Shown: positions 1 through 64,000 of the stretch, piece by piece
Position numbering within the stretch: the first letter of the stretch is position 1
How the letters are laid out: the number at the start of each line of letters is the position of its first letter
Source of the DNA: Escherichia coli
GTDB taxonomy: Bacteria > Pseudomonadota > Gammaproteobacteria > Enterobacterales > Enterobacteriaceae
DNA length: 64,000 nt
Direction: 5' to 3' (one strand)
Assembly (NCBI RefSeq): GCF_003334335.1
Contig: NZ_QOWQ01000002.1
Translations under genes and position numbers: made by a program
Notes under the pieces: generated by a model
The model's input: the letters and a program-made list of their open reading frames with translations, nothing else
Told to the model about the DNA's origin: nothing
The model's database searches: none

Positions 1-129
1 CGTTGGCGATAAGTTCAGAACACAAACTCAAACCAAACAAGACGAGGAAAATCCATAACGACCAGTAGCCGCGACGGTTATGACGAAAACGCGCCCAACG
101 GGCCTGATTGACGGGGCTGAGTCGCGACA
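1..129 (-). CDS. yejE: Peptide/microcin C ABC transporter permease YejE, N-terminal 43 codons only (gene continues beyond window start)
   Basis: Minus-strand ATG at 127-129; translation [34 protein letters not shown]; abuts yejB stop; synteny yejABEF. Confidence 0.7.
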
Positions 130-1224
130 TTAACGTCCCTCAAAATCAATACGCGGATCAACCAGCGTATAGCTGATATCACTGACAATATTCAGCAGCA
201 GGCCAATCAGGGTGAAAATATACAAGGTACCAAACATTACAGGATAATCGCGCGAGACGGTCGCTTCGTAGCCCAGTAAGCCCAGACCATTGAGTGAAAA
301 CATCACCTCAATCAGCAGCGAGCCGGTAAAAAACATGCTGATAAACGTCGCCGGAAAACCGGCAATCACCAGCAGCATGGCGTTGCGGAACACATGTTTC
401 CAGAGAATATTTTTTTCACTTACCCCTTTCGCACGCGCGGTCACCACGTATTGCTTGCGCACTTCATCAAGGAATGAGTTTTTTGTCAGCATGGTCAGCG
501 CCGCAAAGCCACCAATCACTGTCGCCAGCACCGGCAGCGTGATATGCCACAGATAATCGGTGATTTTCTGATACCACGGCAGCGAATCAAAGTTAGCGGA
601 AACCAGGCCGCGTAGAGGGAACAGGTCGAAATAGCTGCCGCCCGCGAAGAAGACAATCAGCAGGATGGCAAACAAAAAGGCCGGAATGGCGTAGCCGATG
701 ATGATAAATGCGCTACTCCAGACGTCAAAGCGGCTCCCATTATAAACAGCTTTGCGAATGCCTAACGGAATCGACACCAGATAGATAATCAGCGTGCTCC
801 ACAATCCGAGGGTGATGGAAACCGGCAGACTGTCTTTAATCAGCGTCAGCACCGAGGCGCTGCGAAACAGGCTATCGCCAAAATCAAAGCGGATGTAGTC
901 CCAGAGCATTTTGAAGTAACGTTCGTGGATCGGCTTATCAAAACCGTAGCGATGAGTGATCTCAGCGATCACTTCTGGATCTAATCCGCGTCCGCCACGG
1001 TAATTACTGTCGCTGATATTGCCGACACCCGTTTGCGCATGGCTGGCACGAACACCTTCACCGCCTGCGCCGGGTAATACTCCGGCATTACCAAACTCAA
1101 TGGCGGCGATGGCCTGGTCGACCGGACCGCCAGGCGCAATTTGCACGATGAAAAAGTTGATGGTGATAATCGCCCATAATGTTGGGATCACCAGCAACAG
1201 ACGGCGAATCAGGTAAGCGCCCAT
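130..1224 (-). CDS. yejB: Oligopeptide/microcin C ABC transporter permease YejB
   Basis: 364-aa ORF with ABC permease (BPD_transp_1-like) features; synteny with yejA. Confidence 0.92.
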
Positions 1225-3045
1225 CTACTCTCCCTGTTTGCTGGCGGACGGCAGTTTGGCCGCTTTATTGACGTCATACCACCAGGTATCGATACCGAGG
1301 CTATAGATGGGGCGCACGGCCGGCTGGGAGAATTTATCCCACCAGGCGAGACGGTCTTCCGCCATGTACCACATTGGCAGCATGTAATAATTCCACGTTA
1401 ATACGCGATCCAGTGCTCGCCCCAACGGCAGTAATTTTTCTTTATTTCCCTGCGCGGCAATAATTTGGTTGATCTGCGAGTCGATAACCGGGCTTTGCAC
1501 GCCGGGGGCATTATAAGTGGAATTGATATATTCCGATGACCAGGAAATCTGTAAATCGGAACTGGGCCACGGCATCGCCCGCCATACGCGCGGCATCATG
1601 TCATAGTCGCGACTGCGCATGCGGTTAGTGATTTGCGAGTTATCCACCTTGCGAATGTCCATGTTGATACCCAGCCGTTGCAGGCTGTGCTGGAACGGCA
1701 ATACCCACTGACTATTGCTGCTTGCGGGAAGCAATAATTCAAAGCTGAGTGGCTGACCCGTTGTGGCATTAACGCGTTGCTGACCCTTCAGCACCCAGCC
1801 CGCTTCGTTGAGAAGTTTGTCGGCTTTTAACAGGTTGTCACGATCGTAGCCATCGCCTTTGGATACCGGCGGCTGGTAGATTTGTGTGAAGACTTCTGAC
1901 GGTAGATCTTTTTTCATTGGTGCCAGAAGCACCAGCTCCGCGGCGTCGGGGTAATTTCTGGCCGCGTATTCGGTATTCTGAAAATAACTGTTCGTGCGAC
2001 TCCAGGCATTGTAAAACAACGCCTTGTTCATCCATTCAAAGTCAAAGGCGAGAGTGATAGCTTCCCGGACCCGGCGATCGCTGAATACCGGACGTTGGAT
2101 ATTAAACGCCAGCCAACGCGTATCCTGGGCTGATTCGTTCTTTTGCTCATCTTTGATGATGTATTTTTTATCGAAATTTTTACCGGTATAACGCGTGGCC
2201 CAGTTTTTGACGTCGTTTTCCATACGCAAATCAAAGGCACCTGCTTTAAACGCTTCAAAGGCGACATTATCATCGAGGTAATAATCGTAGCGAATGGTGT
2301 CGAAATTCCAGCGTCCACGGTTTACCGGTAAGTTTGCTGCCCAGTAATCTTTCACACGGGAATAGACAATATTTTGCCCCATTTTCCAGGACGTAACGCG
2401 GTACGGACCACTGGCAAGCGGAGGCGTGGCGAGCGGGTCGCTAAGTTTGTGATCCTTCCAGTACTTTTCTGGAAATACCGGCAGCGAAAACAGACTCAGC
2501 ATATCTTCTTTGCCGGGTTTAGCTAACTCAATGCGCACGGTTAACGGTGCAATGGCTTTGACGGTGGTGCCTTTGTAGACCAGACGAAATTGCGGCACGC
2601 CTTCGGTCATAAATTTTTGAAAAGTAAACTCTACATCGCGGGCAGTAATGGGCGAACCATCATGAAAACGGGCGCGCGGATTAATAGCGACCTCCACCCA
2701 GGAATAATCGTCAGCATAGCGTGCGCTTTCAGCAATCAGCGGGTAATAACTGCCTGGTTCGTCATCGGAAGTCGTAAATAGCGTGTCGTACAGCTGCTCG
2801 GTGCGTGCGCCCGGGTTGCCGCGCAGTGCATAGCGGTTGAAATTATCGAAGGTGCCGAGGGCTGACAACGTTATCTGCCCACCTTTTGGCGCGGCGGGGT
2901 TCACATAATCAAAATGGTTGAAATTAAACGCGTACCGGGGTTCGCCCAGCACGGCAAAGGCATAGCTTTCCTTGATAGCCTGCGCCTGCACACCAAAGGT
3001 GAACAGAGCGATAAACAGCAGCAGTATGCGCACAATCATCTGCAA
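1225..3045 (-). CDS. yejA: Periplasmic oligopeptide-binding protein YejA (SBP family 5)
   Basis: 606-aa ORF with signal peptide; true start may be 2 codons inside; synteny. Confidence 0.92.
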
Positions 3046-3120
3046 CGGATTTCCTTTTACTCATCATTAGCCGCAATCCGGCATGCTTTCACTATGAATA
3101 ATAAGGGACGTAAGCACACC

Positions 3121-4677
3121 TTACCACTGCGGCGTATACGGTTTCTTTAGCCAGCGAACAAAATCGTCCAGCGGTAACGGGCGGCTAATCCAGTAGCCTT
3201 GCATGAAATTAACGCCGCGTTCGCTTAGCCATCGCGCCTGTTCCGGCGTTTCGACCCCTTCAGCAACCGTCAGCATATTGAGGCGTTTCGCCAGCGTCAG
3301 CACCGCGTCAAGTACGGGGGAAGTGATCGTTTCCGTACCGATGGCGTTGATAAATCCACGGTCAATTTTCAGATAATCGAGCGTAAAACGCTCAAGATAG
3401 ATAAGCGCGCTGTGCCCGGTGCCGAAGTCATCAATAGCAATTTCTACGCCGACCGAGTGCAGCCAGGCGAAGAGTTGTGTGGCTTCTTGCTCTTTCAACA
3501 TATCGCGCTCGGTAATTTCCAGCACAATCTGGAAATGGTGTGCGGGCAGGGAAGTGAGCAGTTTCTGGATATCTGCTTTAAAGCTTTCGCTGTGCAGATG
3601 GTCCGGCGCAATGTTAATACCAAATTTGACGCCTACCGGCAGCACTTTTTCTAATTCTGCGGCATCGCGGGCAATTAACTCAAACAGGTGCTGAGTCAGC
3701 GGCACAATCATCTTTTGCGATTCGGCAAAGTTAATGAAGGCATCCGGGGGAATTTCTCCCGCGACAGGATGCCGCCAGCGTAGCAGTACTTCCAGGCCCG
3801 TTACTCGCAAAGCTTGTGTATCCACCACCGGTTGATACGCCACGTAAAATTGTTCGCGCTTGATGGCGGTCATGATTTCTCTGCCGGGGCGCATACGTAC
3901 GCTCATCAGGTAATAGCAGAGCAGGCCAACGACAGTTCCACTCATGCCGCCCAGTAAAAATGCGTACCACACATCGTTCCATGTCCAGTCATCTGCATAA
4001 AGCCGAACGGTCAGAGGAATGCCCGCAATTTTAGTTTCACGGACTGGCATGTCGGTTAATTCGTTAACGTTCATCAAACGTGAAGAAAAGGTAGATAGCG
4101 CAGTATTGCCAATAATGAGGGCGACGCCATCGTAATCTTCCTGCCGTGAACTATAAAAGAGTGAAGGCGTCAGGTTGAGATTCAGAGCGGCAAAGACGCC
4201 GCTATTTTTCAGCAAAGGGTTGCGATACCAGATGACGATTGCGGGTTTGTTCGGCACCATCGGCGTGCCGGGTAAGATCGCCATATCGACGTTTTTATTA
4301 ATGTCGAGCGCCGGAATCAATTCATTGAGTGGAATGTCCATCTCACCGGTCGCAGATGAACAGAATGTTTTTTTATCTTTCACCAGCACAAACGTTCGGA
4401 CATTCATGCTAAACGCTGCGCGGGCGGTCAGTTCGGGGTTAGCTTGCTGGCAGGTATCTAAGGTCAGCGGCTGGAGCCGGTCAGTAGTGGATTTCAGGTC
4501 GGCAAAATAGGTATCGAGATACTTTTGTACGTCGGTAATCAGTGTGTCGTATTTGACTTCGTGCTTATGCCAGGCCACTAAAAACTGAAGGCAACTCACC
4601 AGTATCGCAATCATTACGCCTGCAACAATGCAGGTAAGCAGGAGCTTACGTCCAAAATTGGGAGCGCGTATGAACAT
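3121..4677 (-). CDS. pdeN: Membrane-anchored EAL-domain c-di-GMP phosphodiesterase (Rtn/PdeN)
   Basis: 518 aa; N-terminal TM segment plus C-terminal EAL-type motifs (EVLLRW, DDFGTG). Confidence 0.88.
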   Translation of the reverse strand: MFIRAPNFGRKLLLTCIVAGVMIAILVSCLQFLVAWHKHEVKYDTLITDVQKYLDTYFADLKSTTDRLQPLTLDTCQQANPELTARAAFSMNVRTFVLVKDKKTFCSSATGEMDIPLNELIPALDINKNVDMAILPGTPMVPNKPAIVIWYRNPLLKNSGVFAALNLNLTPSLFYSSRQEDYDGVALIIGNTALSTFSSRLMNVNELTDMPVRETKIAGIPLTVRLYADDWTWNDVWYAFLLGGMSGTVVGLLCYYLMSVRMRPGREIMTAIKREQFYVAYQPVVDTQALRVTGLEVLLRWRHPVAGEIPPDAFINFAESQKMIVPLTQHLFELIARDAAELEKVLPVGVKFGINIAPDHLHSESFKADIQKLLTSLPAHHFQIVLEITERDMLKEQEATQLFAWLHSVGVEIAIDDFGTGHSALIYLERFTLDYLKIDRGFINAIGTETITSPVLDAVLTLAKRLNMLTVAEGVETPEQARWLSERGVNFMQGYWISRPLPLDDFVRWLKKPYTPQW

Positions 4678-4788
4678 GATTCCGTTAATTTCCTGAAATT
4701 ACGACAACATTTAAAAGATAACAATGACCGGACTATAGCCTGGATCAAGACGCGGAAACATCATTTTCTCTGATGAATGAAAACAAAA

Positions 4789-4815
4789 AAGCACTGCCTA
4801 AGCAGTGCTTTCAGT
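4789..4815 (-). terminator. Rho-independent terminator downstream of mepS
   Basis: Plus-strand aaaaaagcactgcctaagcagtgcttt: GC stem followed by U-run on minus strand, ~45 bp past mepS stop. Confidence 0.6.
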
Positions 4816-4857
4816 TAACTCGTCAGGATAGCCAAGGGATTGCATCCAAACGGTTTA

Positions 4858-5424
4858 TTAGCTGCGGCTGAGAACCCGGCGTGCTTCGTTGTAACGCTTC
4901 TTCCAGTACGGTTCATTCATGCTGGAAATAATAACACCACTGCTGGTGGAAGCATGGACAAACTGATTGTTGCCGATATAAATACCGACATGGCGTCCCG
5001 TTGAACCGGCACGGAACAGAACTAAATCACCCGTACGCAAATTACTGCGGGAAACAGATTTACCCATTTCCTGCTGTTCGTAAGTCGAACGCGGAAGTTC
5101 TAAGCCAAATTGCTCACGGAATGTACGCTGTACGAAACCAGAACAATCGATACCTTTTTTAGTGCTGCCGCCCAGACGATAACGTACGCCTTTCCAGTCA
5201 GCATACTGATCCATAATTCGCGATTTTACGTCGACATTACGAACCAGGTTTTCAAATTCATCCTGAGAAGCTTGCAGTGATGATGTTTCACTACCCACTG
5301 CACGTGTCTCAGGATGCATATTCTTTGCGGTGTTATTTGCACTACATGCAGAAAGCAGAACCGCTACTGCAATCGCGGGAATCCCGCGCAAGATATATCT
5401 CAAAATCGGTTGAGATTTGACCAT
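4858..5424 (-). CDS. mepS: Murein DD-endopeptidase MepS (Spr), NlpC/P60 lipoprotein
   Basis: 188 aa; lipobox LSACS; NlpC/P60 catalytic Cys context (KGIDCSGF). Confidence 0.93.
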
Positions 5425-5835
5425 GTTGTTTGTTTTCCCTTGAAGTCCTTAACGACAAATATCGTTATAAAAAAATGCCAAGCGACACGAGACTAATTAC
5501 CTGGGCATGTTGAAACAATTCCTTAAGGCCAAATCTGTGGACTAACGCACAAAATTATATGCTGTGAGGATAATCTACCGCCGAGGCAAAACGAGTTCGA
5601 GATTACCCGATTGGTGCGGTCTTGGCGAGCGGTTTTACATGATTTTTTATAAGAAAAAGTGATACAGAAAGTTAATAAGCGGGGTTGGTCAATTAAAGTA
5701 CAATTGAGTGAAACGCATGCAATCCATTCATTTACTTAGAGAATGATTTTTGCGTTCGATAGATGAAAGCACGGTGCGCATCATCAGGATTATCCTCACT
5801 ATAAAAATAACCCTGATGATGTTAATTACTGTGAG

Positions 5836-6549
5836 TTATTTGTTTTGGAAATGTTTGTTTTTTCCTGGTAGTGATTTGTCAAAAAAGGTGATTAATCGAT
5901 CACTTAATGGCGTCAGCAACACCCAGGGCAAACCGATCAATATCACGGTCATCGAACCGACAATGATGTCAGTAAACCAGTGTGCGCCAATCATTACTCT
6001 GGGAAATGCAAAAACCACAAAAATAATAAGGGCGATAAGGCCTGCAACTTTGCCGAAATAACGCCACATGAATGCCGAAAAAATAAGCAGCATCATGCCG
6101 TGATCGCCGGGAAAGCTATCTCGTGAGGCATCTTTCGTGGGAACAGAGAGCAGTTCGCTGACGCGGTTAATATCGGTAAAAGTCAATGTTGGGCTGGCCC
6201 GTTTTACAGGAATTAATGCCTGACCCAGCTGGTTTAATACCACTGCAGTTAATAGCATGACCAGACCAATAATCACGATACGTCGTCTGCCAGGGGCGTT
6301 TTCTTTCAGCCAGAAACTCAGCATCAACATACCCATCGCCAGCAGTGAACAACCGTCGAAGGCGCGATTGTTGGTCAATGCAACCAGCCACAAAAAGGCC
6401 TTACTTTCGACCAGTTTCTGATTAAAGAAATAAAAAATATCCGCATCAATCGGCAACCAGAATCCATGATTAACGGGGATATACCAGGAAAGAAACAGCG
6501 CGAGGCCGACAATATTCAACAACACTATTTGCGGCAAATTTTTAATCAT
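5836..6549 (-). CDS. lpxT: Lipid A 1-diphosphate synthase LpxT (PAP2 family)
   Basis: ORF 5836..6585; likely start at internal Met (MIKNLPQIVLL...) giving ~237 aa; PAP2 membrane protein; synteny. Confidence 0.85.
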   Translation of the reverse strand: MIKNLPQIVLLNIVGLALFLSWYIPVNHGFWLPIDADIFYFFNQKLVESKAFLWLVALTNNRAFDGCSLLAMGMLMLSFWLKENAPGRRRIVIIGLVMLLTAVVLNQLGQALIPVKRASPTLTFTDINRVSELLSVPTKDASRDSFPGDHGMMLLIFSAFMWRYFGKVAGLIALIIFVVFAFPRVMIGAHWFTDIIVGSMTVILIGLPWVLLTPLSDRLITFFDKSLPGKNKHFQNK

Positions 6550-6587
6550 ATTTTCTCTAATTATCTTACTGAAAAACGCAGGCAACC

Positions 6588-7574
6588 TTACGCGGTAGTC
6601 GCTAAACGAAGCTTCAACAGCGCGCTCTGCAAGGCATTCCAGTCAGCTTCGCTGCTGGAAATCAGCTCAATACGGCTGTCCGGTGGCGCAACGTTTTGCG
6701 TTTCAATGTGCAGGTCATCGCCCTGACGGTTGATTCGCACCAGCCCTTCGGGAATACGCAGCACGCCTTTGACGCGTTCCACCGGTGCAAGTCGCGCCCA
6801 TTCCAGAATGCCAATGGTGTCGAATACCGTATCAGCGTCGAATATCCAGCCGCAGGCCTGATATCCTTGCCCGCTGTTCAGACTGCGACGCCAGCGTTGA
6901 TGCTCTGGCAGGCTTAACGCTGCTAACCCTTTTTTCACGACATGCTGATGAGAATGCGCGGCGCTGGCGGGCAACTCGGCTAAATTGCGACGCGGCAAAT
7001 CCAGAAGATGACCGTCAACTTTCCCATGCTCACTGTGAATTAATTGTCGATCGCCACCATTTTGCTGCCACCAACGCTGTAGCGCTTGCTCACTTTCGGG
7101 CGTCGTACGGTCGGATTTATTGGCGACAATGATGTCTGCGGCAGCCAGCTGGTCACGGAAGTTTTCATTGCTGGCGCTTTTTTCGTCCAGCAGCAAGCGC
7201 GGATCGAGAATGCACAAGGTGGCGCGCAGATCTATCCACGGTTCATAGACTGGTGCGGTTAACAGATCGAGGATCTGTTTCGGATGGCCCAGCCCGGTCG
7301 GCTCTATCAACAAGCGGTCTGGTTTTCCCTGACGCAGTAAGGTATTCAACCCTACCTGCATGGGTAAACCATTAACGCAGCACATGCAGCCGCCGGGGAT
7401 CTCTTTCAGCAATGCGCCGCTATCGGCGAGCAAAGCACCATCAATTCCGACTTCCCCAAATTCATTAACCAGTACCGCCCATTTTTCGTTGGGATCTTTA
7501 TGGGCTAACAGATGAAGAATCGACGTGGTTTTCCCGCTGCCGAGAAAACCGGTGATGAGGTTGGTCCTGGTCAC
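6588..7574 (-). CDS. yeiR: Zinc-binding GTPase YeiR (COG0523/CobW family)
   Basis: 328 aa; P-loop GFLGSGKTT; CxCC motif (GGCMCC). Confidence 0.9.
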   Translation of the reverse strand: MTRTNLITGFLGSGKTTSILHLLAHKDPNEKWAVLVNEFGEVGIDGALLADSGALLKEIPGGCMCCVNGLPMQVGLNTLLRQGKPDRLLIEPTGLGHPKQILDLLTAPVYEPWIDLRATLCILDPRLLLDEKSASNENFRDQLAAADIIVANKSDRTTPESEQALQRWWQQNGGDRQLIHSEHGKVDGHLLDLPRRNLAELPASAAHSHQHVVKKGLAALSLPEHQRWRRSLNSGQGYQACGWIFDADTVFDTIGILEWARLAPVERVKGVLRIPEGLVRINRQGDDLHIETQNVAPPDSRIELISSSEADWNALQSALLKLRLATTA

Positions 7575-7691
7575 AACGGCTCCGCAATACTCTGGTAAGT
7601 TAACTGAGCGTTAATCCTGGCTAAAAAAGGCAGAAAAGAGAAGGGGAGAGCGGACGAAGGTGAGCTTCATCCGCTTTAACCGCAGAAATCG

Positions 7692-9158
7692 TTAAATTTT
7701 GAGGGTGTTTAATAGCGCCTGATGTGCGCCGAATTGTACGATTTGTTGCCAGGCTTGTTCGATGGCCTGCACAAAATGCGGGTTATCTGGCAGATCATCA
7801 CCGAAAACTTCACGCAGGGAAAGCAGGGCGGTTACGCGTTGTTCACTGCTGCTGCCCGCAACAAGTTCGCGAATTTTATCGCTAAGCGGATCGCGAACAT
7901 CAATGGCATTTCCGGCATCATCAACGCCGCTGACGTAACGCATCCAGCCTGCAACGCCTAATGCCAGCAACGACCAGTCCGTTTCGCGCCCCTGATGTAT
8001 GCGAATACCTGCCAGCATGCGTTGCGGTAATTTCTGGCTGCCATCCATCGCGATTTGCCAGGTCTTATGTTTCAGCGCCGGATTAGCAAAACGTGCAATT
8101 AACTTATCCGCATATTGTGTTAAATCGACATCTTTAATTTGCAGTGTCGGCGCTTGCTCATCCAGCATTAATGTTCTGGCGGCATGGCGAAATGCGCGAT
8201 CCTGCATGCAATCACTGATATGGGCGAATCCTGAGAGGTAACCCAGATAAGCGAGAAAAGAGTGGCTGCCATTAAGCATCCGCAGTTTCATCTCTTCCCA
8301 TGGCAGGACATCATTCACCATTTGTACACCTGCGACTTCCCAGGCAGGACGCCCAGCGACGAAGTTATCTTCCACCACCCACTGGATAAACGGTTCGCAG
8401 CTAATCGCGCAGGGATCATTCACCCCCAGATGCTGGCTGATTTCCACCAGTGATTCGTCGGTTGCAGCCGGAACAATGCGGTCGACCATGGTTCCCGGAA
8501 AACTGACGTGCTCTTTTATCCACCCGGCGAGTTCTGGCGAACGTTTTTCTGCCATTCCCAGCACCGCGTTTTTCACCACATGACCATTGTCGGGAATATT
8601 GTCGCAGGAGAGCACGGTAAACGGTGTAAGGCCGCGCTCACGGCGGCGTTTCAGTGCTTCGACGAGAATACCCGGTGCGGAGTGAGGTTCTTCAGGGGTT
8701 TGTAGATCGTGAATAATCCGCGGATTACTGGTGTCGAGTGCACCGGTGGCCGGGTCAATACAATAGCCTTTTTCGGTAATCGTCAGGGAAACAATTGCCA
8801 CCTGTGGCTCGCAAAATTTCTCAATAATTGCCGCTAAGGAATCCAGTTTTGCATTAAGGCATTCGTGAACGGCACCGACAATTATCACCTGATTGCCGTC
8901 CGCACCTTTCTCCAGCACGGTATATAAATGGTTCTGTGCGCGGAGCTGGCTCATCAGTTGATCACCGCTGAACAAGCTGATTTCACAGATCCCCCAGTCG
9001 CCGCCCTGGGCATTCAGCACACGATCGGTCAGTAACGCCTGATGAGCGCGGTGAAAGGCTCCAAAGCCAAAATGAACGATACGTGATTGCAACTGCTGGC
9101 GATCATAGCGTGGAGCGTGTACATGATGCGGGAGCGTAACGGAGGCGATTGTATTCAT
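7692..9158 (-). CDS. yeiQ: Putative mannitol/fructuronate-type dehydrogenase YeiQ
   Basis: ORF 7692..9167; likely start at MNTIASV; Rossmann motif GFGAFHRAHQ. Confidence 0.87.
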   Translation of the reverse strand: MNTIASVTLPHHVHAPRYDRQQLQSRIVHFGFGAFHRAHQALLTDRVLNAQGGDWGICEISLFSGDQLMSQLRAQNHLYTVLEKGADGNQVIIVGAVHECLNAKLDSLAAIIEKFCEPQVAIVSLTITEKGYCIDPATGALDTSNPRIIHDLQTPEEPHSAPGILVEALKRRRERGLTPFTVLSCDNIPDNGHVVKNAVLGMAEKRSPELAGWIKEHVSFPGTMVDRIVPAATDESLVEISQHLGVNDPCAISCEPFIQWVVEDNFVAGRPAWEVAGVQMVNDVLPWEEMKLRMLNGSHSFLAYLGYLSGFAHISDCMQDRAFRHAARTLMLDEQAPTLQIKDVDLTQYADKLIARFANPALKHKTWQIAMDGSQKLPQRMLAGIRIHQGRETDWSLLALGVAGWMRYVSGVDDAGNAIDVRDPLSDKIRELVAGSSSEQRVTALLSLREVFGDDLPDNPHFVQAIEQAWQQIVQFGAHQALLNTLKI

Positions 9159-9334
9159 AGGAGTCACGTCTTAGTAACGATTAATTAACAACGACAGTGT
9201 AAAGTTATATGACAGCAATTGAAATTGGTCTGGATTGTTAATGCGATGAAGTGTGAGGGCGATCAATCAACGAGTGAAAATTGAGGGCGTAAGGTGTTCA
9301 GGAAGCGCAAAATAGAAGATTGGTATAATAAATT

Positions 9335-9366
9335 AAAAAAGGGACAGCCTGAGCTATCCCTTTTCT
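9335..9366 (-). terminator. Rho-independent terminator downstream of yeiP
   Basis: aaaaaagggacagcctgagctatcccttttct; on minus strand, stem then U-run immediately after yeiP stop. Confidence 0.6.
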
Positions 9367-9380
9367 GCATGCGGCTGAAG

Positions 9381-9953
9381 TTAGTCAGCACGCCCCATAT
9401 AACGGCGTTCTTCGATATGGATACGAATTTTTTCGCCCGGGCTTAAGTATTCTGGTACCTGAATCACCAGACCAGTGCTCAATGTCGCCGGTTTGTTACG
9501 GGCGCTGGCAGATGCCCCTTTGATGCCTGGTGCGGTTTCAACGATTTCCAGATCAACGGTCTGCGGCAGCTCAAGCGCCAGCAGTTGACCGTCCCAGGTC
9601 AGCACCTGCATGTCCGGCATGCCGCCCTCTGGCATAAACAGCAACTCTTCTTCAATCTGATCTTTGGTGAAGGTATACGGGGTATAGTCTTCTTTATCCA
9701 TAAAGACATATTCGTTGCCATCGACATAGGAGAAGTCAACGTAACGGCGGGTCAGCGTCACGGTGTCAACGATATCATCACCTTTGAAACGCTCTTCTAC
9801 TTTCAGCCCGGTACGGACATCAGAAAAACGCATTTTGTACAGCGTAGCGGCACCGCGGGCAGTGGGCGACTGAATATCAATATCCTTAACCAGCAGCAGT
9901 TTGCCGTTGTAATTCAGTACCATACCTTTTTTAATTTCGTTCGCTCTTGGCAT
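9381..9953 (-). CDS. yeiP: Elongation factor P-like protein YeiP (EfpL)
   Basis: ORF track gives 275 aa with non-ATG extension; EF-P-like protein starts at [10 protein letters not shown] (ATG 9951-9953), 190 aa. Confidence 0.9.
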
Positions 9954-10107
9954 CGAAAAATTCCTGTAGTCGAAAATGTCAAAAATATCGCGACAAAGTA
10001 CTCGCGACGGGCCTTTCGGGCAAGTGGTATTCGCACTTTTGCTGGTGCAAAAAAGGTGGTACTGTGCGCGCTCATCAATCCGGTGGTTAACCTTAAGAGA
10101 ACAACGT

Positions 10108-10362
10108 ATGGAATGCCGTCCGGGTTGCGGGGCGTGTTGCACTGCCCCTTCAATTTCCAGCCCTATTCCCGGTATGCCAGATGGCAAGCCCGCCAATACG
10201 CCCTGCATTCAGCTTGATGAACAGCAACGCTGTAAAATTTTCACCTCGCCACTGCGACCGAAAGTCTGTGCAGGCTTACAAGCCAGCGCTGAAATGTGCG
10301 GTAACTCGCGTCAGCAGGCCATGACCTGGCTTATCGATCTGGAAATGCTGACCGCGCCTTAA
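10108..10362 (+). CDS. yeiW: Cysteine-cluster protein YeiW (UPF0153)
   Basis: ATG at 10108 gives 84 aa [15 protein letters not shown]...; the longer track ORF start is upstream; converges on and overlaps setB 3' end by 4 bp. Confidence 0.8.
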
Positions 10363-11540
10363 ACATCTTTAATCCGCAGTAAGCAAAACAGAGTGGCGAT
10401 AATCATCACCATCGCAAACCAGAACACAGCGTGATAATTCCAGATCTCGGCGACGATGCCCGCCACTGATCCTGCGATGATCCAGCCCACGCGCGAAGTG
10501 TTGGTATAGAGCGTGGTGGCTGAACCCGCCTGACCGGGCATCAGATCCTGAAAATAGAGCATCCCGATGCCGCCCAGAATGCCAATAAAAATAGCATTTA
10601 GCAGCTGCAAGCCCAACAGAATGACAGGTGAATGCGCCATCAGCATTCCTGCGTAAAAACAGACGCCACCCACGGCAGCAACGCGCATTAAGAAACGCTT
10701 ACCCAGACGTTTGGCGAAATATCCGGCAATCAACATCGTCGGGATTTCCAGCCCGGCGGCGGTCCCCATCATCACACCGGCCAGTTTCTCGGGAAGATGC
10801 AGTTCGTTGATAATAAATAGCGGCATGTTGATGATGTACAGGCTGTTCGAGCCCCACATCAATGTACAAATGACAAACAGCAGCAGCGTATCGCGACGGT
10901 TACGGCGCGGCGCTTCGATCGTGCCGGTCGCCAGCGGAAGCTCTTTTTGCATCGACGGTAAAAACAGCCACACCATCACACCGCAAACAATAAACGCTAC
11001 CGCTGCGCTCAGATACATTACCGTAAAGCTGAAACCCATCGCTAAGGCATAAGCCAGCGGTGGGCCAATGACCCATGCCAGTGAAACCTGAGCGCGTAAA
11101 AAAGAGCTGAACATCACCGCCTCACGTCCGGTTTTGTCGGCATGTTCACGGGCAAGGGCAAACATTTGCGGGTTAGCGGTCGAGCCAAAGCTGCTAAGAA
11201 AGACGCCAACGAATAGCAAAACAAAGTAGTTGCGATTCCAGGCAAAAAGGGTGCAGGCCAGCACGCCTAACAGGCAGCAAAAGACAATCAGCGATTTGCG
11301 ATCGCCGCGCTTATCAGAGCGCCCGGCGAGAAACTGACTTACCAGAATCCCAATGACAGCGCTGCCGGTAAAGAAGAATCCCACCATCGCCGGACGGGCA
11401 TGTACTTCATCGGTAAGAAAAATACTGAGTGTCGGGGTTTGCAGAGCGCCCGCAATACCGGTGAGAAAGGCAACGATTAAAAACGCCGTCGAGGTCAGGT
11501 CAAACGATTTCGCGCTGGAGACTGCGGGGGAGTTATGCAT
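10359..11540 (-). CDS. setB: Sugar efflux transporter SetB (MFS)
   Basis: 393 aa, 12-TM MFS profile; synteny beside fruB. Confidence 0.92.
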
Positions 11541-11805
11541 GCTGGTCGATCACTGGAAGAGGAAGACGCGGAGTTTACGCTGCTTGTCAGAAAATAAACA
11601 GACAGCGAAATCAAAAGCGCCACGAATAGTCAAAATGCCATTTCACTGTTGCTGATTGGCTGCTGACGCTGCTGAAATGAAATTGCTGATAACGGATTTT
11701 CCCATCAGCAATTAGGAAAAATGGCAAAAAATTGTGCAGCACATCAAACTTTTGCTCATAACTTTACGGCTTTCCTTGCGTGCTGAAACAGAAGTATTAT
11801 GCTTT

Positions 11806-11822
11806 CTTGAAACGTTTCAGCG
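11806..11822. promoter_or_regulatory. Cra (FruR) operator, fruBKA promoter
   Basis: cttgaaacgtttcagcg matches Cra palindrome TGAAACGTTTCA. Confidence 0.65.
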
Positions 11823-11872
11823 CGATCTTGTCTTTAACCCTAAGCCAGGTTGGCGCTTTTTTTCTCATAGAG

Positions 11873-11893
11873 GCTGAATCGTTTCAATTCAGC
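11873..11893. promoter_or_regulatory. Second Cra (FruR) operator-like site upstream of fruB
   Basis: gctgaatcgtttcaattcagc, imperfect palindrome ~15 bp upstream of fruB ATG. Confidence 0.55.
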
Positions 11894-11907
11894 AAGAGAG
11901 GAGAACT

Positions 11908-13038
11908 ATGTTCCAGTTATCCGTACAGGACATCCATCCGGGCGAAAAGGCCGGAGACAAAGAAGAGGCGATTCGCCAGGTCGCTGCGGCGCTGGTGCAG
12001 GCCGGTAATGTAGCAGAAGGCTACGTCAATGGCATGCTGGCGCGCGAACAGCAAACCTCAACGTTCCTCGGCAATGGTATTGCTATTCCACACGGCACTA
12101 CCGACACCCGCGATCAGGTGCTGAAAACCGGCGTTCAGGTATTTCAGTTCCCGGAAGGCGTCACCTGGGGTGACGGTCAGGTAGCGTACGTGGCAATCGG
12201 TATTGCTGCCAGCTCGGATGAACATCTGGGCCTGCTACGCCAGCTGACCCACGTACTGAGCGATGATTCCGTTGCTGAACAACTGAAGTCAGCAACAACA
12301 GCAGAAGAACTTCGCGCATTACTGATGGGCGAAAAGCAGAGTGAGCAGCTGAAGCTCGACAACGAAATGCTGACACTGGATATCGTCGCCAGCGATCTGC
12401 TGACTCTTCAGGCGCTGAACGCTGCGCGTCTGAAAGAGGCGGGGGCAGTTGACGCCACTTTCGTCACCAAAGCCATCAATGAACAACCGCTGAATCTCGG
12501 ACAGGGTATCTGGCTGAGCGATAGCGCCGAAGGCAATCTGCGTAGCGCGATTGCGGTAAGCCGTGCGGCAAATGCTTTTGATGTGGACGGCGAAACGGCA
12601 GCCATGCTGGTGAGTGTGGCGATGAATGACGATCAGCCCATCGCGGTTCTTAAGCGTCTCGCTGATTTATTGCTCGACAATAAAGCTGACCGCTTGCTGA
12701 AAGCGGATGCGGCAACGTTGCTGGCGCTGCTGACCAGCGATGATGCGCCGACCGACGACGTGTTAAGCGCGGAGTTTGTGGTGCGCAATGAACACGGCCT
12801 GCATGCTCGTCCAGGTACCATGCTGGTCAATACCATTAAACAATTTAACAGTGATATTACCGTGACAAACCTTGATGGTACCGGCAAACCGGCAAACGGA
12901 CGTAGTCTGATGAAAGTTGTGGCACTTGGCGTTAAGAAAGGTCATCGCCTACGCTTTACCGCCCAGGGTGCAGATGCTGAACAGGCGCTGAAAGCAATCG
13001 GCGACGCTATCGCTGCTGGTCTTGGGGAGGGCGCATAA
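11908..13038 (+). CDS. fruB: Fructose PTS multiphosphoryl transfer protein FruB (EIIA-M-HPr-like FPr)
   Basis: 376 aa; N-terminal EIIA and C-terminal HPr-like domain (GLHARPG); RBS agaggag. Confidence 0.95.
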
Positions 13039-13976
13039 TGAGCAGACGTGTTGCTACTATCACCCTTAATCCGGCTTATGACCTTGTTGGTTTCTGCCCG
13101 GAAATTGAACGCGGCGAAGTGAACCTGGTGAAAACCACCGGTCTGCATGCGGCGGGTAAAGGCATCAACGTGGCCAAAGTATTAAAAGACCTGGGAATTG
13201 ATGTCACCGTTGGCGGCTTCCTGGGTAAAGACAATCAGGATGGTTTTCAGCAACTGTTCAGCGAGCTGGGCATTGCCAACCGTTTCCAGGTTGTACAGGG
13301 GCGCACCCGAATTAACGTTAAGCTGACGGAAAAAGACGGCGAAGTGACCGACTTCAACTTCTCGGGTTTTGAAGTCACCCCCGCCGACTGGGAACGCTTT
13401 GTGACTGATTCTCTGAGCTGGCTCGGTCAGTTCGATATGGTCTGTGTCAGCGGAAGCTTACCGTCAGGCGTCAGCCCGGAAGCGTTCACCGACTGGATGA
13501 CTCGCCTGCGTAGTCAGTGTCCTTGCATTATCTTTGATAGTAGCCGTGAAGCGTTAGTAGCAGGTTTGAAAGCGGCACCGTGGCTGGTGAAACCTAACCG
13601 CCGCGAGCTGGAAATCTGGGCAGGCCGTAAACTGCCTGAAATGAAAGATGTGATTGAAGCTGCACATGCGCTACGTGAACAAGGCATCGCGCATGTTGTT
13701 ATTTCACTGGGTGCCGAAGGCGCGCTTTGGGTTAATGCCTCCGGCGAATGGATCGCCAAACCACCGTCAGTCGATGTCGTAAGCACCGTTGGCGCAGGGG
13801 ATTCTATGGTTGGTGGCCTGATTTATGGCTTGCTGATGCGTGAATCCAGTGAACACACACTGCGTCTGGCGACAGCTGTTGCAGCCCTGGCGGTAAGTCA
13901 AAGCAATGTGGGTATTACCGATCGTCCGCAGTTGGCCGCAATGATGGCGCGCGTCGACTTACAACCTTTTAACTGA
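13038..13976 (+). CDS. fruK: 1-phosphofructokinase FruK
   Basis: 312 aa PfkB-family kinase (GAGDSMVGG); start overlaps fruB stop. Confidence 0.95.
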   Translation: MSRRVATITLNPAYDLVGFCPEIERGEVNLVKTTGLHAAGKGINVAKVLKDLGIDVTVGGFLGKDNQDGFQQLFSELGIANRFQVVQGRTRINVKLTEKDGEVTDFNFSGFEVTPADWERFVTDSLSWLGQFDMVCVSGSLPSGVSPEAFTDWMTRLRSQCPCIIFDSSREALVAGLKAAPWLVKPNRRELEIWAGRKLPEMKDVIEAAHALREQGIAHVVISLGAEGALWVNASGEWIAKPPSVDVVSTVGAGDSMVGGLIYGLLMRESSEHTLRLATAVAALAVSQSNVGITDRPQLAAMMARVDLQPFN

Positions 13977-13992
13977 CAGCAGGAGAGGCATA

Positions 13993-15684
13993 ATGAAAAC
14001 GCTGCTGATTATTGACGCTAATCTCGGTCAGGCACGCGCCTATATGGCGAAGACCCTGCTGGGCGCGGCGGCGCGAAAAGCAAAACTGGAAATCATCGAC
14101 AATCCGAACGACGCTGAAATGGCGATTGTTCTCGGTGATTCCATCCCGAACGACAGCGCGCTGAACGGTAAAAATGTCTGGCTGGGCGATATTTCCCGGG
14201 CAGTTGCGCACCCTGAGCTGTTCCTGAGTGAAGCCAAAGGCCATGCGAAACCTTACACTGCGCCGGTCGCTGCGACAGCACCAGTTGCCGCCAGCGGTCC
14301 GAAACGCGTAGTTGCGGTGACTGCTTGCCCGACTGGCGTAGCACACACCTTTATGGCGGCTGAAGCCATTGAAACCGAAGCGAAAAAACGTGGCTGGTGG
14401 GTGAAAGTTGAAACCCGTGGTTCTGTTGGCGCGGGTAATGCAATCACTCCCGAAGAAGTCGCAGCAGCGGATCTGGTGATTGTGGCGGCAGATATCGAAG
14501 TGGATCTGGCGAAATTTGCTGGTAAACCGATGTATCGTACCTCTACCGGTCTGGCGCTGAAGAAAACCGCGCAGGAACTGGATAAAGCGGTTGCTGAAGC
14601 AACGCCGTATGAACCGGCGGGCAAAGCTCAAACGGCGACCACTGAAAGTAAGAAAGAGAGTGCAGGCGCATACCGTCACTTGCTGACGGGCGTTTCTTAC
14701 ATGCTGCCGATGGTCGTTGCAGGTGGTCTGTGTATCGCGCTTTCTTTTGCTTTTGGTATCGAAGCGTTTAAAGAGCCGGGTACGTTGGCTGCGGCGCTGA
14801 TGCAGATTGGTGGTGGTTCAGCCTTTGCGCTGATGGTGCCGGTACTGGCAGGTTATATTGCCTTTTCCATTGCCGATCGTCCGGGCCTCACTCCGGGTCT
14901 GATTGGCGGTATGCTGGCGGTCAGCACCGGTTCTGGCTTCATTGGTGGTATTATTGCGGGCTTCCTGGCTGGTTACATTGCGAAGTTAATCAGTACGCAA
15001 TTGAAACTGCCACAGAGTATGGAGGCGCTGAAACCGATCCTGATCATTCCGCTAATTTCCAGTCTGGTGGTCGGTCTGGCGATGATCTACCTGATCGGTA
15101 AACCAGTTGCTGGCATTCTCGAAGGGCTGACTCACTGGCTGCAGACCATGGGGACTGCGAATGCGGTTCTGCTGGGGGCGATCCTCGGTGGCATGATGTG
15201 TACTGACATGGGCGGTCCGGTAAACAAAGCAGCGTACGCATTCGGTGTGGGTCTGCTGAGTACTCAAACCTATGGCCCGATGGCGGCGATTATGGCGGCA
15301 GGTATGGTGCCACCGCTGGCAATGGGTCTGGCAACAATGGTGGCGCGTCGCAAATTCGACAAAGCGCAGCAGGAAGGTGGCAAAGCCGCTCTGGTATTGG
15401 GACTGTGCTTCATTTCGGAAGGTGCAATTCCGTTTGCTGCTCGTGATCCGATGCGTGTGCTGCCGTGCTGTATCGTGGGTGGGGCGCTGACTGGCGCAAT
15501 CTCAATGGCGATTGGTGCGAAACTGATGGCACCGCACGGTGGTCTGTTTGTTCTGCTGATCCCTGGCGCTATTACGCCGGTATTGGGTTACCTAGTAGCA
15601 ATTATTGCCGGTACGCTGGTGGCGGGTTTGGCCTATGCCTTCCTGAAACGTCCGGAAGTGGACGCAGTAGCGAAAGCAGCGTAA
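13993..15684 (+). CDS. fruA: Fructose PTS permease EIIB'BC FruA
   Basis: 563 aa with PTS EIIB and EIIC features. Confidence 0.95.
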   Translation: MKTLLIIDANLGQARAYMAKTLLGAAARKAKLEIIDNPNDAEMAIVLGDSIPNDSALNGKNVWLGDISRAVAHPELFLSEAKGHAKPYTAPVAATAPVAASGPKRVVAVTACPTGVAHTFMAAEAIETEAKKRGWWVKVETRGSVGAGNAITPEEVAAADLVIVAADIEVDLAKFAGKPMYRTSTGLALKKTAQELDKAVAEATPYEPAGKAQTATTESKKESAGAYRHLLTGVSYMLPMVVAGGLCIALSFAFGIEAFKEPGTLAAALMQIGGGSAFALMVPVLAGYIAFSIADRPGLTPGLIGGMLAVSTGSGFIGGIIAGFLAGYIAKLISTQLKLPQSMEALKPILIIPLISSLVVGLAMIYLIGKPVAGILEGLTHWLQTMGTANAVLLGAILGGMMCTDMGGPVNKAAYAFGVGLLSTQTYGPMAAIMAAGMVPPLAMGLATMVARRKFDKAQQEGGKAALVLGLCFISEGAIPFAARDPMRVLPCCIVGGALTGAISMAIGAKLMAPHGGLFVLLIPGAITPVLGYLVAIIAGTLVAGLAYAFLKRPEVDAVAKAA

Positions 15685-15841
15685 TAAAAGGTGTGTTACA
15701 GGGCAGAAATTTCCTGTCCTGTAACATTTGATGAGCGCAAAGAGAATGACCGGTTTGTGAATGTAATTTTATGAATTTAAATGGTTTTATCTTTCAGTAG
15801 AAACTTCAAACGTTCATCAAACACTCAGGTTATTTCCTCAA

Positions 15842-15870
15842 GGGCAGATTATTTTCTGCCCTTTTTTATT
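15842..15870 (+). terminator. Rho-independent terminator, probable end of fruBKA transcript
   Basis: gggcagattattttctgcccttttttatt: 7-bp GC stem plus T-run. Confidence 0.55.
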
Positions 15871-16106
15871 GTTCTGTTCTGTGCATCCCGTCACAAATTC
15901 CTCGCTTTTGTAATTCAGGCATTTAATCGCATTTTGTGAGCCTGCTCAAATCTGCCCATTTTGCCTCTCTGGCGGTAATTTACTTTACGTAAAACATGCA
16001 TACTATGAGCACATGTTTAAATATGAACACATGTTTAAACCGTCTTTGCAGTATCTATATTCTTGTGGATTGACAGGGTTGGTAATTTTTTACCAGAGGA
16101 CGTGCT

Positions 16107-17048
16107 ATGCGCGAAAAGGATTATGTCGTAATTATAGGTTCGGCGAATATTGATGTCGCCGGATATTCACATGAATCATTAAATTATGCGGATTCAAATC
16201 CAGGTAAAATAAAATTTACGCCTGGTGGAGTAGGGCGCAATATTGCACAAAACCTGGCGTTGCTGGGTAACAAAGCCTGGCTACTGAGCGCCGTAGGCAG
16301 TGATTTTTATGGTCAATCGCTGCTAACGCAAACCAATCAATCTGGCGTTTATGTCGATAAATGCCTGATTGTGCCGGGAGAAAATACGTCGAGTTATTTA
16401 TCATTACTCGATAATACCGGTGAAATGCTGGTTGCTATAAATGACATGAATATTAGCAACGCTATTACAGCTGAATATCTCGCACAGCACGGTGAATTTA
16501 TTCAGAGGGCAAAGGTCATTGTCGCGGACTGTAATATCAGTGAAGAGGCACTGGCATGGATTCTGGATAATGCCGCCAACGTACCCGTATTTGTCGATCC
16601 GGTTTCGGCATGGAAATGTGTCAAAGTGCGCGACCGTCTAAATCAGATCCACACTCTCAAGCCAAACCGCCTTGAAGCGGAAACCCTGAGTGGGATTGCG
16701 CTGTCAGGGCGTGAAGATGTGGCAAAAGTTGCTGCCTGGTTCCATCAACATGGCCTGAACCGACTGGTATTGAGCATGGGCGGCGACGGCGTTTATTACA
16801 GCGATATCAGCGGTGAAAGTGGCTGGTCTGCGCCGATCAAAACCAATGTTATTAATGTTACCGGAGCGGGCGATGCCATGATGGCGGGACTTGCTTCGTG
16901 TTGGGTAGACGGAATGCCGTTTGCCGAATCTGTTCGTTTCGCACAGGGATGTTCGTCAATGGCGCTCTCCTGTGAATACACCAATAACCCCGATTTATCG
17001 ATTGCCAACGTTATATCGTTAGTGGAGAACGCAGAATGTCTGAATTAA
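16107..17048 (+). CDS. psuK: Pseudouridine kinase PsuK (YeiC), PfkB family
   Basis: 313 aa PfkB-type kinase (GAGDAMMAG); synteny with psuG. Confidence 0.9.
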   Translation: MREKDYVVIIGSANIDVAGYSHESLNYADSNPGKIKFTPGGVGRNIAQNLALLGNKAWLLSAVGSDFYGQSLLTQTNQSGVYVDKCLIVPGENTSSYLSLLDNTGEMLVAINDMNISNAITAEYLAQHGEFIQRAKVIVADCNISEEALAWILDNAANVPVFVDPVSAWKCVKVRDRLNQIHTLKPNRLEAETLSGIALSGREDVAKVAAWFHQHGLNRLVLSMGGDGVYYSDISGESGWSAPIKTNVINVTGAGDAMMAGLASCWVDGMPFAESVRFAQGCSSMALSCEYTNNPDLSIANVISLVENAECLN

Positions 17049-17974
17049 AAATTTCCCCTGAATTATTACAAATTTCCCCGGAAGTGCAGGACGCTTTAAA
17101 AAACAAAAAACCGGTTGTGGCGCTGGAATCGACCATTATTTCTCACGGGATGCCGTTCCCACAAAATGCCCAGACCGCAATTGAAGTTGAAGAAACTATT
17201 CGTAAACAGGGCGCTGTACCTGCCACGATCGCCATTATTGGCGGCGTGATGAAAGTGGGGTTAAGCAAAGAAGAAATTGAATTACTGGGTCGTGAAGGGC
17301 ATAACGTGACCAAAGTTAGTCGTCGCGATTTACCTTTTGTTGTTGCCGCCGGAAAAAATGGCGCAACCACTGTGGCTTCAACGATGATTATTGCGGCGCT
17401 TGCCGGAATTAAAGTATTTGCCACCGGGGGAATTGGTGGTGTGCATCGCGGGGCGGAACATACCTTCGATATTTCTGCCGATTTGCAAGAACTGGCAAAT
17501 ACTAATGTCACCGTTGTTTGTGCCGGGGCGAAATCTATTCTCGATTTAGGATTAACCACTGAGTATTTAGAAACCTTCGGTGTGCCGTTAATTGGCTATC
17601 AGACTAAAGCGCTGCCTGCGTTTTTCTGCCGCACCAGCCCGTTTGACGTCAGCATTCGTCTCGACAGCGCCAGCGAAATTGCCCGTGCAATGGCGGTGAA
17701 ATGGCAAAGCGGTCTGAACGGTGGCCTCGTGGTAGCGAACCCGATCCCGGAACAGTTTGCTATGCCGGAACACACTATCAATGCGGCGATCGATCAGGCG
17801 GTAGCTGAAGCTGAAGCTCAGGGAGTCATTGGTAAAGAAAGTACGCCATTCCTGCTGGCGCGCGTTGCTGAACTGACCGGCGGTGACAGCCTGAAATCCA
17901 ACATCCAGCTGGTGTTCAACAACGCCATTCTGGCGAGCGAAATTGCCAAAGAATATCAGCGTCTCGCGGGTTAA
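17036..17974 (+). CDS. psuG: Pseudouridine-5'-phosphate glycosidase PsuG (YeiN)
   Basis: 312 aa; overlaps psuK stop; synteny. Confidence 0.9.
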   Translation: MSELKISPELLQISPEVQDALKNKKPVVALESTIISHGMPFPQNAQTAIEVEETIRKQGAVPATIAIIGGVMKVGLSKEEIELLGREGHNVTKVSRRDLPFVVAAGKNGATTVASTMIIAALAGIKVFATGGIGGVHRGAEHTFDISADLQELANTNVTVVCAGAKSILDLGLTTEYLETFGVPLIGYQTKALPAFFCRTSPFDVSIRLDSASEIARAMAVKWQSGLNGGLVVANPIPEQFAMPEHTINAAIDQAVAEAEAQGVIGKESTPFLLARVAELTGGDSLKSNIQLVFNNAILASEIAKEYQRLAG

Positions 17975-18067
17975 TTTCTGACGGGCAGAAAGCCGTCGCC
18001 CGTACTCATCAAGCATACCAAAACCTGGCGCTGACGCCGGGTTTACCGGCATGAAGGGAAAATCATT

Positions 18068-19317
18068 ATGGATATAATGAGAAGTGTTGTGGGGATGGTG
18101 GTGTTACTGGCAATAGCATTTCTGTTGTCAGTGAATAAAAAGAGCATCAGTTTGCGCACGGTTGGAGCCGCACTGCTGCTGCAAATCGCTATTGGTGGCA
18201 TCATGCTCTACTTCCCACCGGGAAAATGGGCAGTAGAACAGGCGGCATTAGGCGTTCATAAAGTGATGTCTTACAGTGATGCCGGTAGCGCCTTCATTTT
18301 TGGTTCGCTGGTTGGGCCGAAAATGGATGTCCTGTTTGACGGTGCGGGTTTTATCTTCGCCTTTCGCGTACTTCCGGCGATTATTTTCGTTACTGCGCTC
18401 ATCAGTCTGCTGTACTACATTGGCGTGATGGGGCTGCTGATTCGCATCCTTGGCAGCATTTTCCAGAAAGCCCTCAACATCAGCAAAATCGAATCTTTTG
18501 TTGCGGTTACTACTATTTTCCTCGGGCAAAATGAGATCCCGGCGATCGTTAAACCGTTTATCGATCGCATGAATCGCAACGAGTTGTTTACCGCAATTTG
18601 TAGCGGGATGGCGTCCATTGCTGGTTCGATGATGATTGGTTATGCCGGAATGGGCGTACCAATTGACTACCTGTTAGCGGCATCGCTGATGGCGATCCCT
18701 GGCGGGATTTTGTTTGCACGTATTCTTAGCCCGGCAACCGAGCCTTCGCAGGTCACATTTGAAAATCTGTCGTTCAGCGAAACGCCGCCAAAAAGCTTTA
18801 TCGAAGCGGCGGCGAGCGGTGCGATGACCGGGCTAAAAATCGCCGCGGTGTGGCGACGGTGGTAATGGCGTTTGTCGCAATTATTGCGCTGATCAACGGC
18901 ATTATCGGCGGAATTGGCGGCTGGTTTGGTTTCGCCAATGCCTCTCTGGAAAGTATTTTTGGCTATGTGCTGGCACCGCTGGCGTGGATCATGGGTGTGG
19001 ACTGGAGTGATGCCAATCTTGCGGGTAGCCTGATTGGGCAGAAACTGGCGATTAACGAATTCGTCGCTTACCTGAGTTTCTCCCCATACCTGCAAACGGG
19101 CGGCACGCTGGAAGTGAAAACCATTGCGATTATCTCCTTTGCGCTTTGTGGTTTTGCTAACTTTGGTTCTATCGGTGTTGTCGTTGGCGCATTTTCGGCT
19201 ATTTCGCCAAAACGCGCGCCGGAAATCGCCCAGCTTGGTTTACGGGCGCTGGCAGCAGCAACGCTTTCCAACCTGATGAGTGCGACTATTGCCGGGTTCT
19301 TTATTGGTCTGGCGTAA
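18068..19317 (+). pseudogene. psuT: Nucleoside transporter PsuT (YeiM, CNT family), frameshifted into 265-aa and 155-aa pieces
   Basis: Track ORFs 18068..18865 and 18850..19317 are consecutive frames of one CNT transporter; alignment with intact paralog nupX (21257..22507) shows one missing G in gccgcggtgtgg vs gccgcaggtgtgg near 18847. Confidence 0.65.
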
Positions 19318-19324
19318 TGCTCGA

Positions 19325-19373
19325 TTTGTAGACCGGATAAAACGTATTAAGCGTTGCATCCGGCAATCGCGCT
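19325..19373. repeat. REP (repetitive extragenic palindromic) element
   Basis: gtagaccggataaaacgtattaagcgttgcatccggca. Confidence 0.6.
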
Positions 19374-19387
19374 ATTGAAAATAATTT

Positions 19388-20047
19388 TTACTGCATCATC
19401 CCGGAGAATTTATTCTCCGGGTCCATCTCCAGCGCCAGTCCTGACAACTGCTTTCTGTTTTTAATGAGATACCCTTTCTTGCTTTTAATTAATAAACCGT
19501 CGTGAATGAACTGCGCGAGAACATATAAAAGATGTCGATAAGAAACGCCTAAATACTCTGCCGCTTGCGTATGCTTTTCGTGATAAAGATCACCTTCCTG
19601 CGAGAGTAATATAAATGCTGCCAGGCGATTCACTAACGGAAATGATTGATTCTGAGTTAAAGAAACAATATTACGATAATTTTTATGACTTAAGGTGACG
19701 CAGAGTTTTCGTAAAAATAGCGTGTCGTTTAATAACAGCGGACGGTAATGTTTCATAGGGAGCGCAAGGCACCAACACTCTTCAATAGCCTGCACCGCAC
19801 GCGGTTCATGGTCTTTATCGATTAACTCAATCTCGCCAATAAAACAGGGGGCGGCAAAGAAATCGATCAGCGACACGCGACCATTAGCTAGCGTGGCGTA
19901 AAGCCTGGCGCGGCCTCGCGTCAGGTAAAACAGCCAGGACGGCTGTTGCCCTTCCTGCACAATGTAGTCACGCGCTAAAAAATGAAACAGCCGCGTATCG
20001 GCTGAAACATCCGTTAAAAAGCAATCCTTAAACGCGGATTCACTCAT
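19388..20047 (-). CDS. yeiL: CRP/FNR-family transcriptional regulator YeiL
   Basis: ORF 19388..20086; likely start at internal Met (~219 aa); cNMP-binding fold plus C-terminal HTH. Confidence 0.85.
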
Positions 20048-20215
20048 CAATTGCTGCTTAAGATCATTATTGTGGATTTCTTTCACGATGTTTATCCGCT
20101 ATGAGATTTCTCATATTTAGCATACGTACGCTGTTGTTAAGATTCAATCATCGGCCCGGTCGAATTTTCTTTGCTGTAGAAAAAATAACGCAACTGGAAA
20201 CAGAGGAAATAAACA

Positions 20216-21157
20216 ATGGAAAAGAGAAAAATTATTCTGGATTGTGATCCGGGTCATGATGATGCTATTGCTATAATGATGGCGGCGAAACATCCGGCAA
20301 TAGATTTATTAGGCATCACTATTGTAGCGGGTAATCAGACGCTTGATAAAACATTAATTAATGGCCTGAATGTTTGCCAGAAACTGGAGATTAATGTTCC
20401 GGTTTATGCGGGGATGCCGCAGCCCATTATGCGTCAACAAATCGTTGCCGATAATATTCACGGTGAAACCGGACTGGATGGCCCGGTATTCGAGCCGCTG
20501 ACCCGCCAGGCAGAAAGCACTCATGCGGTGAAATATATCATTGATACCCTGATGGCAAGCGATGGCGATATCACTCTGGTGCCGGTTGGTCCGCTTTCAA
20601 ATATCGCGGTGGCAATGCGTATGCAACCCGCGATCCTGCCCAAAATCCGTGAAATTGTGCTAATGGGCGGCGCTTACGGTACAGGCAACTTCACGCCATC
20701 TGCCGAGTTCAACATCTTTGCCGACCCGGAAGCCGCACGCGTAGTGTTCACCTCCGGCGTTCCATTAGTGATGATGGGCCTCGATCTCACCAACCAGACC
20801 GTTTGCACCCCGGACGTGATTGCTCGGATGGAAAGGGCAGGCGGCCCCGCCGGAGAGCTGTTCAGCGACATCATGAACTTCACTCTCAAAACGCAGTTCG
20901 AAAACTACGGCCTTGCTGGCGGCCCGGTGCACGACGCCACCTGCATCGGTTATCTGATTAACCCTGATGGCATTAAAACCCAGGAGATGTACGTCGAAGT
21001 GGACGTCAACAGTGGCCCTTGCTATGGGCGTACCGTCTGCGACGAGCTGGGCGTTCTTGGCAAGCCCGCCAATACCAAAGTCGGCATCACTATTGATACA
21101 GACTGGTTCTGGGGATTAGTCGAAGAGTGCGTGCGCGGCTACATCAAAACCCATTAA
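20216..21157 (+). CDS. rihB: Pyrimidine-specific ribonucleoside hydrolase RihB
   Basis: 313 aa; IU-nucleoside hydrolase signature DCDPGHDDA. Confidence 0.92.
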
Positions 21158-21256
21158 GTGTTGATAACAAGCCGGGCCGGTATCGCAAGATGCAGGCCTG
21201 GCTATTTCTGATGGGCAGAAAGCCGTCGCCCAATATGACATGAAGAGATAATCACT

Positions 21257-22507
21257 ATGGATGTCATGAGAAGTGTTCTGGGAATGGTGGTATTGCTGAC
21301 GATTGCGTTTTTACTGTCAGTAAACAAGAAGAAGATCAGCCTGCGTACCGTTGGCGCGGCGTTAGTGTTACAGGTCGTGATTGGCGGCATTATGCTTTGG
21401 TTACCGCCAGGGCGTTGGGTCGCTGAAAAAGTCGCTTTTGGCGTGCATAAAGTGATGGCGTACAGCGACGCGGGTAGCGCATTTATCTTCGGTTCTCTGG
21501 TCGGACCGAAAATGGATACCTTATTTGATGGTGCAGGATTTATCTTTGGTTTCAGGGTGTTACCGGCAATTATCTTCGTCACCGCGCTGGTGAGTATTCT
21601 CTACTACATCGGTGTGATGGGGATTTTAATTCGAATTCTCGGCGGTATCTTCCAGAAAGCATTAAATATCAGCAAGATCGAGTCATTCGTCGCGGTCACC
21701 ACCATTTTCCTCGGGCAAAACGAAATTCCGGCAATCGTCAAACCCTTTATCGATCGTCTGAATCGCAATGAATTATTTACAGCGATTTGTAGTGGCATGG
21801 CCTCGATTGCTGGTTCGACAATGATTGGTTACGCCGCACTGGGCGTGCCTGTGGAATATCTGCTGGCGGCATCATTAATGGCGATCCCTGGCGGGATCTT
21901 GTTTGCCCGCCTGTTAAGCCCGGCAACGGAATCTTCGCAGGTTTCCTTTAATAACCTCTCTTTCACCGAAACACCGCCAAAAAGCATTATTGAAGCCGCT
22001 GCGACAGGGGCAATGACCGGGCTGAAAATCGCCGCAGGTGTGGCAACAGTGGTGATGGCATTTGTTGCAATAATTGCGTTGATTAACGGTATTATCGGCG
22101 GCGTTGGTGGCTGGTTTGGTTTTGAACATGCCTCGCTGGAGTCCATTTTAGGTTACCTGCTGGCTCCACTGGCGTGGGTGATGGGTGTGGACTGGAGTGA
22201 TGCGAATCTTGCCGGGAGTTTGATTGGACAGAAACTGGCAATAAATGAATTTGTCGCTTATCTCAATTTCTCACCCTATCTGCAAACGGCTGGCACTCTC
22301 GATGCTAAAACTGTGGCGATTATTTCCTTCGCGTTGTGCGGTTTCGCTAACTTTGGTTCTATCGGGGTGGTGGTGGGGGCGTTTTCTGCGGTTGCGCCAC
22401 ACCGTGCGCCGGAAATCGCCCAGCTTGGTTTACGGGCGCTGGCGGCGGCGACGCTTTCCAACTTGATGAGTGCGACCATTGCCGGGTTCTTTATTGGTTT
22501 AGCTTGA
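21257..22507 (+). CDS. nupX: Nucleoside permease NupX (CNT family)
   Basis: 416 aa; intact paralog of psuT. Confidence 0.92.
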   Translation: MDVMRSVLGMVVLLTIAFLLSVNKKKISLRTVGAALVLQVVIGGIMLWLPPGRWVAEKVAFGVHKVMAYSDAGSAFIFGSLVGPKMDTLFDGAGFIFGFRVLPAIIFVTALVSILYYIGVMGILIRILGGIFQKALNISKIESFVAVTTIFLGQNEIPAIVKPFIDRLNRNELFTAICSGMASIAGSTMIGYAALGVPVEYLLAASLMAIPGGILFARLLSPATESSQVSFNNLSFTETPPKSIIEAAATGAMTGLKIAAGVATVVMAFVAIIALINGIIGGVGGWFGFEHASLESILGYLLAPLAWVMGVDWSDANLAGSLIGQKLAINEFVAYLNFSPYLQTAGTLDAKTVAIISFALCGFANFGSIGVVVGAFSAVAPHRAPEIAQLGLRALAAATLSNLMSATIAGFFIGLA

Positions 22508-22515
22508 GTGTCATT

Positions 22516-22610
22516 GCCTGATGCGCAAGCTTATCAGGCCTACATTTACTTGCTGAAATTGCCTGATTTGTAGGCCGGATAAGACGCGTTAAGCGTCGCA
22601 TCCGGCAACA
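22516..22610. repeat. REP elements (two units)
   Basis: gcctgatgcgcaagcttatcaggcctaca and gtaggccggataagacgcgttaagcgtcgcatccggca. Confidence 0.65.
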
Positions 22611-22613
22611 TTG

Positions 22614-23702
22614 TTACACCATTGGCACTAATGAAAGCGCGTTATCGGCAGACAGGGTAGGGTTGTTTAAGCTGCCGCTGGCGCGCGAAATTGCCGCGCA
22701 GGCTACCGCAAAACGGGCGCTGTCGCGGAAACTGTATCCTTCAAGAAAGCTATATACCAGGCCCGCCATAAAACCATCGTCAGCACCAAAACTGTCTACT
22801 GTCGTATGCGCTGGCGCGGTCAGCAAAAATTGTTCTCCATCCTTTTCGCTGCAATAAACTGACTCATCGGGCAAATAAACAAACAGTTGCTGAACACCTT
22901 GCTGATGCAATGCATTCACTGCGGTATTACGGTCAGCATCGCTGGTGATCGCCTGTCCCCATAAAATTTCCAGCTCCGGTAAAGTGGGTTTCAGGGTGTG
23001 AATATGCGCCAGCCAGTGTTTGATTTTGCCCGCTTTGAATTCTGAAACGGTATCGACAAACACCGGGATTTCATCAGCGAGGGTAAAGACCCATTCCAGC
23101 GCCTCGGCTGTCAGGTTGCAATCAGCCAGTACCACGCCCGCATGACGAAGTAAATCGCGCGACCCGTTCAGTAGTTGCGGTGTCAACTGTTCCAGCAGAT
23201 GGGTATCGTTAATCGCCAGCACGGTTTGATCGTCTCGATTGGCAATTGCCAGATACGTCGATGTGCTTTGACCATGCAAACGAACGCAGCCGGAGACATT
23301 CACGCCGGCACGGCGCGTTTCTTCCAGGAGCATTTCGCCATAAAAGTCATCGCCAATCACTGAAAGCAAATGGACGTCACGGCCTAACAGCGCCAGATTG
23401 TGGGCGATGTTGCGTCCCACGCCGCCCGCTGAGCAATGAATTGTACCGGGATGAGAAGCCGATTGCGGGTAACGGATATCCGCCATCCCGCGAATATCCA
23501 TATTGATTGTCCCCACCACTACGCAGTATTCCTGCTCGGTGAGAATGTAACCTTTGCCTTTAATCCGGCCTTTGCGCATTAAATCCATAATATGCGCCGC
23601 AACGCGCGAACGGCTGATTTGCAGCATGTCCGCAATTTCGTTCTGCTGAATCAGCGGGTTACGCCGTAAAATTGCAAGGATCTCCTTTTCCCGGTTATTC
23701 AT
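22614..23702 (-). CDS. yeiI: HTH-domain sugar/nucleoside kinase YeiI (PfkB family)
   Basis: 362 aa; N-terminal HTH plus PfkB kinase domain. Confidence 0.88.
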   Translation of the reverse strand: MNNREKEILAILRRNPLIQQNEIADMLQISRSRVAAHIMDLMRKGRIKGKGYILTEQEYCVVVGTINMDIRGMADIRYPQSASHPGTIHCSAGGVGRNIAHNLALLGRDVHLLSVIGDDFYGEMLLEETRRAGVNVSGCVRLHGQSTSTYLAIANRDDQTVLAINDTHLLEQLTPQLLNGSRDLLRHAGVVLADCNLTAEALEWVFTLADEIPVFVDTVSEFKAGKIKHWLAHIHTLKPTLPELEILWGQAITSDADRNTAVNALHQQGVQQLFVYLPDESVYCSEKDGEQFLLTAPAHTTVDSFGADDGFMAGLVYSFLEGYSFRDSARFAVACAAISRASGSLNNPTLSADNALSLVPMV

Positions 23703-23704
23703 CT

Positions 23705-24562
23705 TCAGGCTACCGCTTTTTCAGTTTGTTGCGCTTTCAGCCAGGCGATCTCTTCTGCCCAGATATCCGGGTTGATGGTTTCGAGGATCAGCGGAATGCC
23801 GTCGAAACGGTCGTCCTGCATGATCCAGCGGAACGCATCATGACCGATATTGCCTTCACCGAGGCTATGATGGCGGTCAACGCGGCTGCCAAAGGTGCTT
23901 TTCGCATCGTTAAGGTGCATCCCGCGCAGATACTTAAAGCCGACAGTACGGGCAAAATCCGCGAATGTTTTCTCGCATTCGGCTGGAGTACGCAAATCAT
24001 ACCCGGCAGCGAAAGCATGGCAGGTATCAATGCAGACGCCGACGCGGGATTTATCTTCCACGCCGTCGATAATCGCCGCGAGATGTTCGAATTTAAACCC
24101 TAAGTTACTGCCCTGACCGGCGGTGTTTTCTATCACCGCTGTCACACCTTGAGTTTTATCCAGCGCAATGTTGATGGATTCGGCAATACGCGCAAGGCAA
24201 TCCTCTTCTGAAATCTGCATCAGATGGCTGCCAGGGTGGAAGTTGAGCAAAGAAAGCCCCAGCTGTTCGCAACGCTGCATTTCATCTATAAAGGCATCGC
24301 GCGATTTTTCCAGAGCTTCAGTGACCGGATGTCCGAGGTTAATCAGATAACTGTCGTGGGGAAGAATTTGCGCCGATGTGTAGTGATATTTTTCACAGGC
24401 GGCTTTGAATTCATCGATGGTTTGCGTCGTGAGCGGTGCGGCACGCCACTGACGTTGGTTTTTGGTGAACAAGGCAAACGCGGTTGCGTCGATTTCGGCG
24501 GCGCGAATTGCGGCATTTGCCAGACCGCCAGCAGCACTAACGTGCGCTCCAATGTATTTCAT
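23705..24562 (-). CDS. nfo: Endonuclease IV (AP endonuclease) Nfo
   Basis: 285 aa; [14 protein letters not shown]-terminus typical of Nfo. Confidence 0.95.
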
Positions 24563-24635
24563 GCGAGGACTCCTGTTAAACCCGCTGGAGGAAAACGGTA
24601 ATGATAGCGGGTTAACAGGAGCAAGATGTAGTGGT

Positions 24636-25685
24636 TTATGCGATGACGCTTTGAATCACATAGTTAATCGCACCACCACCAACAATCAGCCAGGCAAACA
24701 GTACCAGTGCCATCAGCAGAGGTTTCGCCCCAGCTTTTTTCAGCGCGCTGACGTGAGTGGTCAGACCCAGCGCCGCCATCGCCATTGCCAGCAGGAAGGT
24801 ATCCAGCGTTACCAGCATGTTCACCACGCTCTGCGGTAACAGGTGGAACGAGTTAAAGATGGCAACTACGATGAACAAGATGGCAAACCACGGAATAGTG
24901 ATTTTGCTTTTCTCGCCGCTGTTCGCCCCAGACAGCTGTTTAACACGCGCCGCCAGCAGGATGAGGAACGGAGCCAGCATCATCACGCGCAGCATTTTGG
25001 AAATAACTGCTGCGTTTTCCGCATCCGGGCTGATGGCATGACCTGCCGCCACCACCTGCGCCACTTCGTGCACAGTAGAACCAATGTAGATACCGAAAGT
25101 TTCCGGACTAAACCATTGAGACATCAGCGGATATATCGCCGGGTAGAGGAAAATCGCGACGGTCCCGAAGATAACAACGGTTGCAACAGCCACGGTTACT
25201 TTACTGGCTTCCGCTTTCACTACCGGCTCAGTCGCCAGTACCGCGGCAGCACCACAGATACTGCTACCGGCACCGATCAACCAGCTGGTGTGCTTATCCA
25301 GACCAAACACTTTCTGCCCCAGGAAGCAAGCCAGCAGGAAGGTACTGGACAGCGTCAACACGTCAATGATGATCCCACTGATACCGACATCGGCAATTTG
25401 CGAGAACGTCAGACGGAAGCCATAAAGAATGATACCCAGACGTAATAAATATTGCTTGGCAAACAGCACACCACCGTCACAGCTTTTCCAGATGTGCGGA
25501 TAGATGGTGTTGCCTAAAACCATCCCCAACAAGATTGCGAGGGTGAGGGCACTAAACCCGGCACCCGCAACCGCGGGAATGGAACCACCCCACAGGGCGA
25601 CCCCGGTGATAACTGCACTCAGGGCTAACCCCGGAATAAAATGCCACAGTGTACGATGTTGTTTCTGTAAGGTGATATTCGTCAT
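24636..25685 (-). CDS. yeiH: Inner membrane protein YeiH (UPF0324)
   Basis: 349 aa polytopic membrane protein; divergent from LysR gene yeiE. Confidence 0.9.
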
Positions 25686-25783
25686 AACCCTCTCCTTTAA
25701 CCGGGCATAAGGTTACGACTAACTGGTTTAAAAATAAAATTGATTATATATTTATAATTAATCTTTATAAGTGGTAAGCGACT

Positions 25784-26665
25784 ATGCACATCACCCTCCG
25801 GCAGTTGGAAGTTTTTGCAGAAGTATTGAAAAGTGGATCAACCACCCAGGCGTCGGTGATGCTGGCGTTGTCGCAATCAGCAGTGAGCGCAGCCTTGACC
25901 GACCTGGAAGGGCAGCTTGGCGTGCAACTGTTTGATCGCGTGGGGAAAAGACTGGTTGTTAATGAACACGGGCGGCTGCTCTATCCGCGTGCGTTGGCAT
26001 TGCTTGAACAGGCGGTTGAAATCGAACAACTGTTTCGCGAAGACAACGGCGCGATTCGTATCTATGCCAGTAGTACCATCGGTAACTACATTCTGCCTGC
26101 AGTTATCGCCCGTTATCGCCATGATTATCCGCAGTTGCCGATTGAACTTAGCGTTGGGAATAGCCAGGACGTGATGCAAGCGGTGCTGGATTTCCGCGTT
26201 GATATTGGCTTTATTGAAGGACCGTGCCACAGCACTGAAATCATTTCTGAACCGTGGCTGGAAGACGAGCTGGTGGTTTTCGCCGCGCCGACTTCGCCGT
26301 TGGCCCGTGGTCCGGTCACCTTAGAACAGCTGGCCGCTGCGCCGTGGATCCTGCGTGAACGCGGTTCCGGCACGCGGGAGATTGTCGATTATCTGTTGCT
26401 GTCACATTTACCGAAGTTTGAGATGGCGATGGAATTAGGTAACTCCGAGGCAATCAAACATGCGGTGCGTCATGGGTTGGGAATTAGTTGCCTGTCGCGA
26501 CGTGTGATTGAAGATCAATTGCAGGCAGGCACATTAAGTGAAGTTGCGGTCCCTCTGCCGCGCCTGATGCGTACGTTGTGGCGTATACATCATCGGCAAA
26601 AACACCTTTCCAACGCGCTACGGCGCTTTCTGGACTATTGCGATCCCGCAAATGTGCCGCGTTAA
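25784..26665 (+). CDS. yeiE: LysR-family transcriptional regulator YeiE
   Basis: 293 aa; N-terminal LysR HTH; divergent from yeiH. Confidence 0.9.
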
Positions 26666-26869
26666 GTTGCTGTACAAGAACATGCTGGTGCTGTGTCGAT
26701 TTCGTGACGCAGCGCCTTCAGCATGCATTCGCCAGAAAAGAGATTGGCTGCTTTACTTATAATCCCTGGGCGATCATGAAGGTGTCTTATAACCGTGTAT
26801 TTCTGCCGGAAGGATTGCCAATCGTCTGCTACAATCGCGCCTCATTTTTAAGATGGATAGCATTTTTGT

Positions 26870-28339
26870 ATGGTTTCCGAAACTAAAACCACAGAAGCGC
26901 CGGGCTTACGCCGTGAATTAAAGGCGCGTCACCTGACGATGATTGCCATTGGCGGTTCCATCGGTACAGGTCTTTTTGTTGCCTCTGGCGCAACGATTTC
27001 TCAGGCAGGTCCGGGCGGGGCATTGCTCTCGTATATGCTGATTGGCCTGATGGTTTACTTCCTGATGACCAGTCTCGGTGAACTGGCTGCATATATGCCG
27101 GTTTCCGGTTCGTTTGCCACTTACGGTCAGAACTATGTTGAAGAAGGCTTTGGCTTCGCGCTGGGCTGGAACTACTGGTACAACTGGGCGGTGACTATCG
27201 CCGTTGACCTGGTTGCAGCTCAGCTGGTCATGAGCTGGTGGTTCCCGGATACACCGGGCTGGATCTGGAGTGCGTTGTTCCTCGGCGTTATCTTCCTGCT
27301 GAACTACATCTCAGTTCGTGGCTTTGGTGAAGCGGAATACTGGTTCTCACTGATCAAAGTCACGACAGTTATTGTCTTTATCATCGTTGGCGTGCTGATG
27401 ATTATCGGTATCTTCAAAGGCGCGCAGCCTGCGGGCTGGAGCAACTGGACAATCGGCGAAGCGCCGTTTGCTGGTGGTTTTGCGGCGATGATCGGCGTAG
27501 CTATGATTGTCGGCTTCTCTTTCCAGGGAACCGAGCTGATCGGTATTGCTGCAGGCGAGTCCGAAGATCCGGCGAAAAACATTCCACGCGCGGTACGTCA
27601 GGTGTTCTGGCGAATCCTGTTGTTCTATGTGTTCGCGATCCTGATTATCAGCCTGATTATTCCGTACACCGATCCGAGCCTGCTGCGTAACGATGTTAAA
27701 GACATCAGCGTTAGTCCGTTCACCCTGGTGTTCCAGCACGCGGGTCTGCTCTCTGCGGCGGCGGTGATGAACGCAGTTATTCTGACGGCGGTGCTGTCAG
27801 CGGGTAACTCCGGTATGTATGCGTCTACTCGTATGCTGTACACCCTGGCGTGTGACGGTAAAGCGCCGCGCATTTTCGCTAAACTGTCGCGTGGTGGCGT
27901 GCCGCGTAATGCGCTGTATGCGACGACGGTGATTGCCGGTCTGTGCTTCCTGACCTCCATGTTTGGCAACCAGACGGTATACCTGTGGCTGCTGAACACC
28001 TCCGGGATGACGGGTTTTATCGCCTGGCTGGGGATTGCCATTAGCCACTATCGCTTCCGTCGCGGTTACGTATTGCAGGGACACGACATTAACGATCTGC
28101 CGTACCGTTCAGGTTTCTTCCCACTGGGGCCGATCTTCGCATTCATTCTGTGTCTGATTATCACTTTGGGCCAGAACTACGAAGCGTTCCTGAAAGATAC
28201 TATTGACTGGGGCGGCGTAGCGGCAACGTATATTGGTATCCCGCTGTTCCTGATTATTTGGTTCGGCTACAAGCTGATTAAAGGAACTCACTTCGTACGC
28301 TACAGCGAAATGAAGTTCCCGCAGAACGATAAGAAATAA
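26870..28339 (+). CDS. lysP: Lysine-specific permease LysP (APC family)
   Basis: 489 aa amino-acid permease. Confidence 0.95.
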   Translation: MVSETKTTEAPGLRRELKARHLTMIAIGGSIGTGLFVASGATISQAGPGGALLSYMLIGLMVYFLMTSLGELAAYMPVSGSFATYGQNYVEEGFGFALGWNYWYNWAVTIAVDLVAAQLVMSWWFPDTPGWIWSALFLGVIFLLNYISVRGFGEAEYWFSLIKVTTVIVFIIVGVLMIIGIFKGAQPAGWSNWTIGEAPFAGGFAAMIGVAMIVGFSFQGTELIGIAAGESEDPAKNIPRAVRQVFWRILLFYVFAILIISLIIPYTDPSLLRNDVKDISVSPFTLVFQHAGLLSAAAVMNAVILTAVLSAGNSGMYASTRMLYTLACDGKAPRIFAKLSRGGVPRNALYATTVIAGLCFLTSMFGNQTVYLWLLNTSGMTGFIAWLGIAISHYRFRRGYVLQGHDINDLPYRSGFFPLGPIFAFILCLIITLGQNYEAFLKDTIDWGGVAATYIGIPLFLIIWFGYKLIKGTHFVRYSEMKFPQNDKK

Positions 28340-28360
28340 GTTTCCTCCCTTCCTTGCTAA

Positions 28361-28385
28361 GCCCTCTCAACCGAGAGGGCTTTTT
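28361..28385 (+). terminator. Rho-independent terminator of lysP
   Basis: gccctctcaaccgagagggcttttt. Confidence 0.75.
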
Positions 28386-28433
28386 CAATTCCATTTCCCT
28401 GACAAATCATGCGGATATAAAATTTAACATTTG

Positions 28434-28465
28434 GATTGATAATTGTTATCGTTTGCATTATCGTT
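28434..28465. promoter_or_regulatory. Fur boxes in cirA promoter
   Basis: gattgataattgttatcgtttgcattatcgtt resembles Fur consensus GATAATGATAATCATTATC. Confidence 0.7.
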
Positions 28466-28632
28466 ACGCCGCAATCAAAAAAGGCTGACAAATCAGAGGC
28501 TGTTCCGGCTTTCTGGGATGATCACCTGCATAAAAAATAAGTCCACCGCGATGCTGCCGTACGCAAGGGGACGTGAAGAAGATGTGAGCGATAACCCATT
28601 TTATTTTCGTAGTTACCTCATGGAGATATGGA

Positions 28633-30624
28633 ATGTTTAGGTTGAACCCTTTCGTACGGGTCGGGCTGTGTTTGTCCGCTATTTCTTGTGCATGGCCTGT
28701 GTTAGCGGTCGATGATGATGGCGAAACGATGGTTGTCACTGCATCTTCCGTGGAACAAAATCTTAAAGATGCACCTGCCAGTATCAGCGTCATTACCCAG
28801 GAAGACCTGCAGCGAAAACCGGTACAGAATCTGAAGGATGTCCTCAAAGAAGTGCCTGGCGTACAACTGACGAACGAAGGGGATAACCGTAAGGGCGTTA
28901 GTATTCGTGGTCTGGACAGCAGCTATACCCTGATTCTCGTCGACGGTAAACGCGTGAACTCCCGCAATGCCGTCTTCCGCCACAATGATTTCGATCTGAA
29001 CTGGATCCCGGTCGATTCCATCGAACGTATTGAAGTGGTCCGTGGCCCGATGTCGTCGCTGTACGGTTCCGATGCGCTCGGCGGTGTAGTGAATATCATC
29101 ACCAAAAAAATCGGTCAGAAATGGTCGGGTACCGTTACCGTCGATACCACCATTCAGGAACATCGCGATCGCGGTGACACCTATAACGGTCAGTTCTTTA
29201 CCAGTGGACCATTAATTGATGGTGTGCTGGGAATGAAAGCTTACGGCAGCCTGGCAAAACGTGAAAAGGATGACCCGCAAAACTCAACGACCACCGATAC
29301 CGGAGAAACGCCGCGTATTGAAGGATTCTCCAGCCGCGACGGCAATGTCGAATTTGCCTGGACACCGAATCAAAATCACGATTTTACTGCCGGATACGGT
29401 TTCGACCGTCAGGATCGTGATTCCGACTCGCTGGACAAAAACCGCCTGGAACGCCAGAACTACTCCGTCAGCCATAATGGGCGTTGGGATTACGGCACCA
29501 GCGAACTGAAATACTACGGTGAGAAAGTCGAGAACAAAAACCCTGGCAACAGCAGCCCGATAACTTCCGAAAGCAATACGGTCGACGGCAAATACACGTT
29601 GCCGCTGACGGCGATTAATCAGTTTCTCACGGTTGGCGGTGAATGGCGTCACGACAAACTTAGCGATGCGGTGAACCTGACCGGGGGAACCAGCTCCAAA
29701 ACGTCTGCCAGCCAGTACGCGCTGTTTGTGGAAGATGAATGGCGGATCTTCGAGCCGCTGGCGCTGACGACCGGCGTGCGTATGGACGATCACGAAACCT
29801 ACGGTGAACACTGGAGTCCGCGTGCCTACCTGGTTTATAACGCCACCGACACCGTAACGGTGAAAGGGGGCTGGGCGACGGCATTTAAAGCACCTTCTCT
29901 GTTGCAACTTAGCCCTGACTGGACGAGCAATTCCTGCCGTGGCGCATGTAAGATTGTGGGTAGCCCGGATCTGAAACCAGAAACCAGCGAAAGTTGGGAG
30001 CTGGGGCTTTACTACATGGGTGAAGAAGGCTGGCTGGAAGGGGTTGAATCCAGCGTTACCGTTTTCCGTAACGATGTGAAAGATCGTATCAGCATCAGCC
30101 GTACGTCTGACGTCAACGCTGCACCGGGCTACCAAAACTTTGTTGGTTTTGAGACGGGCGCTAACGGACGGCGCATACCGGTATTTAGCTACTACAACGT
30201 TAACAAAGCTCGTATTCAGGGCGTGGAAACCGAACTGAAAATTCCGTTCAACGATGAATGGAAACTGTCGATCAACTACACCTACAACGATGGTCGTGAT
30301 GTCAGCAACGGCGAAAACAAACCGCTATCCGATCTGCCGTTCCATACTGCTAACGGTACGCTGGACTGGAAACCGCTGGCGCTGGAAGACTGGTCATTCT
30401 ATGTTTCTGGGCACTATACCGGGCAGAAACGCGCCGACAGCGCGACGGCTAAAACACCGGGCGGTTATACCATCTGGAATACCGGCGCGGCCTGGCAGGT
30501 GACTAAAGACGTCAAACTGCGCGCAGGCGTGCTGAACCTTGGCGACAAGGATCTCAGTCGTGACGACTACAGCTATAACGAAGACGGACGTCGTTACTTT
30601 ATGGCAGTGGATTATCGCTTCTGA
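28633..30624 (+). CDS. cirA: TonB-dependent catecholate siderophore/colicin I receptor CirA
   Basis: 663 aa; signal peptide; TonB-dependent receptor with C-terminal aromatic residue. Confidence 0.95.
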
Positions 30625-30655
30625 TGAGAAGATGCCCGGCGAACCGGGCGGACTT

Positions 30656-31525
<870 letters not shown>

Positions 31526-31749
31526 TCATCATACCGTTTATTCAATGTGCTGTGAGTAACTTTCACTTCCGTATTTGCATAACGATGTTTTAACATCTGC
31601 TGATGAAAGGCAGCGGCAATTACAATAATTATCGCTGTGAATACTGGATTATGTGCGCCGCCTCACGCACAATAATCAGGCTGTAAATCAGCTTAATAAC
31701 TTTGCCCCCACGCAGGGCGGAGGCGTCACACCTGCAGGAGAAATCATAA

Positions 31750-32418
31750 ATGCCATCACTCAGTAAAGAAGCGGCCCTGGTTCATGAAGCGTTAGTTGCG
31801 CGAGGACTGGAAACACCGCTGCGCCCGCCCGTGCATGAAATGGATAACGAAACGCGCAAAAGCCTTATTGCTGGTCATATGACCGAAATCATGCAGCTGC
31901 TGAATCTCGACCTGGCTGATGACAGTTTGATGGAAACGCCGCATCGCATCGCTAAAATGTATGTCGATGAAATTTTCTCCGGTCTGGATTACGCCAATTT
32001 CCCGAAAATCACCCTCATTGAAAACAAAATGAAGGTCGATGAAATGGTCACCGTGCGCGATATCACTCTGACCAGCACCTGTGAACACCATTTTGTTACC
32101 ATCGATGGCAAAGCGACGGTGGCCTATATCCCGAAAGATTCGGTGATCGGTCTGTCAAAAATTAACCGCATTGTGCAGTTCTTTGCCCAGCGTCCGCAGG
32201 TGCAGGAACGTCTGACGCAGCAAATTCTTATTGCGCTACAAACGCTGCTGGGCACCAATAACGTGGCTGTCTCGATCGACGCGGTGCATTACTGCGTGAA
32301 GGCGCGTGGCATCCGCGATGCAACCAGTGCCACGACAACGACCTCTCTTGGTGGATTGTTCAAATCCAGTCAGAATACGCGCCACGAGTTTCTGCGCGCT
32401 GTGCGTCATCACAACTGA
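31750..32418 (+). CDS. folE: GTP cyclohydrolase I FolE
   Basis: 222 aa; recognised as FolE. Confidence 0.95.
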
Positions 32419-32434
32419 TTAAAAGGCAGGAACC

Positions 32435-33592
32435 ATGGAGCGCAACGTCACGCTCGATTTTGTTCGCGGCGTCGCCATTCTGGGGATCCTGCTATTAAAC
32501 ATCAGCGCCTTTGGGCTACCAAAGGCGGCTTATCTCAATCCCGCCTGGTACGGTGCTATTACGCCGCGGGATGCATGGACTTGGGCATTTCTTGATCTCA
32601 TCGGCCAGGTGAAATTCCTCACGCTTTTTGCGCTACTGTTTGGTGCGGGCCTGCAAATGTTGCTGCCCCGTGGCAGACGCTGGATCCAGTCGCGGTTAAC
32701 GCTGTTAGTCTTGTTGGGCTTTATTCACGGTTTATTGTTCTGGGACGGCGATATTTTGCTGGCTTACGGGCTGGTGGGCTTAATCTGCTGGCGGCTGGTG
32801 CGCGATGCGCCATCGGTAAAAAGCCTGTTTAATACAGGCGTCATGCTTTATCTGGTGGGGCTTGGCGTTTTGCTGTTATTGGGGCTGATTTCCGACAGCC
32901 AGACCAGCCGCGCCTGGACGCCGGATGCATCGGCTATTTTGTATGAAAAATACTGGAAGCTTCACGGCGGCGTTGAAGCGATCAGTTATCGTGCCGATGG
33001 TGTTGGCAACAGTTTACTGGCACTGGGCGCACAGTATGGCTGGCAACTGGCAGGGATGATGCTCATTGGTGCGGCGCTGATGCGCAGCGGCTGGCTGAAA
33101 GGGCAGTTCAGCTTACGTCACTATCGTCGTACTGGTTTTGTGCTGGTGGCGATTGGGGTGACCATTAACCTTCCTGCCATCGCCCTGCAATGGCAGCTGG
33201 ACTGGGCGTATCGCTGGTGTGCCTTCTTACTTCAAATGCCGCGGGAACTGAGTGCGCCGTTTCAGGCGATTGGCTATGCGTCGCTGTTTTATGGCTTCTG
33301 GCCGCAATTGAGCCGCTTTAAGCTGGTGCTTGCGATCGCCTGCGTCGGACGGATGGCGCTGACCAACTATCTATTGCAAACGCTGATTTGTACCACGCTT
33401 TTTTACCACCTCGGTTTGTTTATGCATTTTGACCGCCTGGAGCTGCTGGCGTTTGTTATTCCGGTATGGCTGGCGAATATCCTCTTCTCTGTTATCTGGC
33501 TGCGTTACTTCCGCCAGGGGCCGGTGGAATGGCTCTGGCGTCAGTTAACTTTGCGTGCTGCCGGACCGGCAATATCTAAAACATCAAGATAA
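32435..33592 (+). CDS. yeiB: Inner membrane protein YeiB (DUF418)
   Basis: 385 aa polytopic membrane protein downstream of folE. Confidence 0.88.
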   Translation: MERNVTLDFVRGVAILGILLLNISAFGLPKAAYLNPAWYGAITPRDAWTWAFLDLIGQVKFLTLFALLFGAGLQMLLPRGRRWIQSRLTLLVLLGFIHGLLFWDGDILLAYGLVGLICWRLVRDAPSVKSLFNTGVMLYLVGLGVLLLLGLISDSQTSRAWTPDASAILYEKYWKLHGGVEAISYRADGVGNSLLALGAQYGWQLAGMMLIGAALMRSGWLKGQFSLRHYRRTGFVLVAIGVTINLPAIALQWQLDWAYRWCAFLLQMPRELSAPFQAIGYASLFYGFWPQLSRFKLVLAIACVGRMALTNYLLQTLICTTLFYHLGLFMHFDRLELLAFVIPVWLANILFSVIWLRYFRQGPVEWLWRQLTLRAAGPAISKTSR

Positions 33593-33622
33593 CGATCTGG
33601 ATCACATTCGTTAACAAAACGG

Positions 33623-33658
33623 CTGTAACCGTTTCCATTGCTGTGACTCGATTCACGA
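33623..33658. promoter_or_regulatory. galS promoter: gal-operator-like site and CRP-like site
   Basis: ctgtaaccgtttccat (operator-like) followed by tgtgactcgattcacg (TGTGA-N6-TCACG). Confidence 0.5.
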
Positions 33659-33733
33659 AGTCCTGTATTCAGTGCTGACAAAATAGCCGCCAGCAAGCAG
33701 TCATTTACTGCAATCTCATAACAGGTAGTGAAT

Positions 33734-34774
33734 ATGATCACCATTCGTGATGTAGCGCGTCAGGCTGGCGTCTCTGTGGCAACGGTTTCCCGGGTGCTCA
33801 ATAACAGCACGCTGGTCAGTGCCGACACGCGTGAAGCAGTAATGAAAGCCGTGAGTGAGCTGGATTATCGGCCAAACGCCAATGCCCAGGCGCTGGCAAC
33901 TCAGGTTAGCGACACCATTGGCGTGGTGGTGATGGACGTTTCTGATGCGTTTTTCGGCGCGCTGGTAAAAGCGGTGGATCTGGTCGCTCAGCAGCATCAG
34001 AAATACGTGCTAATCGGCAATAGCTATCATGAAGCGGAAAAAGAGCGTCACGCCATTGAGGTGTTAATTCGCCAGCGTTGTAATGCGTTGATTGTTCACT
34101 CAAAAGCATTGAGTGACGATGAACTGGCGCAATTTATGGATAACATTCCCGGTATGGTGTTAATCAACCGCGTTGTGCCGGGGTACGCCCATCGTTGCGT
34201 TTGCCTGGATAATCTCAGCGGTGCCCGAATGGCGACGCGCATGTTGCTGAATAACGGTCATCAACGTATTGGTTATCTTTCTTCCAGCCACGGCATTGAA
34301 GATGACGCCATGCGTAAAGCAGGCTGGATGAGTGCGTTGAAAGAGCAGGATATTATTCCGCCGGAAAGCTGGATTGGCGCTGGTACGCCGGACATGCCGG
34401 GCGGTGAGGCGGCGATGGTTGAACTGCTGGGGCGCAATCTACAACTTACCGCTGTATTTGCTTATAACGACAATATGGCCGCTGGCGCACTGACAGCATT
34501 AAAAGATAATGGCATTGCGATTCCGTTACATCTCTCAATCATCGGTTTCGATGATATTCCCATCGCCCGTTACACCGACCCGCAATTAACGACCGTGCGT
34601 TATCCCATTGCTTCAATGGCGAAATTAGCCACCGAACTGGCCTTGCAGGGGGCAGCAGGCAATATTGATCCTCGTGCCAGCCACTGTTTTATGCCGACGT
34701 TAGTGCGTCGCCATTCTGTCGCAACACGCCAGAATGCGGCGGCGATCACTAACTCAACAAATCAGGCGATGTAA
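33734..34774 (+). CDS. galS: Mgl/Gal repressor GalS (LacI family)
   Basis: ORF 33728..34774; likely start at [23 protein letters not shown] (LacI HTH), 346 aa. Confidence 0.93.
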
Positions 34775-34785
34775 CCGCTTTCAAT

Positions 34786-34803
34786 CTGTGAGTGATTTCA
34801 CAG
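34786..34803. promoter_or_regulatory. CRP binding site in mglBAC promoter
   Basis: ctgtgagtgatttcacag: near-perfect TGTGA-N6-TCACA palindrome. Confidence 0.7.
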
Positions 34804-35053
34804 TATCTTAACAATGTGATAGCTATGATTGCACCGTTTTAACGTTGTAACCCGTATGTAACAGTGAATAATCACTTTTGCCGAGGTAACAGCGTCATAA
34901 CAACAATTAAAGCCGTTTTCTGGAGCGTTACCGGGCATGGAAGAACGAATTTTAAAAAGTGAGCTTCGGCGTTCAGTAACACTTCATTAACTCTACTGCC
35001 CCGCCGAGCATTTATCTCAAGCACTACCCTGCATAAGAAAAACCGGAGATACC

Positions 35054-36052
35054 ATGAATAAGAAGGTGTTAACCCTGTCTGCTGTGATGGCCAGCATGTT
35101 ATTCGGTGCCGCTGCACACGCTGCTGATACTCGCATTGGTGTAACAATCTATAAGTACGACGATAACTTTATGTCTGTAGTGCGCAAGGCTATTGAGCAA
35201 GATGCGAAAGCCGCGCCAGATGTTCAGCTGCTGATGAATGATTCTCAGAATGACCAGTCCAAGCAGAACGATCAGATCGACGTATTGCTGGCGAAAGGGG
35301 TGAAGGCACTGGCAATCAACCTGGTTGACCCGGCAGCTGCGGGTACGGTGATTGAGAAAGCGCGTGGGCAAAACGTGCCGGTGGTTTTCTTCAACAAAGA
35401 ACCGTCTCGTAAGGCGCTGGATAGCTACGACAAAGCCTACTACGTTGGCACTGACTCCAAAGAGTCCGGCATTATTCAAGGCGATTTGATTGCTAAACAC
35501 TGGGCGGCGAATCAGGGTTGGGATCTGAACAAAGACGGTCAGATTCAGTTCGTACTGCTGAAAGGTGAACCGGGCCATCCGGATGCAGAAGCACGTACCA
35601 CTTACGTGATTAAAGAATTGAACGATAAAGGCATCAAAACTGAACAGTTACAGTTAGATACCGCAATGTGGGACACCGCTCAGGCGAAAGATAAGATGGA
35701 CGCCTGGCTGTCTGGCCCGAACGCCAACAAAATCGAAGTGGTTATCGCCAACAACGATGCGATGGCAATGGGCGCGGTTGAAGCGCTGAAAGCACACAAC
35801 AAGTCCAGCATTCCGGTGTTTGGCGTCGATGCGCTGCCAGAAGCGCTGGCGCTGGTGAAATCCGGTGCACTGGCGGGCACCGTACTGAACGATGCTAACA
35901 ACCAGGCGAAAGCGACCTTTGATCTGGCGAAAAACCTGGCCGATGGTAAAGGTGCGGCTGATGGCACCAACTGGAAAATCGACAACAAAGTGGTCCGCGT
36001 ACCTTATGTTGGCGTAGATAAAGACAACCTGGCTGAATTCAGCAAGAAATAA
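35054..36052 (+). CDS. mglB: Galactose/glucose periplasmic binding protein MglB
   Basis: 332 aa with signal peptide; recognised sequence. Confidence 0.95.
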
Positions 36053-36112
36053 GACTGATTGGGCGCAGTCTATTACTGCGCCCTTATTGTATGGCCAACA
36101 AGGTAAAATTAT

Positions 36113-37633
36113 ATGGTCAGCTCAACGACTCCGTCCTCCGGGGAATACTTGTTGGAAATGAGCGGTATCAACAAGTCCTTTCCTGGTGTTAAGGCACTTG
36201 ATAACGTTAATTTAAAAGTCCGGCCACATTCTATCCATGCATTAATGGGGGAAAACGGTGCAGGAAAATCGACATTATTAAAATGCCTGTTTGGTATTTA
36301 TCAAAAAGACTCCGGCACCATTTTATTCCAGGGTAAAGAGATCGATTTCCATTCTGCAAAAGAAGCCCTGGAAAATGGTATTTCGATGGTACACCAGGAG
36401 TTAAACCTGGTATTACAACGTTCGGTGATGGATAACATGTGGCTGGGGCGATATCCCACCAAAGGCATGTTTGTCGATCAGGACAAAATGTACCGCGAAA
36501 CCAAAGCGATTTTTGACGAACTGGATATTGATATCGATCCGCGTGCGCGCGTCGGCACATTATCCGTTTCGCAAATGCAGATGATCGAAATCGCCAAAGC
36601 GTTTTCCTATAACGCGAAAATTGTGATTATGGATGAACCGACTTCTTCGTTAACCGAAAAAGAGGTCAATCATCTGTTCACTATTATTCGTAAATTAAAA
36701 GAGCGCGGCTGCGGTATTGTTTATATCTCGCATAAAATGGAAGAAATCTTCCAGTTATGTGATGAAGTTACCGTATTGCGCGACGGTCAGTGGATCGCCA
36801 CCGAACCGCTGGCAGGACTGACGATGGACAAGATCATCGCCATGATGGTTGGGCGTTCTCTTAACCAGCGTTTCCCTGACAAAGAAAACAAACCGGGCGA
36901 AGTCATCCTCGAGGTACGTAACCTGACGTCACTGCGCCAGCCGTCGATTCGCGATGTCTCGTTTGATCTGCATAAAGGGGAGATCCTCGGTATTGCCGGT
37001 CTGGTGGGGGCGAAACGTACCGATATTGTTGAGACGTTATTTGGTATTCGCGAGAAATCGGCTGGCACCATAACGTTGCACGGCAAACAGATCAATAACC
37101 ATAATGCCAACGAAGCCATAAACCATGGATTTGCACTGGTAACTGAGGAGCGCCGCTCAACGGGAATTTATGCCTATCTGGATATTGGTTTTAACTCGTT
37201 AATTTCCAATATTCGCAACTACAAAAATAAAGTTGGTTTACTGGATAACTCGCGGATGAAAAGCGATACCCAGTGGGTGATTGATTCGATGCGGGTAAAA
37301 ACGCCGGGTCATCGGACGCAAATTGGTTCGCTCTCCGGTGGTAATCAGCAAAAGGTGATTATTGGTCGCTGGCTACTAACGCAACCAGAAATATTAATGC
37401 TCGATGAACCGACGCGCGGTATTGATGTCGGGGCGAAGTTTGAAATTTATCAGTTAATTGCCGAACTGGCGAAGAAAGGCAAGGGGATTATTATTATCTC
37501 CTCTGAAATGCCTGAGTTGTTAGGGATAACAGACCGTATTCTGGTCATGAGCAATGGTCTCGTTTCCGGAATTGTCGATACAAAAACAACAACGCAAAAC
37601 GAAATTCTGCGTCTTGCGTCTTTGCACCTTTAA
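36113..37633 (+). CDS. mglA: Galactose/methyl-galactoside ABC transporter ATPase MglA
   Basis: 506 aa with duplicated ABC cassettes (Walker [14 protein letters not shown] signature). Confidence 0.95.
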
Positions 37634-37648
37634 GATTAGGGGCTTCCC

Positions 37649-38659
37649 ATGAGTGCGTTAAATAAGAAAAGTTTTCTTACTTACCTGAAAGAGGGCGGTA
37701 TTTACGTCGTTCTTTTAGTTTTGCTGGCGATTATTATTTTCCAGGACCCAACATTTTTAAGTCTGTTGAACTTAAGTAATATTCTCACCCAGTCATCGGT
37801 GCGTATTATTATCGCGCTCGGTGTGGCAGGGTTAATTGTCACCCAGGGGACCGATCTTTCTGCTGGTCGTCAGGTAGGGCTGGCGGCAGTGGTGGCTGCG
37901 ACATTATTGCAGTCCATGGATAACGCCAACAAAGTGTTCCCGGAAATGGCGACGATGCCGATTGCGCTGGTTATTCTGATTGTCTGTGCCATTGGTGCGG
38001 TGATCGGTTTGATCAACGGTCTGATTATCGCTTATCTCAACGTGACGCCGTTCATTACCACGCTCGGCACGATGATCATCGTCTATGGCATCAACTCGCT
38101 CTATTACGACTTTGTCGGGGCGTCGCCAATTTCTGGTTTTGACAGTGGCTTCTCTACCTTTGCTCAGGGCTTTGTCGCGCTGGGGAGTTTCCGTCTCTCT
38201 TACATCACCTTCTACGCGTTGATTGCGGTGGCGTTCGTCTGGGTGTTGTGGAACAAAACCCGCTTCGGTAAGAACATTTTTGCCATTGGCGGTAACCCGG
38301 AAGCGGCAAAAGTATCTGGTGTCAACGTCGGCCTGAACCTGCTGATGATCTACGCGTTGTCTGGCGTGTTCTATGCCTTTGGCGGGATGTTAGAAGCCGG
38401 ACGTATCGGCTCTGCCACCAACAACCTCGGCTTTATGTATGAGCTGGATGCTATCGCGGCGTGCGTGGTAGGCGGTGTATCGTTCAGCGGCGGTGTGGGG
38501 ACGGTGATTGGCGTGGTGACCGGGGTAATTATTTTTACCGTCATCAACTATGGCCTGACGTATATCGGCGTAAACCCATACTGGCAGTACATCATCAAAG
38601 GGGCGATTATTATCTTCGCCGTAGCGCTGGATTCACTGAAATACGCGCGTAAGAAATGA
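37649..38659 (+). CDS. mglC: Galactose ABC transporter permease MglC
   Basis: 336 aa permease. Confidence 0.95.
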   Translation: MSALNKKSFLTYLKEGGIYVVLLVLLAIIIFQDPTFLSLLNLSNILTQSSVRIIIALGVAGLIVTQGTDLSAGRQVGLAAVVAATLLQSMDNANKVFPEMATMPIALVILIVCAIGAVIGLINGLIIAYLNVTPFITTLGTMIIVYGINSLYYDFVGASPISGFDSGFSTFAQGFVALGSFRLSYITFYALIAVAFVWVLWNKTRFGKNIFAIGGNPEAAKVSGVNVGLNLLMIYALSGVFYAFGGMLEAGRIGSATNNLGFMYELDAIAACVVGGVSFSGGVGTVIGVVTGVIIFTVINYGLTYIGVNPYWQYIIKGAIIIFAVALDSLKYARKK

Positions 38660-38716
38660 TGTGAATGTGGTCCGCATTCGGTCATAAACGCACATAACAT
38701 CATGATCTGTGTGGTT

Positions 38717-38897
38717 TTGTAGGCCGGATAAGGCGTTCACGCCGCATCCGGCAACAGGAGCCAAATGCCGGATGCAACGCTGGCGCGTTTTATCCGGCCT
38801 ACAATAAGCTCAACATACTGATTTGTATGGTTTTGTAGGCCGGATAAGGCGTTCAAGCCGCATCCGGCGACAGGAACCAAATGCCGGATGCGTCTCT
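38717..38897. repeat. BIME / REP cluster (at least three REP units)
   Basis: Repeated gtaggccggataaggcgttcacgccgcatccggca units in alternating orientation between mglC and preA. Confidence 0.75.
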
Positions 38898-38901
38898 GGT
38901 T

Positions 38902-40137
38902 TTACAACGTTACCGGGTGTTCTTTCTCGCCTTTCTTAAACTTCACTTCCCCGAGCTCAATACAACCCACCGGGCAGACGTGACCACAAAGCAGACAACC
39001 CACACATTTCTCGGTATTACAATGCGGTGTGCGGGTTTTCTCGCTCCATTCCATCGCCTGGTGACCGCCGTCGTAACAGGAAATATAACAGCGTCCACAG
39101 CCAACACATTTATCAAGATTGATACGGGGATAGACAATATAACTGCGGTCTAAATCTTCCGCCGGGACAATATTGTTATTCGCCAGACCTACCATCTCCT
39201 GCAGCGAATCAAATCCCTGATCGGCGAGATAATGCGACAACCCGCTTGCCATATCTTCCACTATCCGATACCCGTACTGCATGATGCCGGTGGTCACCTG
39301 TAACGTTGCTGCGCCGAGCAATAAAAACTCAGCCGCATCCTCCCAGGTTTCAATGCCGCCGATACCGCTGATTGGGAAATCGCGCAGTTCTGGATGGGTG
39401 CGCATTTGCTGAATGAAGCGCAGGGCGATCGGTTTTACCGCTTTACCGGAATATCCGGAAATACTCGATTTTCCGTTAACGATCGGCATACCGATTTTCT
39501 GATTAAGATCGATATTGGTGATGGATTTAACGGTGTTAATCGCCGCAATGCCATCTGCGCCGCCGCGCTTCGCCGCCAGCGCCACTTCGCACATATCACC
39601 GATATTCGGCGTCATCTTCGCCAGCATTGGCAGCGTGGAACCCCGTTTCACTGCCCGACAATATTTTTCTACCAGCTCCGGGCTTTGCCCGACATCGCTA
39701 CCCATCGCATGAGAAGTCATTTGCGGACAGGAGAAGTTACACTCGATCATATCCGCGCCAGCTTCTTGCACCAGGCGCGCCAGCTCCTCCCATTGCTGCT
39801 CATTTTCCCCCATGATCGAAGCGATCAATACTTTGTCCGGGTAATCTTCCTTCAGCCGACGCAGGGCGGCCAGATTCTCTTCCAACGGATGTTCAGCAAT
39901 CTGCTCCATATTTTTGAAGCCGATAAAACCGGTATCTTCTTTCACCAGATGATCAAAACGCGGCGAGACTTCGTTGGCGATAAAAAAGCCGATCGTTTTA
40001 AACACCACACCGCCCCAACCTGTGTCGTAGGCTTTGGCACACATCTCATAGCAGTTGCCTACCGGCGAAGAAGAGAGGCAGAACGGGTTGGGAAACTTCA
40101 CGCCGCAAAAAGTAATCGAAAGATCTTTCGTTAACAT
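38902..40137 (-). CDS. preA: NAD-dependent dihydropyrimidine dehydrogenase subunit PreA (YeiA)
   Basis: ~411 aa; DHOD-like domain plus C-terminal 2x[4Fe-4S] ferredoxin motifs (CxxCxxCxxxCP). Confidence 0.92.
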
Positions 40138-41369
40138 GAGCAAGCTCCCTCTAAATAGTGATGAATCGCCTCGGCGGCTTCTTTCCCGGTTTTCACGGCA
40201 TAGACCACGGTTTTGTCACCCTCAACAATATCGCCAGCAGCAAAGACTTGCGGGTCGCGGGTCTGGTAATTTTGTGTTTTGATGGTGTTACGCTGCGGCT
40301 CTAACTCCGCAAAGGCATCTAGTCTGGCATGCTGACCGACGGCGAGAATAATTTTATCTGCCGCCATCGTCAGTTCGCCCGATAACCGTACATGCTTAAA
40401 CGTGACTTTATTGCCTTCCACGGCTACTGGCGTGAATCCATCGATGATCGAAACGCCCAGCTCCCGGGCGCTGGTAAACTCTTTTTCGCTTGCCGGAAAC
40501 TCATCTAACTCTTCACGCGCTACGCAAGTTACCGCCTGACAGCCGAGAACTTTCAGCGTGCTGGCTACGTCCATCGCGACATCACCGCCGCCGATAATTA
40601 ATGCGCTTTGTGGAATGCTGATATCGCCTTGCGCCTGTCGTGCACGTTGCAAGAAGTCGACGGCAATCTCAACGTCACTATGCTCAAACAGCGGTAGCCC
40701 GGAACCGCTTGATAACCCCACGGTGACCAGTACCGCGCGGTTTTCTGCTTTCAGCTGCTCAAGGGTGAGTGTGTTACCGACTTCGTTGTTGCACTTAATG
40801 GTCACGCCCATTTTTTCAATACGGGCGATCTCTGCATCCAGCACTGATTGCGGTAACCGGAATTGCGGAATACCGTTACGCAACCAGCCACCGGGGTGCG
40901 CTTCTTTCTCATAAATCGTGACGTCATAACCCTGGTTTGTCAGTGTCACACTGGCCTGCAATCCGGCAGGACCTGCGCCAATAATCGCGACTTTGCCGAG
41001 CGTTTTAGTACCGGGCTGATAAATTTCCATTCCGGTTTGTTGTTCAAAATCAGTAACAAAACGCTGTAAGCGGCCGATATCAATGGGAGCATCAACACCG
41101 GCACGGGTACAACCGCTTTGGCATAATTTCTCCGTCGGGCACACTCTGGCACAAACGGCACCGAGGGCATTATTTTCGCGAATTGTCTCGGCAGCGCCTT
41201 TAAAATTACGAAAGTAGATTGAGCGAATAAATTTCCCCGGATCGGTCTGTGCCGGGCAAGCCTGACTACAGGGAGCGTCGTGACATAATAAACAGCGAGA
41301 GGCTTCTTTAATCGCCAGTAAAGACGTAAAAGCCGGAGTGAGTTCATCCAGATAATTTTGTTGCGGCAT
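40131..41369 (-). CDS. preT: Dihydropyrimidine dehydrogenase subunit PreT (YeiT)
   Basis: 412 aa; FAD/NAD Rossmann GAGPAG; overlaps preA start. Confidence 0.92.
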
Positions 41370-41562
41370 GTGATCTTCCTTAATGCTATAGGTAATTAAG
41401 GCGAGCGTTTAGTAAATAATAATGTACTGATATTAAGGCTAAGCGTGCGGGGGAATTTAAACTGTGAAAAGATTCACAAATAGCTGCGGTTAGGAATGTG
41501 ATATCCGCAGCTTATCAGGTGAAGTAATAATTATTCTCAATAATTAACTGGAGAGGGGAATA

Positions 41563-43558
<1,996 letters not shown>

Positions 43559-43687
43559 GGCGTTGCCTCATAATCATGTAATGGGATAACAGTTTACGAA
43601 CCCGTTGTGGCTTTATATGTGATCTGAATCTCATTAATTATGCAACGCGTGAAACATACATCAAAAATGCGCGACGCATCGCAAATT

Positions 43688-44814
<1,127 letters not shown>

Positions 44815-45016
44815 TTAATTCGTAAAACGTGCTACCGATCACATTAAGAAATCAGCGCTTATTTTTTCGCTCCCCGGCATTACGCAATGCGCAGCGAACT
44901 CAGGCATACATCAAGCATAGAGAGGGATTGCAGTTTGCAGCAATCCCTCTTTGCAGACCTTTAATCCGCTGACCATAGGCGCTAACATAGCGCCTCATTT
45001 TTTTGCGGGTGATGAT

Positions 45017-45964
45017 ATGCGTGTGTTACTGGCACCGATGGAGGGAGTGCTTGACTCTCTGGTGCGTGAATTGCTGACCGAAGTTAACGACTACGATCTG
45101 TGCATCACCGAGTTTGTCCGCGTGGTGGATCAACTGCTGCCGGTAAAAGTCTTTCATCGCATTTGCCCTGAGCTACAAAACGCCAGCCGGACACCATCTG
45201 GTACGCTGGTGCGCGTGCAGTTGTTAGGTCAGTTCCCACAATGGCTGGCAGAGAACGCCGCCCGTGCGGTGGAGTTAGGTTCCTGGGGCGTGGATCTCAA
45301 TTGCGGCTGCCCGTCGAAAACGGTTAACGGTAGCGGCGGCGGGGCGACGTTACTCAAAGATCCTGAACTCATCTACCAGGGTGCAAAAGCGATGCGTGAA
45401 GCTGTACCGGCGCATTTGCCCGTCAGCGTGAAAGTGCGTCTGGGCTGGGACAGCGGTGAGAAGAAATTTGAAATCGCCGATGCGGTTCAACAGGCTGGCG
45501 CTACGGAGCTGGTGGTGCATGGGCGGACGAAAGAGCAGGGTTACCGCGCGGAGCATATTGACTGGCAGGCGATTGGCGATATTCGCCAGCGGCTGAATAT
45601 TCCGGTGATTGCCAACGGTGAAATCTGGGACTGGCAGAGCGCGCAACAATGCATGGCGATCAGCGGCTGCGACGCAGTGATGATTGGTCGCGGGGCGCTC
45701 AATATTCCCAACCTGAGCCGGGTGGTAAAATATAACGAACCGCGAATGCCGTGGCCGGAGGTGGTTGCTTTGCTGCAAAAATATACCCGTCTGGAAAAGC
45801 AGGGCGATACCGGGTTATATCACGTTGCGCGGATTAAACAGTGGTTGAGTTATTTGCGTAAAGAATACGATGAAGCAACGGAATTATTTCAGCATGTTCG
45901 GGTGTTGAATAATTCCCCTGATATTGCAAGGGCTATTCAGGCAATTGATATCGAGAAACTCTAA
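45017..45964 (+). CDS. dusC: tRNA-dihydrouridine synthase C DusC
   Basis: ORF 44951..45964; likely start [11 protein letters not shown] (~315 aa); Dus family. Confidence 0.9.
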
Positions 45965-46336
45965 AAAACCATAGTGATGTTTTTTGACAATGTGTTAGCT
46001 CTTTATCAATAGGCCGCACGGTTGTTTGGTGGCGTCAAAATTGCCGAGGCGTTCCCTGAAGGCCGGGGCAGCCCACATGGATGTGGGCTGAGGGCGCGTT
46101 TTACAGGGATGTTACCTCGCGCCCGACCCGGTAGCCGTAAGGGATAAGTCGAGGGCACCGCGCAGCGGCGATTTTGTTCGCCAGAGCCCGGGGGTGCAGG
46201 GGGCGGCGGCGATTGGCCGCCCCCTGCGCGCTCCTTGCGCCAGTGATTATATGAAGCAATGCACATGACAGGAGCGCAACAGGATGAGAGACTGAAATAT
46301 TCTCGTTATTTTCGGACCTGATGACATTAATTAATT

Positions 46337-46420
46337 TTAAAATATCATCTTAAATACGCCAGTCACCACCAGTAGCCCAATCAGGAAAATAATCAATACA
46401 GCCCAGAGTATAATTTTCAT
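46337..46420 (-). CDS. yohP: Small hydrophobic protein YohP (27 aa)
   Basis: ATG at 46418-46420 (minus); hand translation MKIILWAVLIIFLIGLLVVTGVFKMIF; below ORF-track size cutoff. Confidence 0.6.
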   Translation of the reverse strand: MKIILWAVLIIFLIGLLVVTGVFKMIF

Positions 46421-46643
46421 TGGCGTTCCTTTATTTGTGAGTGCTGAATAAGTATAGGAAAAAACGAAGCCCTTTGCCGTTATCCATAAACGATTAAGAT
46501 AAATCGGAAGATATCATTCACTTAGTGTATATTTTTCTGGATATGTCGTTTTATTGCCACTGATGTATTGCCACGCGAAACTAAAAAATATATCGCAACA
46601 CACGGTAATCTCCGCGCACCTTTTCTTACCTGATTATTCCCCC

Positions 46644-48080
46644 ATGAATCGTGATTCCTTTTATCCAGCCATCGCCTGTTTTCCGCTGTTACTGATGCTG
46701 GCCGGGTGTGCGCCTATGCATGAAACCCGCCAGGCGTTAAGCCAGCAAACGCCCGCTGCACAAGTTGACACCGCATTACCCACGGCGCTGAAAAATGGTT
46801 GGCCAGACAGCCAATGGTGGCTGGAGTATCACGATAATCAACTCACTTCCTTAATTAACAATGCACTACAGAACGCACCGGATATGCAGGTGGCTGAACA
46901 GCGCATTCAGCTAGCTGAAGCCCTGGCGAAGGCAGTTGCCACTCAGGATGGTCCGCAGATCGACTTTTCGGCGGATATGGAGCGGCAAAAAATGTCGGCA
47001 GAAGGCTTAATGGGGCCGTTTGCTCTGAACGATCCGGCCGCAGGTACGACCGGCCCGTGGTACACCAACGGTACTTTTGGCTTAACGGCGGGCTGGCATC
47101 TCGATATCTGGGGAAAGAATCGGGCGGAGGTTACTGCCCGCCTGGGTACGGTTAAAGCACGGGCGGCGGAACGCGAGCAAACCCGCCAATTGCTGGCTGG
47201 CAGCGTAGCCCGCCTGTACTGGGAGTGGCAAACCCAGGCGGCGTTAAACACGGTCTTGCAGCAAATAGAAAAAGAGCAGAACACCATTATCGCGACCGAT
47301 CGCCAGCTATATCAGAACGGGATTACTTCTTCAGTTGAAGGTGTGGAAACCGATATTAATGCCAGCAAAACCCGGCAGCAGCTCAACGATGTCGCGGGGA
47401 AAATGAAAATTATTGAGGCACGGTTAAGCGCACTTACAAATAACCAGACAAAGTCATTGAAGCTTAAACCGGTCGCGTTGCCGAAAGTGGCAAGCCAGCT
47501 TCCTGATGAACTGGGGTACTCCTTACTGGCCCGGCGGGCAGATTTGCAGGCGGCGCACTGGTACGTTGAGTCATCGCTAAGCACCATTGATGCGGCAAAA
47601 GCGGCATTTTATCCTGACATCAACCTGATGGCCTTCCTGCAACAGGATGCGTTGCACTTAAGCGATCTGTTCCGTCATTCCGCGCAGCAAATGGGCGTTA
47701 CGGCAGGCCTGACGCTACCCATTTTCGATAGTGGTCGTCTTAACGCCAATCTCGATATCGCAAAAGCCGAAAGCAACTTGTCTATCGCCAGCTACAACAA
47801 AGCGGTGGTTGAAGCGGTGAATGACGTGGCGCGGGCAGCCAGTCAGGTTCAGACACTGGCGGAGAAAAACCAGCATCAGGCGCAAATTGAGCGCGATGCC
47901 TTGCGTGTGGTAGGTCTTGCGCAGGCGCGCTTTAACGCGGGCATCATTGCTGGTTCCCGCGTCAGCGAAGCCAGAATCCCCGCGCTGCGTGAGCGGGCCA
48001 ATGGCCTGTTATTGCAAGGGCAGTGGCTGGATGCCTCCATTCAACTCACTGGTGCGTTGGGCGGGGGTTACAAACGCTGA
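46644..48080 (+). CDS. mdtQ: NodT/OprM-family outer membrane efflux lipoprotein MdtQ, apparently intact here
   Basis: ORF 46554..48080 uninterrupted; likely start MNRDSFYPAIACFPLLLMLAGCAP (lipobox LAGC), ~478 aa. Confidence 0.85.
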   Translation: MNRDSFYPAIACFPLLLMLAGCAPMHETRQALSQQTPAAQVDTALPTALKNGWPDSQWWLEYHDNQLTSLINNALQNAPDMQVAEQRIQLAEALAKAVATQDGPQIDFSADMERQKMSAEGLMGPFALNDPAAGTTGPWYTNGTFGLTAGWHLDIWGKNRAEVTARLGTVKARAAEREQTRQLLAGSVARLYWEWQTQAALNTVLQQIEKEQNTIIATDRQLYQNGITSSVEGVETDINASKTRQQLNDVAGKMKIIEARLSALTNNQTKSLKLKPVALPKVASQLPDELGYSLLARRADLQAAHWYVESSLSTIDAAKAAFYPDINLMAFLQQDALHLSDLFRHSAQQMGVTAGLTLPIFDSGRLNANLDIAKAESNLSIASYNKAVVEAVNDVARAASQVQTLAEKNQHQAQIERDALRVVGLAQARFNAGIIAGSRVSEARIPALRERANGLLLQGQWLDASIQLTGALGGGYKR

Positions 48081-48132
48081 TGATATGCGCCTTCTATACT
48101 TAACGTTTATTCAGCGTTAAGTGGAGAACTCG

Positions 48133-48894
48133 ATGGCACAGGTTGCGATTATTACCGCCTCCGATTCGGGGATCGGCAAAGAGTGCGCGTTATTACTGGC
48201 GCAGCAGGGGTTTGATATTGGTATTACCTGGCACTCAGATGAAGAAGGGGCAAAAGATACCGCGCGTGAGGTAGTTAGCCACGGCGTACGTGCGGAGATC
48301 GTGCAGCTGGATCTCGGCAATCTACCAGAAGGGGCACTGGCGCTGGAGAAACTCATTCAACGGCTGGGGCGCATTGATGTGCTGGTGAATAATGCGGGTG
48401 CAATGACCAAAGCGCCGTTTCTTGATATGGCTTTTGATGAGTGGCGCAAGATTTTTACCGTTGATGTCGATGGTGCATTCTTATGCTCGCAAATTGCGGC
48501 TCGTCAGATGGTGAAACAAGGGCAGGGCGGTCGCATCATCAACATTACGTCGGTACATGAACATACGCCGCTGCCGGATGCCAGCGCCTACACAGCCGCT
48601 AAACATGCGCTCGGTGGGTTAACCAAAGCGATGGCGCTGGAGCTGGTCAGGCATAAGATTTTGGTGAACGCAGTCGCGCCTGGGGCGATCGCCACGCCAA
48701 TGAATGGCATGGATGACAGCGACGTGAAGCCCGACGCGGAGCCTTCGATTCCCTTGCGGCGTTTTGGCGCAACGCATGAGATTGCCAGCCTGGTGGTGTG
48801 GCTTTGTTCGGAGGGCGCAAATTACACCACCGGGCAGTCGTTGATAGTGGATGGCGGCTTTATGTTGGCGAATCCACAGTTCAACCCAGAATAG
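48133..48894 (+). CDS. yohF: SDR-family oxidoreductase YohF
   Basis: Likely start MAQVAIITASDSGIGKE; TGxxxGxG and YxxxK SDR motifs. Confidence 0.88.
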   Translation: MAQVAIITASDSGIGKECALLLAQQGFDIGITWHSDEEGAKDTAREVVSHGVRAEIVQLDLGNLPEGALALEKLIQRLGRIDVLVNNAGAMTKAPFLDMAFDEWRKIFTVDVDGAFLCSQIAARQMVKQGQGGRIINITSVHEHTPLPDASAYTAAKHALGGLTKAMALELVRHKILVNAVAPGAIATPMNGMDDSDVKPDAEPSIPLRRFGATHEIASLVVWLCSEGANYTTGQSLIVDGGFMLANPQFNPE

Positions 48895-48934
48895 CGCAGT
48901 GAGGTGCGTGGATATTTCATTGGGTAATATTTTG

Positions 48935-49015
48935 GTCGGCATGAAAAGACGCACAAGCGTCGTATCAGGCATGGTACTCCGGATGTCGGATGCGGCGCGA
49001 ACGCCTTATCCAGGG
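48935..49015. repeat. REP-like palindromic elements
   Basis: gtcggcatgaaaagacgcacaagcgtcgtatcaggcatg and ccggatgtcggatgcggcgcgaacgccttatccagg. Confidence 0.55.
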
Positions 49016-49023
49016 CAATGGTT

Positions 49024-49602
49024 TTACGCCTGATGATCCGGCTTTTTCTTCCCGCGTCGTTTCAGCCACCAGCGCACGCCCACCACCAGAACCACGACCA
49101 GAATCAACCAGACCCAGTGCTTCAAATGCTGGTCGAGATTGTGCAACCACGGCGCAATCACCTGACCACCAGCGTAACCAATAGTGGTAAAAATCAACGC
49201 CCAGGCAAATGCGCCGAGAATATTCAGCGGCAGAAAGATTTTCGGCGGCAGCTGGCTGGCACCAATCAGCGTCGGGCCAATCACCCGAAAGCCATACATA
49301 AAGCGCGTACCAATGACAAACAGATACGGATGGCGTTGGATAAGTTTCTGCGCCCGCTCAATTTTATCCTGATGTTTCGAGAAACGGCGTAACAGCTTGC
49401 CGCCAAACCGCCGCCCGCACAGATAGAGCACCTGGTCGCCAATCATGCCGCCAAGCGCCACAGAAAGTACCACCAGCGGGAACTTTAATAGCCCCTGATG
49501 CGCCGCAACGCCTCCCAGCAAAGTCACGGTTTCACCTTCCGCCAGGCTACCGATCACCAGCGCGGCATAACCATATTGTGAGATAAGTGTATTGAGATCC
49601 AT
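49024..49602 (-). CDS. yohD: DedA-family inner membrane protein YohD
   Basis: ORF 49024..49638; likely start MDLNTLISQYGYAAL (~192 aa). Confidence 0.88.
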   Translation of the reverse strand: MDLNTLISQYGYAALVIGSLAEGETVTLLGGVAAHQGLLKFPLVVLSVALGGMIGDQVLYLCGRRFGGKLLRRFSKHQDKIERAQKLIQRHPYLFVIGTRFMYGFRVIGPTLIGASQLPPKIFLPLNILGAFAWALIFTTIGYAGGQVIAPWLHNLDQHLKHWVWLILVVVLVVGVRWWLKRRGKKKPDHQA

Positions 49603-49771
49603 AGGCCAGTCTGTCTCCCTTTGGTTGCCAGTAAGCATACACCCTGTGAATCATTCACGCTGAAAAAGGACGTTCATCAGACAGTGAAAATTACATGGGC
49701 GAACAAAAAATAATCACAAGCTGACTTATACTTGAACTGTCAGGTTCATGAACTCACAACAAGGGGGCGGT

Positions 49772-50359
49772 ATGAGCCATGTCTGGGGACTGTTTTCCCA
49801 TCCCGATCGTGAAATGCAGGTGATTAATCGCGAAAACGAAACGATTTCTCACCATTACACCCACCACGTTTTGCTGATGGCGGCGATTCCGGTGATTTGC
49901 GCCTTCATTGGCACTACACAGATTGGCTGGAATTTTGGCGATGGCACTATCCTGAAGTTATCCTGGTTTACCGGACTGGCGCTGGCTGTCTTGTTTTACG
50001 GCGTTATGCTGGCTGGGGTCGCGGTGATGGGGCGGGTCATCTGGTGGATGGCGCGTAATTATCCGCAGCGTCCGTCACTTGCGCACTGCATGGTCTTCGC
50101 GGGCTACGTTGCAACTCCGCTGTTTTTAAGCGGTCTGGTGGCGCTTTATCCACTGGTCTGGTTGTGTGCGCTGGTCGGCACGGTGGCGCTGTTTTACACC
50201 GGCTACCTGCTTTACCTTGGTATTCCGAGCTTCCTGAATATCAACAAAGAGGAAGGCCTTAGCTTCTCTAGTTCGACGCTGGCGATTGGCGTGCTGGTAC
50301 TGGAAGTGCTGCTCGCCCTAACCGTTATACTATGGGGCTACGGTTATCGTTTGTTCTAG
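49772..50359 (+). CDS. yohC: Yip1-family inner membrane protein YohC
   Basis: ORF 49748..50359; likely start MSHVWGLFSHP (~195 aa). Confidence 0.87.
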   Translation: MSHVWGLFSHPDREMQVINRENETISHHYTHHVLLMAAIPVICAFIGTTQIGWNFGDGTILKLSWFTGLALAVLFYGVMLAGVAVMGRVIWWMARNYPQRPSLAHCMVFAGYVATPLFLSGLVALYPLVWLCALVGTVALFYTGYLLYLGIPSFLNINKEEGLSFSSSTLAIGVLVLEVLLALTVILWGYGYRLF

Positions 50360-50532
50360 AAAGTTCTTTGACGTTGCATTGCTGGCGTAAATGTCAGCAA
50401 TGCAGCATTTCCTCACGATTCTCCTTTGACGATCGCACTTTTTGCTCGTTATGATGGCGTCGCTAGCCTCAGTAAATCCTTACTCCGGCGGTGCGCAACC
50501 CGTGCGCGTGAACCACTATCTGAATGCTCATC

Positions 50533-64000: not shown

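What the first reader, a model, noticed from the sequence alone, without database searches (positions are those of the whole stretch)
15990..16045. Tandem 18-bp palindrome-containing repeats in the psuK promoter region
atgagcacatgtttaaat (16005-16022) and atgaacacatgtttaaac (16023-16040) form a direct tandem repeat, each unit with an ACATGT core, preceded by another acatg (aaaacatgcatactatg). It lies ~65-100 bp upstream of the psuK start and looks like a paired operator for a dimeric regulator controlling the pseudouridine catabolic operon. The regulator is not evident from sequence; the neighbouring HTH-kinase YeiI or YeiL are speculative candidates.
Basis: partly seen in the sequence, partly recalled or inferred. 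Interest (0 to 1): 0.35.

Follow-up and report, generated by a model that had tools for sequence, protein, structure and literature searches.

The report
Paired operator at the psuK promoter
The 18-bp tandem repeat upstream of the E. coli pseudouridine-kinase gene is a conserved pair of palindromic repressor-type binding sites sitting on the transcription start of the pseudouridine-catabolism operon, most likely bound by the uncharacterised HTH-kinase paralogue YeiI.

Summary
The repeat is real: 16004-16021 and 16022-16039 match at 17/18. It is the only such tandem in the 64-kb window and appeared in 0 of 5000 shuffles.

Comparison across about 15 lineages shows the functional units are two 12-bp dyads of consensus rAACA-NN-TGTTy. 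These are O1 (16008-16019) and O2 (16026-16037), 18-19 bp apart. The direct-repeat appearance is confined to the K-12-like E. coli haplotype.

The dyads begin 0-2 nt after the -10 hexamer of a conserved promoter: -35 TTTACT 15979-84, -10 TACTAT 16001-06, and a CRP-like site at about -71. A published recurrent adaptive SNP (psuK/fruA, -126) maps to 15981 and turns TTTACT into TTGACT, which independently fixes the promoter. The dyads therefore cover about -5 to +25, a repressor position.

Every locus carrying the dyads also encodes an HTH_24-PfkB protein. This is either the first gene of the psu operon or, in Enterobacteriaceae, the separate gene yeiI. yeiL is absent from most of these loci.

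The YeiI clade keeps the pseudouridine-binding residues, but its catalytic GAGD motif is GADD.

Best reading: YeiI is a pseudouridine-sensing repressor acting at O1/O2. No binding experiment exists, and I found no published regulator for psuK.

The parts
15935..15950 (+). CRP-like site TGTGA-gcctgc-TCAAA. Its centre is 15942.5, about -70.5 to -71.5 from the inferred start, which is class I geometry.
   Evidence: Read directly from the sequence. TTGTGA and TCA.A are invariant in 11 Enterobacteriaceae and present in Enterobacter. CRP binding was not tested.
15979..15984 (+). -35 hexamer TTTACT of the psuK promoter. Position 15981 is the site of the recurrent adaptive T>G change (reported as A>C on the genome strand), which gives TTGACT.
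   Evidence: TTTAC is invariant in alignment A1. The same TTTACT hexamer occurs in Yersinia, Serratia, Photorhabdus, Xenorhabdus and Affinibrenneria. The SNP is annotated 'intergenic (-126/+297)' in the PMC7858067 supplement and as 2257444 A>C in PMC7518454 and PMC9509342. 16107-126 = 15684+297 = 15981.
16001..16006 (+). -10 hexamer TACTAT, 16-nt spacer after the -35. The inferred transcription start is about 16013.
   Evidence: sequence. TAyyAT is conserved. The start site is inferred, not measured.
16008..16019 (.). Operator dyad O1, GAGCACATGTTT, at about -5 to +7.
   Evidence: Conserved as rArCA-NN-TGTTy in 13 of 15 lineages, always 0-2 nt after the -10.
16026..16037 (.). Operator dyad O2, GAACACATGTTT, at about +14 to +25. 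It is 18 bp from O1.
   Evidence: The spacing is 18 bp in Enterobacterales and Pasteurella and 19 bp in Shewanella, Aliivibrio and the Burkholderiaceae MAG.
16004..16039 (+). It contains O1 and O2 with their flanks, homogenised in the K-12-like haplotype.
   Evidence: Only about 12/18 identical in E. albertii, Citrobacter and E. coli CFT073.
16079..16096 (+). 5'-UTR hairpin UUGGUAA-UUUU-UUACCAG abutting the Shine-Dalgarno GAGGA (16096-16100).
   Evidence: A stem is present in 11 Enterobacteriaceae, with a U-A / U.G / C-G compensatory series. Its role is unknown.
16107..19317 (+). Regulated operon: psuK (16107-17048), psuG (17036-17974) and psuT (18068-19317). psuT is frameshifted in this window.
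22614..23702 (-). yeiI, encoding an HTH_24 (residues 1-48) + PfkB (58-348) protein. It is the proposed regulator that binds O1/O2.
15840..15863 (+). fruA intrinsic terminator. It bounds the psuK regulatory region on the upstream side.

Best explanation
The tandem repeat is a pair of dyad-symmetric operators, O1 (16008-16019) and O2 (16026-16037), with consensus rAACA-NN-TGTTy and 18 bp centre to centre. They overlap the transcription start and early transcribed region of a weak sigma-70 promoter for psuKGT that is probably CRP-dependent: CRP-like site near -71, -35 TTTACT, -10 TACTAT.

Inferred mechanism: dimers of YeiI occupy O1 and O2 and block initiation or promoter escape. YeiI is an N-terminal winged-helix HTH_24 domain fused to a PfkB domain paralogous to pseudouridine kinase. 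Binding of pseudouridine (or its 5'-phosphate) to the PfkB domain releases the DNA, and cAMP-CRP then sets the induced level.

In other Gammaproteobacteria, and in one Burkholderiaceae MAG, a single HTH-PfkB protein heads the operon and would be both kinase and autorepressor. In Enterobacteriaceae the gene is duplicated into PsuK (enzyme, no HTH) and YeiI (HTH, altered catalytic motif).

Shown by data: the repeat itself; its conservation; its position relative to the conserved -35/-10; the -35 identity of the published adaptive SNP; and the co-occurrence with HTH-PfkB genes.

Inferred: the transcription start, protein binding, the sign of regulation, the effector, and CRP dependence.
For: (1) Conservation. 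In 11 Enterobacteriaceae the four half-sites and the 18-bp spacing are conserved with no indels, while the inter-dyad spacer and the central 2 nt vary.

(2) Distribution. The same double dyad occurs upstream of the psu operon in Enterobacter, Affinibrenneria, Yersinia, Serratia, Photorhabdus, Pasteurella, Shewanella and Aliivibrio, and partly in a Burkholderiaceae MAG. That is 13 of 15 lineages. In 12 of them at most 27 of 2000 shuffles matched as well, and in 4 none did. In 298 kb of fetched DNA, matches with at most 1 mismatch lie almost only at this position.

(3) Position. The dyads begin 0-2 nt after the -10 hexamer in Enterobacterales. The distance to the ATG varies from 3 to 246 nt, so promoter and dyads move together as one module.

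(4) Independent promoter evidence. The recurrent adaptive SNP in mouse-gut and long-term stationary-phase evolution lies at -126 from psuK, which is window position 15981, and changes TTTACT to TTGACT. The authors report that it alters psuK expression and growth. The same allele is fixed in 5 of 4027 genomes, 4 of them laboratory strains.

(5) Regulator. Every locus examined encodes an HTH_24-PfkB protein. It is either the first gene before psuG or a yeiI-type copy next to psuKGT.

(6) YeiI sequence. YeiI has HTH_24 at E = 2e-10 plus PfkB and is 39% identical to PsuK. It keeps the residues equivalent to PsuK Ser30, Asn143 and Lys170, which PMC9061257 identifies as pseudouridine determinants.

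(7) Catalytic motif. All 42 motif-scorable YeiI-clade proteins have GADD or GADE where all 42 motif-scorable single-copy HTH-PfkB proteins, and PsuK, have the catalytic GAGD.

(8) No prior assignment. YeiI's function is stated as unknown in PMC9061257 and it is listed as a hypothetical TF in PMC6055005. NCBIfam calls it only 'sugar kinase'.
Against: There is no direct binding, footprint, TSS or expression data for YeiI or these sites. The start site is inferred from hexamers and one SNP.

If YeiI were a simple repressor, loss-of-function mutations in the 1.1-kb yeiI gene should be a frequent adaptive route, as they are for frlR, srlR, dgoR and glpR. The evolution studies instead report one specific -35 SNP, and no yeiI mutation appears in the stored parts of their supplements. 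Those files are truncated.

Xenorhabdus lacks the canonical double dyad. It has TCATGTTCAAACATGA instead.

No dyad lies upstream of yeiI, nupX or rihB in the window.

The half-site geometry, 4-2-4, is compact for an HTH dimer.

I could not scan the whole genome or consult RegulonDB or EcoCyc, so an existing annotation cannot be excluded.
Confidence: 0.6

Rival explanations
1. The dyads are operators, but for a regulator encoded elsewhere. Candidates would be a DeoR/GlpR-type nucleoside or sugar-phosphate repressor, or an uncharacterised TF. On this reading YeiI is only a second kinase.
For: Read across the junction, TGTTTAAATATGAACA matches the DeoR consensus as I remember it (TGTTAGAA.TTCTAACA) at 11/16, and resembles the GlpR half-sites as I remember them. 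No yeiI mutations were reported in the evolution experiments. There are no binding data for YeiI.
Against: The central positions of that junction palindrome are the least conserved part. The O1-O2 spacing changes from 18 to 19 bp in Shewanella and Aliivibrio, which would break a junction-centred site. The only regulator gene that co-occurs with the dyads in all lineages examined is HTH_24-PfkB.
Confidence: 0.17
2. YeiL, the neighbouring CRP/FNR-family regulator, binds the sites read as TGAAC-N4-GTTyA and activates psuKGT.
For: yeiL lies immediately downstream of psuT in E. coli. The 5-N4-5 reading has FNR-like geometry.
Against: yeiL is absent from the psu loci of Citrobacter, Buttiauxella, Enterobacter, Yersinia, Serratia, Pasteurella, Shewanella and Aliivibrio, where the dyads are conserved. 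The sites overlap the inferred start rather than lying at -41.5 or -61.5, as expected for an activator of this family.
Confidence: 0.06
3. The repeat acts in the mRNA. It would form a 5'-terminal hairpin (GUUUAAAUAUG/CAUGUUUAAAC) or encode a leader peptide (MSTCLNMNTCLNRLCSIYILVD) that controls stability or translation.
For: The K-12 leader folds with an 11-bp stem made from the repeats, z = -2.6. The 18-bp period is in frame with an ATG at 16005.
Against: The stem depends on the K-12-specific direct repeat and is lost in Citrobacter, E. albertii and B2 strains. Half-site sequence is conserved rather than pairing. The ATG is ATA in Buttiauxella and C. werkmanii, and it lies upstream of the inferred start. 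There is no Rfam match.
Confidence: 0.05
4. The repeat is a neutral slippage duplication with no function.
For: The 17/18 identity of the two units indicates a recent homogenising event in the K-12-like haplotype.
Against: Both underlying dyads predate that event and are conserved from Escherichia to Pasteurellaceae and Vibrionaceae, at a fixed position relative to the -10.
Confidence: 0.02

Closest known systems
Enzyme-derived or bifunctional 'trigger-enzyme' repressors: ROK family NagC/Mlc versus sugar kinases, BirA, NadR
   Same: An HTH is fused to a kinase-type or ligase-type fold that binds the pathway metabolite. The regulator is paralogous to, or identical with, a pathway enzyme. The operators overlap the promoter of the catabolic or biosynthetic operon.
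   Different: Here the sensor fold is PfkB (ribokinase-like) with an HTH_24 winged helix. I found no characterised regulator with that architecture. DNA binding is only inferred.
BlaI/MecI/CopY winged-helix repressors and their TACA-NN-TGTA boxes
   Same: Compact 4-2-4 inverted repeat, AACA-NN-TGTT versus TACA-NN-TGTA. Two boxes per operator region overlap the promoter. The TACANNTGTA consensus is quoted in the abstract of PMC7253601.
   Different: The HTH family is different and there is no sequence relationship. Signal input is by proteolysis or metal rather than a nucleoside. The resemblance is of geometry only.
Classical CRP-plus-specific-repressor catabolic promoters (lac, gal, deo, cdd/udp with CytR)
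   Same: A weak -35, a class I CRP-like site near -71, and specific operators at or after the start. The gene set belongs to nucleoside catabolism.
   Different: The specific operators do not match the CytR, DeoR or LacI-family consensus sequences as I remember them. CRP dependence of psuK was not found in the literature searched.
YeiL (CRP/FNR family) regulon
   Same: Neighbouring gene. The dyad can be read as 5-N4-5.
   Different: There is no co-occurrence with the dyads outside Escherichia, and the position is a repressor-type position.

Membership tests
Repressor-type operator overlapping a core promoter | Site overlaps the -10, the transcription start or the early transcribed region | tested here: met
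   O1 starts 1 nt after the -10 TACTAT. The promoter is fixed by the invariant TTTACT/-10 and by the -35 up-mutation at 15981. The start site itself is inferred.
Repressor-type operator overlapping a core promoter | Dyad symmetry with conserved half-sites and fixed spacing across species | tested here: met
   rAACA-NN-TGTTy twice, 18-19 bp apart, in 13 of 15 lineages.
Repressor-type operator overlapping a core promoter | A protein binds the site and lowers transcription | not testable with these tools
   Needs EMSA or footprinting and reporter assays.
HTH_24-PfkB (YeiI-type) regulator and its regulon | Regulator gene co-occurs with the site across genomes | tested here: met
   All 15 lineages examined carry HTH_24-PfkB in or beside the psu operon. 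There is no negative control from genomes that lack it.
HTH_24-PfkB (YeiI-type) regulator and its regulon | DNA-binding domain plus a ligand-binding domain specific for the pathway metabolite | tested here: met
   Pfam HTH_24 1-48 and PfkB 58-348. The equivalents of PsuK Ser30, Asn143 and Lys170 are invariant.
HTH_24-PfkB (YeiI-type) regulator and its regulon | Sensor copy is catalytically degenerate (pseudokinase) | tested here: inconclusive
   GAGD is replaced by GADD or GADE in all 42 motif-scorable YeiI-clade proteins, against GAGD in all 42 motif-scorable single-copy homologues. The catalytic Asp is retained and activity is untested.
Class I CRP-dependent promoter | TGTGA-N6-TCACA-like site centred near -61.5, -71.5 or -82.5 | tested here: met
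   TGTGAgcctgcTCAAA has its centre at 15942.5, which is -70.5 to -71.5. It is conserved in Enterobacteriaceae.
Class I CRP-dependent promoter | Transcription depends on cAMP-CRP | not testable with these tools
   Nothing was found in the literature search.
CRP/FNR-family (YeiL) binding site | Regulator co-occurs with the site, and the site lies at an activator position | tested here: not met
   yeiL is absent from most loci that have the dyads. The site overlaps the start.
Known cis-regulatory RNA or leader peptide | Match to a curated RNA family, or a conserved structure or ORF | tested here: not met
   There is no Rfam hit. The repeat hairpin and the ORF start are not conserved.
DeoR operator (16-bp palindrome TGTTAGAA.TTCTAACA, consensus from memory) | Conserved 16-bp palindrome with fixed internal spacing | tested here: not met
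   The K-12 match is 11/16. The central 8 positions vary between species and the spacing changes by 1 bp in Shewanella and Aliivibrio.

The most novel reading that the evidence does not exclude
YeiI is a pseudouridine-sensing transcription factor built from a pseudouridine-kinase fold. The ancestral state would be a bifunctional HTH-PsuK 'trigger enzyme', both kinase and autorepressor, heading the psu operon, as it still does in Yersinia, Serratia, Pasteurella, Shewanella and Aliivibrio. In Enterobacteriaceae this gene would have duplicated and subfunctionalised into PsuK (enzyme, HTH lost) and YeiI (HTH retained, GAGD changed to GADD, possibly a pseudokinase). This would be the first described PfkB-family transcription factor and the first dedicated sensor for a modified-RNA breakdown product. 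It would also explain mechanistically the most recurrent gut-adaptive SNP of E. coli K-12, as a -35 up-mutation of the operon it controls.
Probability: 0.45. Interest if true: 0.62.

Novelty: new member of a known kind. Interest (0 to 1): 0.45.

Why it matters
psuKGT is the only known bacterial route for recycling pseudouridine, the most abundant modified nucleoside. I found no regulator for it in the literature.

The psuK/fruA intergenic SNP is among the most parallel adaptive mutations when E. coli colonises the mouse gut or survives long-term stationary phase. It has so far been described only as 'in the promoter region'.

This analysis gives:
- a concrete promoter map (CRP site, -35, -10, two operators);
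- an explanation of the SNP as TTTACT to TTGACT;
- a testable function for the y-gene yeiI;
- an operator motif that can be used to annotate psu regulons across Gammaproteobacteria.

For pseudouridine bioproduction strains, it also identifies the native control elements to remove or exploit.

Tried and rejected
- **Scan promoter.** The consensus scan proposed TTTAAA(16034)-N16-TATATT(16056), which would put the repeats at an activator position. Rejected: it is not conserved outside Escherichia, and the adaptive SNP lies in the upstream hexamer.
- **Other motif copies in the window.** I looked upstream of yeiI/nfo, nupX, rihB and yeiL. Only chance-level matches turned up. One double-dyad-like match lies inside yeiE at 26007 and is probably chance.
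- **Leader-peptide ORF and RNA-hairpin readings.** Rejected on conservation and the Rfam result.
- **ArgR, TyrR, NsrR, PurR, CytR, DeoR and GlpR consensus comparisons (from memory).** None fits. The DeoR-like junction reading fails on spacer variability.
- **Measured TSS.** The Cappable-seq supplement is stored truncated and does not reach 2.26 Mb.
- **Literature on a psuK regulator, CRP control or YeiI function.** Nothing was found. One search was wasted on too-loose terms.
- **RNAalifold on the SD-proximal hairpin.** It failed because of a 1-nt alignment shift. Per-sequence folds were used instead.
- **About 1200 E. coli genomes apparently lacking psuK by megablast.** CFT073, the one B2 genome I examined, carries a divergent albertii-like haplotype with both dyads. 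I infer, but did not check, that this explains most of them.
- **Whole-genome motif scan.** Not possible with the tools and caps available.

Full report
**Identity of the region.** The window is the reverse strand of E. coli K-12 around 2.21-2.275 Mb. The 426-bp query spanning the 422-bp fruA-psuK intergenic region is 100% identical to MG1655. The gene order is fruBKA, psuK (ATG 16107), psuG, psuT, yeiL (minus), rihB, nupX, yeiI (minus), nfo, yeiH. The fruA terminator lies at 15840-15863, so the psuK control region is about 15870-16106.

**Observation.** In the best register, 16004-16021 TATGAGCACATGTTTAAA and 16022-16039 TATGAACACATGTTTAAA differ at one base. No comparable tandem arose in 5000 dinucleotide-preserving shuffles of the intergenic region, and it is the only tandem of period 14-24 with at most 1 mismatch in the 64-kb window.

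**Where the promoter is.**
- Several evolution studies report a highly parallel SNP, 'psuK/fruA A>C at 2257444' (NC_000913.2). It arose in the gut of most mice colonised with K-12 and in three long-term stationary-phase populations.
- The breseq annotation in the PMC7858067 supplement is 'intergenic (-126/+297)'. Both offsets give window position 15981, since 16107-126 = 15684+297.
- On the psuK sense strand the change is T>G, converting TTTACT (15979-15984) to TTGACT. This is a textbook -35 up-mutation.
- Sixteen nt downstream lies TACTAT (16001-16006).
- The authors describe the SNP as being in the psuK promoter and as changing psuK expression and growth.
- The G allele is fixed in 5 of 4027 complete genomes. 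Four of these are laboratory K-12 derivatives: ER1821R, ER2683, S17-1 and ST18.

**Phylogenetic footprint.** I aligned the psuK upstream regions of 11 Enterobacteriaceae: three further Escherichia species, E. albertii, Buttiauxella, Citrobacter and a Raoultella-labelled MAG. Five conserved blocks stand out:
- a CRP-like TGTGA-N6-TCAyA (15935-15950);
- the -35 TTTAC(T/A);
- the -10 TAyyAT;
- two blocks coinciding with the repeat;
- a hairpin abutting the Shine-Dalgarno sequence.

The promoter-like match found by the consensus scan (16034/16056) is not conserved. With a start near 16013, the CRP-like centre (15942.5) is at about -71, which is class I geometry.

**What the repeat units really are.**
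- In Citrobacter and Buttiauxella the second unit is GAACATGTGCTC, the reverse complement of K-12's first unit GAGCACATGTTC-like core. In E. albertii the units are GAACATGTGTTT and GAACATATGTTC.
- The conserved object is therefore a 12-bp dyad, rAACA-yr-TGTTy, present twice: O1 16008-16019 and O2 16026-16037. The spacing is an invariant 18 bp, with variable central dinucleotides and a variable 6-nt spacer.
- E. coli CFT073 (phylogroup B2) carries an albertii-like haplotype: O1 GAACATGTGTTT, O2 GAACACGTGCTC, -35 TTTACA.
- The near-perfect direct repeat is thus a recent homogenisation peculiar to the K-12-like haplotype. About 4200 of 5426 genomes carry that haplotype. The two sites themselves are old.

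**Wider distribution and the candidate regulator.**
- YeiI is HTH_24 (1-48) plus PfkB (58-348) and is 39% identical to PsuK over the kinase domain.
- In Citrobacter, Buttiauxella and Enterobacter the locus is psuK-psuG-psuT followed by convergent yeiI-nfo-yeiH, with no yeiL, rihB or nupX. The genes inserted upstream in C. werkmanii are a Dcu transporter, a racemase and a LysR regulator.
- In Yersinia, Serratia, Xenorhabdus, Photorhabdus, Pasteurella, Shewanella, Aliivibrio and a Burkholderiaceae MAG, a YeiI homologue (42-54% identity) is itself the first gene of an HTH-PfkB/psuG(/psuT) operon.
- Affinibrenneria has the two-gene arrangement.
- In 13 of 15 lineages the same double dyad (AACA-N3-GTT twice, start-to-start 18 or 19 bp) lies upstream of the first operon gene. 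In 12 lineages at most 27 of 2000 shuffles matched as well, and in four none did.
- In Enterobacterales the first dyad begins 0-2 nt after a -10 hexamer that is preceded by TTTACT at 16-17 nt. The distance from O2 to the start codon ranges from 3 nt (Yersinia, Pasteurella) to 246 nt (Affinibrenneria). The promoter and the dyads therefore behave as one module.
- In Yersinia and Serratia the called start codon is probably too far upstream. The dyads lie in what is annotated as the first 9 codons, just before the conserved MTSREKQIL.

**Inference on mechanism.** Dyad sites that begin at the end of the -10 and extend to about +25 are in a repressor position. The only regulator gene that accompanies them in all lineages is HTH_24-PfkB. 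PfkB kinases, including PsuK, are dimers (established knowledge; PsuK structures 7vkp and others). Two HTH domains per dimer would fit one dyad, and two dimers would fit O1 plus O2. YeiI retains the residues that PMC9061257 identifies as pseudouridine determinants in PsuK (Ser30, Asn143, Lys170). Pseudouridine or its phosphate is therefore the likely effector.

**Signature of subfunctionalisation.** All 42 motif-scorable full-length proteins of the YeiI clade (at least 57% identity to E. coli YeiI) have GADD or GADE at the PfkB catalytic/anion-hole motif. All 42 motif-scorable, more distant single-copy HTH-PfkB proteins, and PsuK, have the canonical GAGD. This is what subfunctionalisation after duplication would look like, with YeiI as sensor-regulator and PsuK as enzyme. 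Loss of activity is not shown.

**Rivals.**
- **YeiL.** It is adjacent in E. coli and the dyad can be read as a 5-N4-5 FNR-like site. But yeiL is missing from most loci that conserve the dyads, and the position is wrong for an activator.
- **A trans-encoded DeoR/GlpR-like repressor.** It cannot be excluded. The junction-centred reading that resembles those operators is undermined by the variable spacer and by the 18-to-19-bp change.
- **RNA-level readings.** The K-12 leader folds well. However, the stem and the in-frame mini-ORF are not conserved, and there is no Rfam family.
- **Pure slippage.** Excluded by the age of the sites.

**Evidence that does not fit well.** The evolution experiments repeatedly hit one -35 base rather than inactivating yeiI. 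No yeiI, yeiL, psuG or psuT mutations appear in the stored (truncated) supplements. Three explanations are possible, all untested:
- the inducer is already present in vivo, so promoter strength is limiting;
- YeiI has another needed role;
- repression is not the main limitation.

Xenorhabdus has a different arrangement near its start codon.

**What is known.** I found no paper describing a regulator, operator, TSS or CRP control for psuK. YeiI is called 'function unknown' (PMC9061257), a hypothetical TF (PMC6055005) and 'sugar kinase' (NCBIfam). No HTH-PfkB structure is in the PDB. RegulonDB, EcoCyc and RegPrecise could not be consulted.

**Verdict.** This is a real, ancient, paired operator on the start site of a CRP-type catabolic promoter. 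Its most likely ligand is the HTH-kinase paralogue YeiI. The architecture is ordinary. The predicted regulator family and the link to a famous adaptive SNP make it moderately interesting and directly testable.

Noticed in passing
window 15981: Position of the highly parallel adaptive SNP psuK/fruA (A>C at NC_000913.2 2257444, -126 from psuK), reported from mouse-gut and long-term stationary-phase evolution. On the psuK strand it changes the -35 from TTTACT to TTGACT. The window carries the ancestral T. The G allele is fixed in 5 of 4027 complete genomes: the laboratory strains ER1821R, ER2683, S17-1 and ST18, and a pigeon isolate.
   Followed up: yes
window ~18847 (psuT, 18068-19317): There is a 1-bp deletion relative to MG1655 (GCCGCTGGTG becomes GCCGCGGTG). 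It frameshifts psuT into two ORFs (18068-18865 and 18850-19317). No exact match to this stretch exists in any of 3238 E. coli genomes that hold the region, so it is private to this sequence or an error.
   Followed up: partly
window 15594 and 17694: Two further differences from NC_000913.3 occur within 13.5 kb: fruA codon 534 CTA versus CTG (synonymous), and psuG codon 220 GCG (Ala) versus GTG (Val).
   Followed up: partly
window 16079-16096: A hairpin UUGGUAA-UUUU-UUACCAG lies directly 5' of the psuK Shine-Dalgarno sequence. It is conserved in 11 Enterobacteriaceae, with a compensatory series at one pair: U-A in K-12, U.G in E. albertii, and C-G in Citrobacter, Enterobacter and E. coli CFT073. 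In Citrobacter the same bases resemble a sigma-54 -24/-12 element, but the GC is lost in K-12. Its role is unknown.
   Followed up: partly
window 15935-15950: A conserved CRP-like site TGTGAgcctgcTCAAA lies about 71 bp upstream of the inferred psuK start. I found no report of CRP control of psuK.
   Followed up: partly
window 26007-26036 (inside yeiE): GAACAGGCGGTTGAAATCGAACAACTGTTT matches the double-dyad pattern with 1 mismatch. It lies 223 nt into the yeiE coding sequence and is also present in E. albertii (L005 6903). It is probably chance plus coding conservation.
   Followed up: no
L013 5750-5769, L014 ~5740, L015 ~5709, L021 ~3720: A far-upstream palindrome AACCAAACA-NN-TGTTTGGTT has the same AAACA..TGTTT core and lies about 250-300 bp upstream of the HTH-PfkB gene in Yersinia, Serratia, Xenorhabdus and Photorhabdus. 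It sits about 70 nt downstream of a CRP-like TGTGA-N6-TCA site. It may be a second promoter-plus-operator module or a looping site. It is absent from the E. coli-type loci.
   Followed up: partly
yeiI, window 22614-23702, and E. coli genomes: yeiI is present in 5423 of 5426 complete E. coli genomes but in two allele classes, about 97-100% and about 81% nucleotide identity. In genomes with the divergent allele (strain S5, CFT073) nupX is reduced to a fragment. CFT073 also has a frameshifted psuG.
   Followed up: partly
L013 and L014 6001-6027: The called start codon of the Yersinia and Serratia HTH-PfkB genes (MFKNKQVS..) is probably 9 codons too far upstream. The extra codons coincide with the operator dyads, and the conserved N-terminus starts at MTSREKQIL.
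   Followed up: partly
window 15984-15993: A perfect 10-bp palindrome TTTACGTAAA lies in the -35/-10 spacer. It is specific to Escherichia (TTTGTCAAAA in Citrobacter), so it is probably incidental.
   Followed up: no

What the first reader, a model, noticed from the sequence alone, without database searches (positions are those of the whole stretch)
17974..18001. Near-identical 28-nt leader motif upstream of both CNT-family transporters
atttctgacgggcagaaagccgtcgccc (17974-18001, upstream of psuT) and atttctgatgggcagaaagccgtcgccc (21204-21231, upstream of nupX) are 27/28 identical, while the adjacent intergenic sequence diverges. The psuT leader carries ~40 extra bases before the conserved catgaag...tatggat start context. 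Conservation of a non-coding block after duplication suggests a shared cis element such as an attenuator hairpin (gacgg...ccgtc) or a regulator or sRNA target controlling both nucleoside transporters.
Basis: seen in the sequence. Interest (0 to 1): 0.4.

Follow-up and report, generated by a model that had tools for sequence, protein, structure and literature searches.

The report
Conserved stem-loop before nucleoside transporter genes
The repeated 28-base block is real; its core is a 19-base hairpin-forming sequence kept almost unchanged in front of the PsuT/NupX nucleoside transporter genes in many enteric bacteria, so it is probably an undescribed RNA control element whose partner and effect are still unknown.

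Summary
The window is E. coli K-12-like and holds two copies, 27/28 identical, with none expected by chance. The motif is in 5,425 of 5,426 complete E. coli genomes, about two places per genome, so it is not a dispersed repeat.

The conserved unit is a 19-nt core, GGGCAG-NNN-GC-N-GTCGCCC. It occurs upstream of nearly every PsuT/NupX ortholog sampled across about ten genera, including 31 metagenome loci selected only by their coding-sequence start. Fifteen of 19 core columns are at least 90% conserved, against 0 of 16 flanking columns.

GGGC pairs with GCCC, and one or two outer pairs covary (C-G, U-A, U.G; G-C to A-U in Leclercia). They close an 11-nt loop with invariant G6, G10, G13 and U14. 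RNAalifold predicts this hairpin independently.

The paralogs diverged before the genera did, so the core is under purifying selection. The extra identity in E. coli looks like local homogenisation.

There is no Rfam match and no literature. Tests for ops/RfaH, sigma-54, an intrinsic terminator and a classical attenuator all fail.

My best reading, at moderate confidence, is a sense-strand RNA operator hairpin for an unidentified trans-acting factor that controls the transporter cistron.

The parts
17974..18001 (+). It consists of the Escherichia-specific flank ATTTCTGAC (17974-17982) and the 19-nt conserved core (17983-18001).
21204..21231 (+). It consists of the flank ATTTCTGAT (21204-21212) and the core (21213-21231).
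17981..18003 (+). H1 stem-loop of the psuT leader: ACGGGC - AGAAAGCCGTC - GCCCGT. The stem is 6 bp and the loop 11 nt. ViennaRNA also allows a bulged A5 plus pairs G6-C15 and A7-U14. The isolated hairpin folds at -10.0 kcal/mol.
   Evidence: (centroid structure). Covariance model R1 scores it 40.9 bits.
21212..21232 (+). H1 stem-loop of the nupX leader: TGGGC - AGAAAGCCGTC - GCCCA. The outer pair is U-A here, where psuT has C-G. The isolated hairpin folds at -8.3 kcal/mol.
   Evidence: (centroid structure). R1 scores it 35.6 bits.
18004..18019 (+). C/A-rich, G-poor linker (ACTCATCAAGCATACC). The ATCARAC...TACC block is conserved in many leaders but deleted in several (L114, L126, K-12 nupX), so it is dispensable.
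   Evidence: Alignment.
18020..18044 (+). H2: AAAACCTGGCG-CTGA-CGCCGGGTTT. It is a terminator-like hairpin (-15.2 kcal/mol) with only 3 U after the stem. It is present in all psuT-type leaders that carry H1 and in a few nupX-type leaders (L085, L161). It is absent from E. coli nupX, apparently lost by deletion between CCTGGC direct repeats. This accounts for the roughly 40 extra bases.
   Evidence: The terminator scan does not call it.
21170..21203 (+). H0: AGCCGGGCC-N16-GGCCTGGCT, a hairpin directly after rihB. Every nupX-type leader has a hairpin at this place, but with unrelated sequence.
18050..18073 (+). Shared ribosome-binding and start context CATGAAGGGAAAATCATTATGGAT of psuT.
21239..21262 (+). 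Shared ribosome-binding and start context CATGAAGAGATAATCACTATGGAT of nupX.
17036..17974 (+). psuG (pseudouridine-5'-phosphate glycosidase). Its stop codon lies 6 nt before the H1 stem.
18068..19317 (+). psuT (CNT-family nucleoside transporter). In this window it carries a private 1-nt deletion near 18847.
20216..21157 (+). rihB (ribosylpyrimidine nucleosidase), the gene upstream of nupX.
21257..22507 (+). nupX (CNT-family nucleoside transporter).

Best explanation
The element is a small stem-loop, here called H1, in the sense-strand mRNA. It sits in the intercistronic leader directly upstream of the transporter cistron, between psuG and psuT and between rihB and nupX.

A G+C-rich stem (GGGC/GCCC plus one or two covarying outer pairs) presents an 11-nt loop, A-G-H-N-W-G-C-N-G-U-C. 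The near-invariant loop bases are read sequence-specifically by a trans-acting factor. I consider a protein the most likely factor and an sRNA less likely.

Binding would set translation, stability or read-through of the transporter cistron independently of the upstream enzyme genes. The same signal would then reach both paralogous transporters.

Shown here:
- the conservation of the core;
- the pairing and its covariation;
- the exclusive association with these genes;
- the independence from the distance to the ribosome-binding site and from hairpin H2.

Inferred, not shown:
- that the element acts as RNA rather than DNA;
- that a trans-acting factor exists;
- the direction of the effect.
For: 1. 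Deep conservation. The core GGGCAG-NNN-GC-N-GTCGCCC is found upstream of the transporter gene in Escherichia, Citrobacter, Enterobacter, Leclercia, Klebsiella, Kluyvera, Buttiauxella, Superficieibacter and Entomohabitans. All 31 metagenome orthologs selected only by a pattern in the coding-sequence start have it where their upstream sequence is available (30 of 31; L165 is cut). Fifteen of 19 core columns are at least 90% conserved, against 0 of 16 flanking columns.

2. Ancient duplication. On a protein tree the psuT-type genes form one clade nested among nupX-type genes, and E. coli PsuT and NupX each group with their own type. The duplication therefore predates the genera, and both lineages kept H1 while four-fold sites fell to 47% identity.

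3. Pairing. Cells are 91.9% paired, and no shuffle out of 500 reached the observed pairing or covariation score. The pair at -1/+1 is C-G in 26 leaders, U-A in 5 and U.G in 2. The pair G1-C19 becomes A-U in Leclercia, and G3.U17 occurs in L195. On the tree the C-G/U-A states need at least three independent switches. E. coli alleles at positions -2,-1 are AC, GC and GT, and all keep pairing through G.U.

4. Independent prediction. RNAalifold predicts the same hairpin. It is stable in every genus tested, at -7.5 to -10.5 kcal/mol.

5. Sequence-specific loop. Loop bases G6, G10, G13 and U14 are invariant, and A5, C11 and C15 are at least 91% conserved. The loops of the neighbouring hairpins H2 and H0 vary freely.

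6. Specificity. There are only two copies in the window (PWM 34 and 30 bits, next best below 10; covariance model). There are no credible hits beside 72 more distant CNT genes. E. coli genomes hold about two places each.

7. Position. In K-12 nupX the element ends only 25 nt before the ATG, so it must lie inside the mRNA leader. No second operator-like copy exists in the promoter regions of the locus.
Against: - There is no experimental evidence. These operons are barely expressed in the published E. coli data sets. No 5' or 3' ends and no RIL-seq chimeras were found for these genes in the supplements that could be searched.
- No candidate binding factor is known.
- Four stem pairs are nearly invariant and so say nothing about pairing. 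The covariation rests on the two outer pairs and one Leclercia event. The -2/+2 pair is unpaired in 15 of 35 leaders.
- Wobble versus A.C mismatches favour the sense strand only weakly, about 3 lineages against 1.
- One leader, Entomohabitans psuT, has replaced H1 with an unrelated 13-bp hairpin at the same place. Serratia and Hafnia orthologs carry yet another long hairpin. This fits a purely structural role.
- The distance to the ribosome-binding site varies between genera (H1 core starts 44 to 87 nt before the ATG), which argues against simple occlusion of the ribosome-binding site.
Confidence: 0.4

Rival explanations
1. H1 is a purely structural mRNA hairpin. It would act as an intercistronic stability or processing barrier, or as an RNA-polymerase pause hairpin, setting the ratio of enzyme to transporter. 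No sequence-specific partner would exist, and the sequence conservation would be incidental.
For: Hairpins of unrelated sequence occupy the same place in the Entomohabitans psuT leader and in Serratia and Hafnia leaders. The leaders consist of a series of hairpins, H0, H1 and H2. In psuT-type leaders H1 begins 6-11 nt after the psuG stop codon.
Against: Structural hairpins drift in sequence, and H0 differs completely between genera. H1, in contrast, keeps 15 of 19 positions, including 7 of 11 loop positions, in two paralogous lineages over a span in which four-fold sites are nearly saturated.
Confidence: 0.2
2. The element is a double-stranded DNA operator for a transcription factor, for example the neighbouring YeiL or YeiI. 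The factor would act as a roadblock or as an internal control site in front of the transporter gene.
For: The element has GC-rich inverted ends (CGGGC-N11-GCCCG) and high information content. Uncharacterised regulators yeiL and yeiI are nearly always adjacent. No binding motif is known for YeiL.
Against: The interior is not symmetric: GGGCAGnnnGC is not mirrored by GCnGTCGCCC. No related site exists in the psuK or yeiL-rihB promoter regions. The site lies after the enzyme genes and, in K-12 nupX, 25 nt from the ATG. In one genome the two copies differ at the outer positions while staying complementary (C-G versus U-A). Buttiauxella and K. spallanzanii lack yeiI next to nupX.
Confidence: 0.15
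3. The conserved bases are the pairing site for a trans-encoded sRNA, for example GUCGCCC(G) or (C)GGGCAG. The hairpin would only present or mask this site.
For: Two uninterrupted invariant runs of 6-8 nt exist. Two transporter mRNAs share the site, as is typical for an sRNA regulon.
Against: Both runs are inside the stem arms, so they are sequestered. No RIL-seq chimeras for these genes appear in the searchable supplements, although expression is low. An sRNA would not explain the compensatory changes.
Confidence: 0.1
4. One reading: a ribosome-coupled or alternative-hairpin transcription attenuator that uses gacgg...ccgtc together with the downstream hairpin.
For: In E. coli the minimum-free-energy fold does use GACGG/CCGUC. 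H2 is terminator-like and follows H1 in psuT leaders. H1 starts just after the psuG stop codon.
Against: The gacgg/ccgtc helix is 63% paired across leaders and has no compensatory change. H2 is missing from most nupX leaders while H1 is kept. With the 5' arm of H1 masked, H2 still forms at full stability and no antiterminator appears. No leader ORF is conserved, and TAA or TGA falls in the only plausible frame in many genera. H2 has only 3 U and fails the terminator scan.
Confidence: 0.05

Closest known systems
Protein-binding RNA operator hairpins (MS2/PP7 coat-protein operators, lambda boxB, the ThrRS operator)
   Same: A short G+C-rich stem presents a loop whose bases are conserved. A possible bulged A lies below the loop. 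Function would depend on both the fold and the loop sequence.
   Different: No binding protein is known. The 11-nt loop sequence matches none of these operators. This is a resemblance recalled from memory, not tested here.
Intercistronic stabiliser or processing hairpins in polycistronic mRNAs (the malE-malF REP, papB-papA)
   Same: The element lies between cistrons of an operon, ahead of a membrane-protein gene, and is flanked by other hairpins.
   Different: Those elements tolerate sequence drift or are dispersed repeats. H1 is sequence-invariant and occurs only at these two loci.
Classical transcription attenuators (trp, his, pyrBI)
   Same: In psuT leaders a hairpin is followed by a terminator-like hairpin, close to a stop codon.
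   Different: There is no conserved leader peptide and no predicted antiterminator. H1 persists where the terminator-like hairpin has been lost.
ops element / RfaH recruitment site (GGCGGTAGnnTG)
   Same: G10 C11 . G13 T14 . G16 C17 matches ops G2 C3 . G5 T6 . G8 C9. G10...C19-G20 fits the G-10 Y-1 G+1 pause pattern.
   Different: E. coli has C at the positions equivalent to ops G4 and A7, and lacks T11-G12. G4C and A7T substitutions abolish RfaH recruitment (PMC5995543).
PyrR binding loop of Firmicutes pyrimidine and transporter operons
   Same: It is a leader RNA hairpin in front of pyrimidine-related transport genes. A purine-rich CAGARAG-like stretch is present.
   Different: No Rfam match appears even at E<=10. 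From my own knowledge, E. coli has no PyrR.

Membership tests
Any Rfam 15 family | A covariance-model match at or near the family's gathering score | tested here: not met
   At E<=10 the only overlapping hit is isrJ, at 18.9 bits against a gathering score of 37 (E = 7.1).
Dispersed repeat (REP/BIME-like) | Many copies per genome, unrelated to particular genes | tested here: not met
   a median of 2 places per E. coli genome and at most 3; two copies in the window.
ops / RfaH site | GGCGGTAGnnTG, with G4, G5, A7 and G8 required for recruitment and T11-G12 for the pause | tested here: not met
   E. coli H1 reads GCCGTCGCCC, with C at the G4 and A7 positions and CC/CG instead of TG. The requirements come (PMC5995543).
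Intrinsic (Rho-independent) terminator | A G+C-rich hairpin followed immediately by a run of U | tested here: not met
   H1 is followed by GUACUCAUC or AAUAUGAC. The scan lists neither H1 nor H2. H2 has only UUU.
Ribosome-mediated attenuator | A conserved leader peptide ORF | tested here: not met
   The frames across H1 have no conserved start, and many genera have TAA or TGA at core positions 7-9.
Ribosome-mediated attenuator | Mutually exclusive terminator and antiterminator pairings | tested here: not met
   masking the 5' arm of H1 leaves H2 intact at -15.2 kcal/mol; no conserved long-range partner was found.
Sigma-54 promoter | GG and GC separated by exactly 10 nt (TGGCAC-N5-TTGC) | tested here: not met
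   Read directly from the sequence. GG at core positions 2-3 and GC at 10-11 are separated by 6 nt, and GC at 16-17 by 12 nt. There is no register with N10.
CsrA binding site | A GGA motif in the hairpin loop | tested here: not met
   The loop AGNNNGCNGUC has no conserved GGA.
Structured cis-regulatory RNA hairpin (generic) | A helix supported by compensatory substitutions across species | tested here: met
   (C-G/U-A/U.G at -1/+1, G-C to A-U at 1/19, no shuffle out of 500 as high). (independent RNAalifold prediction).
Structured cis-regulatory RNA hairpin (generic) | A demonstrated effect on expression of the downstream gene | not testable with these tools
   This needs reporter fusions and mutants.
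Riboswitch | A ligand-binding aptamer with a conserved multi-helix or pseudoknot core | tested here: inconclusive
   Only one 21-23-nt hairpin is conserved. No conserved partner for the loop was found. Ligand binding cannot be tested here.

The most novel reading that the evidence does not exclude
H1 is the operator of a dedicated, still unidentified RNA-binding regulator, or of a small ligand acting on a minimal aptamer. This partner would couple uptake of pseudouridine and pyrimidine nucleosides by PsuT and NupX to a common signal. That would be a post-transcriptional regulon for nucleoside transporters in Enterobacteriaceae that has gone unnoticed in E. coli K-12.
Probability: 0.3. Interest if true: 0.6.

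Novelty: new member of a known kind. Interest (0 to 1): 0.4.

Why it matters
PsuT and NupX are among the least understood transporters of E. coli, and nothing is known about how they are regulated. This sharply defined 19-nt element was preserved in two paralogous leaders since before the enteric genera split. It gives a concrete handle for finding the signal and the factor that control pseudouridine and pyrimidine-nucleoside uptake: mutate it, pull proteins down with it, or probe it. It would also add a new small RNA motif to the catalogue for the best-studied bacterium. If it turns out to be only a stability hairpin, the practical gain is small.

Tried and rejected
- **Rfam scan at E<=10.** Nothing was found.
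- **Coding hypothesis.** The variable core positions 7-9, 12 and 15 look like codon positions in the frame GGG CAG NNN GCN GTC GCC. I rejected this because many genera have TAA or TGA at positions 7-9 and there is no conserved start.
- **uORF starting at the ATG of 'gATGGGC' in some nupX leaders.** Its lengths and frames are not conserved.
- **Sigma-54, KOPS (GGGNAGGG), the sigma-28 -10 element, CRP/FNR-type and LysR-type dyads.** Spacing or symmetry is wrong. These were compared directly with the sequence, using consensus sequences from my own knowledge.
- **ops/RfaH.** The element fails at essential positions.
- **Pseudoknot or long-range partner for the loop.** No conserved complementary site was found between -200 and +250.
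- **Loop GUC pairing with the downstream AUCAGAC block.** That block is deleted in several leaders, and it shows no covariation with core position 12.
- **Antiterminator model.** Not supported by folding.
- **3'UTR-derived sRNA made of H1, linker and H2.** The would-be seed, the linker, is the least conserved part, and the U-tail is only 3 nt.
- **More distant CNT loci.** 72 loci gave no credible covariance-model hit.
- **Literature.** I searched for psuT, nupX, yeiM, yeiJ, yeiL and yeiI, and searched Term-seq and RIL-seq supplements. There is nothing on this leader. One paper id was not held.

Full report
**What is there**

The window is E. coli K-12-like. It reads fruBKA - psuK - psuG - psuT, then yeiL on the minus strand, then rihB - nupX. 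They are 27/28 identical, they are the only matches in the window at up to 3 mismatches, and none is expected by chance. The psuT copy begins on the last base of the psuG stop codon and ends 66 nt before the psuT ATG. The nupX copy ends 25 nt before the nupX ATG. The roughly 40 extra bases in the psuT leader are therefore real.

**Is it more than chance or shared ancestry?**

PsuT and NupX are 88% identical as proteins, but only 52% at third codon positions and 47% at four-fold sites. An unconstrained non-coding stretch of the same age should be scrambled. A few equally identical 28-nt stretches exist inside the coding sequences, so the paralog comparison alone cannot separate selection from gene conversion. 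I therefore collected orthologous leaders.

**Cross-species evidence**

The leaders came from three sources:
- a scan of species-representative genomes;
- seven contig look-ups;
- a metagenome scan with a pattern taken from the start of the coding sequence, which does not condition on the leader.

Together these gave about 40 distinct leaders from Escherichia, Citrobacter, Enterobacter, Leclercia, Klebsiella, Kluyvera, Buttiauxella, Superficieibacter, Entomohabitans and unnamed metagenome lineages. All but one contain the 19-nt core GGGCAG-NNN-GC-N-GTCGCCC, starting 44-87 nt upstream of the ATG.

In 35 distinct 35-nt segments, 15 of 19 core columns are at least 90% conserved. None of the 16 flanking columns reaches that level. 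Only core positions 7-9 and 12 vary freely.

A protein tree places the psuT-type genes (those following psuG) as one clade nested among nupX-type genes (those following rihB). E. coli PsuT and NupX each group with their own type. The duplication is therefore older than the genera, and both lineages have kept the core.

**Structure**

GGGC pairs with GCCC, and the one or two bases outside the core on each side are usually complementary.
- For the 6-pair helix, 91.9% of cells are paired. None of 500 shuffles reaches the observed pairing or covariation score, and the slid controls drop to 30-54% paired.
- The pair at -1/+1 is C-G in 26 leaders, U-A in 5 and U.G in 2.
- G1-C19 becomes A-U in Leclercia, and one lineage has G3.U17.
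- Mapped on the tree, the C-G/U-A states need at least three independent switches.
- Within E. coli, the alleles AC, GC and GT at positions -2,-1 all keep pairing through G.U wobbles.
- RNAalifold, run without guidance on 15 psuT-type leaders, predicts the same hairpin.
- The isolated hairpin folds at -7.5 to -10.5 kcal/mol in every genus tested.

It can form only in Escherichia. There it does compete with H1, and it is even used in the minimum-free-energy fold.

**Surroundings**

In psuT-type leaders H1 starts 6-11 nt after the psuG stop codon. After H1 come:
- a C/A-rich linker that is prone to insertions and deletions;
- a conserved terminator-like hairpin, H2 (AAAACCUGGCG-N4-CGCCGGGUUU, -15.2 kcal/mol);
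- the ribosome-binding site.

H2 is also present in a few nupX-type leaders. Most nupX-type leaders have lost it, apparently by deletion between CCTGGC direct repeats. This explains the shorter E. coli nupX leader.

In nupX-type leaders H1 is preceded by a hairpin, H0, whose sequence differs completely between genera. H1 is thus the only non-coding element in the leader, apart from the start context, that is conserved in sequence. Its function depends neither on H2 nor on the distance to the ribosome-binding site.

**Specificity**

A position weight matrix (PWM) gives 34 and 30 bits for the two copies and less than 10 bits for anything else in the window. A covariance model gives 40.9 and 35.6 bits for the two copies. 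It finds nothing credible in 72 loci around more distant CNT genes and only the expected leaders in the metagenome loci. In 5,426 complete E. coli genomes the motif is present in 5,425, with a median of 2 places and at most 3. It is not a dispersed repeat.

**Why E. coli shows 27/28 rather than about 15/19**

In Kluyvera, which also has both paralogs, the two H1 copies differ at the variable positions (TCT/G versus TGA/A, and C15 versus A15) and in their flanks. In E. coli the copies also share the variable positions (AAA at 7-9, C at 12) and 8 of 9 flank bases.

The extra identity is therefore specific to Escherichia. The most likely cause is a short gene-conversion or homogenisation event. 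Joint selection for the Escherichia-only alternative pairings (UUUCUG/CAGAAA and GAYGG/CCGUC) is the other possibility. This point is an inference.

**What it is not**

- It matches no Rfam family.
- It is not an intrinsic terminator, because no U-run follows it.
- It is not a classical attenuator. No leader ORF is conserved, and masking the 5' arm of H1 leaves H2 unchanged.
- It is not a sigma-54 promoter, because the spacing is wrong.
- It is not a CsrA site.
- It is not an ops site. Six positions coincide with ops, but E. coli carries the G4C-type and A7-type differences, and such substitutions abolish RfaH recruitment (PMC5995543).
- It is not protein-coding, because stop codons fall in the only plausible frame.
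- I found nothing in the literature on this leader, and no transcript ends or RNA-RNA chimeras in the searchable supplements. These operons are poorly expressed in laboratory conditions, so this absence says little.

**Most likely mechanism (confidence about 0.4)**

H1 most likely acts as a sense-strand RNA operator hairpin. The stem presents an 11-nt loop whose invariant bases (G6, G10, C11, G13, U14) are read by a trans-acting factor, probably a protein. The factor would set translation, stability or read-through of the transporter cistron separately from the upstream enzyme genes, and would do so in parallel for both paralogs.

The evidence establishes the conservation, the pairing, the gene association and the independence from H2 and from spacing. 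It does not establish that the element acts as RNA, that a factor exists, or in which direction expression is affected.

**Rivals**

- A structure-only stability, processing or pause hairpin (0.2). It is supported by the unrelated hairpins at the same place in Entomohabitans psuT and in Serratia and Hafnia. The invariant loop argues against it.
- A duplex-DNA operator for YeiL, YeiI or another factor (0.15). The asymmetric interior, the absence of a promoter copy, and the copies in one genome that differ while staying complementary argue against it.
- An sRNA target (0.1).

**Verdict**

The element appears to be undescribed. It is a new small leader motif of a familiar general kind, and its interest is moderate because its function is still open.

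Noticed in passing
window 18847 (psuT 18068-19317): psuT carries a 1-nt deletion relative to E. coli C600. This splits it into ORFs of 265 and 155 aa. None of 5,426 complete E. coli genomes has this allele (best match 98.5%), so it is either a private mutation or a sequencing error in the source.
   Followed up: yes
window 19331-19418 and 22573-22620: REP/BIME-like palindromic repeats follow both transporter genes. They give weak, sub-threshold naRNA4 hits on both strands.
   Followed up: no
window 21170-21203; L013, L082, L084, L135, L137, L154, L202: Every nupX-type leader has a stable hairpin directly after rihB. Its sequence is unrelated between genera, so structure is conserved but sequence is not.
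   Followed up: partly
L212 2597-2708 (Entomohabitans psuG-psuT spacer): This is the only leader without the H1 core. An unrelated 13-bp hairpin, GCGCTGTTCCCGG-N8-CCGGGAAACAGCGC, sits at the same position. The nupX leader of the same genome keeps H1.
   Followed up: partly
L008, L010, L011, L012 (Serratia, Hafnia; about 73% identical transporter): These leaders are different. They carry a long conserved hairpin CCTGAAAGGTGG...CCCTTTCAGG and a conserved block TTCCTTAAGTTTTATCC upstream of it. This may be another regulatory design for the same operon.
   Followed up: no
L207 (E. coli Nissle 1917) and L208 (strain 13C1065T): In Nissle, nupX is reduced to a 66-nt stub and psuG is annotated as frameshifted, yet both leaders with H1 remain. 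In 13C1065T an IS1 element replaces the segment from psuG to the 5' part of rihB. The locus is decaying in some lineages.
   Followed up: partly
window 15594 and 17694: There are two single-base differences from C600. One is a synonymous CTA/CTG change in fruA. The other is GCG (Ala) versus GTG (Val) in psuG.
   Followed up: partly
window 17588-18052, minus strand: A 154-aa antisense ORF starts at the CAT of the psuT ribosome-binding region and runs back through H1 into psuG. The nupX locus has no counterpart, so it is probably spurious.
   Followed up: partly
K-12 coordinate 2255672 (inside psuG), from PMC5493296: A genomic SELEX study lists a binding peak for RpoS holoenzyme inside psuG. I did not map its position relative to H1.
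   Followed up: no

What the first reader, a model, noticed from the sequence alone, without database searches (positions are those of the whole stretch)
18068..19317. psuT (yeiM) nucleoside transporter disrupted by a 1-bp deletion
The gene is split into two consecutive-frame ORFs (265 aa and 155 aa). Aligning the break with the intact paralog nupX in the same window shows psuT has gccgcggtgtgg where nupX has gccgcaggtgtgg, a single missing G near 18847 that leads to a stop at 18863-18865. As far as I recall, psuT is a full-length 416-aa gene in K-12. This is either pseudogenisation of the transporter in the psuKGT pseudouridine locus or a homopolymer sequencing error.
Basis: seen in the sequence. 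Interest (0 to 1): 0.5.

Follow-up and report, generated by a model that had tools for sequence, protein, structure and literature searches.

The report
Frameshifted psuT nucleoside transporter pseudogene
One missing base has broken the putative pseudouridine transporter gene psuT in this E. coli strain; the mutation is genuine and rare, but it is an ordinary gene inactivation.

Summary
psuT (yeiM) is split into a 265-aa ORF (18068-18865) and a 155-aa ORF (18850-19317). The cause is a 1-bp deletion between window 18846 and 18847.

One detail is wrong. Intact psuT orthologs have a T at that position (nt 780, codon 260 GCT) and nupX has an A. The missing base is therefore not a G and is not in a homopolymer run.

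The deletion is very unlikely to be an assembly error:
- The rest of the window is clean. All 52 other complete K-12 genes are open, and mlrA is cut only by a prophage.
- The first 25 kb differs from two complete genomes by one SNP plus this deletion.
- The exact 265-aa frameshift product, on identical DNA, occurs in independent Logan assemblies of several SRA runs.

The allele is rare. It is absent from 5,426 complete RefSeq E. coli genomes, JGI metagenomes and GTDB representatives.

The product keeps 260 native residues plus VWRRW. It ends inside TM6 and lacks HP2, TM7 and TM8, which form half of the substrate site, so loss of function is expected. psuK, psuG and nupX are intact.

The stop overlaps the native Met267 codon (TAATG), so a C-terminal fragment might be re-initiated. 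That is speculative.

Verdict: a real, recent, lineage-restricted pseudogene of low interest.

The parts
18068..18865 (+). psuT 5' fragment ORF. It encodes 260 native residues plus the out-of-frame tail VWRRW and a stop (265 aa).
   Evidence: ORF list. It matches TIGR00804 profile positions 1-249 of 401 at 293 bits, below the 442-bit cut-off. The exact product is found in Logan assemblies.
18846..18847 (+). Deletion junction. One T is missing here (psuT nt 780, third base of codon Ala260, GCT).
   Evidence: Alignments to MG1655, EC416 and PEC1009. The alignment to nupX shows an A in that column.
18863..18865 (+). Premature stop codon TAA. It overlaps the next ATG by one base (TAATG).
   Evidence: Sequence read directly.
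18865..19317 (+). psuT 3' fragment. It runs from native Met267 to Ala416 in the original frame (150 aa). The mechanical ORF starts at GTG 18850 (155 aa).
   Evidence: It matches TIGR00804 positions 256-401 at 209.5 bits, below the cut-off. Gene callers report the 150-aa form on 40 contigs.
16107..17048 (+). psuK (pseudouridine kinase). Intact and identical to K-12.
17036..17974 (+). psuG (pseudouridine-5'-phosphate glycosidase). Intact, with 1 aa difference from K-12.
19388..20086 (-). yeiL, convergent with psuT. psuT is therefore the last gene of its operon and the frameshift has no downstream polar target.
21257..22507 (+). nupX, the intact paralog of psuT. It is 416 aa, 88% aa and about 79% nt identical to psuT, and 100% identical to K-12 nupX.

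Best explanation
This is a genuine, recent, lineage-restricted loss-of-function mutation. One T (nt 780) has been deleted from psuT, the last gene of the psuK-psuG-psuT pseudouridine operon.

Translation leaves the native frame after Ala260, adds VWRRW and stops at 18863-18865. The 265-aa product ends two residues after the position equivalent to vcCNT Leu259, which lies inside scaffold helix TM6. It lacks the rest of TM6 and all of HP2, TM7 and TM8. HP2 and TM7 form the ribose-binding half of the substrate site. The product should therefore be unable to transport (inferred).

The kinase, the glycosidase and the paralog nupX are untouched. The expected phenotype is only the loss of PsuT-mediated nucleoside uptake, presumed to be pseudouridine uptake.
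For: Shown directly:
- The ORF split and the stop.
- The single-T deletion relative to MG1655, EC416 and PEC1009.
- Window 1-25000 differs from EC416 and PEC1009 only by one SNP and this deletion.
- Against MG1655 there are two indels in 55.7 kb. The other one is K-12's own mdtQ frameshift.
- All 52 other complete K-12 genes in the window are open.
- The exact 265-aa product P0016 is on 9 Logan contigs. L004 (11,178 bp) and L006 are 100% identical to the window, deletion included. L005 carries the deletion plus 3 SNPs.
- The intact protein scores 517.6 bits against TIGR00804 (cut-off 442). The two fragments score 293 and 209.5 bits.
- In the alignment to vcCNT (3TIJ), PsuT I258 pairs with vcCNT L259 and PsuT F363 with vcCNT F366.

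From the literature (PMC4139061):
- L259 lies in TM6.
- The binding site is formed by HP1, HP2, TM4 and TM7.
- F366 is the base of the binding bowl.

No X XXY YYZ slippery heptamer lies before the stop.
Against: - No read pileup could be inspected, so read support is indirect, through assemblies made from reads.
- The Logan runs could all be re-sequencings of one strain.
- Loss of function is inferred from structure, not measured.
- PsuT's substrate has never been shown directly. One study detected no uridine, cytidine, xanthosine or gemcitabine transport by PsuT (PMC11241209).
- The TAATG stop/start overlap leaves room for a C-terminal fragment to be made.
Confidence: 0.88

Rival explanations
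1. Sequencing or assembly artefact. The genome really has an intact 416-aa psuT, and the missing base is a consensus error.
For: - The allele is absent from all 5,426 complete RefSeq E. coli genomes.
- It is absent from JGI metagenomes and GTDB representative genomes.
- A singleton frameshift in an otherwise identical region is a typical signature of an assembly error.
Against: - The same deletion is in Logan contigs assembled independently from reads of several SRA runs, with otherwise identical DNA.
- The missing T is not in a homopolymer.
- There is no other spurious indel in about 60 kb, and no other broken gene.
Confidence: 0.04
2. Split but still functional transporter. Ribosomes that terminate at TAA re-initiate at the overlapping ATG (TAATG), which is native Met267. 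The cell would then make fragments 1-260 and 267-416, and these would assemble into a working or partly working CNT.
For: - The stop (18863-18865) and the ATG (18865-18867) overlap by one base, and the ATG is in the native frame.
- There is SD-like pairing of -6.4 kcal/mol immediately upstream.
- Only six native residues (261-266) would be lost.
- The downstream sequence has no further lesions.
Against: - The cut lies inside scaffold helix TM6, next to the gate residue equivalent to vcCNT L259 (PMC4139061). A charged VWRRW tail is added there.
- The SD-like element abuts the start codon with spacing of about 0, which is poor.
- The intact downstream sequence is equally explained by the mutation being recent.
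- No case of a functional split CNT is known to me.
Confidence: 0.06
3. Programmed -1 ribosomal frameshifting restores full-length PsuT from the mutant mRNA.
For: Only that the two ORFs overlap in adjacent frames over 16 nt.
Against: - There is no slippery heptamer between the deletion and the stop.
- Intact orthologs are a single ORF in thousands of genomes, so no recoding has evolved at this site.
Confidence: 0.01

Closest known systems
E. coli K-12 psuT (yeiM; WP_000353878.1, UniProt P33024), putative pseudouridine transporter of the psuKGT operon
   Same: - Same locus and gene order: fruBKA, psuK, psuG, psuT, yeiL (convergent), rihB, nupX.
- The window's 1,250 nt match the 1,251-nt K-12 gene with no mismatch; the missing T is the only difference.
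- The product is identical for residues 1-260, and the sequence is identical in the native frame from residue 261 onward.
   Different: One T is missing at nt 780. The reading frame breaks after Ala260 and a stop follows 5 codons later.
Bacterial concentrative nucleoside transporters of known structure: vcCNT (PDB 3TIJ) and CNTNW (PDB 5L26)
   Same: The intact PsuT aligns end to end with both (E-values 1e-125 to 1e-131). It meets the TIGR00804 cut-off.
   Different: The window's product stops within TM6. HP2, TM7 and TM8 are no longer on the same polypeptide as HP1 and TM4.
Other disrupted psuT alleles in E. coli assemblies (IS1 insertions in MSB1_9I and 600029; deletions and indels in L007-L016)
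   Same: They affect the same gene and leave the neighbouring genes intact.
   Different: The lesions differ: IS1 insertions, deletions of 16, 11, about 77 and about 40 bp, and other 1-bp indels. They occur on different sequence backgrounds. None of them is the deletion of T780.

Membership tests
psuT ortholog (E. coli psuKGT locus) | Same chromosomal position and near-identical DNA to K-12 psuT | tested here: met
   The window's 1,250 nt match the 1,251-nt K-12 gene with no mismatch and one gap. psuK and psuG flank it upstream and yeiL flanks it downstream.
CNT / NupC family transporter (NCBIfam TIGR00804; Pfam PF01773, PF07670, PF07662) | One polypeptide that covers the whole profile above the curated cut-off (442 bits) | tested here: not met
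   The intact ortholog scores 517.6 bits. The window's N fragment scores 293.3 bits (profile positions 1-249) and the C fragment 209.5 bits (positions 256-401).
CNT / NupC family transporter (NCBIfam TIGR00804; Pfam PF01773, PF07670, PF07662) | Substrate site built from HP1 and TM4 plus HP2 and TM7 of the same chain, with TM6 as scaffold and gate | tested here: not met
   The break comes after residue 260, two residues past the equivalent of vcCNT L259 in TM6. The equivalent of F366 (PsuT F363) lies downstream of the stop (PMC4139061).
CNT / NupC family transporter (NCBIfam TIGR00804; Pfam PF01773, PF07670, PF07662) | Cation-coupled nucleoside transport activity (pseudouridine for PsuT) | not testable with these tools
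   Even for intact PsuT the substrate is inferred only from the operon context. No uridine, cytidine or xanthosine transport was detected (PMC11241209).
Frameshift pseudogene | Reading frame disrupted relative to intact orthologs | tested here: met
Frameshift pseudogene | The lesion is present in the organism and not only in one assembly | tested here: met
   The exact product and the same DNA are on 9 Logan contigs from several SRA runs. Caveat: the pileups themselves were not seen, and the runs may not be independent isolates.
Frameshift pseudogene | No recoding signal that would restore the frame | tested here: met
   There is no X XXY YYZ heptamer before the stop.
Homopolymer-length sequencing error | The indel lies within a run of identical bases | tested here: not met
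   The missing T sits between C and G in the wild-type sequence gccgcTggtg.

The most novel reading that the evidence does not exclude
Two readings are not excluded.
1. The deletion creates a TAATG stop/start overlap exactly at native Met267. The strain might therefore make a two-piece CNT that still assembles and transports.
2. Loss of PsuT might be adaptive, for example by blocking entry of a toxic nucleoside analogue. The same T780 deletion seen on a second haplotype (L005, 3 SNPs) would then reflect recurrence rather than shared descent.
Probability: 0.06. Interest if true: 0.35.

Novelty: already known. Interest (0 to 1): 0.1.

Why it matters
It matters little beyond strain bookkeeping. 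The strain and its close relatives probably cannot import nucleoside through PsuT, while they keep the kinase and glycosidase that break down pseudouridine.

The allele could serve as a natural psuT knockout to test whether PsuT really is the pseudouridine importer. That has never been shown directly. It could also serve as a lineage marker. Annotators should label the locus as a pseudogene and not as two 'domain-containing' proteins.

Tried and rejected
- Homopolymer-error idea: rejected, because the missing base is a lone T.
- Indel-noisy assembly: rejected. There are only two indels against MG1655 in 55.7 kb, and one of them is K-12's own mdtQ lesion. All other genes are open.
- Search for the allele in complete RefSeq E. 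coli genomes, JGI metagenome contigs and GTDB representative genomes: no carrier was found. The source genome could therefore not be named.
- Programmed frameshifting: rejected, because there is no slippery site.
- Recurrent psuT loss as a sign of selection: not claimed. The other disrupted alleles were found because they share the 150-aa C-terminal fragment, so the set is biased by how it was collected. Any gene will show such alleles in a collection of this size.
- One attempt to read the NupC elevator-mechanism preprint failed for lack of a server slot. The eLife vcCNT paper was enough for the structural mapping.

Full report
**Observation**

The window carries two consecutive ORFs in adjacent frames. 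One runs 18068-18865 (265 aa) and the other 18850-19317 (155 aa). The TAA stop is at 18863-18865. Aligned with the intact paralog nupX (21257-22507), psuT has a single one-column gap: gccgc-ggtgtgg against gccgcAggtgtgg. The observed split is therefore real. One detail is wrong. The base missing relative to nupX is an A. Relative to true psuT orthologs it is a T: MG1655 reads atcgccgcTggtgtgg, and EC416 and PEC1009 agree. The T is psuT nt 780, the third base of codon Ala260 (GCT). It lies between a C and a G, so this is not a homopolymer site.

**Identity of the locus**

The region is collinear with E. coli K-12 MG1655: fruBKA, psuK, psuG, psuT, yeiL (convergent), rihB, nupX. K-12 psuT is 1251 nt and encodes 416 aa (WP_000353878.1). 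The intact protein scores 517.6 bits against NCBIfam TIGR00804, the NupC/NupG family nucleoside CNT transporter model, whose cut-off is 442 bits. It aligns end to end with the solved bacterial CNTs CNTNW (5L26, E = 9e-132) and vcCNT (3TIJ, E = 2e-125).

**Real mutation or artefact?**

Three lines of evidence bear on this.

1. Assembly quality.
   - Against MG1655 the window has 57 substitutions and two indels over 55.7 kb.
   - The second indel, at 46791, is K-12's own annotated mdtQ frameshift. The window has the intact form there.
   - I mapped 54 K-12 genes onto the window. psuT is the only one with internal stops, and mlrA is cut by a prophage.
   - Window 1-25000 differs from the complete genomes EC416 and PEC1009 by one SNP (1475) and this deletion only.
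2. Independent sightings.
   - The exact 265-aa frameshift product is in the 15-billion-protein collection, from Logan assemblies of public read sets only.
   - It lies on 9 contigs. One is a 26.7-kb contig seen in 5 samples (SRR30938087 and others). There are also short contigs from SRR32903638 and SRR27434586.
   - L004 (11,178 bp) and L006 (1,343 bp) are 100% identical to the window, deletion included. L005 carries the deletion plus three SNPs.
3. Sequence context. A lone T is not the usual site of an indel error.

Together these make an assembly artefact very unlikely; I put it at about 4%. I could not inspect read pileups, and the runs may be repeats of one strain.

**Rarity**

None of the 5,426 complete RefSeq E. 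coli genomes carries the allele. The best matches to the 101-nt junction query are 99.0% identical, meaning one gap. The best matches to the whole gene span 1,251 bases in the record against 1,250 in the query. An exact 37-nt junction pattern found nothing in JGI metagenome contigs or in the GTDB representative genomes. The allele is therefore confined to a small lineage, and I could not name the source genome.

**Consequence for the protein**

Translation keeps residues 1-260, adds VWRRW and stops.
- In the alignment to vcCNT, PsuT I258 pairs with vcCNT L259, and PsuT F363 pairs with vcCNT F366.
- According to PMC4139061, L259 lies in TM6, the static scaffold helix that also forms part of the intracellular gate.
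- The same paper states that the nucleoside site is formed by HP1, HP2, TM4 and TM7, that ribose contacts come mainly from HP2 and TM7b, and that F366 is the base of the binding bowl.
- The truncated product therefore ends inside TM6 and lacks HP2, TM7 and TM8.
- It matches TIGR00804 profile positions 1-249 of 401 at 293 bits, below the cut-off.

Loss of transport is thus inferred on structural grounds. It has not been measured.

psuT is the last gene of its operon and is followed by the convergent yeiL, so no polar effect is expected. psuK, psuG and nupX are intact. The absence of any further lesion in psuT points to a recent event.

**What PsuT does**

Its role as a pseudouridine transporter rests on operon association. 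In one study, PsuT expressed from a plasmid showed no detectable uridine, cytidine, xanthosine or gemcitabine transport (PMC11241209). Metabolic-engineering work treats it as a pseudouridine re-uptake route and reports modest titre gains after deleting it (PMC13090712). The phenotype of this natural knockout is therefore probably subtle.

**Alternatives considered**

- Programmed -1 frameshifting. There is no X XXY YYZ heptamer between the deletion and the stop, and intact orthologs are a single ORF. I rejected this.
- Split transporter.
   - In favour: the stop and the next ATG overlap (TAATG); that ATG is native Met267 in the native frame; an SD-like element pairs with the anti-SD at -6.4 kcal/mol.
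   - Against: the SD-like element abuts the start codon; a C-terminal fragment covering residues 267-416 might be made by termination and re-initiation, but the cut is inside TM6 and adds two arginines there, so function is doubtful. I put this at about 6%.

**Other disrupted psuT alleles**

Other assemblies carry different lesions:
- IS1 insertions (hits H1 and H2);
- deletions of 16, 11, about 77 and about 40 bp;
- other 1-bp indels.

Some of these come from poor assemblies. L012, for example, has every gene in the region broken. The set was found because its members share the 150-aa C-terminal fragment, so it is biased. I make no claim of selection.

**Verdict**

This is a real, recent, lineage-restricted frameshift pseudogene of a known gene. 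It is ordinary biology. Its only modest uses are as a natural knockout for testing PsuT's substrate and as a lineage marker.

Noticed in passing
window 46644-48080 (indel at 46791): mdtQ (yohG) is an intact ORF here. K-12 MG1655 lacks an A at this position and its mdtQ is annotated as frameshifted. In this window, psuT is the broken gene and mdtQ is the open one, which is the reverse of K-12.
   Followed up: partly
window 59847-63930 (junction near 60536): A lambdoid prophage end is inserted into the 5' end of mlrA (yehV). Homology to K-12 stops at 60536. It is followed by a tyrosine integrase (60569-61855, minus strand), an excisionase-like ORF (61889-62143, minus strand) and phage ORFs. Strain G1/2 has the same arrangement, annotated as integrase, xisR and phage proteins. 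The N-terminus of mlrA is replaced.
   Followed up: partly
window ~53300-60536: Mosaic ancestry. Window 1-53.3 kb differs from MG1655 at about a dozen positions. From inside bglX to yehW, identity drops to about 96-98%, which is consistent with a recombination tract. No complete RefSeq genome matches window 44000-64000 better than 99.2%.
   Followed up: no
window ~19215-19252; L004, L005 and L006 all end at window 19245: All Logan contigs that carry the deletion stop at the same point. That point lies inside a 38-nt stretch that is identical in psuT and nupX. This is probably a k-mer graph break at the paralog repeat. The long identical 3' stretches could also permit gene conversion between the paralogs.
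   Followed up: partly
L005 (SRR27434586), equivalent to window 17903-19245: The same T780 deletion occurs on a haplotype with three SNPs (window 17938, 17956 and 18226). This could be a diversified lineage, an independent recurrence or a chimeric contig from a mixed sample.
   Followed up: partly
L007-L016 (psuT loci of other E. coli assemblies): Many different psuT lesions lie just upstream of Met267: deletions of 16, 11, about 77 and about 40 bp, and several 1-bp indels. Neighbouring genes are mostly intact. L012 is an assembly in which every gene is frameshifted. The set is biased by how it was found, so it is not evidence of selection.
   Followed up: partly

What the first reader, a model, noticed from the sequence alone, without database searches (positions are those of the whole stretch)
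41463..41514. CRP-like site and palindrome upstream of the preTA operon
tgtgaaaagattcaca (41463-41478) is a near-consensus TGTGA-N6-TCACA CRP site about 100 bp upstream of the preT start (minus strand). It is followed by the inverted repeat agctgcgg...ccgcagct (41483-41514), which could terminate yeiS or act as an operator. This suggests catabolite control of pyrimidine degradation.
Basis: inference. Interest (0 to 1): 0.25.

Follow-up and report, generated by a model that had tools for sequence, protein, structure and literature searches.

The report
Known CRP site of preTA promoter

Summary
The window is E. coli K-12 DNA. TGTGAAAAGATTCACA sits exactly at 41463-41478, its centre 101.5 bp upstream of the preT ATG. 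It is a perfect CRP core: two occur in the window against 0.07 expected, and the other is the known mglB site.

It is already known. A RegulonDB list reproduced by Shimada et al. 2011 gives it as a CRP activator site for yeiTA (= preTA) at -57.5. Their genomic SELEX-chip found a cAMP-CRP peak on the same 16-mer.

Both half-sites are perfect in 24 of 25 other preT loci examined (Escherichia, Citrobacter, Pseudocitrobacter, Kluyvera and others) and in both E. coli haplotypes.

A hexamer TAGCCT lies exactly 21 nt downstream of TCACA in 28 of 29 loci. The class II mglB promoter has the same spacing. I therefore infer a class II promoter starting near 41428, which disagrees with the listed -57.5. 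No accessible start-site data settle this.

The inverted repeat is real (41482-41489 / 41505-41512). It has no U-tract. A stable hairpin occurs at this position only in genomes that have yeiS. Published bicyclomycin data place a Rho-dependent termination region at 41462. It is probably a 3' hairpin of the yeiS mRNA, not an intrinsic terminator or operator.

Already known; low interest.

The parts
41463..41478 (-). cAMP-CRP binding site. It reads TGTGAATCTTTTCACA on the preT strand and is palindromic. Centre 41470.5 = NC_000913.3 2233931.5.
   Evidence: Perfect core. SELEX-chip peak and RegulonDB activator entry. Both half-sites are perfect in 24 of 25 other preT loci from other strains and species and in both E. 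coli haplotypes, which together cover 5425 of 5426 genomes.
41436..41441 (-). Inferred -10 hexamer TAGCCT of the preT promoter. It occupies -13..-8 if transcription starts at 41428.
   Evidence: TAGCCT lies exactly 21 nt after TCACA in 28 of 29 loci (24 of 25 distinct sequences), while the 21-nt spacer itself diverges. The known class II mglB promoter in this window has the same TCACA-N21-TATGAT geometry. This is an inference; no transcription start site (TSS) data were accessible.
41428..41429 (-). Inferred TSS (A at 41428 = NC_000913.3 2233974). It puts CRP at -42.5, or -41.5 if the start is 41429.
   Evidence: A Y-A-G motif 6 nt after TAGCCT is kept in most species. Inference only.
41413..41413 (-). 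TSS implied by the RegulonDB position of -57.5 (NC_000913.3 2233989).
   Evidence: Computed from the RegulonDB row and the coordinates. The hexamer that would serve it (TACATT) is not conserved even among E. coli alleles, where it reads CACGCA.
41482..41512 (-). Inverted repeat / RNA hairpin AGCUGCGG-N15-CCGCAGCU in the yeiS 3' untranslated region.
   Evidence: It folds at about -13.5 kcal/mol. Within Escherichia there is one compensatory C-G to U-A change (E. albertii) and one A-U to G-U change. A hairpin of -12.6 to -15.2 kcal/mol is present in all 19 yeiS-bearing loci (K-12 plus 18 others). The Citrobacter hairpin is not homologous in sequence to the Escherichia one. Hairpins are weaker in all six yeiS-less loci, at -3.1 to -11.0 kcal/mol.
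41462..41462 (-). Top-scoring coordinate of a published Rho-dependent termination region (NC_000913.3 2233940, + strand of the genome).
   Evidence: Adams et al. 2021, Supplementary file 2. Reads upstream/downstream were 133/24 untreated and 758/787 with bicyclomycin. Rho score 5.75, p = 7e-19. The scores use 800-nt windows, so this marks a region, not a mapped 3' end.
41526..41544 (.). AT-rich Fur-box-like palindrome, 13 of 19 matches to GATAATGATAATCATTATC.
   Evidence: A related block is present in Citrobacter. Beauchene et al. 2015 report an anaerobic Fur ChIP peak on the preT promoter and Fur-dependent activation. Assigning the peak to this box is my inference.
41378..41401 (-). Conserved 5'-UTR element CCTTAAT-N10-ATTAAGG overlapping the Shine-Dalgarno sequence of preT.
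   Evidence: I4. Conserved across the loci that carry the CRP site, with minor variants in two. The predicted hairpin is weak: -4.8 kcal/mol, z = 0.7.
41414..41415 (-). Insertion point of a 125-bp ERIC/IRU-type repeat that is present in other E. coli strains and absent from this window.
   Evidence: Alignment. The promoter-repeat junction is present in 2189 of 5426 complete genomes. The element has a median of 5 copies per genome.
38902..41369 (-). The regulated operon: preT (41369..40131) and preA (40143..38902).
   Evidence: ORFs and RefSeq annotation.
41563..41802 (-). yeiS, the upstream gene on the same strand. Its transcripts run into the spacer.

Best explanation
This is the already catalogued cAMP-CRP activator site of the preTA (yeiTA) promoter. 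When glucose is absent and cAMP is high, a CRP dimer binds TGTGAATCTTTTCACA. It recruits RNA polymerase to a promoter that has no usable -35 element, and transcription of the dihydropyrimidine dehydrogenase operon begins. Shown: the site is a perfect core, it binds cAMP-CRP in vitro (published SELEX), a RegulonDB list gives it as an activator site, and it is conserved across genera. Inferred, at about 0.6 confidence: the promoter is class II. CRP would be centred at -41.5/-42.5, the -10 hexamer would be TAGCCT (41441..41436) and the start would be near 41428, rather than the -57.5 arrangement in the RegulonDB list. The inverted repeat just upstream is not part of this switch. It is most likely a structured 3' end of the sanA-yeiS mRNA. 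Read-through from yeiS is stopped in this spacer by Rho, so preTA depends on its own CRP-dependent promoter. That last step is also inferred.
For: - **Core and chance:** perfect core at 41463-41478, two in the window against 0.07 expected, the other being the mglB site.
- **Literature:** yeiT is listed as a known CRP target recovered by genomic SELEX. A SELEX-chip peak lies on this 16-mer, and the RegulonDB row reads 'yeiTA activator -57.5'.
- **Conservation:** both half-sites are perfect in 19 of 19 Escherichia/Citrobacter/Pseudocitrobacter loci. They are also perfect in 5 of 6 further loci (E. lignolyticus, Kluyvera, C. amalonaticus, a multispecies Enterobacteriaceae protein, an Aeromonas-labelled contig), even where the upstream gene differs.
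- **E. coli population:** the two haplotypes together cover 5425 of 5426 genomes and both keep the site.
- **Class II geometry:** TAGCCT lies exactly 21 nt after TCACA in 28 of 29 loci while the spacer diverges. The class II mglB promoter has the same N21 spacing to TATGAT. The consensus scan finds no sigma-70 promoter on this strand, as expected for an activator-dependent promoter.
- **Single site:** there is only one CRP-like site and there are no CytR half-sites in the spacer.
- **Hairpin and Rho:**
Against: - The only published position I could read (RegulonDB) puts the site at -57.5, not -41.5. That implies a start at 41413.
- No TSS in the spacer appears in the one data set that returned entries for this region (Kim 2012). 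The supplements held for two Cappable-seq papers contain nothing for it.
- I could not read a primary report of crp- or cya-dependent preTA expression. Zheng et al. 2004 is not held.
- TAGCCT is a weak -10 hexamer (3 of 6 matches), and its conservation could reflect another factor's site.
- One Salmonella contig has preTA without any CRP site, so the control is not universal.
Confidence: 0.85

Rival explanations
1. The site works from -57.5, as the RegulonDB list states. CRP would sit one to two turns upstream of RNA polymerase and activate in a class I-like manner a promoter whose -10 is TACATT (41426..41421) and whose start is 41413.
For: RegulonDB row 'yeiTA activator -57.5'. yeiT appears in Table S3 of Mendoza-Vargas et al. 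2009, a genome-wide TSS-mapping study, though I could not confirm what that table lists or recover a coordinate. K-12 has TACATT and TATTAT hexamers in the right area.
Against: -57.5 is out of phase with the usual class I positions (-61.5, -72.5; established knowledge). The TACATT hexamer reads CACGCA in the majority E. coli haplotype and is absent in Citrobacter and others, while the CRP site and TAGCCT are kept. In 40% of E. coli genomes a 125-bp repeat sits at -2/-1 of that start.
Confidence: 0.3
2. The inverted repeat 41482-41512 is a Rho-independent terminator that ends yeiS transcription.
For: It forms a stable stem, about -13.5 kcal/mol, 43 nt after the yeiS stop codon. A stable hairpin is present in every genome that has yeiS. 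There is one compensatory change and one wobble change on the sense strand.
Against: There is no U-tract; the stem is followed by AUUUGUGAAUC. The loop is 15 nt, and the terminator scan did not call it. The drop in read-through across this spacer is abolished by bicyclomycin, so it depends on Rho. The held Term-seq files show no 3' end here, though they may be truncated.
Confidence: 0.12
3. The inverted repeat is an operator for an unidentified dimeric regulator that modulates preTA together with CRP.
For: It is a palindrome 3 bp from the CRP site, and its arms are invariant in E. coli while the loop varies.
Against: The half-sites are 23 bp apart centre to centre, which is unusual for an operator. 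E. albertii changes both arms in a pair-preserving way, and strain E69 makes a change tolerated only as G-U on the sense strand; both fit RNA pairing better than protein recognition. The repeat is absent from yeiS-less species that keep the CRP site, TAGCCT and the 5'-UTR element. Citrobacter has a hairpin of unrelated sequence at the same place.
Confidence: 0.06
4. The CRP-like sequence is a chance match or a non-functional binding site.
For: CRP binds many sites without transcriptional consequences (general knowledge). I read no primary in vivo expression data.
Against: Expected 0.07 per window. Perfect in 24 of 25 other loci across several genera, with fixed spacing to a conserved hexamer. 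Listed as an activator site.
Confidence: 0.03

Closest known systems
RegulonDB entry: CRP, yeiTA (preTA), activator, site TGTGAATCTTTTCACA (as reproduced in Shimada et al. 2011, PLoS One 6:e20081)
   Same: It is the same 16 bp at the same genomic place (U00096.2 about 2,231,95x; NC_000913.3 2233924-2233939), with the same target operon and the same direction of effect.
   Different: The listed position is -57.5. Comparative analysis here points to -41.5/-42.5. The flanks printed in that row (aaacgcagctatt / gtttaaattcaaa) differ from the genome (aaccgcagctatt / gtttaaattcccc).
mglBAC promoter, a class II CRP-dependent promoter in the same window (site 34787-34802, RegulonDB -41.5)
   Same: Perfect TGTGA-N6-TCACA core and exactly 21 nt from TCACA to the -10 hexamer.
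   Different: The mglB -10 hexamer is TATGAT, much closer to consensus than TAGCCT. mglB is also under GalS/GalR control.
cdd promoter, a CRP/CytR-regulated pyrimidine-salvage promoter two genes upstream
   Same: Pyrimidine-nucleoside metabolism under cAMP-CRP, with one CRP site at -42.5 (RegulonDB rows).
   Different: cdd has tandem CRP sites (rows at -42.5 and -92.5 are visible) and, from established knowledge, CytR binding between them. The preT spacer has a single CRP site and no TGCAA/TTGCA CytR half-sites.
Rho-dependent terminators whose mRNA 3' ends are set by a protective stem-loop (described by Dar and Sorek 2018, NAR; cited from my own knowledge of that paper)
   Same: A stable hairpin without a U-tract downstream of a stop codon, in a spacer where termination is sensitive to bicyclomycin.
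   Different: No mapped 3' end at this hairpin was available to me. The top-scoring Rho coordinate lies 20 nt further on, just past the CRP palindrome.

Membership tests
cAMP-CRP binding site of the E. coli CRP regulon | Two-fold symmetric core TGTGA-N6-TCACA | tested here: met
   0 mismatches at 41463-41478, with 0.07 such sites expected per window.
cAMP-CRP binding site of the E. coli CRP regulon | Bound by cAMP-CRP | tested here: met
   Checked in the literature, not by experiment. A genomic SELEX-chip peak lies between yeiS and yeiTA on this 16-mer (Shimada 2011 supplement). I found no in vivo ChIP entry; the held Latif 2018 supplement does not list Crp peaks.
cAMP-CRP binding site of the E. 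coli CRP regulon | Target gene expression depends on crp/cAMP | not testable with these tools
   The RegulonDB row says 'activator'. The likely primary source, Zheng et al. 2004, is not held. Full-text searches for preT/yeiT together with CRP found nothing further.
cAMP-CRP binding site of the E. coli CRP regulon | Conserved in orthologous promoters | tested here: met
   Perfect half-sites in 24 of 25 other preT loci. Only one Salmonella contig, which has a different upstream gene, lacks the site.
Class II CRP-dependent promoter | CRP centred at about -41.5, overlapping the -35 region relative to a mapped start | tested here: inconclusive
   No start in the spacer was found in accessible TSS tables. 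The RegulonDB list gives -57.5. Comparative geometry gives -41.5/-42.5.
Class II CRP-dependent promoter | A -10 hexamer at a fixed distance of about 21 nt after TCACA, and no good -35 | tested here: met
   TAGCCT at N21 in 28 of 29 loci. The spacing matches mglB. The scan finds no sigma-70 consensus promoter on this strand. The -35 position reads AGTTTA.
Class II CRP-dependent promoter | Activation requires CRP activating region 2 | not testable with these tools
   Needs in vitro transcription or reporter assays with CRP AR2 mutants.
Intrinsic (Rho-independent) terminator, considered for the inverted repeat | G+C-rich stem with a short loop | tested here: inconclusive
   8-bp stem with 5 G-C pairs, about -13.5 kcal/mol, but a 15-nt loop.
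Intrinsic (Rho-independent) terminator, considered for the inverted repeat | A U-tract immediately 3' of the stem | tested here: not met
   The stem is followed by AUUUGUGAAUC. The terminator scan did not call it.
Intrinsic (Rho-independent) terminator, considered for the inverted repeat | Termination independent of Rho | tested here: not met
   Literature check: bicyclomycin abolishes the drop in reads across this spacer (Rho score 5.75, p = 7e-19).

The most novel reading that the evidence does not exclude
The catalogued promoter geometry (-57.5) may be wrong, and preTA may instead be driven by a conserved class II CRP promoter (TGTGA-N6-TCACA-N21-TAGCCT, start near 41428). That promoter would be embedded in a Rho-dependent termination zone, so the CRP palindrome and the neighbouring hairpin would also form the structured 3' end of the yeiS mRNA. 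In addition, a 125-bp ERIC-type repeat lies at about +14 of that transcript in 40% of E. coli genomes. It could make preTA expression differ between strains, and with it bacterial inactivation of 5-fluorouracil.
Probability: 0.3. Interest if true: 0.35.

Novelty: already known. Interest (0 to 1): 0.1.

Why it matters
PreTA is the bacterial dihydropyrimidine dehydrogenase that inactivates the anticancer drug 5-fluorouracil in the gut (bioRxiv 10.1101/820084). How its expression is controlled therefore has some practical interest. CRP control itself is already recorded, so the finding adds nothing new. Two things here go beyond the catalogue entry. The comparative evidence suggests the promoter start and CRP position may be mis-assigned. 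A repeat-element polymorphism lies in the leader in about 40% of strains. Both are small, testable refinements.

Tried and rejected
- **Transcription start data.** Kim 2012 tables show starts only inside sanA and yeiS (U00096.2 2231595 and 2231827) and none in the spacer. The Cappable-seq and SMRT-Cappable-seq supplements that are held contain nothing for this region. Thomason 2015 and Zheng 2004 are not held. Mendoza-Vargas 2009 lists yeiT in its Table S3, but no start coordinate could be retrieved from the held files.
- **Latif 2018 ChIP-exo.** Its table only keys a sigma-70 peak to the yeiS end coordinate, which is not informative.
- **Wasted look-up.** One PMC id I guessed was an unrelated paper.
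- **preTA drug-metabolism preprints.** They mention no promoter or CRP.
- **Rfam.** No family matches 41200-41900 on either strand at E <= 1.
- **Consensus promoter and terminator scan.** Nothing on the preT strand.
- **Other regulators.** There are no CytR half-sites. The best FNR-like match has 3 mismatches. There is no second CRP site.
- **Divergent promoter on the opposite strand.** Rejected by reading the sequence: the hexamer at N21 in that direction is GATATC.
- **SD-sequestering hairpin as a strong structure.** Rejected, because its energy is no better than shuffles.
- **Covariation in the inverted repeat.** Too thin to be statistically convincing: one compensatory pair, and 87 of 500 shuffles did as well.

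Full report
**What is there.** The window is E. coli K-12-type DNA. The 351 bp around the finding are 100% identical to MG1655 and related strains, and the flanking genes are annotated yeiS and preT. On the minus strand the order is cdd, sanA, yeiS (41802..41563), a 193-bp spacer, preT (41369..40131) and preA. The 16-mer tgtgaaaagattcaca lies at exactly 41463-41478. Its centre is 101.5 bp upstream of the preT ATG. Window position x corresponds to NC_000913.3 position 2234033 + (41369 - x). The site is therefore 2233924-2233939.

**Is it more than chance?** A perfect TGTGA-N6-TCACA occurs twice in the window, against 0.07 expected from dinucleotide-preserving shuffles. The other copy, at 34787-34802, is the well-known mglB site and serves as an internal positive control. 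The perfect 8-bp arms are at 41482-41489 and 41505-41512. An 8-bp repeat of this kind is not remarkable alone: 4% of shuffles of the spacer have one, and the window holds 60.

**It is already known.** Shimada et al. 2011 (PMC3105977) list yeiT, the old name of preT, among the known CRP targets that their genomic SELEX also recovered. Their supplement gives a SELEX-chip peak between yeiS and yeiTA with the sequence TGTGAAAAGATTCACA at about 2.23195 Mb. It also reproduces the RegulonDB row 'yeiTA, activator, -57.5, TGTGAATCTTTTCACA'. I could not read a primary report of crp-dependent expression. Zheng et al. 2004, which I recall as a likely source, is not held.

**Conservation.**
- A scan of one genome per species with PreT returned 19 Escherichia, Citrobacter and Pseudocitrobacter loci. 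All 19 have both half-sites perfect.
- Six more distant PreT loci were fetched through the protein database.
- Five of these six also have a perfect core about 100-118 bp from the ATG: [Enterobacter] lignolyticus, a multispecies Enterobacteriaceae protein, C. amalonaticus, Kluyvera, and a contig labelled Aeromonas finlandensis.
- The upstream gene is not always the same in these loci: a divergent deaminase gene in C. amalonaticus and a sulfatase gene in the Aeromonas-labelled contig.
- Only one Salmonella contig lacks the site. There preTA follows an autotransporter gene.
- Within E. coli the spacer exists as two haplotypes that are about 87% identical to each other. The K-12 type is in 1465 genomes and the O157 type in 3960.
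- Both haplotypes keep the half-sites, the repeat arms and the hexamer described next.

**Promoter geometry (inference).**
- When all loci are anchored on the CRP site, the hexamer TAGCCT lies exactly 21 nt after TCACA in 28 of 29 loci (24 of 25 distinct sequences). The one exception has a 1-nt deletion.
- The 21 nt between the site and the hexamer diverge freely, apart from being C-rich.
- Six nt after the hexamer, most species have Y-A-G.
- The class II mglB promoter in this window, listed at -41.5 in the RegulonDB rows, has the same TCACA-N21-TATGAT layout.
- If TAGCCT (41441..41436) is the -10 hexamer, transcription starts at about 41428/41429 and CRP sits at -42.5/-41.5. That is the textbook class II arrangement.
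- The -35 position then reads AGTTTA, which is poor. This fits the consensus scan finding no sigma-70 promoter on this strand.
- The model conflicts with the listed -57.5, which implies a start at 41413.
- The hexamer that would serve that start, TACATT, reads CACGCA in the majority E. coli haplotype and is absent from other genera.
- I could not resolve the conflict. The one data set that returned entries for this region shows starts only inside sanA and yeiS, and the held Cappable-seq supplements contain nothing for it.
- I put about 0.6 on class II and about 0.3 on the listed geometry. Both promoters could coexist in K-12.

**The inverted repeat.**
- On the sense strand it folds as an 8-bp stem with a 15-nt loop, about -13.5 kcal/mol.
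- It is followed by AUUUGUGAAUC and not by a U-tract. The terminator scan does not call it.
- Within Escherichia the loop varies while the arms change only in pair-preserving ways. E. albertii has a C-G to U-A change, and strain E69 has an A-U to G-U change that works only on the sense strand.
- That is suggestive of RNA pairing, but it is only one compensatory event.
- All 19 loci that have yeiS (K-12 plus 18 others) have a hairpin of -12.6 to -15.2 kcal/mol in the 55 nt before the CRP site. The Citrobacter hairpin is unrelated in sequence to the Escherichia one.
- The six yeiS-less loci that keep the CRP site all have weaker structures: four at -3.1 to -5.0, and two at -9.3 and -11.0 kcal/mol.
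- These loci represent only two yeiS-bearing clades, so this is not strong statistics. It does tie the hairpin to yeiS rather than to preT control.
- Adams et al. 2021 (PMC7815308, Supplementary file 2) report a Rho termination region whose best coordinate is 2233940, which is window 41462, the base after the CRP palindrome. Reads upstream/downstream were 133/24 untreated and 758/787 with bicyclomycin. The Rho score was 5.75 and p = 7e-19.
- Those scores use 800-nt windows, so the coordinate marks a region, not an exact 3' end.
- My reading is that sanA-yeiS transcripts are terminated in this spacer by Rho, and the hairpin is probably the structured 3' end of the yeiS mRNA. The CRP palindrome can itself fold as a 6-7-bp hairpin in RNA and may contribute to that 3' end.
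- An intrinsic terminator and an operator are both less likely.

**Other regulators in the spacer.**
- Beauchene et al. 2015 (PMC4676285) found Fur bound to the preT promoter under anaerobiosis and Fur-dependent activation of preTA.
- The best Fur-box match, 13 of 19, is the AT-rich palindrome at 41526-41544, upstream of the hairpin. Linking the two is my inference.
- There are no CytR half-sites and no second CRP site. In this respect preT differs from the neighbouring cdd promoter.
- Rfam finds nothing in 41200-41900.

**Verdict.** Novelty is 'already known' and interest is low (0.1). The points that go beyond the catalogue are:
- the possible mis-assignment of the promoter start and CRP position;
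- the link between the hairpin and yeiS;
- the Rho-dependent insulation of preTA from yeiS read-through;
- the common ERIC-type insertion in the preT leader.

Noticed in passing
window 41414/41415 (insertion point); L003 and L004, within the yeiS-preT spacer (locus positions 286-603): A 125-bp ERIC/IRU-type repeat containing ...CCCCAGGAGCTTACATAAGTAAGTGACTGGGGTGAGCG... is inserted between the promoter and the preT ribosome-binding site in 2189 of 5426 complete E. coli genomes. The element has a median of 5 near-identical copies per genome. Longer, shorter or diverged versions sit at the same point in Escherichia sp. MOD1, E. albertii and strain E69. It would lie at about +14 of the inferred transcript and could alter preTA mRNA stability or translation between strains.
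   Followed up: partly
window 41370-41562: The yeiS-preT spacer exists as two deep haplotypes in E. coli. The K-12 type is in 1465 genomes and the O157 type in 3960. They are only about 87% identical, far more divergent than is usual within the species. The K-12 type resembles the alleles of Escherichia sp. E1V33 and E. whittamii, which hints at old recombination.
   Followed up: partly
window 41378-41401 (minus strand): The 5'-UTR element GCCTTAAT-N8-10-ATTAAGG(A/G), which overlaps the preT Shine-Dalgarno sequence, is conserved across the loci with the CRP site, including the most distant ones, with small variants in Pseudocitrobacter and C. amalonaticus. The rest of the leader varies. The hairpin it can form is weak: -4.8 kcal/mol, no better than shuffles. 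The reason for its conservation is unexplained.
   Followed up: partly
window 41526-41544: An AT-rich palindrome (AATAATTATTCTCAATAAT) matches the Fur box at 13 of 19 positions. It is a candidate for the anaerobic Fur ChIP peak reported at the preT promoter.
   Followed up: partly
window 41445-41458 (minus strand, between the CRP site and TAGCCT): A C-rich run (TTCCCCCGCAC in K-12; CCCCCCCC, CCCCTCCCC or CCCCCC in other genera) is kept in composition, though not in sequence, in most species. It coincides with the published Rho termination coordinate, so it could serve as a Rho loading (rut-like) segment or as a promoter spacer feature.
   Followed up: no
L027 (Salmonella enterica contig AAHLSA010000035.1), 1000-1512: Here preTA follows an autotransporter gene, and there is no CRP site with one mismatch or fewer within 500 bp upstream. 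CRP control seems to have been lost or replaced in this lineage.
   Followed up: no
L005 (E. coli EP91B), 1650-2365: An IS1 element has inserted after the first 94 nt of the spacer and removed the preT 5' end. preT is annotated as a pseudogene in this strain.
   Followed up: no
Shimada 2011 supplement file 5 (RegulonDB row for yeiTA): The flanks printed around the site (aaacgcagctatt...gtttaaattcaaa) differ from the genome sequence (aaccgcagctatt...gtttaaattcccc). This suggests the entry was transcribed from a figure or an oligonucleotide rather than from the genome.
   Followed up: no
NC_000913.2 2233032, inside yeiT (about window 40392): A sigma-28 genomic SELEX peak is reported inside the yeiT coding region in PMC5493296. 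Its significance is unknown.
   Followed up: no

What the first reader, a model, noticed from the sequence alone, without database searches (positions are those of the whole stretch)
46040..46250. GC-rich, hairpin-dense ~200-bp island between dusC and yohP
In an otherwise ordinary intergenic region there is a markedly GC-rich stretch carrying two perfect hairpins: cagcccaca-tgga-tgtgggctg (46069-46090) and cagggggcggc-ggcgattg-gccgccccctg (46197-46226, 11-bp stem), plus further GC palindromes. The only ORF here (86 aa, Pro/Gly/Arg-rich, minus strand) looks like a composition artefact. It does not match REP/BIME units seen elsewhere in the window. It could be a structured small RNA, an unclassified repeat family or a remnant of an inserted element. 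I cannot say from memory whether it is present in K-12.
Basis: seen in the sequence. Interest (0 to 1): 0.5.

Follow-up and report, generated by a model that had tools for sequence, protein, structure and literature searches.

The report
Known RRS/TRIP1c repeat beside dusC
The GC-rich, hairpin-dense island between dusC and yohP is the already described E. coli TRIP1c repeat, also called the dusC "replication risk sequence", which published experiments show folds when unwound and leaves a gap behind the replication fork.

Summary
In detail: GC is 0.60-0.73, both perfect hairpins are at the stated coordinates, and either strand folds far better than shuffles. This is not an unclassified repeat. 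It is TRIP1c (Rudd 1999; Li 2024), window 46008-46280, and contains RRS-dusC (Pham 2023, 2024; Kusi-Appauh 2026), window 46022-46245. It is present in all 5,426 complete E. coli genomes searched, K-12 included. Published experiments show that the G-rich strand (window +) blocks polymerases and causes lagging-strand ssDNA gaps. At least one of the two RRS copies is conditionally essential.

New here:
- 46 copies from several genera support a multi-hairpin fold (17 of 63 pairs compensatory; G·U 135 against A·C 4), and the G-rich strand is the folded one.
- The left two-thirds is a divergent copy of Rfam's orphan TwoAYGGAY motif. It scores 29.7 bits here, below the cut-off of 43, but Erwinia relatives score up to 57.
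- Its loops, CA-N-GGA-U-G and CA-N-GGA-N-G, resemble CsrA sites.
- About 39% of E. coli genomes carry an arrangement at this locus that is not collinear with the window. In the one such strain read (O157:H7) the element is inverted.

The 86-aa ORF is an artefact. Verdict: already known, low interest, with one untested side lead.

The parts
46008..46280 (+). TRIP1c repeat, whole element as delimited in the literature
   Evidence: Li et al. 2024 give TRIP1c as NC_000913.3 2229122-2229394. I mapped this with yohP as anchor (window 46337-46420 = K-12 2228982-2229065). MG1655 matches window 46008-46290 at 99.6%.
46022..46245 (+). RRS-dusC (replication risk sequence), the part deleted and tested by Pham et al.
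   Evidence: [quoted passage not shown]
46030..46183 (+). Left module: closing stem P1 (46030-46050 pairing with 46148-46183) around a multi-hairpin junction. It is TwoAYGGAY-like.
   Evidence: The consensus fold and pair counts on alignment A1 show helices 1-4 each with compensatory changes. Rfam TwoAYGGAY matches 46036-46173 at 29.7 bits. Model R1 built from this module finds the Erwinia TwoAYGGAY copies.
46069..46090 (+). Hairpin 1, stem CAGCCCAC/GUGGGCUG, loop AUGGAU
   Evidence: Pair 54:63 is A-U in 27 copies and G-C in 19, and pairs 49:68 and 52:65 are also compensatory. The loop CA[U/G/A]GGAUG is present in all 46 copies.
46092..46124 (+). Hairpin 2, stem GGGC.../...GCCC, apical ACAGGGAUGU
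   Evidence: Helices 8 and 9; pair 83:92 is A-U in 30 copies and G-C in 16. The loop is CA-N-GGA-N-G in 45 of the 46 copies, and the GGA is kept in all 46.
46190..46209 (+). Published G-quadruplex-forming motif GGGGGTGCAGGGGGCGGCGG
   Evidence: Exact match on the + strand only. The motif is quoted from Pham et al. 2024.
46196..46227 (.). Core 12-bp GC hairpin (palindromic; forms on both strands), the most conserved part of the family across Enterobacterales
   Evidence: I2. The basal pair 20:53 is G-C in 49 copies and A-U in 12. The base of the stem differs in a complementary way in Hafnia, Erwinia, Rahnella and Ewingella copies, and O157:H7 carries GGAGGA/TCCTCC in place of GGCGGC/GCCGCC.
46228..46277 (+). 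Third hairpin GCGCUCCU...AGGAGCGC with an AT-rich loop; right end of the element
   Evidence: I10. Alignment A2: pair 60:99 is C-G in 54 copies and U-A in 8; pair 61:98 is U-A in 28 and C-G in 19.
46006..46266 (-). 86-aa ORF: not a gene
   Evidence: The frame is not preserved among copies, there is no family match, and it is not annotated in RefSeq.

Best explanation
[quoted passage not shown] It acts as DNA, not through a protein. When the replication fork unwinds it, the G-rich strand folds into a very stable structure. That strand is window + and is the lagging-strand template in the K-12 arrangement. The structure has several hairpins plus a G-rich segment reported to form a G-quadruplex. 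Lagging-strand synthesis is blocked, an unfinished Okazaki fragment leaves a gap of up to about 2 kb, and SSB and RecA load into it. With its partner at lysO-aqpZ (TRIP1a), about 650 kb on the other side of dif, it flanks the Ter domain. The discoverers propose that it relieves topological stress. Shown by published experiments: polymerase block, gap formation, conditional essentiality and effects on supercoiling. Shown here: identity and coordinates, strand, selection on the fold, and family anatomy. Inferred: the 'topological relief valve' role.
For: Identity:
- The window matches MG1655 2229112-2229394 at 99.6%.
- The coordinates match the TRIP1c and RRS-dusC definitions in PMC10888264 and PMC11194060.
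- The exact G4 motif lies at 46190-46209 on the + strand.

Copies:
- lysO-aqpZ holds a long form and putP-efeU a short form lacking about 125 bp, as published.
- Every one of 5,426 complete genomes has a match, with a median of 3 places per genome.

Strand:
- The window's GC skew is +0.029, so + is the lagging-strand template, as published.

Selection on a fold of that strand:
- 99.3% of cells are paired; 17 of 63 pairs have compensatory changes; 0 of 500 shuffles reach this; slid controls give 5 or fewer.
- G·U 135 against A·C 4.
- Both strands fold far better than shuffles. This fits the 2026 report that the C strand also blocks synthesis, but less well.

Published function.
Against: - The orientation that the model treats as native is not universal. 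About 39% of complete E. coli genomes are not collinear with the window at this locus and about 26% at lysO-aqpZ.
- In the O157:H7 strains I read (one per locus), the element is full length and inverted.
- Related genera carry 6-12 or more copies per genome, which looks more like a dispersing repeat than a positioned pair.
- Across 80 loci the G-rich strand does not sit preferentially on the locally G-rich strand. Mean flank skew is -0.015, 28 positive against 51 negative. This is a noisy measure and is confounded by gene orientation.
- The G4 model alone does not explain why the loops CA-N-GGA-U-G and CA-N-GGA-N-G are so conserved (the first invariant, the second in 45 of 46 copies) or why the left module is kept.
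- The G4 motif has only two runs of three or more G.
Confidence: 0.88

Rival explanations
1. In addition to, or instead of, its DNA role, the G-rich strand is transcribed. At this locus that could be read-through from dusC, whose stop codon lies 43 bp upstream. It would act as a TwoAYGGAY-class RNA whose two GGA hairpin loops bind the CsrA dimer, titrating it or using it to control the neighbouring mRNA.
For: - The only Rfam family matched is TwoAYGGAY: 29.7 bits, E = 0.06, + strand. The K-12-type lysO copy gives 30.6 bits.
- Erwinia relatives exceed the gathering score, at 45.7-57.2 bits against 43. A model built from the E. coli/Klebsiella/Kluyvera module finds those same places at E = 2e-7 to 6e-3.
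- The loops ACAUGGAUGU and ACAGGGAUGU are near-perfect matches to the SELEX CsrA consensus RUACARGGAUGU (my knowledge). GGA in both loops is kept in all 46 copies.
- TwoAYGGAY has been proposed as a CsrA binder (PMC4333381).
- The G·U to A·C asymmetry marks the + strand as the folded strand.
Against: - No sigma-70 promoter or intrinsic terminator consensus lies in or next to the element.
- dusC and ybjE carry 'No' in four columns of a supplementary table of the Potts et al. 2017 CsrA study. I did not read the headers, and aqpZ and yohP were not found. This is weak evidence, gene-based and from one condition.
- In K-12 the lysO-aqpZ copy has its G-rich strand antisense to both neighbours.
- In most copies across genera the next large gene on the 3' side converges on the element (59 against 20). 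Read-through from that gene would therefore copy the C-rich strand.
- G·T wobble also stabilises single-stranded DNA, so the strand asymmetry fits the DNA model equally well.
- This copy is below Rfam's cut-off.
Confidence: 0.15
2. The family is basically a selfish or recombination-spread intergenic mosaic repeat, akin to REP/BIME or MITEs. Its presence here reflects insertion and gene conversion, and the replication effects are a side-effect of its stable fold.
For: - Copy number runs from 1 to 10 places per E. coli genome.
- In the scan of one representative genome per species, 9 loci came from Kluyvera cryocrescens, 8 from Erwinia rhapontici and 6 each from Klebsiella pneumoniae and an Enterobacter. 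A 5.4-Mb Klebsiella pneumoniae record filed in the plasmid collection has up to 12 matching places.
- Different strains carry different orientations and short or long forms at the same locus, with unrelated junction sequence.
- Klebsiella copies sit between REP units.
- Erwinia, Ewingella and Hafnia copies are flanked by short tandem repeats.
- The right end lies a short distance after the stop codon of a converging gene in most copies, as with REP-type elements.
Against: - No transposase or obvious terminal inverted repeat or target duplication was seen.
- Compensatory substitutions and invariant loops indicate purifying selection on the fold and on specific loop bases, though a mobile element's own transposition signals could be selected in the same way.
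- Published conditional essentiality of the pair in K-12 argues for a host function.
Confidence: 0.2
3. It works as an mRNA 3'-end element for the convergent genes dusC and yohP: a transcription stop or an exonuclease barrier, like REP sequences.
For: It lies 43 bp after the dusC stop and about 56 bp after the yohP stop, between convergent genes. No other terminator was detected in the interval. Its hairpins are very stable on both strands.
Against: No hairpin is followed by a T-run on either strand. At lysO-aqpZ the element lies after the apparent aqpZ terminator. The conserved complex fold and loops are more than a barrier needs. The G·U asymmetry favours one strand only, whereas a convergent-gene barrier would need both.
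Confidence: 0.1
4. The 86-aa minus-strand ORF encodes a protein.
For: The ORF is open with an ATG start. 33 of 46 copies have some minus-strand frame open across 230 nt, as expected at 63% GC.
Against: Net length differences are not multiples of 3 in 26 of 46 copies. TRIP1b has a 125-bp internal deletion. Substitutions follow base-pairing, not codons. There is no NCBIfam match and no RefSeq annotation.
Confidence: 0.01

Closest known systems
TRIP1 repeats / RRS (replication risk sequences) of E. coli (Rudd 1999; Pham et al. 2023, 2024; Li et al. 2024; Kusi-Appauh et al. 2026)
   Same: It is this element: same locus, 99.6% identical to K-12 TRIP1c, same G4 motif, same strand relative to replication.
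   Different: Nothing at the sequence level. The papers I read do not describe the covariation-supported fold, the TwoAYGGAY relationship or the CsrA-like loops. The word searches found no 'CsrA', 'Rfam' or 'hairpin' in the 2024 paper.
Rfam RF01731 TwoAYGGAY RNA motif (Weinberg et al. 2010)
   Same: A closing stem P1 encloses two adjacent hairpins whose loops carry A-Y/N-GGA-Y. It is multi-copy and intergenic in gammaproteobacteria (Psychromonas). Erwinia members of the RRS family pass the Rfam cut-off.
   Different: The window copy scores 29.7 bits, below the cut-off of 43. It is much more GC-rich, its second loop is AGGGAU rather than AYGGAY, it has extra helices in the junction, and it is fused to a G-rich hairpin module absent from the Rfam model. 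TwoAYGGAY is filed as an RNA, whereas this element has demonstrated activity as DNA.
CsrB/CsrC/RsmZ-type CsrA-sequestering RNAs
   Same: GGA motifs presented in hairpin loops, close to the high-affinity consensus, with two sites about 28 nt apart.
   Different: Only two or three sites rather than 9-22. No recognisable promoter or terminator. No positive evidence of binding: dusC and ybjE are marked 'No' in the Potts et al. table I searched.
REP/BIME elements
   Same: GC-rich, palindromic, intergenic, after gene ends, mosaic. In Klebsiella the element is physically embedded between REP units.
   Different: No sequence similarity. Much longer (about 270 bp), few copies in E. coli, and not matched by the REP-derived naRNA4 model, which hits only 38722-38799 in this window.
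Neisseria gonorrhoeae pilE G4
   Same: A G-rich structure said to trigger a gap during replication (cited).
   Different: Unrelated sequence and biology (antigenic variation). It is a canonical G4, whereas here only two runs of three or more G exist.

Membership tests
TRIP1 / RRS | Sequence identity to K-12 TRIP1c at the dusC-yohP locus | tested here: met
   99.6% over 283 nt to NC_000913.3 2229112-2229394, flanked by dusC and yohP. The published coordinates are 2229122-2229394.
TRIP1 / RRS | Paralogous copies at lysO-aqpZ (long) and putP-efeU (short, internal deletion of about 125 bp) | tested here: met
   The deletion is bounded by the short direct repeats CCGGGG..CAG.
TRIP1 / RRS | G4-forming motif GGGGGTGCAGGGGGCGGCGG on one strand only | tested here: met
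   Exact match at 46190-46209 on the + strand, none on the - strand.
TRIP1 / RRS | G-rich strand is the lagging-strand template | tested here: met
   Window GC skew is +0.029 on the + strand, positive in 7 of 8 sub-windows of 8 kb. This is an inference from skew. It does not hold for O157:H7-type strains.
TRIP1 / RRS | Triggers RecA/SSB-bound ssDNA gaps; polymerase block; conditional essentiality of the pair | not testable with these tools
   Taken from PMC10287960, PMC11194060 and bioRxiv 10.64898/2026.06.16.732529.
Rfam TwoAYGGAY (RF01731) | Score at or above the curated gathering score (43 bits) | tested here: not met
   Window 29.7 bits. L003 30.6 and L015 30.2. Erwinia relatives of the same element family reach 45.7-57.2.
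Rfam TwoAYGGAY (RF01731) | Two adjacent hairpins with AYGGAY terminal loops | tested here: inconclusive
   Loop 1 is AUGGAU, which fits. Loop 2 is AGGGAU, with G in place of Y. GGA is kept in both loops in all 46 copies.
Rfam TwoAYGGAY (RF01731) | Closing P1 stem around the two hairpins | tested here: met
   Helices 1-4 (46030-46056 with 46141-46183) have 10 pairs with compensatory changes.
Rfam TwoAYGGAY (RF01731) | Homology traceable through intermediates | tested here: met
   Model R1, built from the TRIP1 left module, finds Erwinia sites over its full length at E = 2e-7, 7e-6 and 5e-4. These are the sites that pass Rfam's cut-off. In each case one module sits just 5' of the shared GGGGCGGCGGCGAYTGGCCGCCCC hairpin on the same strand.
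Rfam TwoAYGGAY (RF01731) | Functions as an RNA | not testable with these tools
   No expression data were available. The promoter and terminator scan was negative.
CsrA-binding sRNA | In vivo CsrA binding and an independent transcription unit | tested here: inconclusive
   dusC and ybjE carry 'No' in four columns of a supplementary table of Potts et al. 2017; the headers were not read, and aqpZ and yohP were not found. No peak list by coordinate was found. No promoter or terminator consensus.
REP/BIME | REP consensus units | tested here: not met
   No similarity of the element to anything else in the 64-kb window beyond chance-level matches. The REP-derived naRNA4 model matches only 38722-38799.
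Intrinsic terminator | GC hairpin followed by a T-run | tested here: not met
   0 sites in 45800-46600 on either strand.

The most novel reading that the evidence does not exclude
The RRS/TRIP1 element is a composite. Its 5' two-thirds is a GC-rich member of the orphan Rfam family TwoAYGGAY, fused to the G-rich hairpin. The highly conserved CA-N-GGA loops are functional binding sites, not just structural filler. Two consequences are possible. Either the RRS is also read as a CsrA-binding RNA. Or, more provocatively, the TwoAYGGAY 'RNA' motif (Clostridia, Psychromonas, gut metagenomes) really works as folded single-stranded DNA that stalls lagging-strand synthesis. The second option would give that family a function for the first time and would show that the G4 alone does not explain the RRS.
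Probability: 0.25. Interest if true: 0.6.

Novelty: already known. Interest (0 to 1): 0.27.

Why it matters
For the scan, this is a correct detection of a real and unusual element from raw sequence, but it is a rediscovery. TRIP1 was named in 1999 and given an experimental function as the RRS in 2023-2026. The element matters because it is one of only two known sequences that programme post-replication gaps, and it flanks the Ter domain.

The additions here could sharpen that work:
- A fold supported by covariation shows which hairpins to mutate.
- The first G-run is conserved but is not demonstrably base-paired.
- The link to TwoAYGGAY and the CsrA-like loops raises a question the published model does not address: what reads those loops?
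- The inverted arrangement in O157:H7 is a natural test of the model's orientation dependence. The other non-collinear strains, which include ST131 and SE15 at the dusC locus, may offer the same test once read.

Tried and rejected
- **Extended hairpin instead of a G4.** RNAalifold on a truncated alignment paired the first G-run (46190-46194) with GCGCUCC. When the alignment was extended (A2), those pairs showed no compensatory change. The competing third hairpin GCGCUCCU/AGGAGCGC showed two. I therefore dropped the idea that the 'G4' is simply a longer hairpin.
- **Protein-coding ORF.** Rejected.
- **Terminator or promoter.** No consensus sites.
- **Other Rfam families.** AgvB (22.9 bits), mir-1304 and snoRNA hits are chance-level.
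- **Second copy inside the window.** None.
- **CsrA CLIP evidence.** Only a gene-level table was readable. It was negative for dusC and ybjE, with no coordinate list.
- **Orientation relative to replication across genera.** I used local GC skew, and the result (28 positive, 51 negative) is probably driven by neighbouring gene orientation. I do not rely on it.
- **Integron attC-like or terminal inverted repeat ends.** I looked by eye and found the match unconvincing.
- **Ascertainment.** The genome-wide pattern scan required the core hairpin, so its invariance in my alignments is partly built in.

Full report
**Observation.** The stretch is as described. Between the dusC stop (45964) and the yohP stop (46337, minus strand), GC rises to 0.60-0.73 over 46000-46249, against 0.33-0.41 on either side. 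The two perfect hairpins are at 46069-46090 (10-nt arms) and 46196-46227 (12-nt arms, 8-nt loop). As single-stranded DNA, 46022-46285 folds at -76.6 kcal/mol on the + strand (z = -5.8) and -71.2 on the - strand (z = -6.1). As RNA the + strand gives -135.5 (z = -4.6). No shuffle of 200 folds as well in any of the three.

**What it is.** A search of 5,426 complete E. coli genomes found the segment in every one, with a median of three places per genome and no annotation under it. The other places are between lysO(ybjE) and aqpZ and between putP and efeU. The first holds a nearly identical long copy. The second holds a short copy in which the segment from about 46069 to 46195 is missing, between the short direct repeats CCGGGG..CAG.

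A literature search on the flanking gene names identified the family. These are the three TRIP1 repeats of K-12 (Rudd 1999; Li et al. 2024, PMC10888264), with TRIP1c at NC_000913.3 2229122-2229394. That maps to window 46008-46280, and MG1655 is 99.6% identical there.

The two long copies are also the 'replication risk sequences' of Pham et al. (PMC10287960, PMC11194060). RRS-dusC is defined as 58-281 bp downstream of dusC, which is window 46022-46245. Their G-quadruplex motif GGGGGTGCAGGGGGCGGCGG lies at 46190-46209 on the + strand only. The window's GC skew (+0.029) makes the + strand the lagging-strand template, as they report.

**Published function (not tested here).**
- RecA and SSB pile up on the lagging strand starting at each RRS, and the peak disappears when that RRS is deleted.
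- The G-rich strand blocks Pol I, II and IV in vitro and slows Pol III.
- An RRS moved elsewhere still makes gaps.
- Both copies cannot be deleted without a compensating 200-kb amplification.
- Loss or inversion of both changes genome-wide supercoiling.
- A 2026 preprint shows gaps at nearly every replisome passage when the G strand is the lagging-strand template, and in about two-thirds of passages when the C strand is.

**What I can add: the fold.** A pattern scan of one genome per species with the core hairpin returned 87 loci. They come from Escherichia, Klebsiella, Kluyvera, Enterobacter, Pseudocitrobacter, Erwinia, Hafnia, Rahnella and Ewingella, often with many per genome. Forty-six distinct long copies align well (A1). 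The consensus fold has 63 pairs.
- 99.3% of cells are standard pairs.
- 17 pairs show changes on both sides.
- No shuffle of 500 reaches the observed values.
- Sliding the partners gives at most 5 such pairs.

Supported helices are:
- a long closing stem (46030-46056 with 46141-46183);
- hairpin 1 (46069-46090);
- hairpin 2 (46092-46124);
- a small hairpin (46158-46168);
- the core hairpin (46196-46227);
- on a second alignment, a third hairpin (46228-46235 with 46270-46277).

G·U pairs outnumber A·C by 135 to 4, or 46 to 4 without the two fixed G·U pairs. The G-rich strand is therefore the one whose fold is preserved. This agrees with the published strand asymmetry, but it does not distinguish single-stranded DNA from RNA.

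I tested whether the first G-run of the 'G4' is merely part of a longer hairpin. It is not supported, because the competing third hairpin carries the compensatory changes. The G-run is conserved yet not demonstrably paired, which leaves room for the quadruplex.

**What I can add: the TwoAYGGAY link.** The only Rfam family that matches the element is TwoAYGGAY (RF01731), on the + strand at 46036-46173. The score is 29.7 bits, below the gathering score of 43. The match recurs in other E. coli-type copies at 30-31 bits.

In Erwinia rhapontici the relatives of this element carry modules that pass the cut-off, at 45.7-57.2 bits. One module sits immediately 5' of the shared GGGGCGGCGGCGACTGGCCGCCCC hairpin on the same strand, and a second, inverted one lies about 300 bp upstream. 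A covariance model built only from the E. coli, Klebsiella and Kluyvera left module finds those Erwinia sites over its full length at E = 2e-7 to 6e-3.

The left two-thirds of TRIP1/RRS is therefore a divergent, GC-rich TwoAYGGAY module. Its loops are highly conserved: CA[U/G/A]GGAUG in all 46 copies, and CA-N-GGA-N-G in 45 of 46. They are close to the CsrA SELEX consensus (my knowledge), and TwoAYGGAY has been proposed as a CsrA binder (PMC4333381). The 2024 RRS paper holds no mention of CsrA, Rfam or hairpins.

The evidence for an RNA role is nevertheless thin:
- No promoter or terminator consensus was found.
- dusC and ybjE are marked 'No' in four columns of a table from a CsrA transcriptomics study whose headers I did not read.
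- The lysO copy's G strand is antisense to its neighbours.
- In most copies the next large gene on the 3' side converges on the element (59 against 20). Read-through from that gene would copy the C-rich strand.

**What I can add: natural variation.** A query spanning dusC, the element and yohP is collinear in 3,316 of 5,426 genomes. In the rest only the flanks match. In an O157:H7 strain the element is full length but inverted, at 88% identity, with compensatory GGAGGA/TCCTCC changes in the core hairpin. At lysO-aqpZ 4,029 of 5,426 genomes are collinear, and another O157:H7 strain again has an inverted full-length copy there. Li et al. had counted both orientations. What I did not find in the RRS papers I read is the implication. 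If the replichore layout is as in K-12, the O157:H7 lineage would carry the G strand as leading-strand template at both loci, and other non-collinear strains may as well.

Klebsiella copies lie between REP units. Copies in Erwinia, Hafnia and Ewingella are flanked by short tandem repeats. The family thus also looks like a dispersing mosaic repeat.

**The ORF.** The 86-aa minus-strand ORF is an artefact of composition. 26 of 46 copies differ in length by a non-multiple of three, TRIP1b lacks 125 bp, substitutions follow pairing, there is no family match, and RefSeq does not annotate it.

**Verdict.** The element is already known (TRIP1c, which contains RRS-dusC), with an experimentally supported DNA-level mechanism. 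Interest for discovery is low. The residual lead is the TwoAYGGAY/CsrA-like module and what reads its loops.

Noticed in passing
L098 (O157:H7 strain 8368, dusC-yohP) 448-719; L100 (O157:H7 strain NE1127, lysO-aqpZ) 359-624: Both RRS loci carry a full-length element inverted relative to K-12. About 39% (dusC locus) and 26% (lysO locus) of complete E. coli genomes are not collinear with the K-12 arrangement. The junction sequences next to the element also differ, so this is not a simple flip.
   Followed up: partly
L047-L054 (Erwinia rhapontici), e.g. L054 2308-2422 (-) and 2639-2708 (+): Each RRS-like locus holds two TwoAYGGAY modules in inverted orientation about 300 bp apart. All are at or near Rfam's gathering score, and tandem repeats such as CCTTAAGACCTTGA flank them.
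   Followed up: partly
L083-L088 (Klebsiella pneumoniae ATCC 13883): The TRIP1-like copies are embedded between Klebsiella REP units (GCCGGGTGGCGGCTGCGCCTTACCCGGCCTAC) on both sides, i.e. inside BIME-like mosaics.
   Followed up: no
80 loci L011-L096: The next large ORF on the 3' side of the G-rich strand converges on the element in 59 cases against 20. Its stop codon is often only about 100-130 nt from the core hairpin. In the window the small gene yohP plays this part, ending about 56 bp from the element's right end.
   Followed up: partly
L005 2405-2580 (E. coli Z1323HEC0475, aqpZ-lysO): A short form lacking the TwoAYGGAY module sits in the opposite orientation to K-12 at the TRIP1a locus, and the aqpZ terminator hairpin seen in K-12-type strains is absent.
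   Followed up: no
window 46644-48080: mdtQ (yohG) is an intact 478-codon ORF here, whereas it is a frameshifted pseudogene in K-12 (MG1655, J53). The window is therefore not from K-12 itself, although the element is 99.6-100% identical.
   Followed up: no
window 38722-38799 and 50448-50528: These are the only Rfam matches above gathering score in the window: naRNA4 (REP-derived, 88.3 bits) and the Peptidase-S11 RNA motif (72.8 bits).
   Followed up: no
L077 (583-bp contig labelled Bacillus sp.) and L097 (contig labelled Chryseobacterium sp.): Enterobacterial TRIP1 copies (85-86% identical to the window) sit in assemblies of unrelated phyla. Contamination of those assemblies is the most likely cause.
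   Followed up: no
window 46254-46314 (-): Weak match to the AgvB (anti-GcvB) sRNA model, 22.9 bits against a cut-off of 56, E = 0.22, just right of the element. I treated it as chance.
   Followed up: no

What the first reader, a model, noticed from the sequence alone, without database searches (positions are those of the whole stretch)
46644..48080. mdtQ is an intact frame here
The outer-membrane efflux lipoprotein gene mdtQ (yohG) reads as one uninterrupted ~478-aa ORF with a lipoprotein signal (LLMLAGC). My recollection is that K-12 carries it as an interrupted pseudogene. Together with the prophage in mlrA and the psuT frameshift this points to a non-K-12 lineage, possibly with a functional extra NodT-family channel.
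Basis: partly seen in the sequence, partly recalled or inferred. Interest (0 to 1): 0.3.

Follow-up and report, generated by a model that had tools for sequence, protein, structure and literature searches.

The report
Intact mdtQ gene; K-12 copy frameshifted
This E. coli strain carries the normal, uninterrupted gene for the outer-membrane channel lipoprotein MdtQ; only the laboratory strain K-12 has a one-base deletion that breaks it, so the finding is correct, ordinary and already known.

Summary
Window 46644-48080 (+) is one 478-aa ORF with an LAGC lipobox (Cys22). It matches NCBI's MdtQ model end to end (1020.7 bits, cut-off 650) and the NodT-family model, and it has two OEP repeats.

K-12 MG1655 b2139 is an annotated pseudogene of 1436 nt. 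Its only frame-breaking lesion is the loss of one A from an A5 run (window 46791-46795, codon 49/50), which leaves a 69-aa product.

Among 5,426 complete E. coli genomes, the exact K-12 allele is in 355; all 60 listed are K-12 laboratory strains or likely derivatives. The intact allele is in at least 4,587.

Pairwise dN/dS across the window and eight diverse strains is about 0.04-0.2, so the gene is under purifying selection. A 2025 review already says mdtQ is core-genome conserved despite its pseudogene annotation.

The window is a very close non-K-12 relative: 9 SNPs and 2 indels over 53 kb, a prophage inside mlrA, and a psuT frameshift.

Two minor extras:
- This copy carries a rare Q94L change at a site invariant in 20 orthologs.
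- Relatives at 35-42% identity sit beside MdtNOP-type (FUSC) or MFS pump genes, never RND, which hints at the unknown partner.

Verdict: already known, low interest.

The parts
46644..48080 (+). mdtQ (yohG) coding sequence, 478 aa plus stop, intact
   Evidence: ORF list and sequence. NCBIfam NF008524 MdtQ equivalog 1020.7 bits against cut-off 650, aligned 1-478/478; TIGR01845 NodT 273.4 bits against cut-off 210. The same gene is annotated intact in 8 diverse genomes.
46644..46709 (+). Lipoprotein signal peptide ending in lipobox L19-A20-G21-C22 (lipobox codons 46698-46709); Ala23 at +2
   Evidence: Regex match to [LVI][ASTVI][GAS]C at residues 19-22. G21, C22, A23 and P24 are invariant in 21 aligned orthologs. 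The absence of Asp at +2 implies outer-membrane sorting by the Lol rule (established knowledge, not tested).
46791..46795 (+). A5 homopolymer run; K-12 has A4 here, the frameshift that makes b2139 a pseudogene
   Evidence: Pairwise alignment with NC_000913. The exact A4 64-mer is in 355 genomes and the exact A5 65-mer in 4,587 of 5,426 genomes. All 8 diverse genomes have A5.
46923..46925 (+). Codon 94, CTG (Leu); nearly all other E. coli have CAG (Gln). A rare derived substitution, Q94L (T at 46924)
   Evidence: K-12 and 8 diverse strains have A at this base. The exact 65-mer with T is in only 2 of 5,426 genomes, on a different haplotype. Q94 is invariant in 20 orthologs. The exact protein is on 11 public contigs.
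46848..47441 (+). First OEP repeat (residues 69-266)
   Evidence: Pfam PF02321, i-Evalue 6.8e-17
47520..48062 (+). Second OEP repeat (residues 293-473)
   Evidence: Pfam PF02321, i-Evalue 9.8e-13
48133..48894 (+). yohF, an SDR oxidoreductase 52 nt downstream on the same strand; possibly co-transcribed
   Evidence: Coordinates transferred from TB06053. No terminator-like site was found in the 52-nt gap. The pairing is kept in Salmonella and in a 59%-identical relative but is absent in Citrobacter.
46337..46420 (-). yohP small membrane protein gene, divergent from mdtQ; the 223-nt AT-rich spacer should hold the mdtQ promoter
   Evidence: Coordinates transferred from TB06053 and K-12 annotation. 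No experimentally confirmed mdtQ promoter exists, according to PMC11762307.

Best explanation
This is the ordinary ancestral allele of mdtQ (yohG). It is one of the four TolC-like outer-membrane factor genes of E. coli, here in a phylogroup-A strain that is a very close relative of K-12 but not K-12.

Shown here:
- The frame is intact.
- The protein is a full-length member of the MdtQ equivalog and of the NodT family.
- It has a lipoprotein signal and two OEP repeats.
- The K-12 lineage alone lost one A from an A5 run at codon 49/50, which truncates the product to 69 aa.
- The intact gene is under purifying selection across E. coli.
- It sits at the same dusC...yohD locus, without adjacent pump genes, in Salmonella and Citrobacter.

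Inferred from established knowledge of the family:
- After signal peptidase II cleavage and lipidation of Cys22, the protein is sorted to the outer membrane.
- It trimerises into a beta-barrel pore with a long periplasmic alpha-helical tunnel.
- It serves as the exit duct of a tripartite efflux pump.

Inferred more weakly, at about 0.4 confidence: the partner is probably a PET/FUSC-type pump (MdtNO-like, AaeAB-like) or an MFS pump (EmrAB/VceAB-like) joined through an EmrA/AaeA-type adaptor, rather than an RND pump. That is what flanks its closest non-orthologous relatives and its paralog MdtP.
For: - ORF and lipobox.
- Family scores: NF008524 1020.7 bits against cut-off 650; MdtP model 353 bits; TIGR01845 273 bits against cut-off 210; two OEP repeats.
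- K-12 lesion.
- Allele counts: the K-12 allele is in 355 genomes, and all 60 listed are K-12 laboratory strains or likely derivatives. The intact allele is in 4,587 of 5,426.
- Eight diverse strains are all intact, and pairwise dN/dS among them and the window is about 0.04-0.2.
- Orthologs named MdtQ at 94% (E. albertii), about 82% (Salmonella) and about 80% (Citrobacter), in a cluster of 11,156 member sequences.
- Conserved orphan locus in Salmonella and Citrobacter.
- Relatives at 35-42% identity sit in YtcA-adaptor-FUSC-OEP operons (P0127, P0128, P0129), directly after an MdtO-like gene (P0125), or between an MFS gene and an EmrA-like adaptor (P0131). None sits with an RND pump.
- The closest solved structure is VceC, 1yc9, E = 5e-40. 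I recall VceC as the channel of the VceAB MFS pump (own knowledge).
Against: - Nothing here shows expression. The promoter-like scan found 2 sites against 2.5 expected by chance, and there is no obvious Shine-Dalgarno sequence before the ATG (ATTATTCCCCCATG).
- This copy has Q94L at a position invariant in 20 orthologs, so an intact frame does not guarantee wild-type activity.
- No adaptor or inner-membrane pump gene lies nearby, so the partner is guesswork from relatives at only 35-42% identity.
- A minority of E. coli carry other lesions: IS1 insertions in H1 and H34, and in-frame deletions giving 435-aa and 454-aa proteins. S. Typhi shows repeated truncations (PMC9241588). The gene is therefore dispensable in some settings.
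Confidence: 0.9

Rival explanations
1. The frame is intact but the gene product is impaired or silent in this strain. Either the rare Q94L change at an ortholog-invariant helix position disturbs folding or assembly, or the gene is simply not expressed, making it a cryptic gene.
For: Q94 is invariant in 20 orthologs from three genera, within an invariant block PDMQVAEQRIQLAEA-Q-AKA. OprM also has Gln at the aligned position. L94 is in only 2 of 5,426 complete genomes. There is no clear promoter or Shine-Dalgarno sequence. The promoter has not been experimentally confirmed (PMC11762307).
Against: VceC, the closest solved homolog, has Phe at the aligned position, so a hydrophobic residue is tolerated in the family. 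L94 arose independently on a second haplotype (A29, EC2001) that also keeps the frame open. The exact protein is on 11 public contigs, so the allele has persisted in a lineage. The weak translation signals are shared by every E. coli copy, yet dN/dS is about 0.04-0.2, so the gene must be expressed under some condition.
Confidence: 0.12
2. The window is K-12 itself, and the intact frame is a reversion or a homopolymer sequencing error (A4 read as A5).
For: The window is 99.98% identical to K-12 over positions 1-53300. Homopolymer length errors are common in some sequencing chemistries (general knowledge).
Against: The window also differs from K-12 by 9 SNPs, a psuT 1-bp deletion, a 6-kb patch at 2.3% divergence, and a prophage inserted in mlrA. 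A5 is the state in at least 4,587 genomes, including the nearest non-K-12 relatives such as TB06053, whose mdtQ differs from the window's by one base.
Confidence: 0.01

Closest known systems
MdtQ (YohG) of E. coli, for example WP_001078139.1 (strain TB06053) and the O157:H7 ortholog Q8X659
   Same: Same gene at the same locus (dusC-yohP-mdtQ-yohF-yohD). It differs from the TB06053 allele by 1 nt and 1 aa. Full-length match to the NF008524 equivalog. The exact protein is already deposited as EGE1609936.1 and others.
   Different: Only the Q94L substitution, which is rare in the species.
K-12 mdtQ pseudogene (b2139)
   Same: 99.8% identical DNA in the same genomic context.
   Different: K-12 has A4 instead of A5 at codon 49/50, giving a 69-aa product. 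K-12 also has Gln94 and a synonymous T-to-G change at gene position 1425.
MdtP (YjcP), the outer-membrane factor of the E. coli ytcA-mdtNOP operon
   Same: Closest paralogous family: 353 bits to the MdtP model NF007390, below its cut-off of 597. Both are NodT-type lipoproteins. MdtQ's relatives at 35-42% identity sit in the same YtcA-adaptor-FUSC-OEP layout.
   Different: MdtQ is encoded alone, with no adaptor or permease gene nearby. It is a separate equivalog.
VceC of Vibrio cholerae (PDB 1yc9)
   Same: Best solved-structure match: E = 5e-40 over residues 51-477. Same two-repeat outer-membrane factor architecture.
   Different: The relationship is distant: 141 bits over residues 51-477. vceC lies in an operon with its pump genes vceAB (own knowledge), whereas mdtQ is an orphan.
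TolC, CusC, OprM (canonical outer-membrane factors)
   Different: Under 20% identity to TolC. TolC is not a lipoprotein (established knowledge). The TolC-family model TIGR01844 scores only 53 bits against a cut-off of 225.

Membership tests
MdtQ equivalog (NCBIfam NF008524) | Whole-protein score above the curated cut-off (650 bits) with an end-to-end alignment | tested here: met
   1020.7 bits, residues 1-478 aligned to model positions 1-478 of 478
MdtQ equivalog (NCBIfam NF008524) | Orthologous chromosomal position between dusC/yohP and yohF/yohD | tested here: met
   Same gene order as K-12, TB06053 and Salmonella. Citrobacter keeps the locus but lacks yohF.
NodT-family outer-membrane factor lipoproteins (TIGR01845) | Score above the family cut-off (210 bits) | tested here: met
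   273.4 bits, residues 16-475 aligned to model positions 4-460 of 460
NodT-family outer-membrane factor lipoproteins (TIGR01845) | N-terminal signal peptide with a lipobox and an invariant Cys for lipidation | tested here: met
   LAGC at residues 19-22, with Ala at +2. G21 and C22 are invariant in 21 orthologs. Actual lipidation was not tested.
NodT-family outer-membrane factor lipoproteins (TIGR01845) | Two tandem OEP repeats | tested here: met
   PF02321 at residues 69-266 and 293-473
NodT-family outer-membrane factor lipoproteins (TIGR01845) | Trimeric beta-barrel plus alpha-helical tunnel fold | not tested
Tripartite efflux pump component | Genetic linkage to a periplasmic adaptor and an inner-membrane transporter | tested here: not met
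   No adaptor or transporter gene is adjacent in E. coli, Salmonella or Citrobacter. Only the more distant relatives are operonic with pumps. TolC is also unlinked to its pumps, so this does not exclude function.
Tripartite efflux pump component | Demonstrated export of a substrate or physical docking with an adaptor | not testable with these tools
   The only evidence is the second-hand report of slightly raised puromycin, acriflavine and tetraphenylarsonium susceptibility in null mutants (PMC11762307 citing Sulavik 2001). The primary paper is not held.
K-12-type mdtQ pseudogene | A4 instead of A5 at codon 49/50 (frameshift) | tested here: not met
   The window has A5 at 46791-46795

The most novel reading that the evidence does not exclude
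Nearly all E. coli efflux genetics has been done in K-12, where mdtQ is broken, so a real role for MdtQ may have been missed. MdtQ could be the dedicated outer-membrane exit for PET/FUSC-type or MFS pumps that lack their own channel gene, such as AaeAB, YdhJK or MdtNO-like systems. That is the company its closest relatives keep. The Q94L allele here would then be a natural variant of that channel.
Probability: 0.25. Interest if true: 0.4.

Novelty: already known. Interest (0 to 1): 0.08.

Why it matters
The practical value is as a caution and a marker.

- K-12 is not representative for this gene. Wild E. coli have four intact TolC-like channel genes, not three, so efflux conclusions drawn from K-12 cannot speak for MdtQ.
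- The single-base A-run deletion is a clean K-12 lineage marker. It separates K-12 from relatives that are otherwise 99.98% identical in this region.

Neither point is new: databases annotate both states, and a 2025 review discusses the conservation. The gene-neighbourhood hint about pump partners gives a testable direction for a protein whose function is still unassigned.

Tried and rejected
1. I assumed TB06053's mdtQ was identical to the window's because the search reported 100.0% identity. It differs by the one base that gives Q94L.
2. I supposed the two substitutions between the window and K-12 reflected decay of the K-12 pseudogene. Polarising against 8 strains showed that the nonsynonymous one (Q94L) is derived in the window lineage, and only a synonymous change is on the K-12 side.
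3. I guessed that the 435-aa 'MdtQ' database entries were gene calls downstream of the K-12 frameshift. They are in-frame internal-deletion variants.
4. I considered mdtQ-yohF to be an obligatory functional pair. The pairing is kept in Salmonella and in a 59%-identical relative, but yohF is absent in Citrobacter.
5. I looked for a translational restart that could rescue K-12. The first in-frame starts lie at or after codon 80 and would lack the signal peptide.
6. An Rfam scan of 44500-50000 found nothing.
7. The promoter and terminator scan was not above chance for promoters.
8. The primary paper on yohG mutants (Sulavik 2001, PMC90435) is not held.
9. A29 and EC2001, the only complete genomes with L94, are not the window's source. 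Their mdtQ differs at 14-15 other bases, and their mlrA is intact.

Full report
**Observation.** The sequence shows ATG at 46644 and TGA ending at 48080 on the + strand. This is 1437 nt with no internal stop and encodes 478 aa. The N-terminus MNRDSFYPAIACFPLLLMLAGCAP contains the canonical lipobox L-A-G-C at residues 19-22, followed by Ala. A longer mechanical ORF starts at a TTG at 46554 (508 aa), and some database entries use that start. The family model aligns 1-478 to 1-478 from the ATG, and only that start gives a normal signal peptide.

[quoted passage not shown] It scores 353 bits against the paralogous MdtP model (below that model's cut-off) and 273 bits against the NodT subfamily TIGR01845 (cut-off 210). 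Pfam finds two OEP repeats, at residues 69-266 and 293-473. The closest solved structure by sequence is VceC of Vibrio cholerae (1yc9, E = 5e-40), followed by OprM, CmeC, SilC, OprN, CusC and MtrE. No Rfam family matches the region.

**The K-12 comparison.** NC_000913 annotates mdtQ (b2139) as a pseudogene of 1436 nt, and PGAP labels the K-12 copy 'frameshifted'. Pairwise alignment shows three differences:
- loss of one A from the run AAAAA at window 46791-46795 (codon 49/50);
- T in the window against A in K-12 at 46924 (Leu94 against Gln94);
- a synonymous T in the window against G in K-12 at 48068.

The deletion is the only frame-breaking lesion. It leaves K-12 with a 69-aa product. The first in-frame restart codons downstream lie at or after codon 80 and would lack the signal peptide.

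**How common each state is.** I used 64- and 65-nt allele-specific probes. One indel or mismatch drops identity below 99%, so the >=99% band counts exact matches only.
- The exact K-12 (A4) allele is in 355 of 5,426 complete E. coli genomes. All 60 listed are K-12 laboratory strains or likely derivatives such as MG1655, DH5alpha, C600, J53, DH1 and BW25113.
- The exact A5 allele is in 4,587 genomes. Most of the rest are SNP variants of the flanks.
- Eight genomes chosen across the identity range, including O157:H7 and O104:H4, all carry an intact 1437-nt gene with A5.

Pairwise Nei-Gojobori dN/dS among these genes and the window is about 0.04-0.2 at dS up to 0.11, which indicates purifying selection.

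Orthologs named MdtQ occur in E. albertii (94% identity), Salmonella (about 82%) and Citrobacter (about 80%). The 90%-identity cluster holds 11,156 member sequences.

A minority of strains carry other lesions. These include IS1 insertions (H1 and H34) and in-frame deletions giving 435-aa and 454-aa proteins. Repeated truncations are reported in S. Typhi and Paratyphi A (PMC9241588). The gene is conserved but dispensable in some settings.

**Lineage of the window.**
- Against K-12, the window aligns from 1 to 55745 at 99.894% identity. Only 9 SNPs and 2 one-base indels fall before position 53300.
- One indel is the mdtQ A-run. The other is a 1-bp deletion in the window at about 18846, inside psuT.
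- From 54367 to 60305, divergence jumps to about 2.3%, which looks like a recombined patch.
- Homology ends at 60536, 44 nt into mlrA. It is followed by a 428-aa tyrosine-integrase ORF at 60569-61855 (-) and then excisionase and phage genes. Forty-four genomes, many of them STEC, share at least 80% of this stretch, at up to 99.7% identity.
- The closest complete genomes over 36-58 kb are phylogroup-A-type strains such as TB06053, porcine ETEC isolates and UMNF18.

'Non-K-12 lineage' is therefore correct, but the strain is a very near relative of K-12. That places the K-12 frameshift as a recent, lineage-specific event.

**An unexpected detail.** The window's mdtQ equals the common TB06053 allele (WP_001078139.1) except for A281T, which gives Q94L.
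- K-12 and all eight diverse strains have Gln94.
- Only two complete genomes (A29 and EC2001) have L94. They carry it on a haplotype that differs at 14-15 other sites, so it arose independently there.
- Gln94 is invariant in 20 orthologs from Escherichia, Salmonella and Citrobacter, inside an invariant helix segment.
- OprM has Gln at the aligned position, but VceC has Phe. A hydrophobic side chain is therefore tolerated in the wider family.
- The exact protein is already public on 11 contigs (EGE1609936.1 and others).

The effect of Q94L is unknown. It is a caveat to equating 'intact frame' with 'wild-type protein'.

**How it probably works.** What is shown is limited to family membership, the lipobox and conservation. 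By established knowledge of outer-membrane factors, the precursor would be lipidated at Cys22 and sorted to the outer membrane (no Asp at +2). It would then form a trimeric beta-barrel with a periplasmic helical tunnel that docks with an adaptor protein of an inner-membrane pump.

No adaptor or pump gene lies near mdtQ in E. coli, Salmonella or Citrobacter. To guess the partner, I looked at the neighbourhoods of the nearest representatives from a search of 1.84 billion proteins:
- P0121 (59% identity) has no pump gene on its short contig and is followed by a YohF-like SDR gene, as in the window.
- P0127, P0128 and P0129 (35-42% identity) lie in YtcA, AaeA-like adaptor, FUSC-family permease, OEP operons. 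This is the layout of E. coli ytcA-mdtNOP.
- P0125 lies directly after an MdtO-like gene.
- P0131 lies between an MFS gene and an EmrA-like adaptor.
- None of them lies next to an RND transporter.

Together with the affinity to MdtP and VceC, this makes a PET/FUSC- or MFS-type partner more likely than an RND one. I put this at about 0.4. It is an inference from relatives at 35-42% identity, not a result.

**Expression.** Expression is untested. The promoter scan is at chance level, there is no clear Shine-Dalgarno sequence, and the review notes that the promoter is unconfirmed. No terminator-like site lies in the 52-nt gap before yohF, so co-transcription is possible. Citrobacter lacks yohF, so the pairing is not obligatory.

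**Comparison with what is known.** The 2025 TolC review (PMC11762307) makes these points:
- E. coli has three further outer-membrane factors besides TolC: CusC, MdtP and MdtQ.
- mdtQ is encoded independently.
- Its function is not elucidated.

RefSeq annotates the intact protein routinely. The finding is therefore already known, and this locus is an ordinary member.

**One loose end.** The review cites Sulavik 2001 for drug-susceptibility phenotypes of mdtQ null mutants. If those mutants were made in K-12 (my recollection, unverified), the deleted gene was already frameshifted, and the phenotype would need another explanation. The primary paper is not held.

**Verdict.** Interest is low. The Q94L variant and the neighbourhood-based partner hint are the only additions.

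Noticed in passing
window 46923-46925 (T at 46924): mdtQ carries Q94L. Gln94 is invariant in 20 orthologs from three genera. L94 occurs in only 2 of 5,426 complete E. coli genomes, on a different haplotype. The exact protein is on 11 public draft contigs.
   Followed up: yes
window ~18846 (K-12 2256556, inside psuT b2164): The window has a 1-bp deletion relative to K-12 (GCCGC-GGTGT against GCCGCTGGTGT), which should frameshift the pseudouridine transporter gene psuT. Its frequency in other genomes was not measured.
   Followed up: partly
window 60536-64000: Homology to K-12 ends 44 nt into mlrA. A 428-aa tyrosine integrase ORF (60569-61855, - strand) follows, then excisionase, DUF4222 and DUF551 phage genes. 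This is a prophage integrated in mlrA (yehV). 44 complete genomes, many of them STEC, share at least 80% of 60000-64000, at best 99.7% identity. The remaining mlrA ORF is 215 aa from a TTG, against 243 aa when intact.
   Followed up: partly
window 54367-60305: Divergence from K-12 rises abruptly to about 2.3% (bglX through mlrA), after only 9 SNPs in the preceding 53 kb. This is probably a recombined segment adjacent to the prophage insertion site.
   Followed up: no
window ~46008-46280: GC-rich repeat between dusC (yohI) and yohP/mdtQ. Its position matches the published TRIP1c repeat: 43 bp downstream of the yohI stop and 363 bp upstream of the yohG start (PMC10888264). That paper reports it as a substrate for chromosomal rearrangements.
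   Followed up: partly
database proteins P0014 (435 aa, 43 contigs) and P0004 (454 aa); genomes H1 and H34: Some E. coli lineages carry other mdtQ lesions: in-frame internal deletions of 43 and 24 residues, and IS1 insertions. The gene is therefore lost or damaged sporadically outside K-12 too.
   Followed up: partly
L016 586-2265; L027 5001-7264; L029 5001-7047: A YohF-like SDR gene follows mdtQ about 50-65 nt downstream in E. coli, Salmonella and a 59%-identical metagenomic relative. It is absent in Citrobacter, where mdtQ is followed directly by yohD.
   Followed up: yes
literature (PMC11762307 citing Sulavik 2001): Drug-susceptibility phenotypes are reported for mdtQ null mutants. If these were made in K-12, where the gene is already frameshifted at codon 50, the phenotype is unexplained. 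The primary paper could not be read.
   Followed up: partly
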